From positions 1,506-65,505 of IMG/VR virus record IMGVR_UViG_2756170264_000002: DNA of 64,000 nucleotides; one strand, given 5' to 3'. This document shows positions 1-64,000 of this stretch, one piece after another. Under the pieces are notes generated by a model. That model was not told the origin of the DNA. It saw nothing but the letters and a program-made list of their open reading frames with translations, and made no database searches. Both the position numbers and the translations under genes were made by a program. The first letter of the stretch is position 1, and every line of letters starts with the position of its first letter. Origin of the DNA: a virus.

Positions 1-284
1 AACATAAACAAAGCAAGAAAAAACCCGAATGAACCACTTGTTTCGCCACTTTCAGAAAGTGCATTACCTACTCCAGCGGCGCAAGACTGAAAAGAGATTA
101 TAACAAATAGTATAATGGATATAATTCCAATTGTTGTCTTTGCACCCTTAAATTTTGTTTTTGAATCGTCAATAGTTACAGTTACTTTTGCCTGCTGTGT
201 AAAAATGGGATGACCGCAGTTAGGACAACTAGTCGCTTGGTCGGATATTTCCTTTCCACATTCTTTACATGTTGTTAATGCCAT
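1..284 (-). CDS. Zinc-ribbon membrane protein (3' end outside window)
   Basis: Read manually: MALTTCKECGKEISDQATSCPNCGHP... (2x CxxC) followed by hydrophobic segment; GAGGGA RBS upstream. Confidence 0.8.
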   Translation of the reverse strand, partial: MALTTCKECGKEISDQATSCPNCGHPIFTQQAKVTVTIDDSKTKFKGAKTTIGIISIILFVIISFQSCAAGVGNALSESGETSGSFGFFLALFM

Positions 285-366
285 ATGTATTCCCTCTTTC
301 TCATAAGTTTTATTTATGCGATTATGCACATAGTTATATAATAGGAAAAATGTACCAATATGTCAA

Positions 367-1068
367 TCACAATCCGCCATAAAGAAATCTTTTTTCTTCC
401 CTTAGAAGAGAAGATTCTAAGGGGTCTTGATGATAATGCATACGTGGCTCATATAAAGAGTGGTGGGATTGACAGGAATCTTTATTGAAATTAATCAACT
501 TTCTACCGCATAAAGTACATTCTTTCACAGTGTACACAAACTTTTTGTGTTCATCACTATAAAAGTGAGAATACATGGACTTATCAAATTCACTCATTTT
601 GTGATATGTAACATATCTGTGCCAACGTCTATAGTCCTGAAAGGCATAGTCCGCGGCTTCATATGTTAAATAAAACAATTTTGATACATCATTGAGATTT
701 TTACATCTTGCATAATGTATTGCCATGCGAGGAGCAAGAATATGGCTTGCAAAATAATCGGCTTCTTTTTCGTGTTGTTCGGTTCTAGGTGTACCGTGTC
801 CTAAAACATGATGTCCTAATTCATGCATTAGTGAAAAGCGAACTCTTCCATAAGGCATATTATCATTATAAAAAACTGTATTTTTAAGTGTAAATGCATC
901 ATTAGATACAACAAAGCAACCCTGTTTCTTTTTAGAAGATTGCGAATTATATGATTTTGTTTTAAAGCCATACATCTTTAATAATTTAAAACAATCAATA
1001 GGAAAAGAATGAACATCACATTCTTTGAATACTTCTAAAATTGATGATTTAATTTTTAAATAATCCAT
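367..1068 (-). CDS. ImmA/IrrE-family zinc metallopeptidase (anti-repressor protease)
   Basis: RVRFSLMHELGH (HExxH) and EKEADYFASHILAP motifs; directly downstream of repressor. Confidence 0.9.
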   Translation of the reverse strand: MDYLKIKSSILEVFKECDVHSFPIDCFKLLKMYGFKTKSYNSQSSKKKQGCFVVSNDAFTLKNTVFYNDNMPYGRVRFSLMHELGHHVLGHGTPRTEQHEKEADYFASHILAPRMAIHYARCKNLNDVSKLFYLTYEAADYAFQDYRRWHRYVTYHKMSEFDKSMYSHFYSDEHKKFVYTVKECTLCGRKLINFNKDSCQSHHSLYEPRMHYHQDPLESSLLREEKRFLYGGL

Positions 1069-1083
1069 ATTAGTACCTTTATA

Positions 1084-1668
1084 TTATTCTTCGTCATCAT
1101 CCACTGAAAATAATAATGACACCAAATCGTAAGCTTGTTCACGTGTTATCTTTTTACCATTTCTAGCAACCAGAGACTTGATATCTTCCTCGGTTGGTTC
1201 GTATTTTTTCTTAGATTCTTTCTTTTCTTCCAATGATACGATATTCTGCTCTGTGTATTGAGGTATATAGGTTAAATCAGACACGCGATTTACAGCTTCT
1301 GCTTTGCCCTCCATATTAAGTTTATCAAATTCTTTTAAAAGATTTAATTCAATTTCAGAGTTCATATAAGTGGATAATCTTTTTAAAACATTATTATTTT
1401 TTTTGTGCATTTCTATTATTACAGGCGTTTTTGGTACTTCATATCCCATTAACCATGCTTCACTCACATTTAGTGCTAAAGATAAAATAGACAGCTTATC
1501 TTGGCCTGGCTCAACTCGACCAGATACATACTGGCTTAAATCGGATTTGCTAAGCTTAGTATTAAATTTTTCGCAAATAGGTTGAGCTAAATTAAGAATA
1601 TCAATCTGTTTAAGATTTCTCTCTTCCATAATTTCTTTAAGTCTTTTTGCAGTATTTCCTACTTTCAT
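1084..1668 (-). CDS. CI-like XRE repressor
   Basis: N-terminal HTH (RLKEIMEERNLKQ...LSQYVSGRVEP...LALNVSEAWLMG); divergent from cro. Confidence 0.9.
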   Translation of the reverse strand: MKVGNTAKRLKEIMEERNLKQIDILNLAQPICEKFNTKLSKSDLSQYVSGRVEPGQDKLSILSLALNVSEAWLMGYEVPKTPVIIEMHKKNNNVLKRLSTYMNSEIELNLLKEFDKLNMEGKAEAVNRVSDLTYIPQYTEQNIVSLEEKKESKKKYEPTEEDIKSLVARNGKKITREQAYDLVSLLFSVDDDEE

Positions 1669-1745
1669 GTTACCCCTTCGCTTTCATTTTATTATTTACT
1701 ATATTAACACGTTTTGAATAAAAGTTCAATAGACAAAAACAAAAA

Positions 1746-1822
1746 GTTCAAAATAATTGAATTTTAGTATTGACAGTGAATTTTATTGATGATAATATGA
1801 AGATAGTTCAAACGCGTTGAAC
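1746..1822. promoter_or_regulatory. Lysis/lysogeny switch: operators GTTCAA-N5-TTGAA(C/T) at 1746-1762 and 1806-1822 around a rightward promoter
   Basis: GTTCAAAATAATTGAAT and GTTCAAACGCGTTGAAC; TTGACA at 1770-1775 with a TAATAT/GATAAT -10 candidate at about 1791-1798. Confidence 0.75.
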
Positions 1823-1846
1823 ATTAAAAAGATAGGAGGAATAATC

Positions 1847-2071
1847 TTGTCGTACAATTATAATAAGTTAAGAGGAAAAATTGTAGAGAAATATGGCACG
1901 CAAGGTAAATTCGCGGCAGAGCTAGGAGTGTCAGAGCGAACGTTGTCTTTAAAGTTAAATGGAGCAATTTACTTTAAACAAGACGAGATCACAAAGGCAT
2001 CTAATCTTCTAGGAATATCTGATAATGAGATAATGTTATATTTTTTTAATCAAGAAGTTCAATTAAATTGA
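1847..2071 (+). CDS. Cro-like HTH regulator (DUF739-like)
   Basis: TTG start after GGAGGA; YNKLRGKIVEKYGTQGKFAAELGVSERTLSLKLNG HTH. Confidence 0.85.
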   Translation: MSYNYNKLRGKIVEKYGTQGKFAAELGVSERTLSLKLNGAIYFKQDEITKASNLLGISDNEIMLYFFNQEVQLN

Positions 2072-2075
2072 ACTT
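2055..2075. promoter_or_regulatory. Third operator copy overlapping cro stop
   Basis: AAGTTCAA-TTAAA-TTGAACTT inverted repeat with the same half-sites as 1806-1822. Confidence 0.7.
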
Positions 2076-2089
2076 GAAAGGAGCAACAT

Positions 2090-2872
2090 ATGAATCAATT
2101 TGAATTAATTAACAAAAAAGGACTGACCCCTATTGAAATAACATTGCAGATTGATGAAAACGGAATGACTACGGCTAGGAAACTCTATGAATTTTTAGAA
2201 TTAGCAAAAGGACAATTTTCAAGATGGTGCAATAGTAACATTTTAACAAATAGTTTTGCAGATGAAAATAAGGATTACATAGGGTTCGACATCAATGTCG
2301 AGGGCAACGATACCAAAGATTACAAGCTTACTGCTGATTTTGCTAAAAAACTTGCAATGGCTTCCAAATCAGAAAAAGGTGAGCAAGCAAGAAACTATTT
2401 CATTAAGGTAGAAAATAAATTGAAGGACCTCACAAAACCTCATTGTATAGAAGATGTCCTAATTGAATCACTTCAAGAAATGAAAGCTATGAAAGAGCAA
2501 TTTGCAAAGCATGATAAAGAAATCACTTCGGTTAAAGACCGAGTTGAAAGTATTCGTGAAGTAGTTGCACTTGATACAACTTCTTGGAGAGAAGATACGA
2601 GTAATATTCTTAAAAAAATTGGACATAGTCTTGGCGGTGGTCAAATTTATAGCCAAGTGAGAGCAGAGAGTTATGAGTTGTTAGAAAAACGAATGGGTGT
2701 GAGCTTAGCAACAAGACTTACAAATAAACGTAGGAGAATGGCAGATGAAGGAATCTGTAAATCTAAGAGAGACAAGCTATCTTATGTTGATATCATTGCA
2801 GAAGATAAGAAGTTGATTGAGGGTTACATGGCTATTGTAAAAGAAATGGCTATTAGATATGGAGCAGCGTAG
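2090..2872 (+). CDS. AntA/AntB-family antirepressor
   Basis: TARKLYEFLE...DYKLTADFAKKLAM...GEQARNYFIKVE signature. Confidence 0.85.
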   Translation: MNQFELINKKGLTPIEITLQIDENGMTTARKLYEFLELAKGQFSRWCNSNILTNSFADENKDYIGFDINVEGNDTKDYKLTADFAKKLAMASKSEKGEQARNYFIKVENKLKDLTKPHCIEDVLIESLQEMKAMKEQFAKHDKEITSVKDRVESIREVVALDTTSWREDTSNILKKIGHSLGGGQIYSQVRAESYELLEKRMGVSLATRLTNKRRRMADEGICKSKRDKLSYVDIIAEDKKLIEGYMAIVKEMAIRYGAA

Positions 2873-2886
2873 AAAGGAGTTTATTT

Positions 2887-3069
2887 ATGCAATATCCAAA
2901 ACCAATTATGAGTATAACAGAACTTACCACCCTTGGATTTAACAGAGAAACATTAAAACAATATACCTACATAAAAGGTTTCCCTGGAACAAAGACACCC
3001 GGAGGTGGAAAGTGGATAGTTGATACAGAAGAATTTGAAAAGTGGAGAAAGCAGAGGATGATTAAGTGA
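2887..3069 (+). CDS. Small winged-helix DNA-binding protein (excisionase-like)
   Basis: 60 aa, KPIMSITEL...GGKWIVDTEEFEKW; position after antirepressor. Confidence 0.6.
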   Translation: MQYPKPIMSITELTTLGFNRETLKQYTYIKGFPGTKTPGGGKWIVDTEEFEKWRKQRMIK

Positions 3070-3190
3070 ATTATTAGAGCAGATAACAATAACCACTTTA
3101 GGAGTAGCAGAAATGATGGAAACATAACATTACAAAATACTTGAAAAGTTAAAGAGCATCACATTAATGAATCTGAGGGCTAATCATTAA
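3068..3190 (+). pseudogene. Possible remnant of a Rha-like regulator N-terminus
   Basis: Start-less frame ELLEQITITTLGVAEMMET*HYKILEKLKS resembles Rha/antirepressor N-termini; in-frame TAA at 3125. Confidence 0.3.
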
Positions 3191-3205
3191 TACAAGGGGG
3201 TATAA

Positions 3206-3355
3206 ATGATGATGATAATTGGAACCTACGAAGAAATAGCAATAATAACACAAAATTGCTACGGAAATTGTAAGGAATCAAATTGTATTTTTAAAGATTT
3301 AGAAAAGTGTCCACTTGAAAATGAACATTTTGAAATAAAGGAGAACGAGCAATGA
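3206..3355 (+). CDS. Small Cys-containing hypothetical protein (49 aa)
   Basis: AAGGGGG RBS; stop overlaps next start (ATGA). Confidence 0.6.
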   Translation: MMMIIGTYEEIAIITQNCYGNCKESNCIFKDLEKCPLENEHFEIKENEQ

Positions 3356-3630
3356 CAGACAATACATCAAAACAAATAGATGGATTTGTAACAAGACAGA
3401 AAGCGTTGATTTTAACTGAAACCAACTTATCTAAAAGATGCTTACTCGTGGCTATGTGGCATGGATTTGTCACAGGTCTGAAGCTTACAAATGCAATTTC
3501 TAATTATGATTACGAAAATTTAGAACAGGTAATAAAAAATTTTGCAGAAAGGATTAATAAGGATGAAGAGAAAATTAATGGCAGTGTTTGCGGCGGTTCT
3601 TTTGCTTCCAAAACTGCAAATAGATGCTAA
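3352..3630 (+). CDS. Hypothetical protein
   Basis: AAGGAG RBS, operon position. Confidence 0.55.
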   Translation: MTDNTSKQIDGFVTRQKALILTETNLSKRCLLVAMWHGFVTGLKLTNAISNYDYENLEQVIKNFAERINKDEEKINGSVCGGSFASKTANRC

Positions 3631-3958
3631 GCCAAAGATATTTTATGGTACGACAAATGAGTTTACAGTTTATGGCTATTGTGCATGTAAAAAGTGTTGT
3701 GACAAATCGGACAAGTTAACCTATACCGAAACAACAGCGTTACAGGATAGAACGATTGCAGTCGACCCAAGTGTGATTCCTTTAGGCTCAACAGTATTGA
3801 TTTACTATGAGGATTCTTTGATTGGTATTTACCAAGCGGAGGATATTGGCGGTGATATAAAGGGAAATACGATTGATATGTACTTTGAAAATCATTCAGA
3901 TGCTTTGGATTGGGGAATTAATGATTGTGATGTTGTGATTGTAGATGCAAAAGGGTAA
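3563..3958 (+). CDS. 3D-domain cell-wall protein with signal/anchor
   Basis: Hydrophobic N-terminus; YCACKKCC, RTIAVDPSVIPLGS, AEDIGGDIKGNTIDMY (three-Asp motif). Confidence 0.85.
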   Translation: MKRKLMAVFAAVLLLPKLQIDAKPKIFYGTTNEFTVYGYCACKKCCDKSDKLTYTETTALQDRTIAVDPSVIPLGSTVLIYYEDSLIGIYQAEDIGGDIKGNTIDMYFENHSDALDWGINDCDVVIVDAKG

Positions 3959-4229
3959 ACAACTAACACAGTCTGATTTGCAAAAAATATTAAATCGGGT
4001 CAAATTCAATCAAAAAGAAAAATTTCCGGTCGCATGTAAAATACATAACAGAGCAGAGTCTTACAAAGAAATTTGGATTGATTGCAGTAATAATGTAAAG
4101 CGGTCAATAACAATTTCCTCACATATTAGGGCGTGCAAAGAGTTCAACAACTATTTGAGCGAGCATGATGCGGTATGTGGTTTATATATAAGCGTAATAG
4201 GAGTACATAGGCTGCAGGTTAGATTCTGA
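3945..4229 (+). CDS. Hypothetical protein
   Basis: ORF in operon orientation. Confidence 0.55.
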   Translation: MQKGKQLTQSDLQKILNRVKFNQKEKFPVACKIHNRAESYKEIWIDCSNNVKRSITISSHIRACKEFNNYLSEHDAVCGLYISVIGVHRLQVRF

Positions 4230-4234
4230 AAGGA

Positions 4235-4414
4235 GTGATAAATATTAAACAGCCAAAGAAACTTACCAGGGAACAAAAAGAAATCGTTGCGAACAATAAT
4301 TTAATTACCAAAGAGTGGATGTTTGCAGATGACTTGGGTTCTTATCTGAAAATCATTCACAAAAACACAGGTAAAATCAAATTAATTGATAAATATAAGA
4401 AGAAAGTAAGGTGA
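4235..4414 (+). CDS. Small basic phage protein (KQPKKLTREQK, DUF6906-like)
   Basis: Read manually; AAAGGAG RBS; exact start (GTG/ATT) uncertain. Confidence 0.65.
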   Translation: MINIKQPKKLTREQKEIVANNNLITKEWMFADDLGSYLKIIHKNTGKIKLIDKYKKKVR

Positions 4415-4418
4415 TTAA

Positions 4419-4586
4419 TTGAACGTAATGGACAAAGCAGAGCGTATCGCAAATGCAATAAGCTACAAAGTGCCTTTGACCTTTGACAAGTGGAGAGAGG
4501 TAAGAGATATTGTAATTTTGGAACTTGGAGAAATCAAAAAAGAAGAATCCCAAGGAACAGCCATTCCAAAGGATTCAAGCAACTAA
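4419..4586 (+). CDS. Hypothetical protein (55 aa)
   Basis: TTG start after AAGGTGA; fills gap in operon. Confidence 0.45.
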   Translation: MNVMDKAERIANAISYKVPLTFDKWREVRDIVILELGEIKKEESQGTAIPKDSSN

Positions 4587-4633
4587 TAAACAATTTATAA
4601 AGTGATTATATCACCACAACGGAGGAAAAAGCA

Positions 4634-5227
4634 ATGGAAATTAACAATTACATAGAAATTCAAGGCACGGTAGTATCAAATTTTGAGTTCAGTCATGAGG
4701 TTTTTGGAGAGAAATTCTATACATTTATGCTCTCAACAAAGAGAAATAGTGATATCGAAGACGTATTACCTGCAATGGTATCTGAAAGATTACTTGACGT
4801 AAAAGTAGACCTTACTGACACAAAAATAGCTTTTATTGGGCAAGTTCGAACTTACAATCAGTATAAAGAGGGTAAATCAAGGCTTTTGGTATCTATATTT
4901 ATGCTTGATATTATCGATTTGAGAGAGAAAGACTTTAACAATGTTGAGGTTACCGGTTATATTTGTAAGCTACCTGTATACAGAAAGACACCATTAGGAC
5001 GAGAGATAGCAGATTTGTTACTTGCGGTTAACAGACCTTATAAAAAGACTGACTATATTCCATGTATTACGTGGGGCAGAAACGCAAGATACTCAGAGGG
5101 TTTAGTCGTTGGAGATTGTATAAAGATTATAGGCCGACTACAGAGCAGGGAATATGCAAAAAATGAAGAAGTAAAGGTAGCTTATGAATTATCTGTATCT
5201 AAGCTAACAGAAGCAAAACAGGATTAA
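4634..5227 (+). CDS. ssb: Single-stranded DNA-binding protein (clostridial tandem OB-fold)
   Basis: FSHEVFGEKFY, YRKTPLGREIADLLLAVNR, DYIPCITWGRNA, GRLQSREY. Confidence 0.92.
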   Translation: MEINNYIEIQGTVVSNFEFSHEVFGEKFYTFMLSTKRNSDIEDVLPAMVSERLLDVKVDLTDTKIAFIGQVRTYNQYKEGKSRLLVSIFMLDIIDLREKDFNNVEVTGYICKLPVYRKTPLGREIADLLLAVNRPYKKTDYIPCITWGRNARYSEGLVVGDCIKIIGRLQSREYAKNEEVKVAYELSVSKLTEAKQD

Positions 5228-5231
5228 GGAG

Positions 5232-5690
5232 GTGTTTGAAATGGACATTGGAGAAAAAACAAAACAAATTCTTTTAAAAATTGGCTTTAATCCTGCCACA
5301 AAAGGATTTAGATATATCTGTGATGCGATTGCTTTATTAGATGAAGCGGACGGCAATGGAAAGACAATAGGTTTATACAATGCAATAGCTAAAAAGAACA
5401 ATGATACTTATTCAAGGGTCGAAAGAGCAATCAAGCACGCTTTTGATAGTGTAATCGAAAAAGGCAGTAATTTGAATATGGTAAATAAGTATTTAACAAC
5501 TGTATATACAAGTAATTCAGCTTTGCTTCATACACTCTGGATTAATATTCAAGAAGAGATTAAAGAGGAACAATCCGGATTAAATCATAATACTGATCGA
5601 TGCGAAACAGAAACAATAACAATTAACAAACAAGTGCTTAAGTCTGTAATAAATATGTTAGAAAAGGAGCTAGAAAACTATGGTAATTAA
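5232..5690 (+). CDS. Spo0A C-terminal (DNA-binding) domain protein lacking a receiver domain
   Basis: IGFNPATKGFRYICDAI and LYNAIAKKNNDTYSRVERAIKHA match Spo0A_C motifs (IKGYxYLREAI; LYPxIAKKYNTTxSRVERAIRHA). Confidence 0.85.
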   Translation: MFEMDIGEKTKQILLKIGFNPATKGFRYICDAIALLDEADGNGKTIGLYNAIAKKNNDTYSRVERAIKHAFDSVIEKGSNLNMVNKYLTTVYTSNSALLHTLWINIQEEIKEEQSGLNHNTDRCETETITINKQVLKSVINMLEKELENYGN

Positions 5691-7623
5691 ATTAAAGAAA
5701 CTTACAATGCAGAATTTTAAGTGTTATGAGAACTTCACAATAAATTTTTCTGACACAGTAACAAAAATCAGTGGCAAGAATGAAGAGGGAAAAACTACCA
5801 TTGAAGATGCAGTAAATTGGGTTCTTTTCAACAAGCTTGCAGACGGTACCAAGGCGGATAAAATCAGACCGCATGATGAAAACGGCGTTGATATTGATTT
5901 TGTTGAAATTCTTATTGAACTGGATATGGAAGTGGATAAAAGACCTCTGAATATTATTAAAACTCAAAATCAAGATTGGGTTACGAGAAGAGGCGAAACA
6001 GAGAAGTACTTTAAGGGAAATACCAATGGCTACATTGTAAATGGTACTCCAAAGAGTGAAACAGAGTTCAAGAAGTTCTTTTCAGAAATTATTGACGAGG
6101 AACTTTTCAAATTCACTACCAACGCAAATGCTTTTTTGAAGTTGAAAACAGAAGATAGACGAAAGAAGTTATTTGAGTTGATTTCAGACAAAACAGATGC
6201 TGATGTTATTAATCCTAAGTTTGAAGAATTAAGAGAGTTGTTTGAATCAAAAAGTATTGATGATCTGATAAGTGAAAGTAATTTCGCCCTAAGGGGTAAT
6301 GGAAAAACCAACAAAGGTTACAAGGGCGAAATTGATGATATCCCAACCGAAATCAACGCTATTAGCAAGCTAAAAGTGAGTGTTGATGTATCTGACTTGG
6401 AATTACAGAAAAACGCCTTAAAAGAACAAATTGCAGAAATTGAAAAACAGGAAGAGGATAACGAAAAGGCTTTTGAAGAGTTTAGCAAGTTTTCTGATGA
6501 TATTATGCAATTGAAATTTAAGCAAAGTGATATTGAAAGAGCGGCATATGAAGAATTAAACAGTCAGAAGAGAGAAATTCAAAAGAAAATTGATGAAGCT
6601 GACCGAGGATTTAAAGATACTTTTTCAAGACACAGTAACATTGAAATGGATATCAAGAGATTACAGGATAATATTGAGCGTAAAGATGCAGAACGTAAAC
6701 AATTAGGTGTTGAATACAAGGAATTTCAAAGTAAAGTTTTTGATGAAAATACACTGATTTGCTCCATGTGTGGACAGGAATTTCCCGAAGAAAAATCGGC
6801 AGGGTATAGAGAGGATTTCGAGACTAAAAAGAGTAATGGACTTGCTTTGATGTATGAAAGAGGAATGAAATTAAAGGCTGAAATTGAAAAGCATAAAGAA
6901 GAACTTGCTACATATGAGAAACAGTTAGAATCACTTAAAGAAGAAAAAATAAAGTTCAATGCTGAAAAGGGAAAGGCAATGGAAGAACTCGCAAAACTTC
7001 CACAACAAGCTGACCTGTCAACAAATCAAGAATACGAAGCCTTGACTGCTGAAATTGCAAAAAAAGAAGAATCTTTGAAATCAATGAATAGCGGTGCTGA
7101 TTATCGCAAGCAGTTAAAAGTCAAAAAGGATGAATTGAAAGAGGAACTAGATTCCGTAAATACTCAAATATCCAAAGCCGATAATTCCAAAATCGAGGAA
7201 GAGATTGAAAGATACAAGGCTCGTCACAAAGAGGTTGTCCAGTTGGCTGCTAACGAAGAAAAGAAGTTGATGCTTTATGAAGATTTCAAAAAGGCAAAGA
7301 TTGATTTGCTAACTGATGAGGTAAACAAGCACTTCTCAATTATTAAATGGAGATTGTTTGAAAAGAATATCCAAGCAGAGGGATATAAAAATATTTGTGA
7401 ACCTACATATAAAGGTACTTTGTACGGAAATGGATTAAATGCAGGTCACAAAATCCTTATTGAAATGGATATTATCAATACACTGCAGAAGATTAATAAT
7501 GTGTCAGTACCAGTGTTCCTTGATAATGCAGAGAGATTAAGCACAGAGAATATTCCTAGCATGGATAGCCAGTTAATTGTTTTGAAAGTATCTGATGATA
7601 AATTGAAAGTGGAGGGCGAATAG
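5680..7623 (+). CDS. SMC/Rad50-like AAA ATPase of recombination module
   Basis: Walker A GKNEEGKTT, long coiled coil, central CxxC (CSMCGQ), C-terminal LNAG and FLDNAE. Confidence 0.88.
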   Translation: MVIKLKKLTMQNFKCYENFTINFSDTVTKISGKNEEGKTTIEDAVNWVLFNKLADGTKADKIRPHDENGVDIDFVEILIELDMEVDKRPLNIIKTQNQDWVTRRGETEKYFKGNTNGYIVNGTPKSETEFKKFFSEIIDEELFKFTTNANAFLKLKTEDRRKKLFELISDKTDADVINPKFEELRELFESKSIDDLISESNFALRGNGKTNKGYKGEIDDIPTEINAISKLKVSVDVSDLELQKNALKEQIAEIEKQEEDNEKAFEEFSKFSDDIMQLKFKQSDIERAAYEELNSQKREIQKKIDEADRGFKDTFSRHSNIEMDIKRLQDNIERKDAERKQLGVEYKEFQSKVFDENTLICSMCGQEFPEEKSAGYREDFETKKSNGLALMYERGMKLKAEIEKHKEELATYEKQLESLKEEKIKFNAEKGKAMEELAKLPQQADLSTNQEYEALTAEIAKKEESLKSMNSGADYRKQLKVKKDELKEELDSVNTQISKADNSKIEEEIERYKARHKEVVQLAANEEKKLMLYEDFKKAKIDLLTDEVNKHFSIIKWRLFEKNIQAEGYKNICEPTYKGTLYGNGLNAGHKILIEMDIINTLQKINNVSVPVFLDNAERLSTENIPSMDSQLIVLKVSDDKLKVEGE

Positions 7624-7624
7624 T

Positions 7625-7900
7625 ATGAATACTCATTCAACTGACAATAGAACATTGAGAACTCATGAATCAAAGCATCAATATGTTTTGCTTGCTGAAA
7701 GAAACGGCATTTACAAATATGTTGGAAAGACTTATTGGAGTTGTCATGATTTAAACTTAACTGTAAAAATTACTACTGCAAAAAAATGGAATTCTATTAA
7801 ATCAGTTGAGAACTTTGTTGAAAAGTATTGCAGTGGATACAAAACAAAAATTAAAGAGATTAAAGTTACCTATGATTTAGTGGAAAGTGAGGATCAGTAA
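7625..7900 (+). CDS. Hypothetical protein
   Basis: Tightly packed + strand ORF. Confidence 0.6.
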   Translation: MNTHSTDNRTLRTHESKHQYVLLAERNGIYKYVGKTYWSCHDLNLTVKITTAKKWNSIKSVENFVEKYCSGYKTKIKEIKVTYDLVESEDQ

Positions 7901-8104
7901 ATGTTAGATGCAAGAATCGGTGATATTGTTATCATGAATAATAAATACTATGTTCCCAAAGAAAAGCAGGGCAAGGAATTTGAGGTTGTCAGCGAGCCTT
8001 GGAATTTATGCGGAACTATGGTTGTGAAACTAGAAGGAGTTCGAGGTGGTTATGCCATGGACGGATTGGATTTGATTTGTAGAAGTGAAAGTGAGGGAAA
8101 ATAG
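7901..8104 (+). CDS. Hypothetical protein
   Basis: RBS GAGGA, abutting ORFs. Confidence 0.65.
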   Translation: MLDARIGDIVIMNNKYYVPKEKQGKEFEVVSEPWNLCGTMVVKLEGVRGGYAMDGLDLICRSESEGK

Positions 8105-8395
8105 ATGGCACAGACAACAGTTTATACTTGCGATATTTGCAAGCAATCAAAGAGTAATGATGATTTATTAAAAATCAAAGTAACAGCAGGTACTTATCGC
8201 GGAGTTAGAATTGCAGGATTTACAGGAGCTACGACATTGGAAGTTGATATCTGCAAAGAGTGCTTAAAGAAGAAAGGCTTTGTTGTGGAATCAAAGAAAG
8301 AAGAGGAAGAGCAAGACGCAAAGAAGAACCAGAAAACCCTTGAAGATAAGCTATACGATATTTTAGAAGATATGGGCGTGGCGTTCCAAGAGTAG
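8105..8395 (+). CDS. Hypothetical zinc-binding protein
   Basis: CDIC...CKEC pairs; RBS GAGGGA. Confidence 0.7.
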   Translation: MAQTTVYTCDICKQSKSNDDLLKIKVTAGTYRGVRIAGFTGATTLEVDICKECLKKKGFVVESKKEEEEQDAKKNQKTLEDKLYDILEDMGVAFQE

Positions 8396-8408
8396 GGGGA
8401 GGTTAATT

Positions 8409-8657
8409 ATGAAAATGTCAGACTATCACAAAGCGAAATCGGTAGTAGAAAAGCTAGATGAATTGAAGCAACTTAGAGATTCATTCAGTGAACCCTGCGA
8501 GGGATATTATACAATTTGTTTTACATTCGCTGGTCAAGATACAAAGATAACAAATGATTCAATAGGCGAAGCTGGTATTCGCAATTCTATTAATAATATG
8601 AAACAAATAATAGATGCAAAAATCAAAGAGTTAGAAAAAGAATTGGAGGAAATCTAA
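8409..8657 (+). CDS. Hypothetical protein
   Basis: GGAGG RBS. Confidence 0.7.
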   Translation: MKMSDYHKAKSVVEKLDELKQLRDSFSEPCEGYYTICFTFAGQDTKITNDSIGEAGIRNSINNMKQIIDAKIKELEKELEEI

Positions 8658-8885
8658 ATGCAAATTATCAAAGTAAAGTATTTAAAAGGAGAAGTGCCGA
8701 ACGGCAAGGACTACACGTTTTACTCTAATGAGTTGGTTAAGCCTGGTGACTTAGTACAAATCAATTCAAGTGCCAAAGGTGTAGTAACCGAAGTTGATGT
8801 GCCAGAGAGTGAGATTGAAGCTTTTAAAGATAGAGTAAAGACCATCACAGGTAAGGTTGTAGAAAAGGAGCAAACAGATGAGTGA
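8658..8885 (+). CDS. Hypothetical phage protein
   Basis: GGAGG RBS. Confidence 0.7.
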   Translation: MQIIKVKYLKGEVPNGKDYTFYSNELVKPGDLVQINSSAKGVVTEVDVPESEIEAFKDRVKTITGKVVEKEQTDE

Positions 8886-9213
8886 TTATGAAAAAGATTT
8901 ACTTTCCAAAATTGACAGTGGAGATAGATTGTCGGAACGAGAATTGAAAATGCTGGCTCTTGAATTTGATATTGAGCGTATTGAGGGAGGTAACCGCAGA
9001 TGGCAAAGAGAAGTTCGTTCAATATGTCAGTTAGGTGAAAGGACGTTTGCTGTTGACTGGCAGGAGGGATTAACAGAGTGCCAAGAAAATGAGTTTTGGG
9101 AACAACCAATTGAAGTTGTTAAAATTGAGCGCGAAAAGACAATTAATGTAATTGAATGGATTAAGAAAGTCGAGGTAGATGAAAATGGCAAATCAATTAA
9201 CAGTAACAAATAA
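8878..9213 (+). CDS. Hypothetical phage protein
   Basis: AAGGAG RBS, overlapping stop/start. Confidence 0.7.
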   Translation: MSDYEKDLLSKIDSGDRLSERELKMLALEFDIERIEGGNRRWQREVRSICQLGERTFAVDWQEGLTECQENEFWEQPIEVVKIEREKTINVIEWIKKVEVDENGKSINSNK

Positions 9214-10090
9214 AACAATCGAACAGCTAACTGTTCAGCTAGAAGAAAAAGAAAAGAAAGGCTTAAAATTTCCAACAAACTATAGTGTCCAGAACGCCAT
9301 GAATTCGGCTTACTTAATGCTTAAAGAAGCAGAGGACAAGAATCATAATCCTTTATTGGAAGTGTGTACACAGGAAAGTGTAATTCAATCACTTATGCAG
9401 ATGGCTACACAAGGTTTAAACCCAGTAAAAAAACAGTGCTATTTTGTGGCTTATGGAAAGAAATGTACCTTAGTTCCATCATATTTCGGAACATTGGCAA
9501 TGCTCAATCGTGTTAAGAGCCTAAAACGTCAACCAGTAGCAAATGTAGTAAGACAAGGTGATATATTTGAATATGGATATGACTTGGAAAATGACGGAGA
9601 AATGGTAATTTATAAGCATGAAACAAAGCTTGAGAATCTTAATAATCCAATAATTGCAGCATATGCAATAATTTCAACGGACAAAGAAAAAGTTGTTGAG
9701 ATTATGTCTAAAAATGAAATTGAAAGTGCTTGGGCGCAGGGGCAGTCATGGAAATCTGCTAAAAAGAACGGATATGAATCAGCAACTCATAAGAACTTTC
9801 CGGAAGAAATGGCAAAGAAAACAGTTCTTAATCGTGCTTCAAAACGTCTTATTAATGCCACCGATGATAGTTCAATTATGGGTGACGATTTCTTGCAATC
9901 ATTCAATGAAACTAGCGATAATGACAAATTAGATATTGTTGCTGAAAATGTTGCTGTTGAGATTGAGGAAAAAGCCAACGCCGAAGTATTTCAAGAAGCA
10001 GAAGCGGAAGAACCAGTGCAGGAGCAGGAAGTTGTTGAAACCGAAGTGATTCAGGAATCAGGAGATATCGAACCAGATTTCATGAAATAG
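9185..10090 (+). CDS. recT: RecT-family ssDNA-annealing recombinase
   Basis: SVIQSLMQMATQGLNPVKKQCYFVAYG, SYFG, FPEEMAKKTVLNRASK. Confidence 0.93.
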   Translation: MANQLTVTNKTIEQLTVQLEEKEKKGLKFPTNYSVQNAMNSAYLMLKEAEDKNHNPLLEVCTQESVIQSLMQMATQGLNPVKKQCYFVAYGKKCTLVPSYFGTLAMLNRVKSLKRQPVANVVRQGDIFEYGYDLENDGEMVIYKHETKLENLNNPIIAAYAIISTDKEKVVEIMSKNEIESAWAQGQSWKSAKKNGYESATHKNFPEEMAKKTVLNRASKRLINATDDSSIMGDDFLQSFNETSDNDKLDIVAENVAVEIEEKANAEVFQEAEAEEPVQEQEVVETEVIQESGDIEPDFMK

Positions 10091-10101
10091 GAGTTGTTTA
10101 A

Positions 10102-10371
10102 ATGAAAATTAATATATCAATGGAGTTGCCTATAAAGGCAATTCCTATAGATAAGCATTATGATTTAGAGTTAAAAGAATACGATGTTACAGATATTCGA
10201 ATGGGGCAATCACATACCAGTATTTTCCTTGATGGCCAAAGCAACATTTTTAATTCAGTGCATTTCAGATTTGAACTACACGGAAAACCAATTGATATTT
10301 ATAGCAGTGGTGCTTTTAATTCTTATCGAAGATTTTATTTGCCGTTTATATGTTATGGGGAAGAGAAATGA
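10102..10371 (+). CDS. Hypothetical protein
   Basis: AGGAG RBS. Confidence 0.6.
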   Translation: MKINISMELPIKAIPIDKHYDLELKEYDVTDIRMGQSHTSIFLDGQSNIFNSVHFRFELHGKPIDIYSSGAFNSYRRFYLPFICYGEEK

Positions 10372-10556
10372 AAAAAGGTGGACTACTAGAACGTTTCACA
10401 AAGAAACAAGACGGTGTATGTGCCACATGTGCAAATTTAATTGATATTGATTCAGAGCTTGCCTATGGCTGTGAAGCACACGACAAATTTATATTAAAGG
10501 CATTTCCACCGTACCACACGGAGCGTATTAAGTGCAAGGATTGGAAAGAGAGGTAA
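10368..10556 (+). CDS. Small Cys-rich hypothetical protein
   Basis: CATC..CEAH..CKDW; ATGA overlap. Confidence 0.6.
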   Translation: MKKGGLLERFTKKQDGVCATCANLIDIDSELAYGCEAHDKFILKAFPPYHTERIKCKDWKER

Positions 10557-10558
10557 AT

Positions 10559-10882
10559 ATGGAAGAGATTAAAGCATATAAACCTAAGTGTTGCAGTAAA
10601 GCATATATGACTAAAAGTGGTGCAAGGAAACATAAAAAGAAGTGTTTTAAAAATCCAGACAATAAAGCCTGCCTTACATGCAAATATTTTATAAAAGATT
10701 ATAATACTGTCTATGTTCCACCGAGAGGAGATAGTAATTACGGTGATGATGATTACGAAGAACCTTATTATTTCTGCGATTTTGACGGTAAAACACTTAT
10801 GTCTGTCCATATTAAACCAATGAAACTGGAAAAACATTATCAATCAGAATGCGAACATTGGGAATTGAAAGAGGGTGATTAA
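10559..10882 (+). CDS. Cys-rich hypothetical protein
   Basis: GAGGT RBS; several Cys/His pairs. Confidence 0.6.
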   Translation: MEEIKAYKPKCCSKAYMTKSGARKHKKKCFKNPDNKACLTCKYFIKDYNTVYVPPRGDSNYGDDDYEEPYYFCDFDGKTLMSVHIKPMKLEKHYQSECEHWELKEGD

Positions 10883-11614
10883 ATGTTTTTGAGGGTAATA
10901 AATAGCGGTAGTAGTGGCAATGGCTATATTCTGCAAGATGATAAAGAAGCCTTGATAATTGAAGCAGGTTGTAAGTTATTAGATATTAAAAAAGCCTTGG
11001 ATTTCAACATATCAAAAGTTGTTGGCTGTCTAGTTTCTCACGAACATGGTTAAGGTGACCATGCCAAGTACATAACAGATTATATGAAAGTTGGTATCGA
11101 AGTTTACACAAGTGATGAAACACAAGAGCATCTTGAAATTACAACTGGTGAATATGCAAGGTCTATGATGCCTAATAAGGCTTATAAGATTGGAAATTTC
11201 ATTATTCAGCCTTTTGAATTAATACATGATGTTCCTTGCCTTGGCTTCTATATTAGACATTATGAAATAGGCAAATTGTTATTCATAACTGATACGGAGT
11301 ATGTGCCACAAAATTTTAGTAGCCTTAAATCGAACCATATTCTAGTTGAAGTTAACTATGATAAAGATTTGATGTGTAATGAGGATTTTAAAAGAAATCA
11401 TGTTCTGACAGGTCATATGTGCATTGATACCACTTGTGAGTTCCTTATGAAGAATGATAATCCAAACTTGATGAATGTTGTGTTATTACATTTATCAGAT
11501 TCAAATTCCGATTCGGAGAAATTTCTTCAAAAGACAAAAGAGATAGTTCGCTGTGATTGCTATATTGCAGATAAGGGACTGGAAGTAAATTTAAACTTAA
11601 TACCGTTTATGTGA
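10883..11614 (+). CDS. MBL-fold metallo-hydrolase (RecT-associated nuclease) with in-frame TAA at 11051-11053
   Basis: MFLRVINSGSSGNGY...VSHEHG*GDHAKY...HDVPCLGF...FITDT...LLHLS; both halves in one frame; recoded or pseudogene. Confidence 0.88.
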
Positions 11615-11816
11615 AAGGTGATGAGAATATATAACATTGAAAGAAAAAATTGCAGAGGAATACACTGAAAGTGTTTCAGAAGAGTTTGAAGGTGGAGTTG
11701 ATATGTGCCCAGGTTGTTATTTTGAATTAGATGGACATTATGAGAAAGACGAATGCGATACTGGAAGTGAAGATTGCACTAAATGTTGGAATCAAGAATA
11801 TAAGGAGTGATGATTT

Positions 11817-11951
11817 ATGGAATGTTGTGGAAATTGTTTTTATCATACCATAGTTGATGGCGAATGGACTTGTGATAATGATGAAGCAGAGGATTTTGGA
11901 TTAGAAACAGATTACAACCATACATGTTGTGATTTTGAAGAGAGAAAGTAG
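11817..11951 (+). CDS. Small Cys-rich protein (44 aa)
   Basis: AAGGAG RBS; MECCGNCFYH...CDN...CCDF. Confidence 0.6.
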   Translation: MECCGNCFYHTIVDGEWTCDNDEAEDFGLETDYNHTCCDFEERK

Positions 11952-12052
11952 CACTTGTCCGCAATGACGCTAAACTACGAATTAGTTTTTAACGGCCGTT
12001 GAAATATATGTAACTAGAAAACCAGTATTTTTATAGAGAGGAATACGATCAT

Positions 12053-12475
12053 ATGATGCAAGTTAAATTAGAAGAGTTAGTTGATGGAGCATTACAGGAA
12101 AATGCAAGTAAGGCAATTGAGGAAGTGGTTAAGAACATGCAGGATCCGAACACTCCATGGAAGAACAAAAGAGAGGTTACAATCAAGCTGAAATTTACCC
12201 AAAATGAAGAAAGAAACGATTCAAACTGCGAGATTTCAGTTGATAAAAAACTTGCACCTGTTAAGCCAATTGAAACACGTTTTGCTATTGGAAAAGACCT
12301 TAAAACAGGTCAAGTTTATGCAGAAGAGTATGGCAGACAAATAAGAGGTCAAATGTCCATAGAAGATGTTCAGGCAGCAGCCAAAGAGGTTGTCATTGAT
12401 GGCAAAGAAGTAGATACCGAAACAGGTGAGATTAAAAATGAAACTGTAGTTGATTTTAAGGCAAAACAAGCCTAA
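12053..12475 (+). CDS. Conserved Firmicute phage protein (so-called replication terminator protein family)
   Basis: GALQE...VVKNMQDPNTPWKNKREVTIKLKF pattern. Confidence 0.7.
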   Translation: MMQVKLEELVDGALQENASKAIEEVVKNMQDPNTPWKNKREVTIKLKFTQNEERNDSNCEISVDKKLAPVKPIETRFAIGKDLKTGQVYAEEYGRQIRGQMSIEDVQAAAKEVVIDGKEVDTETGEIKNETVVDFKAKQA

Positions 12476-12494
12476 GAAAATGGAGGAAAAGAAG

Positions 12495-13205
12495 ATGATT
12501 AAAGAAGCACTAAAATATGTAGTTGGATTAAGTGTGCCGGTTGTACAAGAAATTAAAGGACAGCAGTATTCTGATAAGCAACTTCACAGAATCAATCACA
12601 ACCCACAGGCATCCTCTATACAGATGGGAACATTAACAAGTTTTGTTGACTATATTAGAGCCAACATTGACAGCATGAGCGATAAAATGATTGTTCATGT
12701 AGAAAGTCCAACTAAAGTGTCTTTGTATTCCCAATTGGACGCTGAACGTGAAAGAGAATACCTTGTAAACGTAGTTGCAAGAGTGCCAGAGTTTCGTTTT
12801 AACCAGTTCATTGACCATGAAGAATTTTTGATTAATCTTCAATCTAAATTCATTGATTCAGGTGATAGAGGATTGGTTCTTAAATTCGCTGGAACTGTTG
12901 AAGATAAAAGCGTGGCAGAGTATGGGGACGATGGAGTTACGCAAAAAGCTACAGTTAAAAATGGAATTGCAAGTAAAACAGAAGCTATTATTCCTAACCC
13001 AGTTAATCTTGCTCCATACAGAACTTTCTTAGAAGTAGCACAACCTCTTTCGGATTTCGTATTCAGAATGAAATCAGAGCGCGGAATCCAATGTGCAATT
13101 TTTGAAGCTGATGGCGGTGCATGGAAGAATGAAGCAATGCAGAATATCAAAAATTATTTGAGAGACGAGTTAGAGGATTTGGATCAGTTCACAGTAATAT
13201 CCTAG
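12495..13205 (+). CDS. Conserved phage protein, partner of preceding gene
   Basis: PNPVNLAPYRTFLEVAQP, FEADGGAWKNEA motifs; GGAGG RBS. Confidence 0.75.
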   Translation: MIKEALKYVVGLSVPVVQEIKGQQYSDKQLHRINHNPQASSIQMGTLTSFVDYIRANIDSMSDKMIVHVESPTKVSLYSQLDAEREREYLVNVVARVPEFRFNQFIDHEEFLINLQSKFIDSGDRGLVLKFAGTVEDKSVAEYGDDGVTQKATVKNGIASKTEAIIPNPVNLAPYRTFLEVAQPLSDFVFRMKSERGIQCAIFEADGGAWKNEAMQNIKNYLRDELEDLDQFTVIS

Positions 13206-13377
13206 TTGTTTAGGCATGAGCCTATACATAACAAAATAACCGTCTTGTAGTTGGCAGTATCAGACCGGTTGTTCATGTTTGGATAATATATCACGAAATA
13301 TTTAAGCCATAATGAAACTAAATGTGGGGAGTTGGTCGCTCCCCGGTAAAAAATATATTTTGTAAGGGAGAATAACA

Positions 13378-13554
13378 ATGGCAACAAGACAGGAATTGCA
13401 TGAAGAGTATAAAATCGTCAGACTTATGAATCCAAAAACAGCTAATGAGCAGTTGACAGAAGCGCAAGAAATAGTATATAGAGGATTTTTAGAAGCAACA
13501 CAATCTATGTCTAAAAATTTTGACAAATTAAATGATGATAGTGCGGATTTGTAA
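13378..13554 (+). CDS. Hypothetical protein (58 aa)
   Basis: AAGGGAG RBS, read manually. Confidence 0.55.
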   Translation: MATRQELHEEYKIVRLMNPKTANEQLTEAQEIVYRGFLEATQSMSKNFDKLNDDSADL

Positions 13555-13569
13555 AAAGGGGGAATAACA

Positions 13570-14169
13570 GTGACATTACTTGAAGATATAGGAAACAAAG
13601 AAAATCAGCACAGAACTAAAAACCGATACTGGCAGAGTCAAGGAATTGAAGTTATTCGAGCTCCTTTACCAGTTGGTGATTATATACTTGCAAATGAGAA
13701 AGTAAATGATGTTATGAATCGTAAAGCAGGCAGGGGAATAGACATCAAAAAGATGGATTTTGTTGGTACATATTCCATAGCTGTGGATACAAAAAAAGAT
13801 ATCGAGGAAGTGGTTGGCAATATTTGTGGTAAGGCACACGCAAGGTTCCGTGATGAATGTATTCTTGCACAAAATAATGGAATTAAACTTTATGTGTTAG
13901 TAGAAAATTTAGACGGCGTGACTTGCATCAATAATTTGTATGAATGGAATAATCCACGCTTACATAATTACAACAAGATTGCTTACATGCATAGCATTGG
14001 GAAGTGGTTAAGTAGAAAACTTCCAAAGGCAAAGCCAACAAGTGGCATTACACTGGCAAAATCAATGGGGACTATGCAGCATAAGTATGGCGTAGAATTT
14101 ATATTTTGTAAGCCGCATGAAGCAGGAAAAAAAGTACTTGATCTGTTAGGTGGTGAAATAAATGAGTAG
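13570..14169 (+). CDS. ERCC4-like nuclease (putative junction resolvase)
   Basis: APLPVGDY, AVDTKKDIEE, ARFRDEC...LYVLVE. Confidence 0.75.
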   Translation: MTLLEDIGNKENQHRTKNRYWQSQGIEVIRAPLPVGDYILANEKVNDVMNRKAGRGIDIKKMDFVGTYSIAVDTKKDIEEVVGNICGKAHARFRDECILAQNNGIKLYVLVENLDGVTCINNLYEWNNPRLHNYNKIAYMHSIGKWLSRKLPKAKPTSGITLAKSMGTMQHKYGVEFIFCKPHEAGKKVLDLLGGEINE

Positions 14170-14515
14170 AAATTTTGATGTGATTGCAGTTGATTTTGAC
14201 GGAACGCTATGCGTAAGTGAATGGCCCGAGATTGGAGAACCGAACAAAGACCTTATCAGGCATTTAAAATTTAGAAAATTACAAGGTGACAAATTAATCC
14301 TCTGGACTTGCAGATGCGAGGAAAGGCTCACAGAAGCGGTTGAATGGTGCAAAGAACAAGGTCTTGAATTTGATGCAGTTAATGAGAATTTACCGGAACT
14401 AATTGCTTTATTTGGTGGTAATCCTCGTAAGATATGTGCTGATATTTACATAGATGATAAAAATTCGAAGGTACAACATTTATACAAGGTTCCGTTCCTA
14501 GGTAATGAGGAATGA
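14162..14515 (+). CDS. HAD-superfamily hydrolase
   Basis: IAVDFDGT motif I; LWTCR; KICADIYIDD. Confidence 0.85.
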   Translation: MSRNFDVIAVDFDGTLCVSEWPEIGEPNKDLIRHLKFRKLQGDKLILWTCRCEERLTEAVEWCKEQGLEFDAVNENLPELIALFGGNPRKICADIYIDDKNSKVQHLYKVPFLGNEE

Positions 14516-14736
14516 TAAGGGTTGAATGGTTTGTTATGTTCATATTAGTTGTAGCTAGCAGAGAGATATATGGAATCTATTCAAGGAAACCTAGTAATTA
14601 CGAATCTGGATATAGTGATGCAGTTAGCGATTTTATAGCAACATGGAACAAATCTATTGATTTACACAAAAATGATGATTCAAAACGGTTGGTGATGATT
14701 CGTAGATTTTTACAAGAAAAAAAAGATGAAAGGTAA
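14512..14736 (+). CDS. Hypothetical protein with N-terminal hydrophobic segment
   Basis: ATGA overlap; operon position. Confidence 0.55.
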   Translation: MIRVEWFVMFILVVASREIYGIYSRKPSNYESGYSDAVSDFIATWNKSIDLHKNDDSKRLVMIRRFLQEKKDER

Positions 14737-15145
14737 GGTGCAAATGGATATAAAGAATTTTGCAAAGATGATTGACGGTAAAGAATATGGTTATCCAATG
14801 TTTAGCAAAAAAGAATTACAAATTGCAAAAGATAATGGTTTTGTAATTGTGAGTGGTGCGTCTGATGACTTGATGGAGTTTGAGGGTACAATTCAAGATG
14901 AACAAGGTTGCTACGATGGGGGAATGATATATTTCGACCGTCAGGGCGCGTTTGGTAGTGATGGTTATGCCACAAACAGAATTGAAGCTTTATGGTGTGA
15001 TGATAAGGAATCTAAAGATGATTCAGGAAACATCATTACTTGGACTTACAAAACTGACATTCCGCATGAAACATTTATGGTTTATGAAGATGGAGAACCT
15101 TATTGCAGGGGTATTGTATTTAGTATTGCTGATTTGAAAGAGTAA
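14726..15145 (+). CDS. Conserved phage hypothetical protein
   Basis: GFVIVSGASDDLMEFEG, TDIPHETF...YCRGIVF. Confidence 0.75.
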   Translation: MKGKVQMDIKNFAKMIDGKEYGYPMFSKKELQIAKDNGFVIVSGASDDLMEFEGTIQDEQGCYDGGMIYFDRQGAFGSDGYATNRIEALWCDDKESKDDSGNIITWTYKTDIPHETFMVYEDGEPYCRGIVFSIADLKE

Positions 15146-15210
15146 TTAATTTTAGAAAGGAAAAGCATAATCCTAGGTAAAAGAGTGCGCACTCGTGTAG
15201 ACGTACACGA

Positions 15211-17715
15211 ATGAATTATAAAGAGTTTTTGTACAGCAAGGTAGAACTTGTTTTCGATAGCGGATTTGACATTGATGTGTCGAAGATTAATAAAGCCTTA
15301 AAGCCACATCAAAAAGATGCAGTTGCGTGGGCAATTAAAGGCGGCAAGCGAGCCTTATTTGAATCATTTGGACTTGGAAAAACTATACAAGAAATAGAAT
15401 TTTGCTATCAGGTCATTAAACACGAGGGTGGAAATGCACTAATCGTTTTACCACTTGGAGTTAAGCAAGAATTTACAAGAGATGCAGTTGGGGTACTTGG
15501 GTACGATATGCCTTTATATGTGAGAAACATGCAAGAGGTAGAATCTGCAAATACAGATATCATGATTACGAATTATGAAAGAGTACGTGATGGAGATATC
15601 CGGCCAGAATATTTCACAGCAACTTCTTTGGATGAAGCCAGTGTTTTAAGGAGTTTCGGAAGTAAGACTTATCAAACTTTCTTGGATAAATTTAAAGGTG
15701 TTAAATATAAATTAGTTGCTACGGCCACACCGTCACCGAACCGATACAAGGAGCTAATCCACTATGCCGGATATTTAGAGGTTATGGACACCGGACAGGC
15801 ATTAACAAGATTTTTTCAAAGAGATTCTACAAAAGCAAATAATTTAACTTTATATCCAAATCAGGAAGATGAATTTTGGTTATGGGTAAGTAGTTGGGCG
15901 TTATTTGTAACGAAACCTTCAGACTTGAATCAGAAGTATTCAGATGCAGGTTATGATTTACCACCATTACAGGTTAATTGGCATGAGATACCAGTTGAGT
16001 ACGGCAACTCAACAGATAAGTATGGACAAGTTCAGTTGTTTCAAGAAGCAGCAGCAGGATTAAAAGATGCAGCAGCAGTTAAGAGGGAAAGTATTGATAT
16101 TAGAATTGCTAAATTGAAAGAAATTGTTGAGCAAAGCAATGGAGATAGTTTTATTCTTTGGCATGACCTCGAAGCGGAACGTCTGGCCATAAAGAAAGCC
16201 ATTCCAGAAACCGTTGATATATTCGGCTCACAGGATTATGAAATCAGGGAAAAAAGAGTTATTGATTTTTCAGAGGGAAGAACTAGACTGTTTGCAACTA
16301 AGAAAGAATTATCAGGATCCGGATGCAATTTTCAAAAACATTGCCACAGAGCAATATTCGTTGGTATTGATTACGAATTTAATGATTTTATTCAGGCAAT
16401 ACATAGGATTTACCGATTCTTGCAAACTGAAAAAGTAATCATAGATATTATCTATATGGAGAATGAAGAGAATATAAAAAATGTTTTGCTAGAAAAATGG
16501 AAAAATCATAACCACATGGTGCAAAAGATGATAGAAATTGTAAAGCAATATGGTCTAAATTCTCCAAATAAAGTAGAAAGATTAAAGAGAAAGATGGGTG
16601 TAGAAACAGTGAAAGTACAAGGACAATATTACACGGCCGTACTGGATGATTGTGTGGAGGAAACTAAAAGAATGCAAGAAAACAGTATTGACCTTATTCA
16701 TACATCAATTCCATTCGGAAATCATTATGAATATTCCGCAAATTATAATGACTTTGGCCATAATCAAAATACGGAGAAATTCTTTGAACAAATGAATTTT
16801 CTTACACCGCAACTTCTTAGAATTTTAAGGCCGGGAAGAGTTGCAGCTATTCATGTTAAGGACCGTGTATTATTTGGAAATGCTACCGGTACCGGAATGC
16901 CAACAATTGAACCTTTTCATTCCGATTGTATCAGGCATTATATGAAACATGGATTTATGTACTTTGGAATGATTACGATTCTTACTGATGTTGTAAGAGA
17001 AAATAATCAAACGTACCGCCTTGGATGGTCTGAACAGTGCAAAGATGGTTCCAAAATGGGGGTTGGTTGCCCTGAATATATATTACTTTTCAGAAAGCTT
17101 CCTACGGACCGTTCAAATGCATATGCGGATGAACCGGTATCAAAAACCAAGGAAGATTACACAAGGGCACAATGGCAGATAGATGCTCATGGATACTGGA
17201 GAAGCAGTGGTGATAGGTTGATAAGTAAAGAAGAAATTGAAAATATTCCTGTAGACAAATTACAGAGTGTTTACAGAATCTATTCAAGGGAAAGTATTTA
17301 CAACTATCAGGAGCATGTTGAACTTGCTAAAAAGCTAGATAAAAATGGGAAATTACCAGCAACGTTCATGGTTGTTGCTCCTGGTTCATGGAATACATTA
17401 GAGGTTTGGGACGATATTAACCGAATGAAAACCTTGAATACACAGCAGAGCCGCAGACGACAACAAATGCATGTATGCCCTTTGCAGATTGATATAGTTG
17501 AGAGAATTATTAACAGATATTCCAATGAGGGCGATTTGGTATTAGACCCTTTTGGTGGACTTATGACGGTACCTATGACAGCAGTTAAAATGAAGCGTAG
17601 AGGGTATGGGATTGAGTTAAACGAGGATTATTTCAGAGATGGTGTTGGGTACCTGCAGTCTGCGGAAAATGAAATAAGCGTACCTACATTATTTGATTTT
17701 ATGGGAGGTGCTTAA
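15211..17715 (+). CDS. SNF2-like helicase / amino-methyltransferase (N6_N4_Mtase) fusion
   Basis: FGLGKT, LDEAS, SGCNFQ in N-half; TSIPF and VLDPFGG in C-half. Confidence 0.88.
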   Translation: MNYKEFLYSKVELVFDSGFDIDVSKINKALKPHQKDAVAWAIKGGKRALFESFGLGKTIQEIEFCYQVIKHEGGNALIVLPLGVKQEFTRDAVGVLGYDMPLYVRNMQEVESANTDIMITNYERVRDGDIRPEYFTATSLDEASVLRSFGSKTYQTFLDKFKGVKYKLVATATPSPNRYKELIHYAGYLEVMDTGQALTRFFQRDSTKANNLTLYPNQEDEFWLWVSSWALFVTKPSDLNQKYSDAGYDLPPLQVNWHEIPVEYGNSTDKYGQVQLFQEAAAGLKDAAAVKRESIDIRIAKLKEIVEQSNGDSFILWHDLEAERLAIKKAIPETVDIFGSQDYEIREKRVIDFSEGRTRLFATKKELSGSGCNFQKHCHRAIFVGIDYEFNDFIQAIHRIYRFLQTEKVIIDIIYMENEENIKNVLLEKWKNHNHMVQKMIEIVKQYGLNSPNKVERLKRKMGVETVKVQGQYYTAVLDDCVEETKRMQENSIDLIHTSIPFGNHYEYSANYNDFGHNQNTEKFFEQMNFLTPQLLRILRPGRVAAIHVKDRVLFGNATGTGMPTIEPFHSDCIRHYMKHGFMYFGMITILTDVVRENNQTYRLGWSEQCKDGSKMGVGCPEYILLFRKLPTDRSNAYADEPVSKTKEDYTRAQWQIDAHGYWRSSGDRLISKEEIENIPVDKLQSVYRIYSRESIYNYQEHVELAKKLDKNGKLPATFMVVAPGSWNTLEVWDDINRMKTLNTQQSRRRQQMHVCPLQIDIVERIINRYSNEGDLVLDPFGGLMTVPMTAVKMKRRGYGIELNEDYFRDGVGYLQSAENEISVPTLFDFMGGA

Positions 17716-17717
17716 GC

Positions 17718-18323
17718 ATGAAACCAATTTTATTCAATACAGAAATGGTAAAAGCAATTCTGGAAGATAGAAAGACAGTTACAAGAAGAGTTGTAAAACC
17801 GCAACCAAGCACTAAACATCAATATCCACTAGGGTTTGTAACTGATTCAACGGACAATAAAAATATCGGAAATTTTGGTTGGGGTTTAGATGAATATGGC
17901 GGAGTTATAAGCTATGCAAAACCACCATGTCATACAGGAGATATTCTTTATGTAAGAGAAACGTGGCAATGCTTAAATCCTTACAGTGACAAAGAATATG
18001 TTTATAAGGCAAGTTGTGATTCGGATTATGCAAGTGACATTGGCAAATGGCTTCCAAGTATTCATATGCCAGCAGAAGCGGCAAGAATCTTTTTGAAAGT
18101 AACAAATGCTAGAGTTGAACGGTTGCAGGATATGAAAAATGAAGACTGCTTGAAAGAGGGAATTAATTCTTGCGTTTGTATGAACCTAAACCATGCACTA
18201 ACTAAATTCAAATTATTATGGGATTCCACAATCAAAAAAGAGCAGGCAGAACAATATTCTTGGATGGCTAATCCTTGGGTTTGGGTTATAGAATTTGAAA
18301 GAGTTGAAAAGCAAAATATATAA
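17718..18323 (+). CDS. Conserved phage protein (ASCH/PUA-like)
   Basis: MKPILFNTEMVKAILEDRKTVTRR, GDILYVRETW, WLPSIHMP, NPWVWVIEF. Confidence 0.75.
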   Translation: MKPILFNTEMVKAILEDRKTVTRRVVKPQPSTKHQYPLGFVTDSTDNKNIGNFGWGLDEYGGVISYAKPPCHTGDILYVRETWQCLNPYSDKEYVYKASCDSDYASDIGKWLPSIHMPAEAARIFLKVTNARVERLQDMKNEDCLKEGINSCVCMNLNHALTKFKLLWDSTIKKEQAEQYSWMANPWVWVIEFERVEKQNI

Positions 18324-18341
18324 GCAAGTAGGTGAATCAAA

Positions 18342-19304
18342 TTGGCTGACGGAAGCTATATAAGATTACATAGAAAAATGACTGAATGGGAGTGGTACAG
18401 TGACATAAATACAAAGGTTTTGTTTTTGCATTTGCTTCTAAAGGCAAATTGGAAAGCTAAAGAGTGGCAGGGAATGACAGTGGATAGAGGACAGTTTATT
18501 TCTTCTTATTCAAAGTTATCCGAGGAAACAGCACTGACAACAGGAGAGATTAGAACAGCATTGAACCATTTGAAAAAGACAGGCGAGGTTACACACAAGC
18601 AATTCAATAAATTTGGCTTATTTACAGTACTTAACTACGATAAATATCAGTACAACGACAGTCAAGAGAACAGTCAGCTTACAGTCAGTCAACAGTCTAA
18701 TGACATGCTATTAGCAACAACTAATAAAGAAAAGAATGATATAAATAAAAAGAAAGAAAAAAATAATACATTATGTGCGGAAGTGGTTGCTTACTTGAAT
18801 GATAAGACTGGTAAAAATTTCAGAGCTTCCACTGCAGAAACCCAGCGACATATTTGTGCTAGGATTGAAGATGGCTATACACTGGAAGATTTTAAGAGAG
18901 TTATTGATGTTAAGTGTAAGCAGTGGCTTAACACGGAAAGAGAAATCTATTTAAGACCAAAAACATTGTTCATTCCTAGTAATTTTGACAGCTACCTAAA
19001 TGACTTTGTAAATAAAACTTATGATGAAAATTCGAACTGTTTTAAGCTGGCTAAGTGTTTTGAAAACTTCATACAAAAACTGGATAGTAAATTTGAATAT
19101 GAAAATATTAACCTTGTTTGTACCAGCTTTGAGCAACTTACAATAAACGGCAGAACACCAAAGGAAATATATGCTGTTATGGCAACAATGTTTAAAAGCA
19201 ATAATAAATACATGATTAAGAAATACAGTGATTATCAATTGTTCTGCAAGGATTTTGAAAAAATAGGTAGAGATTTGATAATTGACAACAAAGGTGGTGC
19301 GTAA
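18342..19304 (+). CDS. Phage replication initiator (N-terminal wHTH, conserved phage C-terminal-type domain)
   Basis: YIRLHRKMTEWEWY...RGQFISS; VVAYLNDKTGKNF...YLRPKTLF..NFDSYLN; upstream of helicase. Confidence 0.85.
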   Translation: MADGSYIRLHRKMTEWEWYSDINTKVLFLHLLLKANWKAKEWQGMTVDRGQFISSYSKLSEETALTTGEIRTALNHLKKTGEVTHKQFNKFGLFTVLNYDKYQYNDSQENSQLTVSQQSNDMLLATTNKEKNDINKKKEKNNTLCAEVVAYLNDKTGKNFRASTAETQRHICARIEDGYTLEDFKRVIDVKCKQWLNTEREIYLRPKTLFIPSNFDSYLNDFVNKTYDENSNCFKLAKCFENFIQKLDSKFEYENINLVCTSFEQLTINGRTPKEIYAVMATMFKSNNKYMIKKYSDYQLFCKDFEKIGRDLIIDNKGGA

Positions 19305-19307
19305 AGT

Positions 19308-20681
19308 GTGGCAGATCTAATCGAAACGCAAATGAATGTGATAGGCTCCTTGTTTATTGATATTGACTATAGCATTAAGAAAGTATATACAAGGCTAAAG
19401 CCTGAACACTTTACACATACAAAGCTTAAAAAAGTTTATGCAACCGTTCAGGAACTGTATACTTTGGGAAAGCCTATTGATGTACAATCAGTTGCCAATC
19501 ATGCAAGAACAAAAGACATAACAGAGTTAGAACTAAGCGAAATACTTAGAAAATGTGTATTGTCAACTCCTACAACAGTAAATATTGAGTATCATGCAAA
19601 TGAACTAATTGACAATTATAAATCAAGATTACTACGAAATATTGTATCAGATGCAAGTGTAGCGGATGAACGAAATGTGAATGAGGTCATTGGAGAAACA
19701 ATCAATAAATTATCTGAATTGGCAGCAGACAGGAAAACAACATCTAAAACCCTGAAAGAGATATACGAGGAAAACAAGCACAAATATTTCAATGAAAATT
19801 ACGATCCTGAATATTTAAACCTTGGGTTTGATGATATTGATAGAATGCTTAGTGGAATTGAAGATACTGACCTTGTATGTATTGCTGCTAGACCTAGTAT
19901 AGGAAAATCGGCTTTTGTTACGCAAATAGCCTATAGCAAGGCAAAACAGGGCAGAAAAACAATGTTTTATAACCTAGAAATGAATGATAAACAGGTTATT
20001 GACAGAATACTATGTTCGGAAACAAAGATACCATTTGACAGAATAAGGCACGCTAAGAAATTTATGAGTGACGAAGAATTGCGATTTCGAGATGCAGAAA
20101 GTAAATTTCTTAATTGCGAGAATCTAATTATTGATGATTGCGGAACCAAAACGGTAAGAGAAATTAGAAACGAGTGCAAATACATTGATAACCTAGGGTT
20201 AATAATAATTGATTACCTGCAATTACTTAAACCTGATAAGGGCAGAAATGGAAACAAGGTACAGGAAATTGGTGATATAAGTAGAGGTTTAAAAGCAATG
20301 GCAATGGAGTTGAAAGTACCAGTAATAGCTTTATCTCAAATGAGTAGAAGTATTGAGGGTAGACCAGATAAAGAACCAGTATTGGCAGATTTACGAGAAA
20401 GTGGAGATATTGAGCAAGATTGTAATTCTGTAATTTTCCTTTATGAAGCTTTTGACGGTGGCAACAATCTAATTAAAGATTTGAGAAACGTTAAAGTTGC
20501 AAAAAGCCGACAAGGTGAAACAGGTAAAACTAAGATTGGATTCATGGGAAAATTAATGACTTTCTATTCCTTGGACAAGACAAACATACAGAAAAGTATT
20601 GAAGCAGTTGAGAAATCAAGTGAGTCACGAGATGGATTTATGGTACTTGATAGTAATACAAGATTACCATGGGAGGAGTGA
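19308..20681 (+). CDS. dnaB: DnaB-like replicative helicase
   Basis: AARPSIGKS Walker A, IIIDYLQL, LSQMSR, DLRESGDIEQD, VAKSRQG. Confidence 0.95.
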   Translation: MADLIETQMNVIGSLFIDIDYSIKKVYTRLKPEHFTHTKLKKVYATVQELYTLGKPIDVQSVANHARTKDITELELSEILRKCVLSTPTTVNIEYHANELIDNYKSRLLRNIVSDASVADERNVNEVIGETINKLSELAADRKTTSKTLKEIYEENKHKYFNENYDPEYLNLGFDDIDRMLSGIEDTDLVCIAARPSIGKSAFVTQIAYSKAKQGRKTMFYNLEMNDKQVIDRILCSETKIPFDRIRHAKKFMSDEELRFRDAESKFLNCENLIIDDCGTKTVREIRNECKYIDNLGLIIIDYLQLLKPDKGRNGNKVQEIGDISRGLKAMAMELKVPVIALSQMSRSIEGRPDKEPVLADLRESGDIEQDCNSVIFLYEAFDGGNNLIKDLRNVKVAKSRQGETGKTKIGFMGKLMTFYSLDKTNIQKSIEAVEKSSESRDGFMVLDSNTRLPWEE

Positions 20682-20685
20682 TAAT

Positions 20686-20922
20686 ATGGCATCTGTTACA
20701 AGTAAAGATATTCCAGAGATTTTTAATATGTTTGGTGACGTATTCACTCTTCTAAAAAAGTATTACATGCCGGAGTCAAATGATGAATTTTGGGAGCAAT
20801 TAAAAGCCGAAGTTGATGTGATTTATAGCAAATATAAAACACAATTATGCAAAGATATTTTACTTGCTATAGCAAATGACATAGACAGGAGATACAAAGA
20901 AAGGATCAAACAAGATGGCTAA
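20686..20922 (+). CDS. Hypothetical protein
   Basis: GGAG RBS before ATG 20686. Confidence 0.65.
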   Translation: MASVTSKDIPEIFNMFGDVFTLLKKYYMPESNDEFWEQLKAEVDVIYSKYKTQLCKDILLAIANDIDRRYKERIKQDG

Positions 20923-21448
20923 AGGTGATAAAGAGTTTCAGTGGCGAATGGAAGGAATGTTATTTGCTTTGAAAATAGCAAAACAAGATGGAGTTGAAGC
21001 CTTAGAAAATGATATTCGAAGTAGAAATATTTTAAAGGCTCCAATGAGATTTAGTCCTGAGGAATTAGAAAGCTTTTACAAGTTAATGAGCGGCAGGATT
21101 TATAACAATATTTTAACTATTGCGTATGCAGTACTTCATGATACATTTGGATTCCGAAAAGAACGGTTGAAGCGATTTAAAAAGGTATTTGATGAAAAGA
21201 CAATGTGTATTGCAGATTTAACGAGATTTGGTAATCATTATGTGACCTTTACAGACTACGCTAGAGAAGCAAACGAAAAGTATAATTTAGGAATTGATAT
21301 TGATCTTGTTAGTGCTACACAGGATATAAATGATGAAACAATGGGTAAGAGAGCGAAGATTGATGCAATTGGGGAATTGTTCAAGGAACAAGGTTATTCG
21401 GATGCGGCAGAGTTCTTGCGTACATATGAGTTTACTAAGTTAAATTAG
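20915..21448 (+). CDS. Hypothetical phage protein
   Basis: Overlapping start; LHDTFGFRKERLKRF pattern. Confidence 0.7.
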   Translation: MAKGDKEFQWRMEGMLFALKIAKQDGVEALENDIRSRNILKAPMRFSPEELESFYKLMSGRIYNNILTIAYAVLHDTFGFRKERLKRFKKVFDEKTMCIADLTRFGNHYVTFTDYAREANEKYNLGIDIDLVSATQDINDETMGKRAKIDAIGELFKEQGYSDAAEFLRTYEFTKLN

Positions 21449-21641
21449 GCTTTAGCAATTATAGAAAGTAGAAGAGCTCCTATAGTGTAAAGTAGGCTTT
21501 AAGGAAGTAAAATAATGAAAGTTATTTATGATATAATAGAAAAAGGCATAAAGGAAACTCTAAGCCGGATGTTTACTTGTTTTATGACAAAGATAGAGAA
21601 AAGGCAATAGACTATAGCAAAAGTGAGTATTAAAAATAAAA

Positions 21642-21663
21642 GGACTTTCATTATCGAAAGTCC
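21642..21663 (-). terminator. Intrinsic terminator of SH3 gene
   Basis: GGACTTTC-attatc-GAAAGTCC with U-tract on minus strand. Confidence 0.7.
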
Positions 21664-21697
21664 AATTAAAAATTTATAACTATTTTATTAGTTTTAA

Positions 21698-22030
21698 TTA
21701 TGCACCATAAGTAAGAAGATAGTCTCCATGTACCCAACCTGAGCCATATTTAGAAGTAAGATGATACCAACTTCCACTTTTTTCATAAGTTTCAATATAA
21801 TCATATTTTTTTAAGCTTCCTGTTGTTTGGTAATTTGTGCCAGGTCCACTACGAATGTTTAATGATGAAGCTGTTACTATCCATTTAGATACACTAGTTG
21901 AACTTGTTTTAGATACAGATGCTTGTTTTTTCGTTGTAGATAATGTTGCTGCATTAACAGTCAATGGCAATGAGCTTGTCAAAATCATAGCACAAAGAAG
22001 TAGTGAAGTAATAAGTTTTTTTGTTTTCAT
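21698..22030 (-). CDS. Secreted protein with bacterial SH3 (SH3b) domain
   Basis: Signal peptide (VNA-A); VTASSLNIRSGPGTNY...GSWY...GWVHGDYL. Confidence 0.85.
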   Translation of the reverse strand: MKTKKLITSLLLCAMILTSSLPLTVNAATLSTTKKQASVSKTSSTSVSKWIVTASSLNIRSGPGTNYQTTGSLKKYDYIETYEKSGSWYHLTSKYGSGWVHGDYLLTYGA

Positions 22031-22250
22031 AATTAATAACCCCTTTCAAAATTAAAATCACTAGCTAGTAATTTCAATATAACATATTAATTACACTATG
22101 TCCATCTATATATTCGACAATACTGATAGAGGTTTTCAGGCTTAAGCGTTTTAAAAGGTTAAAAAGAAAAAATAGTCAACAAATTACTCTGAGGAAGAAA
22201 TATTTTAAACTAAAGCACATTGATAATTGAATATTGATAGTTGAACTAAG

Positions 22251-23051
22251 ATGAAGTATAATATACGCATAGTGTGGAGGAGGGTAAATATGTGCAGAAC
22301 TAAAGAAGAAGTAAAAAAGAAGTGGGATATAATAATAAAAAATGAAATTTATGAAGAATATAAAAGATTTTGCAATAATGATAATTTACCAGATTTTGAA
22401 ACGGAATATTCAGAGGTCAATGGAAGTGCTGGTTATGCTATGAGTGTAAACCCAATACTAAGACCCCCGATTATTTTACATATTAATACTGATTTCATGA
22501 TCCAAAAACCCGAATTAATTAAACAATCATTATTTCATGAATTTACACACATATATGATTGGATAGAACTACAAAAAGTTGTAATGTTAATGAACAATAA
22601 AATTATATTCTATAGGGTGTATACAGAATTTCATGCAAAGCAAGTTGAGTTAGCATGTGCTTTAGGGTTTGAAAATATAGATAAGTATAAAGAGTTTAAA
22701 TCATCTACTCAAATTCCTTATTATGGAAGTGTATTGAAGCTAAATGAAAATCTTAGTACGGAAGCTGAAAATTATAGGGATCGCTTTATAGAAGAACCCA
22801 ACAAAACAAATTTAGATGATTTCATTCTTACGACTTTTTATTATTTAGGGACGGCAAGTTTTTGTAAAAAATATTGTAGCATAGATTATTTGTGGAGTAC
22901 GGAATTTTTAGAAGAATTCGAAAATGATTTTATTGATATTGCTATGGATTTGACAAAATTTGAGAATACTAAAGATGAAATTAACTGCATTGCTGAAAAA
23001 GTAATAAAACTTAAAGATATTTTAAAACTGAAATATAAAAGCGTAGATTAG
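22251..23051 (+). CDS. Hypothetical protein with HExxH motif (putative Zn metallopeptidase)
   Basis: LFHEFTHIYD; start may be ATG about 22290. Confidence 0.7.
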   Translation: MKYNIRIVWRRVNMCRTKEEVKKKWDIIIKNEIYEEYKRFCNNDNLPDFETEYSEVNGSAGYAMSVNPILRPPIILHINTDFMIQKPELIKQSLFHEFTHIYDWIELQKVVMLMNNKIIFYRVYTEFHAKQVELACALGFENIDKYKEFKSSTQIPYYGSVLKLNENLSTEAENYRDRFIEEPNKTNLDDFILTTFYYLGTASFCKKYCSIDYLWSTEFLEEFENDFIDIAMDLTKFENTKDEINCIAEKVIKLKDILKLKYKSVD

Positions 23052-23066
23052 TATTTATACAATATC

Positions 23067-23097
23067 AACTATCAATATTCGTATTGGTAGTTTTTTT
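23067..23097 (+). terminator. Intrinsic terminator
   Basis: AACTATCAATA-TTCG-TATTGGTAGTT then T-run. Confidence 0.75.
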
Positions 23098-23278
23098 GTA
23101 CATAAAATAGAAATATTAAACAAAGAAAGGAGACGAGCTCCTGCAGGGCAAAGACATGTGTTGATTGTCAAGGAAATCTGAACACTTTTTTCTATTTTTT
23201 ACAGATAGAAATGAACAGTTTTAATTTCCCTGTTTCTTTATATTTTTTTGTTTTTTCACAGTTAGAATTGAACACTTT

Positions 23279-23707
23279 TTAATAGAGTTCCAGTTGATAT
23301 CCCGCTGATTTTAATGCTGTTTTATTAATTCTCCAGATTCTGTCCACAGAATTTGCTTGGATGAATCTTGCGTATTCCATAAAACGTTCTTTTACTAATT
23401 CCTGAACATAGGAATCGAATTTTGATTCAATCTGAACTGTTGGTCTGCAGTCCACATCTTTATCAATACTATTTTTGCGTGATTCTATACATAATTCATC
23501 AAGTGCCAGAAATGGCATCTCTACTTTTTTACAAAATAAATCTCTTTTTGAATCATACGCATAGGATTCGGTTGCTTTCAACCGGCGTAACACATAGTAT
23601 GCATCCTTTACCCCATAAGTTGCGTGGATTGTCTCAATAGCAGCGGCTTTTCCCTGTGTATTGTAGATTTCTATTACTTTTGAATCCTCTACCTTTAATC
23701 GTGCCAA
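23279..23707 (-). CDS. IS passenger ORF, hypothetical
   Basis: 142 aa, RBS GGAGA, inside IS ends. Confidence 0.7.
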   Translation of the reverse strand: MARLKVEDSKVIEIYNTQGKAAAIETIHATYGVKDAYYVLRRLKATESYAYDSKRDLFCKKVEMPFLALDELCIESRKNSIDKDVDCRPTVQIESKFDSYVQELVKERFMEYARFIQANSVDRIWRINKTALKSAGYQLELY

Positions 23708-23825
23708 TTTTTTTCTTCTCCTTTACATGTGATATCTATCATATAAACGCCATGGGCGATACTTTCATGTTGAATCATCTGGCACTAAGATCAGTAGAAA
23801 AACCAGTGCCAGATTTTTTATTATC

Positions 23826-24269
23826 CTATAAAACTACACTTGTTTCATCCGTTCCTTCTTTCAGACGGTGAAGCATTTGATTGTGTTCCTTCGATTCCAT
23901 TGGATCCTGTCCGTTGTACATCCGCTTTAGATAGGATTGATAACTTTTATTATCGTAATAACGACGCGCAAGGTTATCATAAATATCACTTTTCAGATTT
24001 TGCGCATCTATAGGTGGCAAATGTCTCAGCAATGCCTGACGCCATCTGACCATTTCTTCTTCAAGCCCAAGAATATCTTGAACCAGAGAATCAATTAAGA
24101 GATAACTCTTTATTAAATCCTGGCAATTATTACAACTACAATCCATCAGGCTGTAATCTGGTTCAGGCTTATTTCTTATTTCTAACATCTCCGGATCATT
24201 CCCTGGAAATGGAAGTTCTTCCAATATGTTTTCAGCTAAAATGCTGTCATTTTTATGATTCATTCGCAT
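23826..24269 (-). CDS. IS passenger ORF, hypothetical
   Basis: 147 aa, overlaps istB stop. Confidence 0.7.
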   Translation of the reverse strand: MRMNHKNDSILAENILEELPFPGNDPEMLEIRNKPEPDYSLMDCSCNNCQDLIKSYLLIDSLVQDILGLEEEMVRWRQALLRHLPPIDAQNLKSDIYDNLARRYYDNKSYQSYLKRMYNGQDPMESKEHNQMLHRLKEGTDETSVVL

Positions 24270-25038
24270 GCTCCTTTTTCATTATGTAATCATTTCCTTT
24301 GACACGGAAACTGTCACCAGTTATATTTATAACATGGTAGTGATGCATCAATCTGTCCAGAATGGCAGTTGCTGCCAGCTGTCCGGTAAATACTTCGTCC
24401 CACCTTCCCAGTGGAAGATTGGTCGTGATAATGAGGGAGCATTTTTCGTATCGTTGGCGGATAATCTGAAAAAATATGCTCTCTCTTTCTCTGTCCATTT
24501 TTAGATAAGATAATTCATCTATAATCAGCAATTCGATTTTTGAAAGTTTCTTTAATTCTTGTTTTAAATTCCCCTTACACATGGAATCATTAAGGTCATC
24601 CATCAGTTCCTTGGCATTACAGAAAAGGACTTTTTTCCCTGCACGGCAGGCATTTACACCGATTCCGGTGGCAATCATGCTTTTTCCAACCCCAGGGGGA
24701 CCAATAATAATAATGTTTTCTGCATGATTCATAAAAGAGAGCGTGCCAAGATCTTTAATGTACTGATAATTCAACGAGGCATTAAAATCGAATGCAATCT
24801 CATCCAGTGTCTTAACGTAATCAAAACCAGCCTTTATGATCAATCGATCCGATAATCGGTCCTTACGCCCCTGTACTTCATTTGATAGAAGCCGGTGCAT
24901 AAAACTCAGATAGCCTTCTTTGGCTGAAACGGCTTCGGAAATGATGTCCTCATAATTCTCTCGAATGTCCACAAGCTTTAGTTTCCGGCAAATTTCTTCA
25001 ATTTCAGTCTTTGATACTTGTTTCGTATTGTTACTCAT
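24253..25038 (-). CDS. istB: IS21 helper ATPase IstB
   Basis: GPPGVGKS Walker A, LLIIDE Walker B, TAILDRLMHH. Confidence 0.95.
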   Translation of the reverse strand: MSNNTKQVSKTEIEEICRKLKLVDIRENYEDIISEAVSAKEGYLSFMHRLLSNEVQGRKDRLSDRLIIKAGFDYVKTLDEIAFDFNASLNYQYIKDLGTLSFMNHAENIIIIGPPGVGKSMIATGIGVNACRAGKKVLFCNAKELMDDLNDSMCKGNLKQELKKLSKIELLIIDELSYLKMDRERESIFFQIIRQRYEKCSLIITTNLPLGRWDEVFTGQLAATAILDRLMHHYHVINITGDSFRVKGNDYIMKKEHANES

Positions 25039-26627
25039 AAGTTTATTGTCTCCTGTGCTGTTTCATAGTAGCTGCAGTCTCTGGTGAGACCTGCATCGGA
25101 CTGCTTCTTTAGCTCCTGTTGTAATGGGGATGTTTTTTTGTGTAGCAGTTCATATCCTTGTTCCTTTACCATTTTCTTAAATTCCCTGATTTCCAGCTTA
25201 TTTTGCTTGATAGCATGTAAAAGCAGGATATCCAGATCTTCAAAGTTGAAGGTATCGCACATCTGAAGAATTTTTCTGGCATGGTGGGATGGCTGCTGCG
25301 TAACTTTTGCAAGTTCCTCAAGATAACGTTGTCCATTTTGAAAACGTTCTGTGAATTCACGCTTTATCTGTGGAATAGATTTTGTAACTATCCGGATATC
25401 AGTAAAATGTTCATCCTGGGTCTTTGTCTGATATTTATCATCCTGCACCCACAATGTCTGTATGAAATCTTTTTCCATGGAATACACCTGAATTCGAAAT
25501 CCGTAAATAATCCGAAATTGCACTTTCATCCCTGCATACTTTACAGGCAGACTGTACTTATTTGTATGAATACTTATGTAGCTGTCAGGGCTGACAACTC
25601 TTTTGTCAAGGTTCGTATCCAGATATAATCGGTGTGAAGGCAGTGGCAGCAATGCTGCCTTCTCTTCCTGCTCGTAATGAAGATTAGGTACTCTCTTCGT
25701 TGTTCCATGAACTTCATTACACCATTTATTCATAAAATCTTTTGCTTCACGATTTAATTGCTCCATGTCTGTGAAGCGGTTTCCTTTTACAAACTGTTCT
25801 TCGATGTATTGGTAAGGCTTCTCTATTTTTCCCTTGGTACGGGGCCAATAGCAGTTACATGCGTTTAGTTCAGTTCCAAGGTGTTTCGCAACCAACAGTG
25901 CTTTGGGATTATACGTAATTTCATCCTCAGTTTTGGGATCATTCTCAATAACCAGAGACTTTGGATTGTCAATCAACAGCTCCAGTGTAACGCCACCAAG
26001 ATCCTCAAACAATTCCTGTATTGCTTCATAAATAGCATCTGCATCAGATTTTAATGAAAATACAATAGCTTTTTTTCTTGATGCTGCGAAAATCATGGTA
26101 AAGCAATAGACTTCTCTTTTCCTTGTCCCAATCCACATCTCATATGGAGACCAGTCAAACTGTGCCTGATCTCCGACAGGTGTTTCAATACGCATGGTTG
26201 CTTTACGATTACCAGAATAGCTTGTTTCTGAAATACGATTCAAGAACGTATAAACGGGTGTAATGCTACCTTTATAGCCAAGTTTTTTCAGTTCCCTAAA
26301 AATCCTGGTTCCATTGAAATCGTAATCCGGATTAAATCTCCATTCTATAATCTGTTCTGCATAGAAATCCACCTTACAGAGATAAACAATTCTTGAATAT
26401 ATAGGTTCTTCATCCATAGTTAGGAGCTTATAAACTGTAGTCCTTGACATTCCTAATTCTTTTGCAATCACAGCTACTTTCTTATTCTTCTTGCGTAGCT
26501 TTTGCACCGCAGCCCAATCCTGCAAATCTTTCACTTCCTTTTTCACCACCTTTCGTTTTTGACATACGAAAGAATGGTACATGATGTAATGGAAGTGTTC
26601 AATTCTATCTGTAAAAGTTTTATTCAA
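25035..26627 (-). CDS. istA: IS21 DDE transposase IstA (true start probably about 26550)
   Basis: N-terminal HTH; AQFDW, LLIDNPK, TKGKIEK DDE residues; ATGA overlap with istB. Confidence 0.95.
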   Translation of the reverse strand: MNKTFTDRIEHFHYIMYHSFVCQKRKVVKKEVKDLQDWAAVQKLRKKNKKVAVIAKELGMSRTTVYKLLTMDEEPIYSRIVYLCKVDFYAEQIIEWRFNPDYDFNGTRIFRELKKLGYKGSITPVYTFLNRISETSYSGNRKATMRIETPVGDQAQFDWSPYEMWIGTRKREVYCFTMIFAASRKKAIVFSLKSDADAIYEAIQELFEDLGGVTLELLIDNPKSLVIENDPKTEDEITYNPKALLVAKHLGTELNACNCYWPRTKGKIEKPYQYIEEQFVKGNRFTDMEQLNREAKDFMNKWCNEVHGTTKRVPNLHYEQEEKAALLPLPSHRLYLDTNLDKRVVSPDSYISIHTNKYSLPVKYAGMKVQFRIIYGFRIQVYSMEKDFIQTLWVQDDKYQTKTQDEHFTDIRIVTKSIPQIKREFTERFQNGQRYLEELAKVTQQPSHHARKILQMCDTFNFEDLDILLLHAIKQNKLEIREFKKMVKEQGYELLHKKTSPLQQELKKQSDAGLTRDCSYYETAQETINL

Positions 26628-26714
26628 ATCAGTAATTTACGATTCTCCGAACCGCTTAAAAGTGTTCAGATTTCCTTGTAAACGACTGTTCATTTTTAAT
26701 TATAAATCAACAAC

Positions 26715-28355
26715 ATGTCGGCTCCTTTAAAGAAAATGATAAATGGTGAATTAATAGTTGATAATTTTGCCGGCGGCGGTGAAGCCAGTACCGGTATAGA
26801 ACTTGCGACTGGTCGTAGTGTTGATATCGCAATCAACCACGATCCAGAAGCTATAAAAATGCATAAAGCAAATCATCCTAGCACAAAGCATTATTGTGAA
26901 TCAGTATGGGATGTTAATCCTGTTGAAGCTTGTAAGGGCAGACCTGTGGCATTAGCTTGGTTTAGTCCAGATTGCAAACATTTTTCAAAGGCCAAAGGTG
27001 GAACACCAGTTAAAAAAGAAATAAGAGGACTTGCTTGGGTTGCAATTAGATGGGCGGCGGCAGTAAGACCAAGAGTTATCATGTTAGAAAACGTTGAGGA
27101 GTTTAAAACATGGGGGCCATTAAGACCACAAAGGGATAAAGAAACAGGAAGATGCATAGTCTATGATTTTTCGGATAGAAAGAATAAGAACGAGCAAAAA
27201 AGAAAGCCAAAATTTAGAGTTGCACAACCGGGTGAAGTAGTTCCTTTAAATTTACAAGTCATGGAACCGGATCCGAAGCGCAAAGGAAGAACTTTTAGAA
27301 AATTTGTTAAGGCACTGGAAGCACTTGGATATGAAGTTGAGTTTAAAGAATTGGTTGCCGCAGATTTTGGAACACCTACAAAAAGAAAAAGATTCTTCAT
27401 GATTGCAAGGTGTGATGGTCATCCAATTGTTTGGCCAGAGCCTACACATGCACCAGTTGATAGTGAAAAGGTTAAGGCTGATATTTGTAAGCCTTATGTT
27501 GGAGCATATACTCAAATAGATTTTAATAGGCCATGTCCAAGTATTTTTGATACAGCAGAAGAAATTAAAGAGAAATATAAAATAAGAGCGGTAAGACCTT
27601 TGGCTCCTAAAACAATGCAAAGAATTGCAAGGGGTTTACAGAAATTTGTAATTGATAACGAAGAACCTTTTATAGTTCAAGTAAATCACAGTGGAAGTGA
27701 TTGGAGTTATACTCATAGTATGAATGAACCATTAGCGACCGTGGATGGCTCTAATCGATATGGACTTGTGACATCATTCTTACATAAATACTATGATGGT
27801 AATTATAAAGGTGCTGGAAGTTCTTTGAGCGAGCCGCTTCATACCGTGACAGCAGTTGACCATAACAGTATAGTGACAACAAACCTTATTCAAATGAATA
27901 ATAATTGTGACGGAAGAGATATAAGACAACCTATTCCAACAATAACGGCAGGTGATGGACACTTTGGGGAAGTAAGAGCATTTTTAATTAAGTACTATGG
28001 GCAAGGTACAGGGCAAGAAATTAAAGAACCCTTAGACACTGTAACATCAAATGACCGCTTTGGACTGGTTACAATCCATGGAGTTGATTATCAAATAGTT
28101 GATATTGGACTTAGAATGTTAGAACCAAAGGAATTATATGGTTGTCAGGGCTTCCCTGATGATTACATAATTGATAAAGATTTTGAGGGGAAAACATACA
28201 GCCGTACAGAGCAAGTAAAACGATGCGGTAACGCTGTGCCGCCTCCATTCGCAAATGTCCTTGTTCGTGCTAATTTACCAGAAATTTGTATTTTTGAAAG
28301 AGTTCCAAATATGAGTATAGAGGTCGAAAACAAAGGGCAACTGAGGTTTGCTTAG
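26715..28355 (+). CDS. C5 cytosine DNA methyltransferase
   Basis: DNFAGGG (motif I), WFSPDC (catalytic), MLENV, RKRFF, motif X GNAVPP; start ATG 26715 or 26736. Confidence 0.93.
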   Translation: MSAPLKKMINGELIVDNFAGGGEASTGIELATGRSVDIAINHDPEAIKMHKANHPSTKHYCESVWDVNPVEACKGRPVALAWFSPDCKHFSKAKGGTPVKKEIRGLAWVAIRWAAAVRPRVIMLENVEEFKTWGPLRPQRDKETGRCIVYDFSDRKNKNEQKRKPKFRVAQPGEVVPLNLQVMEPDPKRKGRTFRKFVKALEALGYEVEFKELVAADFGTPTKRKRFFMIARCDGHPIVWPEPTHAPVDSEKVKADICKPYVGAYTQIDFNRPCPSIFDTAEEIKEKYKIRAVRPLAPKTMQRIARGLQKFVIDNEEPFIVQVNHSGSDWSYTHSMNEPLATVDGSNRYGLVTSFLHKYYDGNYKGAGSSLSEPLHTVTAVDHNSIVTTNLIQMNNNCDGRDIRQPIPTITAGDGHFGEVRAFLIKYYGQGTGQEIKEPLDTVTSNDRFGLVTIHGVDYQIVDIGLRMLEPKELYGCQGFPDDYIIDKDFEGKTYSRTEQVKRCGNAVPPPFANVLVRANLPEICIFERVPNMSIEVENKGQLRFA

Positions 28356-28472
28356 ATAACAAAAACAGGCAAGTTTATTCTTGTCTGTTTAAAGTAAACA
28401 GAAATATTAAATAAAAGTGCACAATAAAAACGCTAATAAACTACATAAAAATATAAAAAATAAACAAAAAAC

Positions 28473-28501
28473 TTTACAAACTGAATTAATAATGTTATAA
28501 T
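28473..28501 (+). promoter_or_regulatory. Sigma-A-type promoter
   Basis: TTTACA-N17-TATAAT with extended TG. Confidence 0.8.
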
Positions 28502-28530
28502 CATATTTATTAACAAAGGAGGCAAAGTAA

Positions 28531-28626
28531 ATGGAAGCGCTGATTATTACAGCTAGTATCGTAAGTATTATCTTTGTTTTTAATTTATTTTATAAGGTTA
28601 GCTTCATAATTAAGAGCAGACGGTAA
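28531..28626 (+). CDS. 31-aa hydrophobic peptide (type I toxin-like)
   Basis: AAAGGAGG RBS; MEALIITASIVSIIFVFNLFYKVSFIIKSRR. Confidence 0.7.
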   Translation: MEALIITASIVSIIFVFNLFYKVSFIIKSRR

Positions 28627-28900
28627 TAAAGTAATTTAACTTTATTAATTAATGTTGGTATGTGGATGTTATACGGCATCCACTATACCACTTCAAATAG
28701 ATAGAAATATAAAATAGAAGTAAGATATATTATTTTTAAAATGAAAGTAAAGTGAAAAGTAATATAAAATAACAAACTGAATTTGGAGTCTCATTTGAGG
28801 CTCTTTTTTCTTGCTTAATAGGAAATATTTACGATTTTTTTATAAATATGATATAATTTTATAATGTTAAATAATTTATAGTAAGTGAGAGGTTATTAAT

Positions 28901-29373
28901 ATGGTATTAAAAGATTTTATTAAAGAGGAACAAAATGGTGCAATTTTTTGTAAAATTGGAAAGAGTTCTTTAAAAATGCGGGGAAAAGGCGGATATCTTC
29001 CATACAGGGAATACTAGGTAAAGTAGTTATTTTGGATGAAGGAATTATTACTTTTGAAACGCTAGAAGAAGTTGTAAAGTATCTTCATTATGGAGATGAT
29101 TTAGTCCTCTTTAATTTTTTTAAAGGTAAGGAGTTACTACCAGAAGAAGGATACGAAAATAACAGGTTAAATACAGGATGTTATGATACAAAGGCTATTT
29201 TTGTAGAAAATGTTTTATCTTTTAACGATGCTAGTACAGTTGACTTTATTTATTTAAACACAAGAGATATAAATACATTTATAGAATATCGCAATTTAGC
29301 AACAAGTCATCTAGAGGATAGGAATCTATTTGAGGCAGCAAAAAGATGGAATACTTTAGCATTTAGAGAGTAG
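28901..29373 (+). pseudogene. Hypothetical gene apparently split by a frameshift near 28951-28956
   Basis: ATG 28901 with GAGG RBS; long downstream frame opens after TAA 28953 with no good start. Confidence 0.4.
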
Positions 29374-29626
29374 GCGTAAAATGACAAGTTATTTTGATAG
29401 ATTATATCATTGTCATAAGGTGGATAAGTCAATAAATATTATGGAAGAGTATGAATTAATTGATGGCAAAAAACATTAAATAGGAGTCAATGACCGATAT
29501 ATTATGATACTGAAAGGGGAAGGAAATGTAACGGATTAAATGATCATGGATTTAAGGGTGGATATGCCCATTATACATATGTACTAACAGCTCTGACAAA
29601 TAAGATAGAACAATGAGGGAGGAAAT

Positions 29627-30706
29627 ATGAAGCAAAAAAAATTATTATGGGATTTATTAAGCGTAGGAAAACAAATAAAAGGTAAGGGAACTAAATTATT
29701 TATACCGTTTTTAATCACTTTACTTATCACTGGATGTTCGGAATCAACTAACCATAATGCGATACAGACTAATGAAGTTGAACAAATACAGGAATTAGAA
29801 GAATCAAGTACTGATGTTGAAAAGGTAATTCAAGAGGTTCAGCCAGAAGAGCCAACCGATACAAATTCCGAGAAACAGACAGATCAACAGGATTTAAGCA
29901 CAAGGGAATATAATGGTGATACATATACAATTATAGAGGTTGATGGCGGCGATTTGTCTGGCGATAGACTGAGCAATGTTGCGGTAGATATTGGTTTTGG
30001 AGATAGAGAGTATTGGGCGTATACGAATGAGTATGGACAACTTACTAATATAGTAGCGGATAAAATATTATTGCAGGATGATGAGACTGAACAGGTAAAT
30101 TCTGATGGCCGCTATTATAATGATGAAGCAAAAGTCCCTGGAACAGAAGCAACCGACCTGGATGAGGGACATGTAATTGCGGATAGCCTTGGCGGCGTTT
30201 CTAATGCATATAATATTACTCCTCAAAACAGTACCTTGAATCGTCACGGTGATCAGGCTTATATGGAAAAGGTAATCAGGGATGCTGGTGGATGTGAAAA
30301 CTTCGTTGCTACGATTACATATCCTGATACCGAAACACAGATTCCGTCACACTACAATTACACATATGTCCTGAATGGAGAAACCATCACAGATGATTTT
30401 GACAATGTTAATCCTGATGAAATAAATGCAAAGGTAGATGACAATAGTTCTTCTGTTGCAGCAACATCTAATTCAGCAGTGGCAAATAACTCCACTTCTA
30501 ATCAAGATTCGGAAGTTGTTGAGCAAGTAGAAGAGGCAGCAGCTAGTTCAGACGAAACAAGTATTGAAGTACATATAACGAATACTGGAAAGAAATATCA
30601 TAGTGCTGGGTGTCAGTATTTAAGTAAAAGTGATATTATTACAACCTTGGACAAGGCAAAAGCAAGTGGGTTGGAGCCTTGCAGTAAGTGCAATCCGCCA
30701 CAGTAA
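29627..30706 (+). CDS. Lipoprotein DNA/RNA non-specific (His-Me finger) endonuclease with C-terminal Cys/His metal-binding domain
   Basis: LLITGC lipobox; DEGHVIADSLGG...NITPQNSTLN; TNTGKKYH..GC..CSKC. Confidence 0.85.
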   Translation: MKQKKLLWDLLSVGKQIKGKGTKLFIPFLITLLITGCSESTNHNAIQTNEVEQIQELEESSTDVEKVIQEVQPEEPTDTNSEKQTDQQDLSTREYNGDTYTIIEVDGGDLSGDRLSNVAVDIGFGDREYWAYTNEYGQLTNIVADKILLQDDETEQVNSDGRYYNDEAKVPGTEATDLDEGHVIADSLGGVSNAYNITPQNSTLNRHGDQAYMEKVIRDAGGCENFVATITYPDTETQIPSHYNYTYVLNGETITDDFDNVNPDEINAKVDDNSSSVAATSNSAVANNSTSNQDSEVVEQVEEAAASSDETSIEVHITNTGKKYHSAGCQYLSKSDIITTLDKAKASGLEPCSKCNPPQ

Positions 30707-30765
30707 ATTTAAACAAAATATATTAGCGATAAAATACATTATATTTATTTTGCAAAGGAGAATAT

Positions 30766-31947
30766 ATGGTAAATGAAAACAGAAATAATGAAATAATTAA
30801 TTCGAATGAAAAAACAATAAAAACTTATAATTATAAAGAAATTTATAAAATTATAGTGGATTTTTCTTCAAATTATGTCGGTAAAGCTGTTCTAACGGGT
30901 GTGTTTTTATTTGCTGCATATTTATTTTATCAGTTGGGATATAGTTTTTTATATGGTTATTATTTTGGAGGAGAAGAAGCAGCTCCTATATTTACACTAA
31001 TCAATCAAATTCCATTTGATTTTAAATATATTGTAATAATTGGAATTGGAATATCAGGAATACTAAGTCTTTTTTTTATAGTAGCATATATGATTGTAAG
31101 TGATAATAACAATCTTTGTACTAAAATTTTTTATGCTATAATTAACTGTTTCATGTACTTACTAATAACTGAGTTAATAAATATTATTGTAGGTGGTTTA
31201 AATCTCAGTAATTATACTAAATTATTATATCAATTATTTTCTATGTTGTATATTTTCCTAGGATTCATCAAATGCAATATAATTTTTATTAAGAAGCTTC
31301 TTTTAGGAACGTTTTTTTCATTCTGTTATTTATTTAGTTTAATTGCATTAGTAATATTTTCATCTATGATTTCAATAGAATTTAATAGTTACTATGGAGC
31401 AATATTTCTTTTTATACTTTATATAGCTGGAATAGCCCTCATATATATTTTTTCAAATATAAAAATATTTATTGCATCTTCCTTGGTTGTTATTATAGTA
31501 AGCTATATTATATATGACAAGTACAATAATTTTAATAGTTTAACAATAAGTGCTATTTTTTTTGTGGTTTTATCTTTAATGGGAATACAAAAGGTATCTA
31601 ATATTATAGAATCTAGAAAAAATGTTAAGAAATATGAAAAGAAATTTAAAAAAATAAAAAAAAATAAAATTATGATAAAGAATAAAACAATAAAAATAAT
31701 GTTATTTCCTACTTTTATACTTTGTTTTACGATGTTATATTTTTTATTATATGTAGCATTTTATGATTTTGGTAATTATTTTGGTATGACAAGTAAATTA
31801 AAATGCTACAAAATAAACTATATGAATTCAGAAAGTAAATCTATAAATGGATTAGTTGTAAAACAAGTTGGCACAACTTATTATATATCAGAAGAAGGAA
31901 GAAAACTTGTTATTATAACATCAAATCAATTATTAGTTACACATTAA
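30766..31947 (+). CDS. Polytopic membrane protein, unknown
   Basis: About 10 hydrophobic segments; very AT-rich. Confidence 0.75.
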   Translation: MVNENRNNEIINSNEKTIKTYNYKEIYKIIVDFSSNYVGKAVLTGVFLFAAYLFYQLGYSFLYGYYFGGEEAAPIFTLINQIPFDFKYIVIIGIGISGILSLFFIVAYMIVSDNNNLCTKIFYAIINCFMYLLITELINIIVGGLNLSNYTKLLYQLFSMLYIFLGFIKCNIIFIKKLLLGTFFSFCYLFSLIALVIFSSMISIEFNSYYGAIFLFILYIAGIALIYIFSNIKIFIASSLVVIIVSYIIYDKYNNFNSLTISAIFFVVLSLMGIQKVSNIIESRKNVKKYEKKFKKIKKNKIMIKNKTIKIMLFPTFILCFTMLYFLLYVAFYDFGNYFGMTSKLKCYKINYMNSESKSINGLVVKQVGTTYYISEEGRKLVIITSNQLLVTH

Positions 31948-31998
31948 GTAATTATATGGATGATCGGGATGGAGATGGAATGATAGGAGAGTGATGTT

Positions 31999-32709
31999 AT
32001 GGCTAAGAAATTAAAAGAAATTACTTTGAATAATATTAAAATAGCATTATTACAATTATTTTGCAAAAAGAATAGAGCAAAGATTAAATATTTACCACTG
32101 ATTTTGGTAATCATTATTGCTTTGATTTTTCCCATTATGCTAGAATTTTTGGTAATTTATAATAATATTCCATCGTCATTTAATAATTCTGAGTGGTTTG
32201 TTTTTTGGAGCGGGTATATTGGTTCTATAATAACAATATTAACTTTCTATATTACTATTAGGCTTGAGAGTAAAAAATCAAGGCTACAACTAAGTAAGCA
32301 ATATGAAAACAGCAGAATTGAGAAAGAGATAGAGCGCGCAACTAAGGTCAAAAATATAATATTGCTAGATAAATATCGTTTTAATTTTAGCAACAAAAAC
32401 GATATGGTTGACGAATATAAAAGTTTTTCCCGTGATTTTCTTGATATTGAATCAGATTTAAAAAAAATGGCATGGATTAATGAAGCTACATCTCATAAAA
32501 ACGAATTCTTCAAAAGATTAAATTTAATTGCTAAATATGAAAGATTCACATTGTTAGAAAGACTTGCTAATACAAATGAAGAATTTATTGATGGTGTTTT
32601 AAAAGATATTAAAGAACTATCAAGATTATCTAATAATAACAGGAATGAATTAAATGATTTATATGATAATTACATTGATGAAATGATGAAAAAAATATAT
32701 GATATATAA
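31999..32709 (+). CDS. Membrane-anchored hypothetical protein
   Basis: Two hydrophobic segments then charged helical region; AGGAG RBS. Confidence 0.7.
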   Translation: MAKKLKEITLNNIKIALLQLFCKKNRAKIKYLPLILVIIIALIFPIMLEFLVIYNNIPSSFNNSEWFVFWSGYIGSIITILTFYITIRLESKKSRLQLSKQYENSRIEKEIERATKVKNIILLDKYRFNFSNKNDMVDEYKSFSRDFLDIESDLKKMAWINEATSHKNEFFKRLNLIAKYERFTLLERLANTNEEFIDGVLKDIKELSRLSNNNRNELNDLYDNYIDEMMKKIYDI

Positions 32710-32726
32710 CATATATTTAGTATCAT

Positions 32727-32996
32727 ATGTACGAAAGGGAAAGTATGAGCCGAAAAATTGAAGATATCGAAAAAATGAGTTTGCAAGAAGTAGCTGAAAA
32801 TTATAATGATGTAGCTAGGTACACGGCAGAAGCATTATCAACTTGGCAACAAATATATTTTATTAAAAAACAAGAACAAATAAATGAACAGGCACAGAAA
32901 ATTAATAATCAAATGTTGTTATATACAAAGACTATGACTATATTAACTATAGTGGTTGTAATTGCTACAATTGCTAGCTTATTGATTAGGTATTAA
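32727..32996 (+). CDS. Hypothetical protein with C-terminal TM
   Basis: ORF; start likely ATG 32745. Confidence 0.6.
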   Translation: MYERESMSRKIEDIEKMSLQEVAENYNDVARYTAEALSTWQQIYFIKKQEQINEQAQKINNQMLLYTKTMTILTIVVVIATIASLLIRY

Positions 32997-33048
32997 GATA
33001 AGAGTTAATGCAATTAAATAATCATTTTAGAATAGGGAGGTAAAATAG

Positions 33049-33252
33049 ATGTGGGATCCAACTACAATTTTTTGGACAATTATTGGTGCGTTTATAGGTT
33101 TTGTTTTAGGCTTAATTGTAACAATATTTTTACGAATAAGAGATAATAATTTTGATAAAATTGATTATATGAAAGCTATAAATGATTATGCAAATAAAGT
33201 ATTTAACGAATTAATGACTAAATCAATTGAAAAGAAAAGAATGATAGGGTAA
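33049..33252 (+). CDS. Small single-TM protein
   Basis: GGGAGG RBS; hydrophobic N-terminus. Confidence 0.6.
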   Translation: MWDPTTIFWTIIGAFIGFVLGLIVTIFLRIRDNNFDKIDYMKAINDYANKVFNELMTKSIEKKRMIG

Positions 33253-33377
33253 ATAGCGTTAGACGCATAAAAGATGCTACTTATAATTTTCCTTCCAAAA
33301 GTGAAAGAATTAAGCTAAGCAAATGCCAGGGTATTATAATAACAGAAATAAATAATCATAGAAAAGACATAATAAAT

Positions 33378-33617
33378 TTGCTTGACAAATATCTAATATT
33401 AGATGATAGTATAAATATTTTAGTTAGAAATGGAGAAGATAGAAGAAAGTTTATTGAAAAGGAAAAAGAACAAATAACCATATATAAGCAAATTATATCT
33501 GAATCAATAAAGTGGTGTAAATTAAAAGACAAAACTAATATTCCTCCAAAACGAACATATAAGTTTTATTTAAATAAATTTAAGCGCTTGTTTAGAAAAA
33601 AGAAAAGGCAGCCATAA
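33378..33617 (+). CDS. Hypothetical protein (may be the 3' part of preceding gene)
   Basis: ORF without clear RBS. Confidence 0.35.
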   Translation: MLDKYLILDDSINILVRNGEDRRKFIEKEKEQITIYKQIISESIKWCKLKDKTNIPPKRTYKFYLNKFKRLFRKKKRQP

Positions 33618-33623
33618 GCTACC

Positions 33624-33809
33624 TTAATCCCTGCATAATTCATCAAGTGTAACGTGCAAGGCATCCGCCAGTTTTAAAGCGGTATCAACCTTGCAATTAT
33701 TATTTTTCTCTATGTCTTGGATCGTGCGTCTTGGTACTCCACTTAATTCGACTAGTTGAGGTACAGAAAGCCCCTTGCTAGTCCTTATTTCTTTTAATTT
33801 CACGTCCAT
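33624..33809 (-). CDS. XRE-family HTH protein
   Basis: KLKEIRTSKGLSVPQLVELSGVPRRTIQDIE; GGAGGT RBS. Confidence 0.85.
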   Translation of the reverse strand: MDVKLKEIRTSKGLSVPQLVELSGVPRRTIQDIEKNNNCKVDTALKLADALHVTLDELCRD

Positions 33810-33954
33810 ACCTCCATAGTTTAGGAATAACATCAATTAGCATAAAAATTGACGCTAGAATGGCAAATACGCAGGAGTAAACAGTCCAGTCAGTAGTAAT
33901 CGCCAGTATCAAAGCAAATATTAAAAATAGTGTTTCAAACGATAGTTTTTTCAT
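33778..33954 (-). CDS. Small two-TM membrane protein
   Basis: MKKLSFETLFLIFALILAITTDWTVYSCVFAILASIFMLIDVI. Confidence 0.65.
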   Translation of the reverse strand: MKKLSFETLFLIFALILAITTDWTVYSCVFAILASIFMLIDVIPKLWRYGREIKRNKD

Positions 33955-34017
33955 TTTACAATTTAAATCCAATGTGGTAATATTATTTTAGGTAGGGGAG
34001 ATTTCTCTCCCCTGTGA

Positions 34018-34133
34018 CTATTTGAAAGCTTTTACTAACTCTGCGATTGCAGTAATTAAAGCGGCGGTGGCGACCATGGCTTTAATGATAAAGTTGATAG
34101 CTTTTCTTTTTTCCTCTTTTGTTTCTTACCCAC
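34018..34133 (-). pseudogene. Small basic-hydrophobic peptide gene with 1-nt deletion in an A-run
   Basis: GAAAGGAG RBS, GTG start; adding one A gives MGKKQKRKKEKAINFIIKAMVATAALITAIAELVKAFK; 8-bp hairpin 33994-34013 after stop. Confidence 0.6.
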
Positions 34134-34164
34134 TGGATTGTTCTCCTTTCTTTAAGATAAGTTA

Positions 34165-34193
34165 ATTATATCACTTTTAAAAGTTACAGTCAA
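34165..34193 (-). promoter_or_regulatory. Promoter of peptide cassette with operator in spacer
   Basis: TTGACT-N17-TATAAT on minus strand; ATCACT-N6-AGTTAC at 34170-34187. Confidence 0.75.
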
Positions 34194-34196
34194 GTA

Positions 34197-34439
34197 TTAA
34201 TTGAAATATTTAAAGAGTTCTTCTCTTTCTTTTTCATCTTCCTCGTATACAATTAAATCCTTCGGTTGTAAATCCAAAATAGCGCAAATTCTGTTTATAG
34301 TTTCAAGTGATATATTTGTATCTTCATTTTTAATTTTCTTTAAAGTATCTTGGCTTAGTATCTTTGTTCTTTTTGCAATGTACATATTTATCCCTGCACG
34401 TTCCAAAGCATCAGCGACATTTATTTTATATTTTATCAT
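34197..34439 (-). CDS. Cro/C1-type HTH regulator (HTH_26-like)
   Basis: LSQDTLKKIKNE...ISLETINRICAILDLQPKDLI. Confidence 0.85.
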   Translation of the reverse strand: MIKYKINVADALERAGINMYIAKRTKILSQDTLKKIKNEDTNISLETINRICAILDLQPKDLIVYEEDEKEREELFKYFN

Positions 34440-34507
34440 TGTTCAAGCCTCCTATTGATTTCATCTAAATACAACATACTACACATATAAAAACAAGTCA
34501 ATAAAAT

Positions 34508-34557
34508 ATCACTAAAAAAAGTTATAAATAGTATTGACAATCACTTTTTAAAGTGAT
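34508..34557. promoter_or_regulatory. Two ATCACT-N6-AGT(G/T)AT operators in divergent promoter region
   Basis: ATCACTAAAAAAAGTTAT (34508-34525) and ATCACTTTTTAAAGTGAT (34540-34557) next to TTGACA 34534-34539. Confidence 0.7.
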
Positions 34558-34598
34558 AATATAAGTATAACAAATAAAGAAATCGGAGGTAAGTAGAA

Positions 34599-34847
34599 AT
34601 GAAAAAGACAAAGAATATAAAAGTTGAATGGTGCGAGAATTTTATAAAATCAACATTTGGAAAAATTCCAAAGTTCGCAAAAGGAATTGAAACAAATTGT
34701 TTCTTTGAAATGGCTGAAAAATCGGGTCTTTACATAAAAGGAACTTACGGCAGTTCAATGTCGAAAGCACTTGAAAATATTGCAGAGGTAAAAATAGTTC
34801 AAGATGATAACGGGAATTATATGTATTCCACGTTCTACATGAAATAG
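34599..34847 (+). CDS. Hypothetical protein
   Basis: GGAGGT RBS. Confidence 0.7.
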   Translation: MKKTKNIKVEWCENFIKSTFGKIPKFAKGIETNCFFEMAEKSGLYIKGTYGSSMSKALENIAEVKIVQDDNGNYMYSTFYMK

Positions 34848-34853
34848 AGAAGA

Positions 34854-34916
34854 GTCGAAACACTCTTATGAGCGTCAGCCGAGGACTAGCCGCCCGGCTC
34901 TGATGAAGATAGGCTA
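34854..34916 (+). ncRNA. Type II hammerhead ribozyme with pseudoknot
   Basis: GTC-GAAA-C[aCTCttatGAGc]G-TC cleavage triplet (C34876); stem I AGCCG/CGGCT; CTGATGA 34900-34906; stem II GAT/GTC; loop I TAGCC pairs with 3' GGCTA. Confidence 0.85.
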
Positions 34917-35018
34917 AATAATAAAAGCTGATCACACCGCTACCAACGAACATGACCAGCACCCAAATAAGAAAGGCAAGGCTATTATATAATAGATAGC
35001 TGAAAAAGGTAAAGGATT

Positions 35019-35234
35019 ATGGAAAATAAAGTATATGATGATTTTGAGGGAACTAAGAAAGAGCTACACAAAATTGTAGACTACATAGCTTTTGACTGTA
35101 GCGTTGGTATTTGGGGAAAAGTTGATTTTGCAGTTGATAAAAAAGAATTTACTAAGATATTATGTGAGGCATTAACAAGAAATGTGGTTGTAAGCGAAAT
35201 CGTTGATATGATGAATCATGTTTACAATGAATAA
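35019..35234 (+). CDS. Hypothetical protein
   Basis: AAGGA RBS; terminator-like hairpin follows. Confidence 0.65.
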   Translation: MENKVYDDFEGTKKELHKIVDYIAFDCSVGIWGKVDFAVDKKEFTKILCEALTRNVVVSEIVDMMNHVYNE

Positions 35235-35399
35235 AAATTTTACTAAAGCGCTTAGAATTATTTCTAGGTGCTTTTTTAAGAAGAACATATTAATATTTAA
35301 AATGCTGGAAAGCCGCTGTTGACAATTAAATTTAAATATTGCACACTATAATTAACTTTGTATTAACAATAATATCATATAGGAAGGAATTAAATTACA

Positions 35400-35861
35400 A
35401 TGAGAAGAATTTATAAGGGATATACAGATATTAAAGAAGGACTATTTGAAGAAGGAATGCATTTTACAACAGATTATTTTGATACAATAGAAGAACTGAT
35501 TGAGGATGATGATAGGGTTGGGATATTTTTTGAAAGTCAAAATAAACTATTAAATGATGATACAGTTTTAGATCTGGAAAAAATTAAATTATTATCTGAT
35601 GAAAAGTTGCAGCAACTTCTTGATGAATACAATAAAGATAACGAATTGGGGAGGTATCATAAACTAACTAATATTGACAATACATGTTTACTTCTAACCA
35701 AAAGCGCTGAAGAAATTGAACGATATTTAAAAAGTTGCGGAATAAAAATTGAAGGAACAGGTTTTGATTTTACTATGAGAAGTGATAGAGTCTATTCACT
35801 TACGGATGAAGAAGATTTTAAGGTAAGGCAATACATAGAGAAGATGATAAAAAATGAATAA
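35400..35861 (+). CDS. Hypothetical acidic protein
   Basis: GGAAGG RBS; terminator-like hairpin follows. Confidence 0.7.
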   Translation: MRRIYKGYTDIKEGLFEEGMHFTTDYFDTIEELIEDDDRVGIFFESQNKLLNDDTVLDLEKIKLLSDEKLQQLLDEYNKDNELGRYHKLTNIDNTCLLLTKSAEEIERYLKSCGIKIEGTGFDFTMRSDRVYSLTDEEDFKVRQYIEKMIKNE

Positions 35862-36063
35862 TACTTAAAATTATCGTATTCATAATTGGATGCGGTATTT
35901 TTTTAGTTGTTCACCATATTCACTCATGAAAATAATTAATAAATATGGTGATATATAATTAGTAATTCTTATTAAATGAATAAAATAAATATTTTAAAAT
36001 ATAAATAAATTTATTGTAAATGGCAAGTATATACTTTATAATAAAATAGAGCGAGGTGATATC

Positions 36064-36270
36064 ATGGGAATGGCAGAAGAGATAAGAATTTTGTTGGTTA
36101 AAAATAGTAACATGTCTGTATCGGCATTGGCTAAATTATTAGAGACTACACCACAAAATTTAAATTATAAATTAAAATACGATGATTTCAGAGAATCAGA
36201 ATTACGGAAGATAGCTGATTTGTTAGGGTATGAACTTAAAATAGGGTTTGTAAAAAAGAAAGTGAGGTGA
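36064..36270 (+). CDS. XRE/LacI-like HTH protein
   Basis: MSVSALAKLLETTPQNLNYKLK..FRESELRKIADLLG. Confidence 0.8.
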   Translation: MGMAEEIRILLVKNSNMSVSALAKLLETTPQNLNYKLKYDDFRESELRKIADLLGYELKIGFVKKKVR

Positions 36271-36274
36271 TACC

Positions 36275-37204
36275 ATGGCAAATCCACAAAAAGAAAATGG
36301 ATATACTCCGGTTGCAAATGAGCTGCTAGAGCATGTTTATAAGTTGAAACTGAATGGTACGCAGTTTAAAATTATTTTAGCATTATGGCGGTATACATAC
36401 GGATTCAGCAGAAAAGAAGCCGAGATATCAGATTCTTTTATAGCTAAAGCAGTCAGTTCTACCAGACAGGTGATTAACAAAGAAATTAACAACTTAATAG
36501 ATTGTAACATGATTCAAGTAATAAGAGCATCAACTTTTACTAGTCCACGTACTTTGAAATTTAATAAAAATTACAATGAGTGGAGTGTAGATGTATTAGA
36601 CGCATGCAAAACGATAACAGGCATGCAATTAGATGCATGTACAGGCACGCAATCACATGCATGTAGTAGCATGCAATTAGATGCATGTACAGGCACGCAA
36701 TCACATGCACAAGATAAACAAGATATAAAACAAGATATAAAACAAAATATATATTGTGTTTTTGCAGGAAAGGATGATGAAAAAATGGAAATGAAGCGAT
36801 ACAATCCAAATCACGAAGATGATTATGATAAGACTCAAATTGGATGGTGGAAATTTTATCGTTACTTTGAGGATGAAGAGCTGAACGATTTATTTATAAA
36901 GTTGCTTGATATGACAGAGGAACAGAGCAACGGTTTTGTTGACGGAATTGGTGAAGTGTATGCTATGATTGAAGCTAATACAGTAAATGAAAAATACGAC
37001 CTTGGAGAAGTTTTGGATATGTCTGACGAGGAATTTAGAAAATTAGATGTTGAAAAGCAAGTAGCATTTAATAATATGCCAGTAATTGAAGATAATACAG
37101 TCGAACTAAAGAATATTCTTAGAGAGGGTATTTATAAAAAAGATATTAAGATAATTAATAAATATCTGGGGATTGACAATCTTGTAAGTACTGTTGTATT
37201 ATAA
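36275..37204 (+). CDS. Second replication initiator, lambda O-like N-terminal domain
   Basis: MANPQKENGYTPVANELLE...QFKIILALWRYTYGFSRK...ISDSFIAK; internal DNA repeats. Confidence 0.8.
   Translation: MANPQKENGYTPVANELLEHVYKLKLNGTQFKIILALWRYTYGFSRKEAEISDSFIAKAVSSTRQVINKEINNLIDCNMIQVIRASTFTSPRTLKFNKNYNEWSVDVLDACKTITGMQLDACTGTQSHACSSMQLDACTGTQSHAQDKQDIKQDIKQNIYCVFAGKDDEKMEMKRYNPNHEDDYDKTQIGWWKFYRYFEDEELNDLFIKLLDMTEEQSNGFVDGIGEVYAMIEANTVNEKYDLGEVLDMSDEEFRKLDVEKQVAFNNMPVIEDNTVELKNILREGIYKKDIKIINKYLGIDNLVSTVVL
36621..36745. repeat. Iteron-like repeats inside O-like gene
   Basis: 41-bp perfect direct repeat at 36621-36661 and 36669-36709 (48-bp period, 24-bp sub-period) followed by AACAAGATATAA-type 12-mers. 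Confidence 0.85.
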
Positions 37205-37357
37205 AGACAATTAAATAAACTTTTTGAGACTATAAGGCTCAAACACGAACGAGGGAATACGGAGAATTACATAGCAAGATCAAGTGCTATATCCGGTTCG
37301 CTTTTTGCGTGTTTGGGTCTTTTTGTTGTTTGAAAATAGATTGTGAGGTGAGGAATT

Positions 37358-37603
37358 GTGCTAGAGGTAAAATCAGAAAACGGAATAGTTGAAATTATGC
37401 AGATGGACGGAAGAGAAAAGACAATTGTAGCGGATGTTGGAGCGATAGCAAATAAAGTTCTTCTCTTGGCTGCTAACGAGGGTTCAAAGACGAAAGAGGA
37501 AGTATACATCCGCTACGGAGTATTAGCAAGACAGCTTGTAAATTACATAGATAAGACAGTAAATAACATTGATAAATTAGGAGGAAAGCAAGATGCAGAA
37601 TAA
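37358..37603 (+). CDS. Hypothetical protein
   Basis: GAGG RBS, GTG start. Confidence 0.6.
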   Translation: MLEVKSENGIVEIMQMDGREKTIVADVGAIANKVLLLAANEGSKTKEEVYIRYGVLARQLVNYIDKTVNNIDKLGGKQDAE

Positions 37604-37811
37604 AATTTATGGAATATGCAGAAATGTTCTAAAAATAACAGATGAGGAAATTGCAGAAGTTAAAGAAGTATATGAGGAACAATTAAATTATATATCACCT
37701 CTCAAGATGGCTACTACAGGTAAACAGCGTGAGTTAGGGGAACATAATAAACAAGTATTAGAAAAACTTTTAGAGCTTAAAGTTATACTGGAAAACGGAG
37801 CACAAAATTAA
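37593..37811 (+). CDS. Hypothetical protein
   Basis: AGGAGG RBS. Confidence 0.65.
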   Translation: MQNKIYGICRNVLKITDEEIAEVKEVYEEQLNYISPLKMATTGKQRELGEHNKQVLEKLLELKVILENGAQN

Positions 37812-37865
37812 TTATTACAAAGAGCGGAACTATTAATATATTTATTATTTTTTTATAGCATTGAG

Positions 37866-38456
37866 GTGAGTAAGAGTATGAGTAATACAAAGAGTAGTGG
37901 TATTGAAGATAATATAAAAGACATTGTTAAGAGTACAGTTAAAAACCCTAATCCTGTTAATATGTCTATTAAAGAAACTGATTCAGAGAAAGCAAAGATT
38001 AAAGCGGATCTATTTAACCGTCTATGGAATATCACAAGTAAGAGAGGCGTACCAAAGTTTGAGAGTACGGAAGAAGCTGCCTTTTTGATTGAAGAGTATT
38101 TCAAGGACTGTGCAGAAGCCAACCTTAGACCGACTATAAGAGGACTAGCTGCAAGCCTTGGAACTGTCTATAGTACTCTTAATGACTGGGAGAATGGAGC
38201 AAGAGACGGAAAACTGGGTAATGCTTATTCGGCATTGATTAAAAAAGCCAAGCAATTTATAGCGGAATATGATGAACTTTTGGCAGTAGAAGGAGTGGAT
38301 AATCCAATCCTTTACATGTTTCGAGCAAAGAACTATTATGGCATGCAGGATAAGCAGGATATCACGATTACACCAAATAATAACCTAGAAGCAGGTCATA
38401 CACCTGACGAGATAGCAAAACAGATTGAGAGCGACATACCAATTGACATGGAATAA
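37866..38456 (+). CDS. terS: Terminase small subunit (P22 gp3-like DNA-packaging protein)
   Basis: IEEYFKDC..PTIRGLAASLG..TLNDWENG..IKKAKQFI..MFRAKNYYGMQDKQDI. Confidence 0.75.
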   Translation: MSKSMSNTKSSGIEDNIKDIVKSTVKNPNPVNMSIKETDSEKAKIKADLFNRLWNITSKRGVPKFESTEEAAFLIEEYFKDCAEANLRPTIRGLAASLGTVYSTLNDWENGARDGKLGNAYSALIKKAKQFIAEYDELLAVEGVDNPILYMFRAKNYYGMQDKQDITITPNNNLEAGHTPDEIAKQIESDIPIDME

Positions 38457-38504
38457 GGCATTAAAATAGCACCAAGCGAATGCCTGATGCTTTGGAGTTA
38501 GTGC

Positions 38505-39065
38505 TTAGTTGTTTGTTTCGTGTTCCTTGATAAGTTTATCCAGTGTTGGGCGAGTGATATTAAGTTCAGTGGCTAATTGAACCTTGTTAATTTCACGGTT
38601 CTTATATCGCTTGTACTGTTCGTCAAAGCCTTGTATTTCTTTAGCTTGCCGTCCTTTGAATTTGCCTTGTAACTTAGCTATTGCGATTCCCTCACGCTGA
38701 CGCTCCAACAAGTTTGTACGCTCAAATTCGTTGATAGCACCAATCATTGTAAGCATAAGTTTTCCAGTTGGTGTACTGGTGTCAAGATTTTCTTTGTTGC
38801 TTACAAGATTAACACCTTTTGCATTAAGCATCTCGACTATGTCAAGCAAGTCCTTAGTGCTACGAGCAAGACGGCTAAAGTCATGTACATAGATTGAATC
38901 ACCCTCACGAGCGAACTCTAACATAGCCTGCAACTGTATGCGCTTGGTGTCCTTAGCTGATACCTTTTCCGTAAACCATTTATCAATATTATGTTTGTTT
39001 AAAGCTTCAACCTGTCGTGCTTCGTTTTGTTCTACTGTAGATACTCTAACATATGCGATATTCAT
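38505..39065 (-). CDS. Serine recombinase (resolvase/invertase family)
   Basis: AYVRVST catalytic Ser, HDFSRLARS, ERQREGIAIAK..GKFKGR, C-terminal HTH. Confidence 0.93.
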   Translation of the reverse strand: MNIAYVRVSTVEQNEARQVEALNKHNIDKWFTEKVSAKDTKRIQLQAMLEFAREGDSIYVHDFSRLARSTKDLLDIVEMLNAKGVNLVSNKENLDTSTPTGKLMLTMIGAINEFERTNLLERQREGIAIAKLQGKFKGRQAKEIQGFDEQYKRYKNREINKVQLATELNITRPTLDKLIKEHETNN

Positions 39066-39112
39066 TATATCAATCCTTTCCGTATGTGTTTGTTATGGAT
39101 ATTATAACATAA

Positions 39113-39182
39113 TGTAAAGTATAAGTCTATAACTACGTTTACAAAATGTAAAATAAACATGTAAAACAACCTATATTTTACA
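39113..39182. promoter_or_regulatory. Candidate res-type binding sites upstream of resolvase
   Basis: TGTAAA..TTTACA inverted pairs at 39113-39143 and 39160-39182, extra TGTAAA at 39147. Confidence 0.45.
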
Positions 39183-39369
39183 ATAAATGAAGTGTTTCAA
39201 GTGTTAAATTAGAGTAGGGTCTATTTTTGCAACAAAGCATAAAGTATTTTTACAGAAAGACCGGTACGGGGGTCTGTGTGGAAAGTGCCGCAGAGGGGTA
39301 GTGAGTCCCCGAAATTCCCCCCAAAAACAAAAAGACCTTTTCTAGCCAAACAACAGAAAGTAGGTATCT

Positions 39370-39648
39370 ATGAAAACAGAATATGAATTTACTGAAAATC
39401 AAAAATCCAGACTAGCATTTTTATACAGTACAAGAGATTTATTTTTTAGTGAATTGCAAAAAGCATATTACACAGAGGGAAAAGATAACAACTTTGAATA
39501 CATAAAATTACTGAATGAAAAATTAATGCTTGTTTCTGCTGAAATCACTGAAATATATGTATTAGCTCCAACAAGATGTTTAATGACCAAAGAAGAATAT
39601 GAGAGTTTTACAAAATTGAAGATGGTAAAGGGGTACAAGAAATTATGA
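39370..39648 (+). CDS. Hypothetical protein
   Basis: AGGT RBS. Confidence 0.6.
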   Translation: MKTEYEFTENQKSRLAFLYSTRDLFFSELQKAYYTEGKDNNFEYIKLLNEKLMLVSAEITEIYVLAPTRCLMTKEEYESFTKLKMVKGYKKL

Positions 39649-39970
39649 ATAAATGTGTTTGCGACATATGCGGAATAGAAATCCAAAAAGGCATTTTAAA
39701 ATCAAAGAACGAAAGCTTATGACCGACTGCACAAATGTTTTACCAATAATCAGTTGGGTAAAGGTTGATATATGCGATAAATGTTTTAACAATTTAGTTC
39801 AGCTTAGATACGAGGGCGATTTAATAAAACGTATTGAAGACCTGTCATATCACTATGATGAAAAATATCCGAATGATGTAGATATGCAGTCAGCTTATTT
39901 GCAAGGTATACAAGATTGTATTGATATATTGCTGCCAACTAAGCTAAAAGATATATTGCGAAAGGAGTGA
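39645..39970 (+). CDS. Zinc-finger hypothetical protein, probable frameshift near 39675
   Basis: MNKCVCDICG in one frame, ..CDKC.. in the ORF-track frame. Confidence 0.5.
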
Positions 39971-39975
39971 CCAGC

Positions 39976-40206
39976 ATGGGTGAAAATATAGACAAAATGA
40001 AAATTTGTTTAATCAGCGAAACAGGAGAAGAAATTGAACTTTCAGGAATACCGGAACTAACACTAAACTCAAATGATACCGAAGCGACTAGCAATAAAGA
40101 TTTCGAAATGCCGTCAAGTAGTTGTGAAGTTAGTCTAAATATTAAGCCTAGATCACATGTAAGGCTATGGCTTGCCCTTATTGGATTCCCAACATCAAAT
40201 AACTAG
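39976..40206 (+). CDS. Hypothetical protein
   Basis: AAAGGAG RBS. Confidence 0.55.
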   Translation: MGENIDKMKICLISETGEEIELSGIPELTLNSNDTEATSNKDFEMPSSSCEVSLNIKPRSHVRLWLALIGFPTSNN

Positions 40207-40252
40207 AGAAAGATTCATGGCGGTGTAATGGATAGAAGGGGCGTGTAGAGTA

Positions 40253-40606
40253 TTGAATAAAATTGAACAACTTAAGCCGTTAACCATTGGAATCCTTGGA
40301 TATAACACAGACTTATCATTCAGGGGTTTACATGATTTAGCCTGTGACAATGAGGAACAGGTCGAACAGCATAAAAAAGAGTTTTTAAAACTTGCAGATG
40401 AGACCAAGATAATCCCTATCACAAATACTAACTTATTAAGCTCTCGTCGTGCGGTACGTATCGACCAGTTAATTTTGTTTGATGATGATAGGTGGCTGAT
40501 TGAAAGTAATAAGGCTGAAAATATTTTGAAAATAAAACGTTTTCTTCTATGCCACTCATGTGTGCCGGAAGAATATCAGATTTTGAAATATGAGGACGTG
40601 TTCTAA
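40253..40606 (+). CDS. Hypothetical protein
   Basis: ORF in operon orientation. Confidence 0.6.
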   Translation: MNKIEQLKPLTIGILGYNTDLSFRGLHDLACDNEEQVEQHKKEFLKLADETKIIPITNTNLLSSRRAVRIDQLILFDDDRWLIESNKAENILKIKRFLLCHSCVPEEYQILKYEDVF

Positions 40607-40918
40607 ACTTTCTCAAAAAATAAAAAAGGAGCTGACACCATGACAAATAAAAAATGCTTTGAAAAACATTTTCATGCAAGACAAGGAATTTGTCTGGCAG
40701 AGAGATATCAAAATAAACTATTTTCAGTTGCAGTCTAAGAAGATTATTGCCATGAGTGCGGCAAGGTTCGTGATAAATGGTTTATATTTTGGAACTTTAG
40801 ATTTCTGAAGTTATTTAAAAAGCGGCAATCAGTATCTTTGAATTTCGATAGCGATTTGCCATATAACTAACCGTATCGAATTGCACACGGTTAAATTTGA
40901 GAATGGAGGTAGTTCTAA

Positions 40919-41329
40919 GTGGATAAAGTTTATGGAATTGGAACTGGCGAATATTCAGATTGGAATATAGTAGGATTTTTTACGGATAAATTACAGGCAG
41001 AAAAATATTGCCAATTTATGAATGATAAATATCCACACGAGAATTACGAAGTTTGCGAATTGGAAAACCTCAATGAAAATATTGACTTATCATTGATATA
41101 TCCTAAATATACATTTACGTTTAATGGAAAATTCAATGACTACTGGGAAAATGTACAAGGCAGTTTAGCTGTAAATGGAGAAAAAAACGAAGTTAGAGAA
41201 AATAAAAATGGATATGCAGACAATAAATATATGATTAAAGTTGTCACAACTGAAAAGGACCGTAATAAAGCTGCTAAGATAGCACAAGATATGTTCGCAA
41301 AATATAAAGCTGAAAAAGCTGGTTTGTAA
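40919..41329 (+). CDS. Hypothetical protein
   Basis: GGAGGT RBS, GTG start. Confidence 0.7.
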   Translation: MDKVYGIGTGEYSDWNIVGFFTDKLQAEKYCQFMNDKYPHENYEVCELENLNENIDLSLIYPKYTFTFNGKFNDYWENVQGSLAVNGEKNEVRENKNGYADNKYMIKVVTTEKDRNKAAKIAQDMFAKYKAEKAGL

Positions 41330-41391
41330 ATTAAAGGGGGTCGAAATCCACTCCTTTATAATATCAAGTGGATACATAGGAGGGAAAAGCA

Positions 41392-41976
41392 ATGAAAATA
41401 TTTTTTGATACAGAATTTACAGGATTACATAAAAATACTACGCTGATTAGTATTGGATTGATTTCGGAAGATAGAAGACAGTTCTACGCAGAATTAATTG
41501 ATTACAATGAAAATCATTGCGATACATGGATAAAAGAAAATGTGATTAAGCATTTGAGAAAGACTGACTGGAGGGAAAAAAGAGGGACATATATTCCAAA
41601 TTATCATATTGGTGCAAAACAGGAAATTGGGAAATCATTAGATAATTGGTTAGTCCAGTTTGAAGAGGTAGAGTTAGTGTCTGATGTTTGCCATTACGAT
41701 ATGGTTTTGCTAATAGATTTATTTGCAACAGCTTTCAATATGCCAAATAATGTTGCTCATGCTTGCTATGATATTAATCAAGATATCGCAAGAAAGTATG
41801 GAATTTCCATGAAAGAAGCTTTTGATAAGTCAAGAGAGGATATTTTGTATCAGCATTACAAAGAAAATAAAGTACAAGGTGATAAGCACAATGCTTTATA
41901 TGACGCAAAGGTTATTCGTGAATTGTATCAGATTCTCAACGATGTAGATTTTGAGAAAATACATAGACTGGGGTGA
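41392..41976 (+). CDS. DEDD-type 3'-5' exo(ribo)nuclease
   Basis: KIFFDTEFTG, LISIGL, YD, KHNALYDA. Confidence 0.85.
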   Translation: MKIFFDTEFTGLHKNTTLISIGLISEDRRQFYAELIDYNENHCDTWIKENVIKHLRKTDWREKRGTYIPNYHIGAKQEIGKSLDNWLVQFEEVELVSDVCHYDMVLLIDLFATAFNMPNNVAHACYDINQDIARKYGISMKEAFDKSREDILYQHYKENKVQGDKHNALYDAKVIRELYQILNDVDFEKIHRLG

Positions 41977-41977
41977 T

Positions 41978-42142
41978 TTTATGAAGTTAATAGCAATATC
42001 AGTAACAATTTTAAATATTATACTTGCACTGTTGTACATATGGTTTGGAAATTCGAAGGATTGTAAGAATAATCAACATTGGTTTTTCTACTCACTGGCA
42101 GTTCTTACACTTATAAACACATATTTGATATGGTGGTATTGA
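41978..42142 (+). CDS. Small membrane protein
   Basis: Two hydrophobic segments. Confidence 0.55.
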   Translation, partial: FMKLIAISVTILNIILALLYIWFGNSKDCKNNQHWFFYSLAVLTLINTYLIWWY

Positions 42143-42156
42143 AAAGGGGAAATTAA

Positions 42157-42342
42157 ATGCGGTTAAGTAATTGTACTTTTATTGTTAAAGTTGGAAACAA
42201 GTATTTAGAATTTGATACGCACGAAATAACAGAATTACATATTGAGCAAAAACGAGTTTCAATTTGTTACTTGCAGGATAATTCAAGAGGTTCTTTAAGC
42301 GTTGGGTTTGAAGATTTTGAAATAAGACAAGAGGAGAGTTAG
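42157..42342 (+). CDS. Hypothetical protein
   Basis: AAGGGG RBS. Confidence 0.55.
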   Translation: MRLSNCTFIVKVGNKYLEFDTHEITELHIEQKRVSICYLQDNSRGSLSVGFEDFEIRQEES

Positions 42343-42346
42343 GATA

Positions 42347-42892
42347 ATGAAAAATGGAAAAATGATATTGATATCAATTGCAGGAGTTTTGGTCGTAATA
42401 CTTATGTGTGTATTTGCGGTCAACGGAGTTCAAAACAGGGCAATTTCACTTGAAGAGCAGATAAAGACGGCAGATTCAGATATTAAGGTACAAGAAAAAA
42501 GACGTGTCGATTTGCTTTATAACTTAGTTGATACTGTAAAAGAATATGATAAGCACGAATACAGCACACTGAAAGACGTTGTGGATGCTAGGGGTTCCAG
42601 TGATGGAGATATTTCAGAAGTTACAACTTTGATTGCGGCCACAGCTGAAGCTTATCCGGATTTGAAATCAAGTGATAATTATAAGCAGCTAATGAATGAA
42701 CTGAGTATAACGGAAAATATGATTGCAGAGTATCGGAGTAATTATAATAAGCAGATTAAAGAATATAACAGATATGTTCGTAAATTTCCTAATAATCAAT
42801 TTTTGAGTATGCTTGATTATGAAAGTGTTGTTTATACATATTTGCAATACGATGTTTCAGACGATGCACCACAAGATTTATTTGAGGATTAA
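42347..42892 (+). CDS. LemA-family protein
   Basis: N-terminal TM; RRVDLLYNLV, AEAYPDLKSSDNYKQLM.ELS.TEN.IA..R..YN. Confidence 0.85.
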   Translation: MKNGKMILISIAGVLVVILMCVFAVNGVQNRAISLEEQIKTADSDIKVQEKRRVDLLYNLVDTVKEYDKHEYSTLKDVVDARGSSDGDISEVTTLIAATAEAYPDLKSSDNYKQLMNELSITENMIAEYRSNYNKQIKEYNRYVRKFPNNQFLSMLDYESVVYTYLQYDVSDDAPQDLFED

Positions 42893-42895
42893 GTT

Positions 42896-43612
42896 ATGGA
42901 GATAACAAAGCGAGAAATTGTAGTGAGTATTTCGATTATTGCTATTATGTTAGTAATTGGATTTTGGATAAGCTCTAAAATTTCTGACTATGAATTAGAT
43001 GAAAATGAGAAATATAATAAATCACTAAAGATTGAATCAAACGATTTGTTTCAGTATGGAATGGAAACTAATGTTGGTAATGCTTTTGTTTATGGAGATT
43101 TTGAAGCAGTTGACACAGTATCTTATCCTGAAATAACAGGAGAATATTTGTATCTTGAGAAAGTAAAAGAAAAATATACAAAACATACAAGAATTGTTCA
43201 TCACTCAAATGGTAAAACATCATGGACAACAACTGAAACATATTGGACTTGGGATAGAGTTGATTCAGAAAATATTCACTCAAATAGAATTAAGTTTCTT
43301 GGTGTTGAATTTGATTATAACAAGATTAAAACTCCTGATTCTAAATATATAAAAACTGTTAAAGAATCGAAATATATAAGATATAAGTTATATGGTTGTC
43401 AAACAAAATATACAGGAACGATTTTTACACAACTAAAAGATAATACAATATCTGACAATTCAAAGTTTTATGATAATATGTCAATTCAGGAAACAGTAAA
43501 GTATTTGGAAGTTAGAGTTGGAACAATATTATTTTGGATAGCATGGATTATGTTAATGACATGTTTGGTATCTGGATTCTATTATTTAGATAACAATTGG
43601 TTAAATAAATAA
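42896..43612 (+). CDS. Membrane protein (two TM, large extracellular domain), LemA partner
   Basis: Hydrophobic termini; follows lemA-like gene. Confidence 0.7.
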   Translation: MEITKREIVVSISIIAIMLVIGFWISSKISDYELDENEKYNKSLKIESNDLFQYGMETNVGNAFVYGDFEAVDTVSYPEITGEYLYLEKVKEKYTKHTRIVHHSNGKTSWTTTETYWTWDRVDSENIHSNRIKFLGVEFDYNKIKTPDSKYIKTVKESKYIRYKLYGCQTKYTGTIFTQLKDNTISDNSKFYDNMSIQETVKYLEVRVGTILFWIAWIMLMTCLVSGFYYLDNNWLNK

Positions 43613-43618
43613 AGTGAT

Positions 43619-43665
43619 GCCGTGTACTAAATTACGGCGCATGGGTTCGAATCCCATTCTTTCCG
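43619..43665 (+). other. 3'-half tRNA-like remnant (long variable arm, T-arm, acceptor strand)
   Basis: GCCGT-N10-ACGGC hairpin, ATGGG-TTCGAAT-CCCAT T-arm, TCTTTCCG; no 5' half found. Confidence 0.55.
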
Positions 43666-43685
43666 TTAAAAGGGGGATTGTTAAA

Positions 43686-43910
43686 ATGAGTGATACATAC
43701 AAGGCAATTTATAAATGTTGTTTATGTGGTAAGAAATTTCCACTTCCAAAGATAGAAATATATTCAGATAACATTGAAAAGATTATTTCGGATTTTCAAT
43801 TAAGATCATATGCTAGTGGAAGAAATTACCTGCTACATCTAACAGAAAAACATCGTTGTAAGGATGGCTCACTTGGATTTGCTGATTTTCAAGGATTTAA
43901 GAAAGAGTGA
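43686..43910 (+). CDS. Small zinc-finger hypothetical protein
   Basis: YKCCLCGK...HRCKDG. Confidence 0.6.
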   Translation: MSDTYKAIYKCCLCGKKFPLPKIEIYSDNIEKIISDFQLRSYASGRNYLLHLTEKHRCKDGSLGFADFQGFKKE

Positions 43911-43914
43911 TGAT

Positions 43915-44100
43915 ATGGATATAATAGAATTTGCGAAAAGAGTTTGTCCTAATCAAGAGTTGAATAAGTTTCAAAAAGAGATATTGTTGAAATATCAAAA
44001 AGCAAAAGAAGAAAATAAAGAACTTATTCTTTGTTTTTCAAGATGTATTGGAAGAACAATGGTAATGAAAATCATTGATGAATTTCACAATCATAATTAA
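43915..44100 (+). CDS. Hypothetical protein
   Basis: ORF preceding terminase. Confidence 0.55.
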   Translation: MDIIEFAKRVCPNQELNKFQKEILLKYQKAKEENKELILCFSRCIGRTMVMKIIDEFHNHN

Positions 44101-44146
44101 ATAACTATTGAGCGCCTATGAGTGCCATTTTAAAAGGGTGGTATTT

Positions 44147-45802
44147 ATGGGCGATATAGAAAAAAATAGACAAATAATTGAAAAATTACATAAGATTGAT
44201 CTAAGCCAATACAAGAATCTTAGCATGCTTATGGACATGTGTATAGCGGTAAAGAATGATGATTTAGAACTTGCTATTAAAGAATCTAAGTTTGTAAAAA
44301 GACAGGCCGCAATTGGTTCCCGAAAAGATGTTAGATTCATGGATTTGTATTATAAGTCACTTTTGCTATTGGCTCCCTATGATTTTGATAGTTATTGTAT
44401 TTACTTGGAGAAAAATAGGGAGTCTAAGGAACGATTTTATTTGCCAAGAAGAAAAACTTTAAAAGTATTGGTAGATAAATTGCAGGCACTTGCAGATGAT
44501 GAACTTGACGAATTGTTTATTCATATGCCTGGTAGAGTCGGAAAGACTCAATTAGTTACAGAATTTCTTTGTTGGTATTCAAGTCGATTCCCTGAAAAGA
44601 GCAACTTATATTGTTCCTACGCAGATAGTGTTGCAGGTGCATTTTATGACGGTTGTTTAGAGCTAATGTCAGACCCAACATACCTACATAAAGAAATATT
44701 CCCAGACTTTAAAATAGTTGGTACAGATTCAAAAGGAAATATGATTGATGTTGGCAGAAAGAAAAAATACAAGAGTATTACCGCAAAGGGTTTAACATCA
44801 GGGCTAAATGGTTTGTGTGACTGTAATGGAATTGAAATTGGTGATGATTTGTTAGAGGGTATTCAAGATGCAATGAATCCCGAAATTTTGAAAAGGAAAC
44901 AAGCCATTGTTGACAATAACTATATTCCAAGAGCAAAATCAGGAGCGAAAAGGTTGTGGATGGGAACAATATGGAGCTTGCAAGATCCATATTCAAATAG
45001 AATTGAGTTCTTAACAAATGATAAAAGCGCGCAATATATACGGTGGGAAGTTGTAAAAATTCCGGCTTTAGATGAAAATGAAGAAAGCAATTTTGATTAT
45101 GATTACAATGTTGGATTTAATACAGAGCATTATAAGCAAATCAGAGCTAAGTTTGAAAGAAACGAAGATACGGCCAGTTGGTTAGCACAGTATCAGCAAG
45201 AACCAATTGAAAGAGCAGGTGCATTATTTACACCGGAATTTATGAGATTTTACAATGGTGTTCTTCCTGCAGGGGAACCAGATAATATTGTTGCAGCGTG
45301 TGACATTGCTTTTGGTGGTCCCGACTTCTTGGCATTTGGAATTTTATATATTTATGGAGAGGAAAAGTATCTTGTTGATTGTATTTTTGATAACAGTGAA
45401 AAGAATATTACTCAACCTCGAATTGTTCAGATGATTTTAAAACATCAAGTTAAGCGTAGTTTTTGGGAATATAACAACGGTGGTGAGGGTTTTAAAGATG
45501 ATATAGAAAGGCTCTTAAAGGAAAAAGGCTATAGGCACAACATGATAGGTTCCTATGCTCCAACTACAAAGAGTAAGCAAAATAGAATTATGGATAGGGC
45601 GCCAGAAATCAGAGATATTTACTTTTTGAAAGATAGTAAGAGAGATAAGGATTACTCAAAACTTATGAGTAATGTTTATTCCTATAAGGTTTTAGGAAAA
45701 AATCCGCATGAAGATGGACCTGATATGCTGGCATACTTATGTAGCTATGCAGATTCAACGCCAAGCGTAGCAATTATTATGAAAAACCCATATGCAAGAT
45801 AG
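44147..45802 (+). CDS. terL: Terminase large subunit
   Basis: HMPGRVGKT Walker A, IGDD Walker B, LAQYQQEP, C-terminal nuclease CDIAFGG..D and HEDGPD. Confidence 0.93.
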   Translation: MGDIEKNRQIIEKLHKIDLSQYKNLSMLMDMCIAVKNDDLELAIKESKFVKRQAAIGSRKDVRFMDLYYKSLLLLAPYDFDSYCIYLEKNRESKERFYLPRRKTLKVLVDKLQALADDELDELFIHMPGRVGKTQLVTEFLCWYSSRFPEKSNLYCSYADSVAGAFYDGCLELMSDPTYLHKEIFPDFKIVGTDSKGNMIDVGRKKKYKSITAKGLTSGLNGLCDCNGIEIGDDLLEGIQDAMNPEILKRKQAIVDNNYIPRAKSGAKRLWMGTIWSLQDPYSNRIEFLTNDKSAQYIRWEVVKIPALDENEESNFDYDYNVGFNTEHYKQIRAKFERNEDTASWLAQYQQEPIERAGALFTPEFMRFYNGVLPAGEPDNIVAACDIAFGGPDFLAFGILYIYGEEKYLVDCIFDNSEKNITQPRIVQMILKHQVKRSFWEYNNGGEGFKDDIERLLKEKGYRHNMIGSYAPTTKSKQNRIMDRAPEIRDIYFLKDSKRDKDYSKLMSNVYSYKVLGKNPHEDGPDMLAYLCSYADSTPSVAIIMKNPYAR

Positions 45803-45817
45803 ATTAAAGGAGAGCGA

Positions 45818-46279
45818 TTGATTATGAATATTACATCAGAATATTTAGCACAGTATACATATTTGGAATCGCAAATTAAGAGGCTGAGGCGGAAATATGA
45901 ATATTATAAAAAGAATCCCATTAAGTCAGAATACGGTGTTGTAACTGGTTCAATGCCCAATTTTCCATATGCGCAATGTCACTTTGTTGTGACAGGACCA
46001 AATATAAAATCAGACGAAGAAAGACAAAAAATAATTAGCCAGCTTCTAATTGACATTAAGGGAAATGAGCGGTTATATGAGGATATGAAGCTTGAAATTG
46101 AACTGTTTTTAGAGGGTATTGCTGATTTGGAGATGAAAACTATAATGCAAATGAAATATATTGATAATATGTCAATGGAAAAAATCGGAGAAGAATTAAA
46201 TTATGATAAGAGCAGTATTTCAAGAAAAATAGATAAGTTTTTGAAGTCAATAGAAGATGCAACACATGCAACAAGGTAA
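45818..46279 (+). CDS. ArpU/RinA-like late transcriptional regulator (sigma-4-like HTH)
   Basis: C-terminal MKYIDNMSMEKIGEELNYDKSSISRKI. Confidence 0.7.
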   Translation: MIMNITSEYLAQYTYLESQIKRLRRKYEYYKKNPIKSEYGVVTGSMPNFPYAQCHFVVTGPNIKSDEERQKIISQLLIDIKGNERLYEDMKLEIELFLEGIADLEMKTIMQMKYIDNMSMEKIGEELNYDKSSISRKIDKFLKSIEDATHATR

Positions 46280-46345
46280 TATGTTAATATGATATCGTAG
46301 ATAAGTTTCATAAAATGTACTTTCCTTTCAGATTATGGTGCGAAT

Positions 46346-46377
46346 GAGTCGTTTACTAAATGTAGGCGGCTCTTTTT
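46346..46377 (+). terminator. Intrinsic terminator
   Basis: GAGTCGTTTAC-taaat-GTAGGCGGCTC then TTTTT. Confidence 0.7.
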
Positions 46378-46402
46378 GCGTGTCAATAAATGAGGTGACG
46401 GA

Positions 46403-46600
46403 ATGTCAAAAAAGAAAATGAAAGAAATAAGATGCCCTGTTTGCAGTAAAAAATTATGCTACACAAATGGGGATTTAGAAATTAAATGTACTCGTAGCGG
46501 TTGCGGTGTAATCGTGTCATTCAAATATGATAATGACGATTACAAAAGTCGTAAAGAGCCGCCGCGTTCAACGATTAGCGGCAAAACATTTTTCTATTAG
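46403..46600 (+). CDS. Mu Com-like zinc-finger protein
   Basis: EIRCPVCSKKL...EIKCTRSGC. Confidence 0.7.
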   Translation: MSKKKMKEIRCPVCSKKLCYTNGDLEIKCTRSGCGVIVSFKYDNDDYKSRKEPPRSTISGKTFFY

Positions 46601-46607
46601 GTGGTGA

Positions 46608-48167
46608 TTGAGCATGGATGAGCAAAAAGAATATTCCTTTACAGGTAGAAAAAGAATTTATACAGATGAACGTGTGATTGATGAAAGCAATATTCTTCAA
46701 GTTCTTAGGGATGCGCTTATCACTCATAGTCAAAATGCGGATAGGATTCGTTTTTTATTAAATTATGAAGCAGGATATCAGCCGCTTACAAGAGAAAAGA
46801 AAGTAAGGTCTGATATTGATATAAAGGTTTGTGATAATGTTGCAAATCAAATAACAGAATTTAAATTAGGTTACAACTGGGGAAATCCCATTGAGTTTGT
46901 CCAGCGCAGTAATGACCATCCAAAAGGTTCTAATAAAGATACAGAAGATAGCGCAATTACATTGTTAAATAATATGCTCAAATGCGAATATAAAAATACA
47001 AAAGACCAGGAGTTAGCAAGATACATAGAAATTTGCGGAGTTGGCTATAGGCTAATTGATATAAAACGAGATTGCGAAGACGGGGAAGCAGTATTTGATA
47101 TTTCAATACTGAATCCTCTTTTTGCTTTTGTTGTTTACACAAATGATGCTTACAGGAAACCTGTTATGGCATGTTCGTTCCGAACTGTTGAAAACGGAAA
47201 TTCTTATTATACTTGCTATACAAAAGATACAAGATTTGAAATTATCAATGCAGTTAAAATTGTAAGTCGAGAGAAAAAAGATAATTATATGGTTGCCAAC
47301 CAATATACAGAATTAAATCCATTGGGAATGATTCCGATTATTGAATACAACCGCAGCGCTGACCGAATGGGCTGTTTTGAACGACAAATAAGTGACATGG
47401 ACAACTTAAATATTCTTATTTCTGATTTTACAAATGATGTTGACCAGGGTACACAGGCTGTTTGGCATTTAAATGACGTAGAACTTCCAACTGATGAAAA
47501 TGGAGATTCTATAACACCAAAATCTAATGAATGGTTAAACACTCAAACTACCAGAGATGGAAAACAGCCATTTGTCAAGCCTTTAGCAACTGAATATGAT
47601 TATCAAGGCATGTTAGAAAACATCAAATACAGACGTGATGTGATTATGCAGAAATGTAGCGTTCCACTTAGAAGTGAGCCGGGCGGCGGCTCAACTGGAA
47701 CAGCAATGAGCATGTCAAGCGGTTGGAGTGATGCAGAGTGTTCAGCATCAAAAGAAGCTTTGATTATTGAACAGAGTGAATTGCAGGCATTAAAAGTTAT
47801 TTTAAAAGCAATCAAAAAAAGTCCTGATGTTCCGGCAGATAGCGAATTGTTAAAGTTAACTGCAAGTGATATAGAAATAAGATTTATTCGTAACAAGACT
47901 TACGATATGGCAACTAAAGCCAATGCTTTTGCTACATATATCGGTCATGGCATTCATGGTCGTGATGCGCTGGCCATGGTTGATGCTACGTCAAATATCG
48001 AAGCTGTTTATACGAACAGCAAAGATACGATAGAAGCATATCAAAAGTCCATATTTGAAAAATTGAATAATACAAACAATGAAAATCCGCCAAATAATGA
48101 TAGGACATTGTCTGATAATTCAGATCAGACAGATAATTCACCTATTCTTGGGAGTAATGTTAAATAG
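46608..48167 (+). CDS. Portal protein (SPP1 gp6-like)
   Basis: NVANQITEFKLGYNWGNP, GMIPIIEY, size 519 aa, position after terminase. Confidence 0.92.
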   Translation: MSMDEQKEYSFTGRKRIYTDERVIDESNILQVLRDALITHSQNADRIRFLLNYEAGYQPLTREKKVRSDIDIKVCDNVANQITEFKLGYNWGNPIEFVQRSNDHPKGSNKDTEDSAITLLNNMLKCEYKNTKDQELARYIEICGVGYRLIDIKRDCEDGEAVFDISILNPLFAFVVYTNDAYRKPVMACSFRTVENGNSYYTCYTKDTRFEIINAVKIVSREKKDNYMVANQYTELNPLGMIPIIEYNRSADRMGCFERQISDMDNLNILISDFTNDVDQGTQAVWHLNDVELPTDENGDSITPKSNEWLNTQTTRDGKQPFVKPLATEYDYQGMLENIKYRRDVIMQKCSVPLRSEPGGGSTGTAMSMSSGWSDAECSASKEALIIEQSELQALKVILKAIKKSPDVPADSELLKLTASDIEIRFIRNKTYDMATKANAFATYIGHGIHGRDALAMVDATSNIEAVYTNSKDTIEAYQKSIFEKLNNTNNENPPNNDRTLSDNSDQTDNSPILGSNVK

Positions 48168-48195
48168 GACAGTCGAAAAATCGACTGTCTTTTAT
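48168..48195 (+). terminator. Intrinsic terminator
   Basis: GACAGTCGA-AAAA-TCGACTGTC then T-rich. Confidence 0.75.
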
Positions 48196-48199
48196 ATAT

Positions 48200-48290
48200 T
48201 CCGCAGAGAAGCGGATAACCAAACACATTAAAAAACGGAGAGAACCTTAAACACAAAATATTCATGTCAGAGAAGACTTAAAAACACAGA
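48200..48290 (+). repeat. Three AGAGAA-loop hairpins in scaffold leader
   Basis: TCCGC-AGAGAA-GCGGA, GG-AGAGAA-CC, GTC-AGAGAA-GAC, each followed by TAA..ACAC. Confidence 0.7.
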
Positions 48291-48305
48291 AAGAGGTAGC
48301 TAATT

Positions 48306-48893
48306 ATGAGAAAAAACGTATTAGAAACTAAAATTCCTTACAAATTGCAGTTCTTTGCAGAGGGTGGCGAACAGGATACTAGCCAGGCAGAGGGTGGAGA
48401 ACAAAATCAAGATGATGGTGCAGGTCAAGGCGAACAGGAAATTACTGTTGAATCTGTTATGGCTGATTTAAAAGCTGAAAGAGCAGCAAGAGCGAAAGAC
48501 AAAGCGGCTCTTGATAATGCACTGAAAAAGGTCGGTGACTTGACTAAAACAGTTCGTTCCATGCAGACAGCAGAAGAGCAGGAAGCAGAAGCTAAAATGG
48601 AACAGGCAGAGCAACACGCAGAATATGTAAAAGGACTTGAAAATAAACTTGCACTAATTGAAGCACGTTCGCGTTATACATCAATGGGAATGGATTCTGA
48701 AACGGCAGAGGCTACAGCTAAAGCTGAATTGGAGGGAGATAAAGATACGGTAACTTCTAACATCAAGAAAACTACCGAATTTATTGTAAAGCAAAAAGAA
48801 GCCGAATGGCTTAAAAACAGACCAGCTCCACAGGGTGGGAATGATGATGACTCAAAGAAAGACCCATTCTTAGAGGGGTTTAATAGCAAATAA
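48306..48893 (+). CDS. Head scaffolding protein
   Basis: LQFFAEGG N-terminal motif, acidic linker, coiled coil. Confidence 0.85.
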   Translation: MRKNVLETKIPYKLQFFAEGGEQDTSQAEGGEQNQDDGAGQGEQEITVESVMADLKAERAARAKDKAALDNALKKVGDLTKTVRSMQTAEEQEAEAKMEQAEQHAEYVKGLENKLALIEARSRYTSMGMDSETAEATAKAELEGDKDTVTSNIKKTTEFIVKQKEAEWLKNRPAPQGGNDDDSKKDPFLEGFNSK

Positions 48894-48964
48894 AATTATT
48901 TACCGGCTATCGAAAAGAGATAGTCGCTGACCGCAAAAAGATAGCGGTAGAAAGGATGTAAATT

Positions 48965-49789
48965 ATGCCAGTAAATTACGCTAGTAAATATTCACAGCAA
49001 GTAGATGAAAGATTCACGCTTGCATCTTTTTCCAACGGAGTTATTAATAATGCCTTTGATTGGATTGGTGTTGAAACAGTTAACGTTTATTCAATTCCAA
49101 CAGTTGAACTAAATGATTACACTCGTTCCGGTTCAAGCAGATATGGTACACCGGATGAATTAGGTAATGAAGTTCAGGAAATGAAAATTACACAAGATAA
49201 ATCATTTACATTTACCATTGATAGAGCATCTTATGATGATACTCAAATGACAATGGAAGCAGGAAAAGCATTATCTCGCCAAATTAATGAAGTCATTATT
49301 CCATCGGTTGATAAGTACAGATTTGCAGCGATTGTAGCAGGTGCTAAAACAGCAAATATCAAAACGATTGCCACCACAAAATCAAATGCGTTTGAAGAGT
49401 TTCTAGCAGTTCAAGAGTTACTTGATAATGGATTAGCTCCACAGGGAGGAAGAATTTGTATTTGTTCTCCAGCTTATCATAATAAGATTAAGCTTGATGA
49501 ATCATTTACAAAAGTAGGTGATATGGCTACAAAGATTGCTATTAATGGATTGATTGGTGAGATTGATGGTGTTCCAACTGTAAAAGTTCCAGCATCGTAT
49601 ATTCCGGCTGATGTTGATTTCTTCATCACAAATGCAATTTGTACACCTTCTCCTGTTAAATTGCAGGAATACAAAATTCATACGGATGCACCTGGCATTT
49701 CCGGTTGGTTAGTAGAAGGACGTGTTCGCTATGATGCATTTGTTTTAGATGAAAAGAAAGCGGCTATAGGTGTTCACAAATCAGCTTAG
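48965..49789 (+). CDS. Major capsid protein
   Basis: YASKYSQQVDERF, ITQDKSFTFTID, VEGRVRYDAFVL; position after scaffold. Confidence 0.9.
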   Translation: MPVNYASKYSQQVDERFTLASFSNGVINNAFDWIGVETVNVYSIPTVELNDYTRSGSSRYGTPDELGNEVQEMKITQDKSFTFTIDRASYDDTQMTMEAGKALSRQINEVIIPSVDKYRFAAIVAGAKTANIKTIATTKSNAFEEFLAVQELLDNGLAPQGGRICICSPAYHNKIKLDESFTKVGDMATKIAINGLIGEIDGVPTVKVPASYIPADVDFFITNAICTPSPVKLQEYKIHTDAPGISGWLVEGRVRYDAFVLDEKKAAIGVHKSA

Positions 49790-49807
49790 TAATGGAGGTG
49801 AATTCTA

Positions 49808-49966
49808 ATGATTGAATTAGTAAAAGATGGAATTATAATGAGAGTTCAAACAGAGGGGCAGGCATCCGCCTTTCTGAACAATGGATATAAAAAAGTAGAA
49901 AAGGCAGAGAGTGAGGAACCTGTCGCAGAACAACCGAGTAAAAGCGGCAAATCTGCAAAGCAATAG
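49808..49966 (+). CDS. Small head-associated hypothetical protein (52 aa)
   Basis: GGAGGTG RBS, read manually. Confidence 0.65.
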   Translation: MIELVKDGIIMRVQTEGQASAFLNNGYKKVEKAESEEPVAEQPSKSGKSAKQ

Positions 49967-49995
49967 ATCAGATATGTAATAAGGAGTGATGAAGC

Positions 49996-50322
49996 ATGGG
50001 GACAATGATAGATGAAATCTTAGAAGAACTTACAATTGAATTAGAAGTTACAGAAGATTCCGACATTGCTCTCCTGACTTCTAAAATCAAGGGAGCAATC
50101 AGGGAAGTAAAGCTGGCAAGGAAATATAAAGGTAAAACGGATACTTATATTGAAGAGGATATTCAGAGTTACTATTCTAATATCAAGAATCTTGCCGCTT
50201 ATGATTTTTGTCTTGTTGGCGGTGAATTTCAGACTTCACATTCTGAAAACGGTATAAGCCGTTCATTTGCAGATAGAAATGATTGCTTTGATGGTGTTCT
50301 TCCTATTGCGGAAATTAATTAG
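49996..50322 (+). CDS. Head-tail adaptor (SPP1 gp15-like)
   Basis: GGEFQTSHSENGISRSF; position. Confidence 0.8.
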   Translation: MGTMIDEILEELTIELEVTEDSDIALLTSKIKGAIREVKLARKYKGKTDTYIEEDIQSYYSNIKNLAAYDFCLVGGEFQTSHSENGISRSFADRNDCFDGVLPIAEIN

Positions 50323-50337
50323 AAAAGAGGTTAAATA

Positions 50338-50823
50338 ATGACAAAGAAAGAAGAATTGCTTAAAAATTATGAGGAATTAAAAGATAAAGGCATTGAATGT
50401 ATGTGTTTATTTATTCATATGCCGACTGGTGAAACAGAGGTAATTACCAATCCAAATGTAGCTGAAAAGATGGCATACATTGATAAAACTTACGATGATG
50501 ATTTATATCATGCTAATTGCAATGAAATATACATTGATGATTATGTTTTTTCCTTGGTGGAAGATACTTTTGATTTTGGTTCTGCTATTCAAAATTTGAA
50601 AGAGGGACACAAGGTTGCGCGTAAAGGTTGGAATGGGAAAAAACAATATGTCGAATTGGCAACCTGTATCAGTTATATTAATTCAAAACACGAATTAGTA
50701 AACGCTGAACATGATGCAATTGGAAATAAAGCACTAGCATTTGTTGGTACGTCTGGTGTTCAACTAGGTTGGTTGGCAAGTCAAGCCGATATGCTTGCAG
50801 AAGACTGGTCCATTGTTGAATAA
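50338..50823 (+). CDS. DUF2829-domain protein
   Basis: FGSAIQNLKEGHKVARKGWNGKKQY...GWLASQADMLAEDW. Confidence 0.85.
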   Translation: MTKKEELLKNYEELKDKGIECMCLFIHMPTGETEVITNPNVAEKMAYIDKTYDDDLYHANCNEIYIDDYVFSLVEDTFDFGSAIQNLKEGHKVARKGWNGKKQYVELATCISYINSKHELVNAEHDAIGNKALAFVGTSGVQLGWLASQADMLAEDWSIVE

Positions 50824-50975
50824 CAGAGCCTTAAGGGCATAAATACCTATCTGCCATGCGCAGAAAAGGAATCCGACTTTCACATGGTGATTGTTGGTTT
50901 ATAGTTGGTAACGTGGTACAAATCGTGCCGCAGGGTTAAATGCCACAAATACGCAAGGGGTTGGGTGCAGGCATT

Positions 50976-51290
50976 ATGAGAATGATATATTCGAAATTTG
51001 GATTCAATATCTATCGTTCATGTGATGGATATATAGTTCATAACACAAAGAAAGAGTTTAAGTACGGTCATACGCACTTAGACAGTTTTAATACAGCGAA
51101 GTACATAATTGATATGGTGCATTATGAGCGAATACCTGGGCATCTATCAATTTATCTTTTGATAAGTCTATCAAGAGTTTCCAATGATGAAATCTACAGA
51201 GATAAGATTTTATCTCTTGTAGAGCAGAAAAAGACTAAGAAGCAGAATTATTATAATGTCAATAAGGGGTGTGTTAGATGCGTTCATTAA
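50976..51290 (+). CDS. Hypothetical protein
   Basis: YIVHNTKKEFKYGHTHL motif; inserted among head genes. Confidence 0.6.
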   Translation: MRMIYSKFGFNIYRSCDGYIVHNTKKEFKYGHTHLDSFNTAKYIIDMVHYERIPGHLSIYLLISLSRVSNDEIYRDKILSLVEQKKTKKQNYYNVNKGCVRCVH

Positions 51291-51706
51291 AAAGAAATAA
51301 ACAAAAAATGTACTACTCGACATACTCTGAATCTGCACCAGTCTATGAACGAGACGAAAACGGAGATATTGTCTATATTAATATTGGCGGAGAACAGGTA
51401 CCAATTGAAACTGGTGAGTATGAGTCTGGCTACTCACTTCCATTAGAATTTAAAGCAAATATATCACCAGCAAAAGGAAGTGCAGATCAGGAAGTTTTTG
51501 GACTAAACCTTGATTACACGAAGTCAATTTGCGTAACAGATATGAGTTTACCTATTTCTGAAACTTCAAAGATTTGGTATGAAACGGAACCAGTTATAAA
51601 AACGGATGGAATGGTTGACATTGATAGTGCTGATTATTCAGTTGTGCAAGTGGCAAGAAGCTTGAACAGTATCATGTATGCTGTTAAAAAGCTACAGAAT
51701 GGGTGA
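51278..51706 (+). CDS. Head-closure protein (putative)
   Basis: MRSLKRNKQKMYY..., ADYSVVQV..SLN; position. Confidence 0.75.
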   Translation: MRSLKRNKQKMYYSTYSESAPVYERDENGDIVYINIGGEQVPIETGEYESGYSLPLEFKANISPAKGSADQEVFGLNLDYTKSICVTDMSLPISETSKIWYETEPVIKTDGMVDIDSADYSVVQVARSLNSIMYAVKKLQNG

Positions 51707-51711
51707 TTGAT

Positions 51712-52224
51712 ATGGCAAAAAAAATATCCTTTGGTTTAAGCGTAAGTGAAGTTAATAAGGCAATCCAAGAAGTAGAAGCTTACAAAAAAGAGTTAAACAA
51801 TAAAGTTCAAATCTTTGCAAGACGTCTTTCTGAATTTGGCTTAATTACGGCCAGAGCAATTATTCAAAGCCATACCGCTAGTGGTTCAACGATTGGAAGC
51901 CTACGAGTAGTGACCGATTCCACAGGGCAAATAACACGCATGAGAGTAGTTGTTGAAAGCGAAGCTATTCTATTTTTGGAGTTTGGTGCAGGTATCACTT
52001 ATAACCAAGGAAATGAAAATCCAAAAGCAGGAAAACTTGGTTATGGCGTTGGAACTTATCCAGACCAAACACATGCATACGACCCTAACGGTTGGTGGTA
52101 TCAGGATGAAAATGGAGAATGGAAACATAGTTATGGTACAAAAGCAGTTATGCCTATGTATACTGCAAGTCTTGTAATGGCAAGCAGTGTAGTAAAAATT
52201 GCAAGGGAAGTATTTAAGAGTTAG
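51712..52224 (+). CDS. HK97 gp10-like tail component
   Basis: ILFLEFGAG, GWWY, GTKAVMPMY. Confidence 0.75.
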   Translation: MAKKISFGLSVSEVNKAIQEVEAYKKELNNKVQIFARRLSEFGLITARAIIQSHTASGSTIGSLRVVTDSTGQITRMRVVVESEAILFLEFGAGITYNQGNENPKAGKLGYGVGTYPDQTHAYDPNGWWYQDENGEWKHSYGTKAVMPMYTASLVMASSVVKIAREVFKS

Positions 52225-52235
52225 GAGTTGATATC

Positions 52236-52619
52236 ATGGGATTTAGTTCAAATGTTGTCTACACGAAATTAAAATATGGAATACAAGATGTTTGCACTAA
52301 TACTGGTAAAAATTCAAGTGGTGATACTCCTGCAAGCTTTCCGTATTGCGATATGTCAGTGGAGGATATGCCAGGTGGACATTATGATTTGGATAATAAC
52401 GAGGGTTCTGTTACTCCTGTTATATTAATCACTGTATATGATAATACAAGTACAAAAGATACGAAATGTGAAAACATTAGTAAAAAAGCAAAAGATGCAA
52501 TGTTACAAATGGGATTCAAATGTTTATTTGGCCCGGCTAAAATTGCTAACACAGACAAATCAATCTCTCGTTGGGTGGCACGATATAGGCGTGTGGTGGC
52601 TGATGGGGATACAATATAA
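52236..52619 (+). CDS. Tail terminator/completion protein (putative)
   Basis: SFPY, position before tail tube. Confidence 0.7.
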   Translation: MGFSSNVVYTKLKYGIQDVCTNTGKNSSGDTPASFPYCDMSVEDMPGGHYDLDNNEGSVTPVILITVYDNTSTKDTKCENISKKAKDAMLQMGFKCLFGPAKIANTDKSISRWVARYRRVVADGDTI

Positions 52620-52632
52620 AACTTTTTAATTT

Positions 52633-52665
52633 TAAGTAGTCGTTTAGGTGACTGCTTATTTTTTT
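52633..52665 (+). terminator. Intrinsic terminator
   Basis: TAAGTAGTC..GACTGCTTA then T-run. Confidence 0.65.
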
Positions 52666-52690
52666 ATGTAAAAATAGGAGGAATTTAACT

Positions 52691-53095
52691 ATGTCTATCT
52701 CGAGTTATAATACAAAACTCATGCACAGTACGGACGGCACAGCATGGACACAATTGCTGCCAGTTAAAACGACACCACAAATTGGTGGAGAAAGAGAACA
52801 GCTTGAAACAACAACCCTAGATGATGATATGCAGACTTTTATCAATGGTATACAGTCATCTGAGGCAATGTCTTTTACGGCCAATTACGACAGTGATCAG
52901 TATGATGAATTAAAGGTACTTGAAAATAAAACTGAGCACTATGCAGTTTGGTTTGGAAATGATGGTCTTGGTAGCGCTGGAAAATACAAATTTGACGGTC
53001 AGTTATCTGTATTTATCAATGAAACAGAAGTAAATGGCGTTATTGAAATGACTATCAATATTACTCCAAGTACTGTAATTACAAAAATATCTTAA
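52691..53095 (+). CDS. Major tail (tube) protein
   Basis: PQIGGEREQLETTTL..QTFINGIQ, KFDGQLSV. Confidence 0.88.
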   Translation: MSISSYNTKLMHSTDGTAWTQLLPVKTTPQIGGEREQLETTTLDDDMQTFINGIQSSEAMSFTANYDSDQYDELKVLENKTEHYAVWFGNDGLGSAGKYKFDGQLSVFINETEVNGVIEMTINITPSTVITKIS

Positions 53096-53109
53096 GGGGG
53101 ACTTAGATT

Positions 53110-53454
53110 ATGCGAGTAAGAATTAATAACAAAAATTACACCGTTCCAGAGCTGGGATTTAAGCACATGACTAAATTAGAAGATATGGGATTTAGTCTTG
53201 ACGATATTATAAGAAAAAATAAATCTTTTTCTCTAATTACTGGATTTGTCGCTATTGTTGTGGGGTGCGACAGAGAGGAATCGGAGCGTATTTGTGAGCA
53301 ACATGTGCTAGGTGGAGGAACTTTTGAGGAAATCACAGAAACTTTTATGAAAGCTATGGAGGAATCAGCTTTTTTCAGAAAACTCCTCGATTTAGGGGAG
53401 AAGAAGAAAGCGAATGTGAAGAGTCTGGACAAGGAACAGGATCAGGAACAATAA
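53110..53454 (+). CDS. Tail assembly chaperone (lambda G-like)
   Basis: Position between tube and tape measure; T-TTT-TTC slippery site at 53370-53376. Confidence 0.8.
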   Translation: MRVRINNKNYTVPELGFKHMTKLEDMGFSLDDIIRKNKSFSLITGFVAIVVGCDREESERICEQHVLGGGTFEEITETFMKAMEESAFFRKLLDLGEKKKANVKSLDKEQDQEQ

Positions 53455-53825
53455 CAATTAACAGCTTTAAGGATGCCATAAATAAAATTTGGCTTCCAGC
53501 AGCAATCAAATATGGCATATCATATGAAACCTTTTGGAGTCTAAATCCTGTGAAAATGGATATTTACCAAGAGGTTTTTATTAATGAAAGAAAAGATGAT
53601 TTTAACAAGATTGATTACGCATCTTGGTTTCAAGGAAGATATTTTATGGAAGCAGTTAACTCGTGCTTTAATAAAAAAGCTAAATATCCAACGCAGCCAT
53701 ACTCCTATAAAAATCTTGAACAAGATGGAAATGTTTCAAATGAACTTAGAGCAGAAATAGCAGCTAAGAAATTTGAAGCATTTGCAGAAGTCTTTAATAA
53801 GAAATTTGAAAACAAAAATAAATGA
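53328..53825 (+). CDS. Tail chaperone frameshift extension (lambda GT-like), -1 frame
   Basis: -1 frame open from 53328 across slippery heptamer; no RBS before GTG 53550. Confidence 0.75.
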   Translation, partial: GNHRNFYESYGGISFFQKTPRFRGEEESECEESGQGTGSGTITINSFKDAINKIWLPAAIKYGISYETFWSLNPVKMDIYQEVFINERKDDFNKIDYASWFQGRYFMEAVNSCFNKKAKYPTQPYSYKNLEQDGNVSNELRAEIAAKKFEAFAEVFNKKFENKNK

Positions 53826-53868
53826 GTGCCATTGAGCGCCAGTAATTAAAGAAAGTTGGTGATACTCA

Positions 53869-56800
53869 ATGGCAGAAGTAGATAGACTTGAGGTTGCGGT
53901 CGAAGCACAAGCGACAAAGGCGAGCCAGCAATTAGATAAGCTTATTTCAAAACTTAATAGTGTATCAGGCGCATTGAGCGGAATCAACGCTTCTGGACTG
54001 ACAGGCCTTGCTAATGGAGTTCAAAGACTATCAACATCTATGCAGTCTATGAACAATGTTAAGACTTCGGATTTCACCAGACTTGCAAGCAATATAACTA
54101 AACTAGGAAACATAAACACTGCAAACTTAAACAATGCCGCGAGCGCCATGAGTCAAATAAGCAGAGCGTTTAATAATGTAGGGAATGTGTCTTCAAACGC
54201 CGTGAAGATTGGGGAATTATCCAAAAACATTTCCAAGCTTGGAAACAAGTCAGTAACTAATGCGATTGCTAATATTCCAAGGCTTTCAACAGCATTAAAT
54301 GATATGATGACGCAACTGTCTAGGACACCTAGAGTTTCCAATAACTTGATTCGATTGACAGAAGCTTTGTCTAGGTTAACAAATCAAGGTTCAAGAGTTG
54401 ATAGCGCTACAAATAGTATTAGAAGTAGCTTAAATGGATATGTTAATTATTCAAATAGGGCAACAAAAAGCACACTAAGTTTGGCGGCAGCAATTGGAAC
54501 GTTATACGCAAAGTATTGGTTACTTGTAAGAGCAGTAAGAGCGTTTATGAAAATTGTTGAAAGTTCTATGGATTATATTGAGACTCTAAATTATTTTGAT
54601 GTAACCGTAGACAAAATCGGCAATGATGCAATTTCAAGCTGGAAGCAAAGTGGATACGATTCGGCACAAGCTTATTATGATTCATTTCGGAACAGAATGA
54701 CTGATCTGACTTCCAAAATGACAGGATTTCAGGTTAATAAAGATGGAACAACGACAGAACTAGACATTAAAAACCTTAGTTTAGATGTTAATGAAATTTT
54801 AAATTACCAAGCTACATTTGCGCAAATGACTGATTCTATGGGTCTGCTGGAAGATACTACCATTAATGTATCAAATGCGTTGACAATGTTAGGTGCTGAC
54901 TGGTCATCCTTGAAAAATATTGACATGGACACAGCAATGAATAAGTTTGCATCTGCTTTGACCGGACAAATCAGACCAGTTCGTGAACTAGGTATTGACA
55001 TATCACAAACAACCTTAGAAACATATGCGTTAAAATATGGAATTTCTGATGCTGTTTCAGAGATGAGCCAAGCTGCAAAAGTTCAATTAAGATTATTGGC
55101 TATCTTAGATCAGTCTAAGGTTGCCATGGGCGATATTGCAAATACGATAAATCAACCTGCAAATCAGTTAAGAGTTTTAAAACAAAACTTTTCTAATTTA
55201 GCACGTATTATCGGAAATATGTTTCTACCTATTGTTGCAAAAATACTACCATACATAAATGGACTCGTTATTGCACTTAGAAGATTATTTACATGGATAA
55301 GCGGATTAATGGGTATTGATATTACAGGATTGTCAAGCTCTATAGGAGATTCGGCTTTAGATATTGAAGATGCAAGTGACTCTACAGATGATTTAACAGA
55401 CGGACTCACAGATGCGACAAAGCAAGCTGAGAAACTTAAAAATATTACAACAAGCATCGATGAATTGAATATAGCAACTCAAGACACAACATCTGATTCC
55501 GGTAGTAACTCGGGAACGACAGGGACAAGCAGCGGATATGGAGTACTTGATGATGCAATTACGGCCGCACTTGCTGAGTATCAAGCTATTTGGGATGAAG
55601 CATTTGCTAACATGGAAAGTAAAGCTGAAGATATAGCAGATAAGATTCAGGCAGCTTTTAAAAAAATTTACGACATTGCTGAACCTACAAGATTGGCAGT
55701 AAAAAAACTTTGGGATGAGGGGTTATCGTTACTTGCTAATTTCACATGGAAAGCTTTAGAAGATTTTTGGAATGAGTTTCTTGTACCTATCGGAAAGTGG
55801 ACGTTAGGCGTGGGATTGCCAATGTTTATTGATGCTATTAACAACTTTTTACTTAAGATAAATTGGAGTGCAATTAATTCTGCTTTAAAAAACTTTTGGC
55901 AGGCACTAGAGCCATTTGCAGAAAAAGTCGGGGAGGGGTTGATTCGATTCTTTTCGGATCTTTTATCTTTTGGCGCTGACTTCATCAATGCGGTTGTCCC
56001 TGGTGGATTAAATGGAATTGCAGGAGCATTGAAAAAAATTAGCCCTGAGCAGGCTGAGAAAATAGGATATGCGCTTGGTATAATCGCAACTGCTTTGATA
56101 GGTTTTAAAACAATTGGGACAATAGCAATTGGCATAGAGTCATTGGCTAAAGTTGTTGCAGGCTCAAAGATTGCAACTGGATTTTTAATATTTAAAGATG
56201 CTCTTTTAGCTGTTGGCGGCGCTATAGGTGGATTTTTAATTAACATTGCCAAAATGCTAGGTGTAGGAAAATTATTATCAGGATTCACACCGTTTGCTAC
56301 TCTACAAACGGATATGGCATTGAGCGGAGCGTCTTTACCTGCTTTATTTAAAACACTTATACTCACTCCAATTACTACATTTTTTACAGTTACGCTTCCC
56401 ACTGCATTTACAAGTTTGGCCGCTTCTTTGGGGAGTGCGTTTGGACTTGCTGGGTCAGCAGCAATCGTGGCTGGAGGAGCAGCAATAGTTGCAACAGTTG
56501 TAGCCGCAGTGGCGGCAATTGTTTACACGGCTACGCACTGGGATGAAATCAAGGAATTTTGGACAAAAAAAGTTCCGAACTGGTGGAAGAATAGCGTTAT
56601 TCCATTTTTTCAAAAACTTCCAGGACAGATTGCGGATTTTTTTAAGAGTCTACCTAGCAAATTGGGGTATGCCTTAGGATTTGCAACTGGAACAGTGGTC
56701 AAATGGGTAGCAGAATTAATCAAAACTGTCGCAACAAAAGTGCCGCAAGTTATAAATAATGTTGTTTCATTCTTTGCGGAAATGCCTGCACGAATTGGAA

Positions 56801-58185
56801 AGTGGTTTACTAGCACAATAACATCGTTTGTTGCATTTGCATCTAGCCTTGTTGAAACTGTTAAAACAAATTTCCCTGTGGTTGTGGATTCGATTTTAAG
56901 CTTCTTTATCAATTTACCAGAGAATTTCCTTGAGTTCGGGAAGAACATAATTCAAGGATTGTGGAGCGGTATAAAGGGTGCAATTGATTCATTTATGAGT
57001 TCTATATCAGATTTTATAGATGGATTTGTTCAGGGATTCAAAGACGCTTTGGGGATTCACTCACCGTCAACAGCATTTGCAGAAATTGGCGGTTATATTA
57101 TCGCAGGATTGTTATCAGGTATTGAAAATGCATGGACAGGATTTGCAACGTTTGTTGGTGGTTTACCTCAAAAAGCGGTAGATGCATTTGGAAATATAAA
57201 GACCTTGTTTGTTACAAAAGGTAATGACATTATAAATGGTATTAAAGATGGGTGGAATAATTTATCTGTTGGATTCGCCATTTGGCTAGGTCAAAAAAGA
57301 GAATCAGTTGTAACGAATTTCGGCAGTTACTGGAATAGCTTTGTTACAAAGGGAAATGACATTATTAATGGAATAAAAAAAGGTTGGAATGACTTGTCAA
57401 GTGGATTTGCTACATGGTTAAGTCAAATGCGTGAAAAAGTAGTATCTTGGTTTGGTTCCTTTTATAACAGTTTCATTTCTAAGGGTAATGACATTATTAA
57501 TGGTATTAAAAAGGGATGGGATAATCTATCTAGCAGTTTTTCGGGATGGTTATCTGACAGAAAAGAAAATGTAGTTTCATGGTTTGGAGATTTGAAATCT
57601 AAATTTGTAAACAAGGGAACAGATATTGTTTCAGGTATAAAAAAAGGATGGAATGATAATTGGAGCAATTTTAAAGAATGGTTGAATGGTCTGCCTTCAA
57701 AAATTATAAGTCCATTTAGTAATATGTACAACGAGGGTAAGAAAATAGTAACAAACTTTATTAATGGTCTTAAGTCTGCAAAGTTACCAACATTTCATAT
57801 TAATTGGTCTACCAGTACAAAATCATTTTTTGGTCTTGATATTGATATTCCAATTCCAAATATAAGTTTTTATAAGGATGGTGGCTTCCCGAATATGGGC
57901 GAAGCATTTATCGCAAGAGAAAATGGTCCTGAAATGGTTGGACGAATCGGAAATAAATCTGCAGTAGCCAACAACGACCAAATTACAACAGCTATCACAA
58001 ACGCAGTAGTACAGGGTATGAAAAATGCTTCAAGTGGCGGTACAAGTGATGATTTATTAAGAGAACAAAATGAACTTTTAAGACGAATCTTAGCTAAAGA
58101 TACAAACGTAAGTTTGAATGGACGTAAGGTCAATGAAGAATTAGAAAGTGTTAAAAAGTCTAATGGTTTTAGCTTTGCGACATAA
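53869..58185 (+). CDS. Tape measure protein
   Basis: 1438 aa, Ala/Ser-rich helical, Trp/Phe 11-residue periodicity, C-terminal GGFP..GE.FIARENGPEMVG. Confidence 0.95.
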   Translation: MAEVDRLEVAVEAQATKASQQLDKLISKLNSVSGALSGINASGLTGLANGVQRLSTSMQSMNNVKTSDFTRLASNITKLGNINTANLNNAASAMSQISRAFNNVGNVSSNAVKIGELSKNISKLGNKSVTNAIANIPRLSTALNDMMTQLSRTPRVSNNLIRLTEALSRLTNQGSRVDSATNSIRSSLNGYVNYSNRATKSTLSLAAAIGTLYAKYWLLVRAVRAFMKIVESSMDYIETLNYFDVTVDKIGNDAISSWKQSGYDSAQAYYDSFRNRMTDLTSKMTGFQVNKDGTTTELDIKNLSLDVNEILNYQATFAQMTDSMGLLEDTTINVSNALTMLGADWSSLKNIDMDTAMNKFASALTGQIRPVRELGIDISQTTLETYALKYGISDAVSEMSQAAKVQLRLLAILDQSKVAMGDIANTINQPANQLRVLKQNFSNLARIIGNMFLPIVAKILPYINGLVIALRRLFTWISGLMGIDITGLSSSIGDSALDIEDASDSTDDLTDGLTDATKQAEKLKNITTSIDELNIATQDTTSDSGSNSGTTGTSSGYGVLDDAITAALAEYQAIWDEAFANMESKAEDIADKIQAAFKKIYDIAEPTRLAVKKLWDEGLSLLANFTWKALEDFWNEFLVPIGKWTLGVGLPMFIDAINNFLLKINWSAINSALKNFWQALEPFAEKVGEGLIRFFSDLLSFGADFINAVVPGGLNGIAGALKKISPEQAEKIGYALGIIATALIGFKTIGTIAIGIESLAKVVAGSKIATGFLIFKDALLAVGGAIGGFLINIAKMLGVGKLLSGFTPFATLQTDMALSGASLPALFKTLILTPITTFFTVTLPTAFTSLAASLGSAFGLAGSAAIVAGGAAIVATVVAAVAAIVYTATHWDEIKEFWTKKVPNWWKNSVIPFFQKLPGQIADFFKSLPSKLGYALGFATGTVVKWVAELIKTVATKVPQVINNVVSFFAEMPARIGKWFTSTITSFVAFASSLVETVKTNFPVVVDSILSFFINLPENFLEFGKNIIQGLWSGIKGAIDSFMSSISDFIDGFVQGFKDALGIHSPSTAFAEIGGYIIAGLLSGIENAWTGFATFVGGLPQKAVDAFGNIKTLFVTKGNDIINGIKDGWNNLSVGFAIWLGQKRESVVTNFGSYWNSFVTKGNDIINGIKKGWNDLSSGFATWLSQMREKVVSWFGSFYNSFISKGNDIINGIKKGWDNLSSSFSGWLSDRKENVVSWFGDLKSKFVNKGTDIVSGIKKGWNDNWSNFKEWLNGLPSKIISPFSNMYNEGKKIVTNFINGLKSAKLPTFHINWSTSTKSFFGLDIDIPIPNISFYKDGGFPNMGEAFIARENGPEMVGRIGNKSAVANNDQITTAITNAVVQGMKNASSGGTSDDLLREQNELLRRILAKDTNVSLNGRKVNEELESVKKSNGFSFAT

Positions 58186-58190
58186 TCTAT

Positions 58191-58218
58191 ACCCCTCGAA
58201 ATCGAGGGGTTTTCTTTA
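58191..58218 (+). terminator. Intrinsic terminator
   Basis: ACCCCTCG-AAAT-CGAGGGGT then TTTCTTT. Confidence 0.75.
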
Positions 58219-58241
58219 TTCATAAGGTGGTGGTAATACAT

Positions 58242-58613
58242 ATGGCTTTTATAACAATAAACGGAAAGCAGTTTCCAGCTCCGGCAAGATTTCCAAAACT
58301 GGTTATTAGTACTTTAGTTGATGCTGGCAGAAATGCAAATGGTGTTGTAGTAGGACAAAAAATAGGACGTGACCAAAACAAAGTTGACTCATTGACATGG
58401 CCAGTTCTTGATGCCACCACATGGGCATCTATGTTGCAAGAGTTCAGCGGATTTTTTGTAATCGCTACTATTTGGGACATGGCTGCAAATGATTGGGTAA
58501 CAATCAAGATGTATCCAGGTGACCGAACGGCAGATGTGCTTGAAATTGACGATTCAGGAAGACCAGTAAAATATAAAGATTGTGCAGTAAATATTATTGA
58601 CTGTGGATTATAG
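58242..58613 (+). CDS. Distal tail (Dit-like) protein
   Basis: Follows tape measure; GRNANG, MYPGDR. Confidence 0.7.
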   Translation: MAFITINGKQFPAPARFPKLVISTLVDAGRNANGVVVGQKIGRDQNKVDSLTWPVLDATTWASMLQEFSGFFVIATIWDMAANDWVTIKMYPGDRTADVLEIDDSGRPVKYKDCAVNIIDCGL

Positions 58614-58631
58614 AAAGCGTGGTAACTTAGT

Positions 58632-60872
58632 ATGCATAGAGCAAGTAAAGATTATAAGGAGCAGATGAAACAGGAATATAGAAATCGCACATATCAAATT
58701 GTTTCATTGGGATTGATTAATCAAGATGCTCAAAGAAGTGCATACATAAAAGATAAATCACCCTACACTAATTATTCAGATTTCTCGAAGCTATTCAATA
58801 ATGTTAATGATAGTTTTCAGTATGCGACATTGGAAAATAACTTTACAAAAGTAAATGGTCAGCAGTATTTTATTCCTCGTACAGCTTCACAAAGATACAA
58901 GAATGGTCTGATTACAAGTGCAATGCCTGTTAGCTCAAATGTAGTTATAAGAATTGACTTTAATACAATAGATCCCCTTGAAATTAAAGGAGCAACAATT
59001 GACTTCGGAGAAAATTATCCTATTGATTTCAAAATCAATGGAGAAACAGGAGATACCTGCATCATAACCAATAATGACACAGGCAGTTTTGAGACTGATT
59101 TTATTTTTGAAGATACTAAGTATTTGATTATTACAGTTAGTAAAATGCGGTTTACATATAATCGAGTAAGAATTTATAGTATTCAATTTGGTATTGGACT
59201 TGCATTTAATAACAATCATATTATGTCAAGTAAGCTAAATAATTATGGTTCGGCAATATCAGATAGCATTTACCAATCAGATTTTTCAGTAACGATAAAT
59301 AATAGGGATATGGAGTTCAACGTAGATAATCCTGCCAGCTTGATTAATTTTCTTGAAGAGAATCAAGATATGACAATTTACTTTGGCTATGAACTGGAAG
59401 ATGGCACAGTTGAATGGATAAAGACAGCAACGCTCAAGGTTTCGGCGTGGGAATCTGACGACCAAACGGCTACAATTAAGGCGCAGGATTTGCTAAGAGA
59501 GCTTGACGATAATTATTATAAAGGACAGTACTACACGAATGGCATTACTTTGTATGCGTTGGCTGTTTTAGTTCTTAATGATGGAGCAGTGGAAGAGAAG
59601 AATAGGTACATAGATCCATATTTAAAAAAAGTAACTGTCAGAAATCCACTTCCAAATGTGACACACAAAGAAGCTTTGCAGATTATTGCAAATGCGGGAC
59701 GCTGTGTCTTAAGTGTAAATCGTGATGGACAAATACAGTTAAAGTCCTCATTTATACCCGATAGCTCAATTATTAGTAATGGAGAAACTTCATATAGTAA
59801 TGTAGCGAATACGCTTAATGAAACTGTAAAGCAAGAATATGCGGAATATACGCAGAATTTTACCAAGGTTGGCAGTCAGCAGTATTTTATTCCTCGAAAT
59901 CTGCAATCAAGTATTAATACTGGATACATTAGTTCGTTTGTGAGTGATGAAAACGGAGAGTTTGAAAGCAATCCAGTTATCACAAGATCTCTTGAAGCTT
60001 CTTTTAAGACTTATGGAATCCAGTTGACCTTTGGTGGCTCATTGCCAAGTGGATTTATTGTAAGAACGTACTTATATGATAATATAGTCGAATCTATCAC
60101 AATTACAAAGGATATTGATACAAGCTACATATTGAATTACGATTTCCAAGAATTTGATAAGATTTCAATTGAGTTTGTTGGTACCCAAGAGCCGTTTAAC
60201 AGAATTCATTTAAATAATTTTCATTTTGGTGACTTAACTGACTATCACATTACCTACAATGATATGCTGAGCACTCCAAAGGCTAACAAATTGGAAAAGG
60301 TAAAAACATTGTATATTTCACAAAATATATACGGAAAATCCTCTACTTTGGAACAATTTGTTAATGAGGATGTTGATGTTTATCTTGATGATTTAGAGAG
60401 AACTTTTTACTTTACCAGTCCAGTTTATAACATTTCTATTCGCTTAGTGGATGCGACGAGTGGAGGTGTAAGCATCATAGAAACTGGTGCTTATTATGTA
60501 AAATGCCGATTCAGTGGATTAACTCAAACTACAAAACTCCGATTAGTTGTAGAGGGGTACAAATACAATATAACAACTCTAAAATTATCAAAACAGTTAA
60601 ATAATCGGGGAATTACAAAAGAATGGAGCAATCCCCTCATTGATAGCCAAGGACATGCTGCAGACGTACTAGAATGGCTTGGGGAATATTTCACATCCGA
60701 TAGAGAGTATGAAATATCGTATAGAGGTGAGCCAGCAATTAATATCACGGATATTATTTATCAGGAAAATAAATATGAAGATAATATGAGAGTTGTAGTA
60801 GAAGAATCGACACTAAGCAATAATGGCGGTGCTTTAAGTGGTAGTTTAGTAACTAGAAAGAGGGTGGAGTGA
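58632..60872 (+). CDS. Baseplate/tail hub protein
   Basis: 746 aa after Dit; internal duplication (NFTKVxxQQYFIPR twice). Confidence 0.7.
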   Translation: MHRASKDYKEQMKQEYRNRTYQIVSLGLINQDAQRSAYIKDKSPYTNYSDFSKLFNNVNDSFQYATLENNFTKVNGQQYFIPRTASQRYKNGLITSAMPVSSNVVIRIDFNTIDPLEIKGATIDFGENYPIDFKINGETGDTCIITNNDTGSFETDFIFEDTKYLIITVSKMRFTYNRVRIYSIQFGIGLAFNNNHIMSSKLNNYGSAISDSIYQSDFSVTINNRDMEFNVDNPASLINFLEENQDMTIYFGYELEDGTVEWIKTATLKVSAWESDDQTATIKAQDLLRELDDNYYKGQYYTNGITLYALAVLVLNDGAVEEKNRYIDPYLKKVTVRNPLPNVTHKEALQIIANAGRCVLSVNRDGQIQLKSSFIPDSSIISNGETSYSNVANTLNETVKQEYAEYTQNFTKVGSQQYFIPRNLQSSINTGYISSFVSDENGEFESNPVITRSLEASFKTYGIQLTFGGSLPSGFIVRTYLYDNIVESITITKDIDTSYILNYDFQEFDKISIEFVGTQEPFNRIHLNNFHFGDLTDYHITYNDMLSTPKANKLEKVKTLYISQNIYGKSSTLEQFVNEDVDVYLDDLERTFYFTSPVYNISIRLVDATSGGVSIIETGAYYVKCRFSGLTQTTKLRLVVEGYKYNITTLKLSKQLNNRGITKEWSNPLIDSQGHAADVLEWLGEYFTSDREYEISYRGEPAINITDIIYQENKYEDNMRVVVEESTLSNNGGALSGSLVTRKRVE

Positions 60873-60873
60873 T

Positions 60874-61308
60874 ATGGCATGGATAGAACCTAAGTTAGAC
60901 TGGAATGAATCTTATGATATAGAGGGAACATACACAGGCGATTACTTTAATATAGAAGATTACAACCGGATAAAGAATAACATAGATGAACTTAAGACCA
61001 TGACCATTGAACTTTATCCTGAGTTTTCGTTATCTACTATGGGAGAAGATAAAAATTATGAAGATTATCCATATGCGGACGAAATAAACATGATAACCTC
61101 TAATCTTGATACTATCATGGCAAAGACCTATACCAATCAATTCAGTATCGGTACAAGAATTTTGTACTATGACAATACTCCTTTCATTGGCTTTGCAGAT
61201 TTAAACCGTATCGAAAGTGCATGTCTAAGAATTTACAACACAATAACAGCTCAACACAATAGCAGGCGAAGGCTTGCTTTTTATTTGGGTAGAAAGGAGC
61301 GCTTCTAA
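60874..61308 (+). CDS. Tail-associated hypothetical protein
   Basis: MAWIEPKLDW..FNIEDYNRIKNN..DLNRIES pattern. Confidence 0.7.
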   Translation: MAWIEPKLDWNESYDIEGTYTGDYFNIEDYNRIKNNIDELKTMTIELYPEFSLSTMGEDKNYEDYPYADEINMITSNLDTIMAKTYTNQFSIGTRILYYDNTPFIGFADLNRIESACLRIYNTITAQHNSRRRLAFYLGRKERF

Positions 61309-61310
61309 TT

Positions 61311-63350
61311 ATGGCATTTGAAATGTTAAAAACAGATTATCAGGATGATGTACTAAATACCTCTGTGAACCAAGTTAGAAAATATATGATTGTAAACAAT
61401 GCAGATGGAAGTATCAGCTTAGTTGATGTCACTGTCTACACTAAGACAGGTACATTTATCGGGGCAAAAGATATTAATACTATATGTAGAAACATGAATA
61501 CAATAATGGGATTTATTGAAACGAGTTCTGGAGATTTGGCAGCCGAATTTCAGACATATTTTAATGAGCAAAAGACTTTATTTGAAACAGGTATGAATAA
61601 TGAAAATATTAGTTTTGTTTCGCAATTTGATGCATATTTGGTTAACTTCAAAGCTAGTTGTTCTAGCCAGTTTACAGCTTGGTATGATTCAAATACTGTT
61701 GATTGGTCACAAGACGTTACTGATAGAATTAATGCGATAATTCAATCACTTACAGTATTCCTAGCTGATAACGGACAATTTGTATTAAATAAAGCTTATT
61801 CGGTAGGAAATATTGTTTCTTATAATCTAGGTGATGGAATTACAAGAGGGTATATTGCTGTTAATCCAGTACCAGCAAACTCATACATTTATCCAACAAA
61901 TGAAGATTACTTCGCAAATATAACAAGAGAGGGAATTGCTGGAATCGGACTAGGATTGACACCTCGCAGAAATTGGAGCGACCAGATAACATATGTGCTT
62001 AATGATTTAGTAATTCACGATTATGTTTATTGGAGATGCTTAAATCAAAATACTAATTCAGAGCCAAGTGAGTCAAATGCGAAATGGGAAAAACAATGGG
62101 ACATTACGTCTGAAATGCCGATAGCGTTTGACGAACCGGAAGAAAACAGTTTTTCATTCATGGAAATTTTATCAAACATCGTTTCAGGTACAACGCTTGA
62201 AAATTTATTTACATATGTTAAATCAGCATTTAAAAAGTTTCTAAATAAATTTAAAGATACAGAATATACAGCAACAGGCGCAAGTATTACTTATGATACT
62301 TCAAACGATTCATCCGTGATTATTTCAGACATAGACACAAGTATAAGTGATTTTAATGTTATATCGGAAAATAATGCGCAGTACAATGTGGCAGGATTGG
62401 ACGATTACGCGATTACAGGAGCGGCTTCAATATCGGTCAGCGCAGAACATCAAATCGTAGTAATAAATGGCAATTATGATAATGCTTCAAGACAGTTTCC
62501 GACATCGGCTACTTTAAATAGTGGTGATTATATTTTTAAAATAATACAATTAAGTGGTTCGATAAGTGGAAGTATAACATTTCAGTACTGGGTTAGAAAT
62601 CCATCATCAAGTCTTTTTGTTAATGTAGCAGAGACTAATTCTGAGACATTAAAAGAAGTTGAGTTTTCTTTAAATTACAACACAGATTTGTGCATGATGC
62701 ATATTGTTGGAGCAACAGGAACTACTACAGATAATTACAAATTTATGGTAGTTGTATGTAATAAAAACAAAGAGTACAAGGCAGACAGCGCACTTGTTAT
62801 TAGCAACAATACATCATCATATATAATGAATAGCTATGAGGGCACAACAAATATATTCACAACCTCAGAAGAACCAATAAATTTTACGGCAGAATTTAAG
62901 AGTAAGTTTTGGTATCTAAAAAATAACAAGCTAGACAAAACAAGTGTCGTAGCCAATCTTTCTACAACGGTAGCAGGTAATGCATTAGATGCAACACAAG
63001 GTAAAATATTAGATGATAAGATTACAACGATAACTGATAATTTGGACAATAATACAGTAATAATCCCAACCGTTGGAGCAAATGTAACGAGATTAAGCGG
63101 CGGTTACGTCAAACAAGGTAAACGAGTTTCAGTTAGCATTTCGGTAAAATTTACAACAGCGAGTACCAATTACAGCGTAGCATCCTCTTTACCTACACCA
63201 ATTTCAGGTACTACGACAGGTATAGCCACAAATAGTTCTTTGGGTGGAGTATATTTATGTGAAGTGACGGCAGGTGGAGGATTGACATTGTTTGGTTCTT
63301 TTGCAGTAAATGAAACTTATATATTGTCTGTAAATTATGTATCAAATTAA
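61311..63350 (+). CDS. Tail fibre / receptor-binding protein
   Basis: Mosaic; CBM5/12-like WSDQITY.LND.V...YWRC..N.N.EP; ALDATQGKILDDKI linker; beta-rich C-terminus. Confidence 0.75.
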   Translation: MAFEMLKTDYQDDVLNTSVNQVRKYMIVNNADGSISLVDVTVYTKTGTFIGAKDINTICRNMNTIMGFIETSSGDLAAEFQTYFNEQKTLFETGMNNENISFVSQFDAYLVNFKASCSSQFTAWYDSNTVDWSQDVTDRINAIIQSLTVFLADNGQFVLNKAYSVGNIVSYNLGDGITRGYIAVNPVPANSYIYPTNEDYFANITREGIAGIGLGLTPRRNWSDQITYVLNDLVIHDYVYWRCLNQNTNSEPSESNAKWEKQWDITSEMPIAFDEPEENSFSFMEILSNIVSGTTLENLFTYVKSAFKKFLNKFKDTEYTATGASITYDTSNDSSVIISDIDTSISDFNVISENNAQYNVAGLDDYAITGAASISVSAEHQIVVINGNYDNASRQFPTSATLNSGDYIFKIIQLSGSISGSITFQYWVRNPSSSLFVNVAETNSETLKEVEFSLNYNTDLCMMHIVGATGTTTDNYKFMVVVCNKNKEYKADSALVISNNTSSYIMNSYEGTTNIFTTSEEPINFTAEFKSKFWYLKNNKLDKTSVVANLSTTVAGNALDATQGKILDDKITTITDNLDNNTVIIPTVGANVTRLSGGYVKQGKRVSVSISVKFTTASTNYSVASSLPTPISGTTTGIATNSSLGGVYLCEVTAGGGLTLFGSFAVNETYILSVNYVSN

Positions 63351-63439
63351 ACTGATATTTAGTAATGGTAAAAATAATTGAATATGTAATAAATTAACTA
63401 GCTGATCAAGCTTATTTTTATGTAAAGAAAGGAATAAAT

Positions 63440-63796
63440 ATGGAAAGAATTAAATTTAAAAATTCAGATGAGATATATATTTTAGATGGTTCTACAGAAA
63501 ATCAATATAAATGCGTATTAAATAGTATATCTGATTTTGCAACGCTGTATACAAAACTTACAGATGATAACTTAAGTCAAATCAGCTATCTAAATGAAGC
63601 AGGGGCATTATGCGCTATCTACAAAGATAAAACACTATCTAAAGCGGAGATAGTAACCGAAACGGATGAGGAGACAGGAGAAAGCAAGATGATTACTACG
63701 TTAACCTTTAAGGATATTGATATTACAGCTAAAAAGCTTAAGCACCTAGAAGAAACTATTGACACATTATTAATAAACGGTCTGGAGGTGAAATAA
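63440..63796 (+). CDS. Hypothetical tail-fibre-associated protein
   Basis: AAAGGA RBS; position. Confidence 0.65.
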   Translation: MERIKFKNSDEIYILDGSTENQYKCVLNSISDFATLYTKLTDDNLSQISYLNEAGALCAIYKDKTLSKAEIVTETDEETGESKMITTLTFKDIDITAKKLKHLEETIDTLLINGLEVK

Positions 63797-63797
63797 T

Positions 63798-63930
63798 ATG
63801 GTTTACACCTTAACAAGAATATACAAAGCACAAGGCAAGGAAAAGGGCGAAATAATACTACAAAAAGCAGTAAAAAAAGAACTGGATAACCGAAGCGGAA
63901 ATGCAGCAGATTGTTGAAGAAAACAACTAA
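63798..63930 (+). pseudogene. XkdX-like small protein, +1 A in an A7 run
   Basis: Removing one A gives ...LQKAVKKNWITEAEMQQIVEENN*; GGAGGTG RBS. Confidence 0.55.
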
Positions 63931-63947
63931 GAAAGAGGTAAAGGACT

Positions 63948-64000
63948 ATGACAAAATTAACAGAATTGCAAAACACTACAAATTTAATTTATGGAGCAAT
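63948..64000 (+). CDS. Start of next gene (truncated by window; possibly lysis module)
   Basis: GAGGT RBS, MTKLTELQNTTNLIYGA... Confidence 0.35.
   Translation, partial: MTKLTELQNTTNLIYGA

Follow-up and report, generated by a model that had tools for sequence, protein, structure and literature searches.

An MBL-fold gene in the 64,000-nt stretch analyzed here (the window) carries a stop codon inside its catalytic motif, and its best reading is a programmed stop-hop that would yield a 241-aa phosphodiesterase, with a probability of roughly 0.7 on the evidence of sequence comparison. Gaps directly after the same codon were identified in 85 further loci under strong purifying selection, so that ribosomes most likely hop across them. 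The core proposal of the first-pass annotation, a programmed hop from a GGT codon over TAA to a matched GGT, is therefore retained, since the matched codons of the relatives, the selection on the gene, and the recurrence of the gap all agree with it.

The frame extends on the plus strand from ATG 10883 to TGA 11612-11614 and is open except for a single TAA at 11051-11053, leaving both halves in one frame with intact motifs as originally described. Codons 53-60 read CAC GAA CAT GGT TAA GGT GAC CAT (H-E-H-G-stop-G-D-H), and the stop is indeed flanked by identical GGT codons (11048-11050 and 11054-11056) within the HxHxDH motif. The DNA as written breaks this motif with the stop, and the canonical HxHxDH spacing is obtained in the window only if six bases are skipped. 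The joined translation then comprises 56 + 185 = 241 residues with HEHGDH, the product that had been predicted for a GGT to GGT hop. Alignment with 20 uninterrupted homologues (54-75% identity) placed gaps in all 20 at the columns of the stop and the second Gly, and the window therefore contains a 6-nt insertion. The uninterrupted homologues in this alignment (n = 20) read HxH-x-DH, and the x position of intact genes is occupied by K, G, Q, N, F, A, M, or L. The motif constrains every residue but x, which leaves the take-off codon free to change.

Table 1. Positions of the interrupted MBL gene, its local signals, and neighboring genes in the window.
Feature	Position	Strand	Basis or remark
AAA_15/AAA_23 ATPase	5680-7623		
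RecT-family annealing protein	9179-10090	+	PF03837, E 2.5e-39
Upstream ORF, 116 aa, Cys/His-rich	10532-10882	+	Adjoins the MBL ATG
Mosaic block common to the window and L022	10866-11156	+	Identity profile
Coding segment 1 (codons 1-56, ending ...S-H-E-H-G)	10883-11050	+	Lactamase_B, E 0.005
Predicted hairpin	11045-11063	+	8-bp stem, 3-nt loop, dG -8.3 kcal/mol, z -2.45 versus shuffles
Take-off codon GGT (Gly56), variable x of HxH-x-DH	11048-11050	+	Sequence
6-nt coding gap (TAA 11051-11053 and landing GGT 11054-11056)	11051-11056	+	Sequence, homologue alignment
Coding segment 2 (GAC CAT = motif D-H; 185 codons; TGA 11612-11614)	11057-11614	+	Lactamase_B_2
ERCC4-domain protein	13570-14169		
SNF2-methylase fusion	15211-17715		
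DnaB helicase	19308-20681		

The read-through translation matched phrog_392 "metal-dependent hydrolase" (E 1.4e-65) and scored 26.7 bits against PF12706, just below the cut-off of 27 that intact homologues pass, with Lactamase_B covering residues 10-55 and Lactamase_B_2 the rest. A sequence search of the PDB returned weak RNase J and MBL matches only, and no NCBIfam family scored over its cut-off. The structure was modeled for P0004, an intact homologue with 73% identity to the read-through translation (pLDDT 90.8), and its nearest structures were Bacillus subtilis YhfI, a Bacillus anthracis ElaC homologue, RNase Z, Apyc1, and PhnP. In the model the motif occupies the loop that connects a strand (residues 46-50) to a helix (56-59), and the downstream His/Asp/His ligands were conserved in the homologue alignment. 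Judged by this model, the enzyme belongs to the phosphodiesterase branch of the MBL fold and may act on DNA, RNA, or a cyclic nucleotide; the RecT partner nuclease of the first-pass annotation is accordingly a conjecture.

The window is a prophage region in a 4.86-Mb genome of 34.6% GC, the RpoB of which is 90% identical to that of Anaerosacchariphilus polymeriproducens (Lachnospiraceae). The region around the MBL gene is a phage replication/recombination module (Table 1), and the recurrence of RecT and SSB genes beside the MBL gene in relatives favors a role in DNA metabolism, without proving one. Two overlapping plus-strand ORFs at 12053-12475 (phrog_997, 'replication terminator') and 12450-13205 (phrog_1029) were kept as a pair in L022, an interrupted relative from a bovine gut metagenome. 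The gene at 15211-17715 encodes an 834-aa fusion of an SNF2-related helicase domain and an N6/N4 DNA methylase domain.

Scans for the pattern in IMG/VR and representative genomes, plus look-ups of 55-56-aa N-terminal fragments, identified 86 interrupted loci (the window and 85 others) with ten gap forms, the gap always directly following the same x codon; 12 clusters of such N-terminal fragments stop at this codon. The host bacteria of the gapped phages belong to the Bacillota and Bacteroidota, including Lachnospiraceae and Leyella (Prevotellaceae). With the gap given in square brackets after the take-off codon, the +6 arrangements were GGT[TAA GGT] in the window and L022, GGT[TGA GGT] in L342, GGA[TAA GGA] in nine loci including Leyella stercorea An906, GGT[TAA GGA] in 15 loci including a Lachnospiraceae MAG, GGT[TAA GGC] in one locus (L026), and GGT[TGA GGC] in four. 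A +5 gap, GGT[TA GGA] or GGT[TA GGC], was found in 48 loci, a +9 gap, TCT[TAG TGG TCT], in three, and single loci had a +8 gap, CTT[TGAGG CTC], a +1 gap, CTT[T] or CUU-UGA (L052), and an unmatched +5 gap, TCA[TAGCT] (L053).

All 86 interrupted loci have a stop codon right behind the take-off codon, and the landing codon fits the take-off tRNA in nine gap forms, the exception being L053. The take-off/landing pairs (GGT/GGT, GGA/GGA, GGT/GGA, GGT/GGC, TCT/TCT, and CTT/CTC) covary as Gly/Gly, Ser/Ser, and Leu/Leu; because the bases between the matched codons are unrelated to the flanks, simple duplication fails to explain the match. Past the gap, all contigs of sufficient length retained an open, homologous frame through to its end, and about 70 complete interrupted loci contained no further stop or indel. 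The nine codons S-H-E-H-G-stop-G-D-H were base-invariant in group B, in which most flanking codons vary. When the middle codon of the pattern was left free, the gene family displayed TAA (25 loci) or TGA (4 loci) only and no sense codon at this position. Matches of the same scan with sense codons in genome contigs were unrelated high-GC DNA, none of the MBL family, and L256 was discarded as a chance pattern match.

In the tree of joined proteins the interrupted genes required at least four state changes, of which at least two were forced by well-supported branches, and one well-supported clade contained three gap forms, suggesting that the gaps evolve in place and also move or arise repeatedly. 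Blastn of the MBL gene against 50,697 GenBank phage records gave no match. Among 201 host-family genomes, a single intact homologue turned up, the distant G098 (39% identity), the other matches being housekeeping MBL genes. Two of the rarer forms deserve separate mention. The L052 site (L052:1060-1095) has CUU-UGA followed by AUCAU, where the +1 frame gives L-D-H back and no obvious upstream Shine-Dalgarno stimulator was seen. The L053 site (L053:1660-1680) reads TCA[TAGCT]GAC, a Ser take-off codon without a matching landing codon but with an intact downstream frame of 176 codons; this gene falls in a clade with +6 forms, and either its landing is tolerant or its mechanism is another.

Selection was estimated as dN/dS within groups whose members are all interrupted. 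Group B gave 0.10 for the N-terminal and 0.13 for the C-terminal half (dS up to 1.25), group C gave 0.18 and 0.06, and the +5 group (24 distinct genes) gave 0.09 and, in the shifted frame, 0.11, compared to 1.12 for the wrong-frame control. For the lineage of the window, selection was judged from the comparisons with L342 (N-half 0.05 at dS 1.65; C-half 0.14) and with L022 (C-half 0.18). The window and L342 both keep GGT..GGT despite saturated synonymous sites (dS 1.65), the stop being TAA in the former and TGA in the latter. The first-pass annotation had reasoned that a conserved GGN-stop-GGN with purifying selection on both sides would support a hop, and that a unique insertion followed by a drifting downstream half would speak against it. 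The relatives keep GGN-stop-GGN with both halves constrained, and a unique insertion with downstream drift is contradicted by 85 other gapped loci and their constrained C-halves.

The gap is not an assembly error. The junction was base-for-base identical on L022, a 16.6-kb contig, and recurred without indel in a third study, on a contig of 151 nt; this comparison concerned assembled contigs from three assemblies, in which minority molecules lacking the six bases would escape notice. Sequencing error and random lesion, which had been argued against from the local sequence, are thus dismissed on firmer grounds, namely the same junction in three assemblies and the 85 other gapped loci. The similarity to L022 was confined to a block of about 290 bp (10866-11156 in the window and 5783-6073 in L022) that starts at the MBL ribosome-binding site. 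Identity was about 99% from some 18 nt before the ATG to some 40 nt past the gap (the first ~250 bp) and lower beyond, and the flanks of the block were diverged, such that the N-half had a dS of 0.03 between the two and the C-half a dS of 1.06-1.08. On this identity profile the block is a recombinational mosaic that stems from a recent exchange between otherwise diverged phages. Its 5' edge was sharp and coincided with the place where relatives have an HNH gene. The C-half of the window clustered with uninterrupted genes, a resemblance brought about by recombination, and selection on the window copy since it gained the gap is therefore weakly documented.

In the proposed mechanism, the ribosome would translate codons 1-56 and hold peptidyl-tRNA-Gly on GGU (11048-11050) in the P site with UAA in the A site. 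In some ribosomes the tRNA would release GGU before the release factor acts and re-pair six bases further on with a second, identical GGU (11054-11056), and decoding would restart at GAC CAU to produce the motif HEHGDH. Re-pairing at the second GGU would mean that nine bases specify one glycine. Other ribosomes would terminate and leave a 56-aa fragment. All gap forms fit this re-pairing of a P-site peptidyl-tRNA with a stop in the A site, suggesting one mechanism. The hop itself, its efficiency, and any stimulating role of the local hairpin are what we infer from these patterns. UAA before a G terminates well in Escherichia coli and is no obviously weak stop. The synthetic stop-hops of Weiss and coworkers from 1987 are said to have been inefficient, so the natural yield may be small. 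The host genome encodes tRNA-Gly(GCC) and tRNA-Gly(UCC) in two copies each. The hop predicts the tryptic junction peptide VVGCLVSHEHGDHAK, compared to VVGCLVSHEHG-X-GDHAK for readthrough.

Decoding of UAA by a near-cognate tRNA would instead give a 243-aa protein with HEHG-X-GDH, and the shared frame of the window halves, together with the low-level readthrough that occurs at any stop codon, would permit it. The first-pass annotation held that this product would break the motif spacing, and indeed H-x-H-x-x-x-D-H was found in no homologue. No relative has a sense codon in the middle of the gap, and no tRNA with a stop anticodon (suppressor) was detected in the genome or the window. The TAA is also an ordinary stop here, as the upstream neighbor ORF ends in it, and neither reassignment of TAA nor its suppressor decoding was indicated. 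Moreover, the +5, +8, and +1 forms shift the frame and therefore cannot be rescued by readthrough, yet the +5 gaps of close relatives are under selection; readthrough is accordingly an improbable source of the enzyme. A dead or dispensable gene, with the gap as a scar or endonuclease-immunity insert, no active product, and frames kept intact by recent recombination with functional copies, would accommodate the recently exchanged N-half block and the grouping of the window C-half with uninterrupted genes. It would also suit the minority status of the interrupted alleles, the 80 best IMG/VR relatives all being intact. This explanation is nevertheless unlikely given the clades made up entirely of interrupted genes, where both halves have dN/dS of 0.06-0.18 at dS up to 1.2-1.8, and given the absence of further lesions in the complete loci, the wrong-frame control, and the covarying take-off and landing codons. 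At the sequence level, the selection, covariation, middle-codon, frame, and code tests together exclude a drifting pseudogene, and the same five argue against readthrough.

Removal of the six bases before translation, by RNA processing or, in a subpopulation, by loss of DNA between the two GGT repeats, was also considered, as 3-nt direct repeats could in principle allow slippage and the gap was examined in contigs only. It is very unlikely: three independent assemblies keep the gap without indel, we know of no mechanism for RNA excision of 5-9 nt, deletion is not frequent at repeats as short as 3 nt, and the +1 form CUU-UGA is the classic ribosomal shift site of prfB. An enzyme assembled non-covalently from two pieces, the 56-aa N-fragment and a C-fragment with its own initiation, has a parallel in the T4 topoisomerase, which works with separate gp39 and gp60 chains. 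However, the window offers no in-frame start from the stop to Met67 (11084), GTG 11055 and ATG 11061 being out of frame, and a fragment beginning at Met67 would be devoid of the motif Asp-His. Group B has no Met at that place, yet its codons directly after the gap are invariant, and such a split enzyme is hardly credible. The preferred reading, a hop by the ribosome, is followed below.

The hairpin that the first-pass annotation drew from CATGGT/ACCATG at 11045-11063 folds as predicted, with the take-off GGT and some of the TAA in the 5' arm and the landing codon in the loop and 3' arm. The codons for His-Gly...Asp-His force part of this pairing, and the structure that thus includes the take-off codon is found in some lineages only: groups A, C, D, and the +5 form possess a local hairpin (-9 to -12 kcal/mol for the counterparts in groups C and D), group B has a weak one, and the +9, +8, +1, and unmatched forms have none. 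One RNA structure common to all gap forms was sought and not found. The codon for the second His (His55) was CAT in 44 of 49 distinct interrupted contexts compared to 16 of 43 uninterrupted ones, and CAT here completes the CAUGG/CCAUG pairing; as the contexts come from related sequences, this bias is only a hint. Strong hairpins of 9-12 bp with a 3' arm ending at the take-off codon were observed in L023, L025, and L029 (group B), L051, and L052, and those of group B, L051, and L052, some 30 nt before take-off, recall the proposed forward-driving 5' stem-loop of T4 gene 60. The peptide preceding take-off (VVGCLVSHEHG) is a conserved MBL strand plus motif, in which a nascent signal is inseparable by sequence from the constraint on the enzyme.

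Stop-hops with matched codons flanking a stop have been demonstrated in synthetic E. coli constructs, with no natural case known as of a 2016 review (PMC5009743), and +5 and +6 events occurred in the E. coli reporters of Weiss, Dunn, Atkins, and Gesteland in 1987, as summarized there (PMC5009743). The MBL sites share with these constructs the matched or synonymous codons around the stop, the use of nine bases for one amino acid, and the re-pairing downstream of a P-site peptidyl-tRNA with a slow-to-decode stop in the A site; the +5 and +6 geometries of the relatives are likewise those of the synthetic events. The synthetic sites were engineered, whereas the MBL site is natural, conserved in phages of two bacterial phyla, and restores a catalytic motif. 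With the +1 frameshift of prfB (RF2) the hop has in common an A-site stop that lets the P-site tRNA re-pair, and L052 has CUU-UGA at the same codon. The prfB event differs in being a +1 shift rather than a +6 move to a non-overlapping codon, and the window displays neither an upstream Shine-Dalgarno stimulator nor an autoregulatory logic. The byps of Magnusiomyces capitatus are 27-55 nt long, mitochondrial, and present in many genes, while the gaps described here are of 1-9 nt at one codon of one bacterial-virus gene family. These byps are many short coding inserts skipped via matched take-off and landing codons (PMC5009743).

The nearest parallel is T4 gene 60, with its bypass efficiency of about 50% and an insert that protects against MobA and persists after loss of the endonuclease gene (bioRxiv 10.1101/2022.08.31.505936). 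Both systems have a Gly take-off codon followed by a stop, a matched landing codon, an insert in highly conserved coding DNA, and an HNH gene adjoining the interrupted gene, for MBL in the relatives; a stem-loop with the take-off codon is predicted for the window as well, in part forced by coding and lacking in some gap forms. They differ in gap length (50 nt compared to 6 nt), share no sequence similarity, and no nascent-peptide signal is known for the MBL gene. Gene 60 encodes a topoisomerase and has a MobA cassette, whereas the window has an MBL hydrolase gene and no endonuclease gene. Searches of the full-text literature revealed no report of bypassing in an MBL gene. Bypassing has so far rested on one bacterial case (T4 gene 60 and homologues) plus the yeast mitochondrial byps, and the MBL family would add dozens of natural hop sites that differ in gap length, take-off tRNA, stop, and flanking structure, which would open the rules for take-off and landing to direct tests. 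It would also mean that gene callers split or drop a functional gene in numerous phages of the gut and rumen.

A connection with homing endonucleases was displayed by the relatives. Of the 74 interrupted loci with upstream DNA, 20 had an ORF with NUMOD4-HNH_3-NUMOD1 domains that stopped no more than 3 nt from the start of the MBL gene, and none of about 80 intact ones did (Fisher 1e-7, with loci that are related rather than independent); examples are L029:6287-6868, L034:3623-4204, and L348:633-1208, besides 17 further loci. A smaller count gave HNH in 3 of 97 immediate neighbor ORFs compared to 0 of 94, numbers from which nothing can be concluded. Between L029 (group B) and L348 (+5), whose MBL genes are far apart, the HNH proteins were 48% identical. 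No HNH homologue was found in the window or its genome. The ORF at 10532-10882 sits where relatives carry the HNH gene, had no Pfam or PHROG match, and was not HNH by any search; it contains CCSKAY...CFKNPDNKACLTCKYF, and L022 has another gene at this position.

As the gap often lies beside an HNH gene in relatives, it likely originated as in T4 gene 60: the insert would spoil the endonuclease target at the best conserved stretch of the gene and be tolerated since ribosomes skip it, and in the window the endonuclease gene would have gone and left the gap alone. Such an origin in immunity to an endonuclease, alternative or additional to dose limiting, is probable from the relatives, with no trace of it in the window, and the purpose of the gap may be dose control, a relic of this immunity, or both. 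Homing endonucleases may thus drive the birth of recoding sites. More broadly, we lean toward the view that bacterial ribosomes of at least two phyla naturally and routinely perform short stop-hops (+5, +6, +8, and +9) for a phage gene, the gaps being an evolving family that was started by an HNH homing endonuclease and destroys the target of that enzyme. If true, the MBL family would be the first stop-hop system known from nature and would provide the gene 60 logic with a second, independent case. The gene directly upstream of the interrupted MBL gene encoded a C-5 cytosine DNA methyltransferase in group C and the +9 form (L026:5614-6270, L028, L030, L032, and L048:560-1162).

Follow-up and report, generated by a model that had tools for sequence, protein, structure and literature searches.

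What self-cleaving ribozymes are for in bacteria and phages has been debated since 2011. An earlier note, made from the letters alone, placed a type II hammerhead with a pseudoknot between two phage genes in the 64,000-nt stretch of DNA analysed here (the window). It stated that type II hammerheads occur in Firmicute and phage genomes and that their roles are largely unknown, which agrees with PMC3088659 and PMC6765202. The host of this prophage is a Lachnospiraceae bacterium, and its RNase J is 94% identical to the RNase J of Candidatus Galacturonibacter soehngenii. The locus raises three questions: whether the element is a hammerhead by descent, whether this particular copy cuts, and what a cut at this place would do to the phage RNA.

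Results

Identity and architecture of the hammerhead

The Rfam type II model (RF02276, Hammerhead_II), which the earlier note had named as a check, matched the site end to end (model positions 1-66 of 66) with 37.8 bits. The gathering score of this model is 37, so the match lies above it by a marginal 0.8 bit. The E-value was 4.4e-4 for the 64 kb window and 3.1e-5 when the operon was searched alone, and this was the sole match over the threshold both in the window and in the 4.86 Mb host genome. As shown in Table 1, every element that had been claimed for the site was present in its place on the + strand, including the 7-nt gap between the stop codon of the upstream gene (34845-34847) and the start of the motif. 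Three features had been absent from that account, namely the A34862.C34873 mismatch, the extra A34907, and a competing hairpin formed by 34850-34855 and 34862-34867.

The site contains the complete catalytic core (C3-U4-G5-A6-N7-G8-A9, G12-A13-A14 and the U16.1-H17 site) plus the extra A34907. It also has the type II permutation, with stems I and III closed by loops and stem II open. The core-closing pairs A15.1-U16.1 (A34860-U34875) and G10.1-C11.1 (G34908-C34856) were invariant in 21 of 21 aligned sequences. We searched for further ribozymes with Rfam at E <= 1 in the window and at E <= 10 in the operon, and with a relaxed scan for types I, II and III, and none was found.

Table 1. Positions of the ribozyme elements and of the surrounding operon features in the window.
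Feature	Positions	Strand	Basis or remark
Cro/C1-type HTH repressor gene, 80 aa, divergent from the ribozyme operon	34197..34439	-	Pfam HTH_26, E 7.4e-11; PHROG transcriptional repressor families
Sigma-70-like early promoter, TTGACA-17-TAATAT, TG-extended	34534..34562	+	consensus scan; predicted function
orf82, first gene of the operon	34599..34847	+	15 homologues at 57-79% identity
Competing hairpin, loop CGAAAC	34850..34867	+	MFE fold of 34800-35020
Whole type II hammerhead ribozyme	34853..34918	+	RF02276, 37.8 bits
Stem II, 5' strand GUC	34854..34856	+	partner 34908-34910; 3 bp (G34854.U34910, U34855-A34909, C34856-G34908); C-G to U-A compensatory relative to other members
Core GAAA (G12 A13 A14 A15.1)	34857..34860	+	sequence and Rfam match
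Stem III hairpin, 6 positions, loop UUAU	34860..34875	+	alignment and energies; pairs A34860-U34875, C34861-G34874, C34863-G34872, U34864-A34871, C34865-G34870; A34862.C34873 mismatched
GUC triplet, predicted scissile bond C34876/A34877	34874..34876	+	sequence and Rfam match
Stem I hairpin, 7 bp, A34882 bulged, 8-nt loop	34877..34899	+	Rfam match and alignment; 34877-34881 with 34895-34899, 34883-34884 with 34893-34894
Pseudoknot, loop I strand UAGCC	34887..34891	+	partner 34912-34916; 5 bp
Core CUGAUGA (C3-A9)	34900..34906	+	sequence and Rfam match; G5 is G34902
Extra nucleotide A between A9 and G10.1	34907	+	U in 20 of 20 aligned relatives
Stem II, 3' strand GAU	34908..34910	+	alignment
Pseudoknot, 3'-tail strand GGCUA	34912..34916	+	alignment
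orf71, second gene, 142 nt 3' of the predicted cut	35019..35234	+	ORF list
orf153, third gene, orphan	35400..35861	+	ORF list
Intrinsic-terminator-like hairpin and T run	35872..35897	+	consensus scan only

The relaxed scan over all three hammerhead topologies found this site alone in the window. The same loose core-plus-stems scan gave about 0.85 matches per window of shuffled sequence; taken alone, the motif is therefore not significant. The folding energy of the isolated motif was no better than that of shuffles (z -0.28), which is usual for hammerheads and is neutral evidence. Together with an Rfam score barely over the threshold, these are the observations that speak for an intergenic sequence resembling the motif merely by chance, a reading that is decided by the relatives described below.

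Relatives and covariation of the subfamily

A blastn search against phage records returned one match, in Dulem virus 39, and it spanned the ribozyme exactly (83% identity over 60 nt). The homologous element in Dulem virus 39 scored 53.7 bits with RF02276, and two additional type II hammerheads lie within 2.3 kb, around a Cro/C1-type gene. At the nucleotide level, the window copy was about 82-87% identical, over 49-73 nt, to several hammerheads with higher scores from unrelated phage contigs. The close relatives scored 49-54 bits, and the spacing of their stems, loops and pseudoknot was identical to that of the window copy. Relatives found by pattern scan came from IMG/VR contigs, from metagenome-assembled genomes of Lachnospiraceae, Eubacterium and Roseburia, and from metagenome contigs, several of them labelled human gut. 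A further 8 variants were found independently, in loci retrieved via a neighbouring protein. The extra nucleotide between A9 and G10.1 occurs throughout the subfamily. The element is sporadic: of 150 other host-family genomes searched under strict filters, a single one had an RF02276 match. These sequence comparisons indicate that the window copy belongs to a subfamily carried by phages of gut Clostridia.

We then evaluated the proposed structure, including the pseudoknot, on an alignment (A4) of 21 distinct sequences, the window copy and 20 relatives. In this alignment, 98.4% of the 441 pair cells were paired, and compensatory changes on both sides were observed at 8 of the 21 pairs (one in stem II, two in stem III, two in stem I and three of the five in the pseudoknot). 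The covariation score was reached by none of 500 shuffles. When the partners were slid by 1-3 columns as a control, pairing fell to 23-42%. For part of the set, the search pattern had prescribed the 3' strand of stem I; the 8 sequences retrieved via the neighbouring protein are free of this bias. The RF02276 match and the covarying 21-sequence alignment thus bear out the claim of a type II hammerhead with a pseudoknot between phage genes. They also stand against the chance reading, as do the identity to higher-scoring hammerheads in unrelated contigs and the identical architecture and spacing; that reading is effectively refuted, and we give it next to no probability. It is nearly certain, judging from these comparisons, that 34853-34918 is a member by descent of the family of pseudoknot-stabilised type II hammerheads.

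Usually, the relatives fit closely into the gap from a stop codon to the following ribosome-binding site, and their flanking genes vary, in agreement with what Perreault et al. 2011 (PMC3088659) described. Linkage of the ribozyme to one particular flanking gene was considered and rejected, as the neighbours differ among relatives and the homologies to either side meet at the stop codon. In the alignments of relatives, conservation vanishes immediately 3' of the pseudoknot tail, and the 100-nt spacer between the ribozyme and orf71 had no family match in Rfam. The idea that the hammerhead is the front end of a larger conserved RNA was rejected on these two grounds.

Irregular copies were also seen. 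Locus L040 (1076-1142) carries a subfamily copy with the core GAAC instead of GAAA, and at a contig end, L103 (about 2430-2446) shows a hammerhead-like start with UAAAC; both are possibly dead copies or sequencing errors. In L005 (7547-7639), stem I and CUGAUGA are present without GAAA, stem III or the pseudoknot tail. This half hammerhead is flanked by two copies of a 21-nt, hairpin-forming direct repeat and may be a remnant or a rearrangement.

Position in the early operon

The ribozyme is on the gene (mRNA) strand, downstream of a promoter that faces away from a divergent repressor gene (Table 1). A perfect 8+8 palindrome at 34540-34557, between the promoter hexamers, is a likely operator, and a partial second copy of it was observed at 34502-34525. 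Short stretches of the intergenic region between repressor and early promoter (34476-34585) matched many other genomes of the host family at 73-93% identity, and the region looks like a widely shared switch. The order downstream of the promoter is orf82, the ribozyme, the 100-nt spacer, orf71, orf153 and the terminator-like hairpin, which probably ends a three-gene early transcript. A scan for promoters and terminators between the ribozyme and the flanking ORFs gave no convincing one. The simplest reading is therefore a single early transcript of three genes that would be silent in the lysogen, and we infer that the ribozyme is transcribed in this rightward operon from the repressor-controlled promoter.

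The three genes are poorly characterised by homology. No Pfam or PHROG family matched orf82 or orf71, and orf153 had no homologue but itself among 5.8 billion protein clusters. The AlphaFold model of orf82 (pLDDT 90.7) has three helices and a beta hairpin, and its PDB matches were weak (E of at least 0.3) and mostly to winged-helix DNA- or RNA-binding domains; on this model, orf82 could be a Cro-like early regulator of the phage group. An antisense ORF at 34642-34962 had no family match and was taken as spurious.

Other prophage genes in the window include a DnaD/O-like replication initiator (36275-37204), the small and large terminase subunits and a portal protein. Within the replication-initiator gene, a long hairpin at 36623-36707 gave weak matches to microRNA precursors on both strands and is probably an inverted repeat of the origin. 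A phage gene at 41392-41976 (+) encodes a 3'-5' exoribonuclease-like DEDD domain (Pfam Rv2179c-like, E 3.7e-9; RNase_T, E 5e-5).

Ribozymes at other orf82 loci

Homologues of orf82 were surveyed in 110 loci (345 kb), which represent 69 distinct contexts. At the DNA level, homology of the window to other orf82 loci stops at the stop codon of orf82, and homology to other hammerhead loci starts there. Because both homologies switch at this codon, the hammerhead is a separate module at a mosaic junction. Among the 110 loci, 31 hammerhead sites were in gene orientation and 2 in the opposite one. In the distinct contexts, 21 hammerhead cleavage sites were found, from -1315 to +870 relative to the orf82 stop, and many orf82 homologues were without any ribozyme.

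The cleavage site was within 60 nt of the orf82 stop in 5 of the 69 contexts, and these involve three unrelated ribozymes. We considered whether the 3' end of orf82 is a hot spot for ribozymes. About 2 sites would be expected at any one junction, on the rough assumption of about 11 junctions per locus, and the 5 of 21 sites observed, with three independent ribozymes among them, are not significant; the hot spot was rejected.

In L092, in L099/L100 and in the chromosome of Lacrimispora xylanisolvens (L184), the core of a type I hammerhead overlaps or abuts the stop codon of the orf82 homologue. These hammerheads are at L092:2744-2798 (+), L099:2744-2798 (also in L100) and L184, about 1738-1792. 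The UGA stop codon in L092 is part of the core CUGAAGA, and the core CUGACGA directly follows a TAA stop in L099 and L184. With RF00163, the L099 type I hammerhead scored 20 bits (E 1.2), and L092 gave no match at E <= 1. In L098, an unrelated type II hammerhead lies 10 nt past the stop of the orf82 homologue. Another type I hammerhead occurs one small gene further downstream in L089 and L093. It represents a second phage type I family (L089, about 2928-2995; L093:3078-3134; L199; L148/L150/L153/L157/L163), which also has an extra U after CUGAUGA. Two of these, those of L089 and L093, were scanned and had no Rfam match at E <= 1. Phage type I forms of this kind seem to be poorly detected by public models.

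Twister-P1-like RNAs were found at L092:3368-3427 and L099:3263-3324 (+), with 56.1 and 53.7 bits (E about 1e-10), scores that are below the twister-P1 gathering score of 67.2. They lie between small early-operon genes, about 460-570 nt 3' of the type I hammerhead. Taken together, the loci support the view that co-oriented self-cleaving ribozymes, interchangeable in class, are abundant in the early operons of this phage group. Since the hammerheads of related operons, of type I or type II, are unrelated, and some operons have a twister in addition, it can be argued that self-cleavage as such is what has been kept. The same pattern has already been reported for bacterial hammerhead and twister ribozymes (PMC3088659; PMC6765202).

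Folding of the window copy

Thermodynamically, the window copy is the weakest member of its subfamily. Three substitutions set it apart from its closest relatives, those of the L060 type: A for G at 34862, U for C at 34910, and A for U at 34907. The first of these produces the A.C mismatch, which is the only unpaired cell at that stem III pair in the 21 sequences. The hammerhead secondary structure was -15.3 kcal/mol here and -21 to -27 kcal/mol in relatives, and the stem III hairpin was -3.1 to -3.8 kcal/mol here compared with -7.4 to -12.0 kcal/mol in 13 relatives.

The competing hairpin is a perfect 6-bp helix of -5.0 kcal/mol that ties up the 5' strands of stems II and III. Both it and the mismatch are private to the window copy, and in none of the relatives is a competitor stronger than the element's own stem III. 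When 9 nt of upstream flank was included, the inactive fold reached -14.9 kcal/mol and the hammerhead -12.8 kcal/mol, an advantage of about 2 kcal/mol in which the pseudoknot and tertiary contacts are uncounted. A second copy of the A34862 variant was not found in the viral and genome collections, so there is no sign of selection maintaining this version. With a weakened stem III and a competing upstream hairpin, cleavage is expected to be slower and less complete than in relatives, and the energetics suggest reduced activity.

With the weakest energetics in its subfamily, the window copy may cleave slowly or not at all. It could then be a decaying relic, descended from an active type II hammerhead, with no useful cleavage rate and carried as a functionless passenger at a phage mosaic junction. 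Each difference from the L060 type weakens a helix or swaps the fast U10 for A10, and the fold is the weakest of the subfamily, with a stem III less stable than the competing hairpin. The variant was seen once, the GAAC core of L040 implies that decay does happen in this subfamily, and many orf82 homologues carry no ribozyme. However, the catalytic core is complete, the A15.1-U16.1 and G10.1-C11.1 pairs and the pseudoknot of 5 bp are preserved, no spacing is altered, and the C-G to U-A change in stem II is compensatory rather than disruptive. An A.C mismatch between two and three pairs in a closed hairpin need not abolish folding, and A10 is tolerated in a natural viroid hammerhead (PMC3705267). 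We consider the relic doubtful on balance, while rating it above the other alternatives. Judged from its sequence, the window copy is favoured only slightly as an active ribozyme, and it is probably an attenuated, unannotated one.

The competing hairpin also allows a translation-gated ribozyme. The 5' arm of the hairpin lies 3-8 nt past the orf82 stop codon, and a terminating ribosome would consequently melt it and let the weakened stem III form. The hairpin would form first during transcription and lock the inactive fold, so that cleavage would take place only on translated messages. If this were true, the cut between orf82 and orf71 would depend on translation; we think it very unlikely.

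Discussion

Predicted consequences of cleavage for the early transcript

In this study, we found that the intergenic element of this prophage is a member of an established ribozyme family; its sequence, its family membership, the covariation and its position in the operon are established here. Taken jointly, the evidence is best explained, and with moderate confidence, by a true hammerhead of a phage subfamily that lies in a repressor-controlled early operon and cuts the transcript at C34876/A34877 into RNAs that decay and are translated independently. Cutting a polycistronic early RNA between two genes, the role suggested in the earlier note, is the standard hypothesis for such elements. The gene-strand position, the lack of a convincing promoter or terminator at the borders of the ribozyme and the 31:2 strand bias at orf82 loci fit it. 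Processing of long phage transcripts has been proposed as a role of hammerheads (Perreault et al. 2011, PMC3088659), and both in vitro and in vivo cleavage is on record for type II hammerheads in phage-like contexts in other bacteria (PMC3088659; PMC8782182).

According to this proposal, transcription would start from the 34534-34562 promoter, and the folded ribozyme would cut its own backbone between C34876 and A34877. The self-cleavage and all of its consequences for RNA stability are predictions. The upstream product would be an orf82 mRNA with the stem III hairpin and a 2',3'-cyclic phosphate at its 3' end, 29 nt past the stop codon. The downstream product would be an orf71-orf153 mRNA with a 5'-OH on A34877, which belongs to the first pair of the 7-bp GC-rich stem I hairpin, and with a leader of 142 nt ahead of orf71. 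The two halves would then decay and be translated independently of each other.

The fate of the downstream half would depend on its 5' end. 5'-terminal stem-loops in Bacillus mRNAs should hinder 5' exonuclease. Stem I, at the 5' terminus of the downstream RNA, is expected to impede RNase J, the enzyme that otherwise breaks down ribozyme products with a 5'-OH in Firmicutes. The host genome has two RNase J paralogues and one RtcB ligase gene. An opposite outcome is a glmS-like down-regulation, in which the exposed 5'-OH would be degraded by RNase J and the levels of orf71 and orf153 would be lowered relative to orf82. There is a Firmicute precedent: RNase J1 takes the 5'-OH products of the glmS ribozyme as substrates (PMC3328962). 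The two RNase J genes of the host would be compatible with such a pathway, and the type I hammerhead at the same junction in related operons leaves a single-stranded 5'-OH on the downstream RNA. In the type II element, however, the 5'-OH nucleotide A34877 is paired within the 7-bp GC-rich hairpin, which should hinder a 5' exonuclease, and we regard down-regulation as unlikely. Since a type II hammerhead would leave the downstream message with a paired rather than a single-stranded 5' end, we favour its insulation or stabilisation over its destruction.

The locus gives a natural comparison, and no answer, in the debate about ribozyme function. At the repressor-controlled switch, orf82 is often the first gene, and it is followed by a type II hammerhead (the window, L098), by a type I hammerhead (L092, L099, L184), by a hammerhead one gene further on, or by nothing. 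This allelic series, one member of which is in a named isolate, would be suited to asking whether cleavage alters the relative expression of early phage genes. The value of the window copy lies mainly in being part of this natural series on the purpose of phage ribozymes.

Comparison with known systems

The window copy resembles the type II hammerheads of RF02276 (PMC3088659) in its core, in its closed stems I and III with a short and open stem II, and in a pseudoknot of at least 4 bp between loop I and the 3' tail. It is likewise sited between small prophage genes whose identities are inconstant. It differs from them by the extra nucleotide between A9 and G10.1, which the whole subfamily has and which Rfam models as an insertion, and the window copy adds the stem III A.C mismatch and a score at the threshold level.

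Three type II hammerheads of Desulfovibrio vulgaris (Olzog et al. 2021, PMC8782182) share the topology and the phage-like neighbourhoods, and one of them is beside an HTH gene. Their activity was verified in vivo and in vitro in a host of a different phylum, whereas the window copy is known from sequence alone. In the neighbourhoods shared by hammerhead and twister ribozymes (PMC6765202), the arrangement is like that of the related early operons, which have the same first gene, a type I hammerhead and a downstream twister-P1-like RNA; the window, in contrast, has one ribozyme only. The glmS/RNase J1 pathway is comparable with respect to the Firmicute mRNA, the predicted 5'-OH downstream fragment and the RNase J of the host. 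Unlike glmS, the window copy belongs to another ribozyme class, has no known ligand control, and has its predicted 5'-OH end base-paired.

The (+) hammerhead of the viroid CChMVd also has an extra A between A9 and G10.1 (PMC3705267, PMC1636495), but it belongs to a circular RNA replicon rather than to a phage mRNA and is without the pseudoknot. According to the summaries of De la Pena and Flores (2001) in PMC3705267 and PMC1636495, a U at position 10 speeds cleavage 3-4 fold and an A slows it moderately. The extra nucleotide at position 10 is thus a subfamily trait with a viroid precedent, and the window copy is an ordinary addition to an established family.
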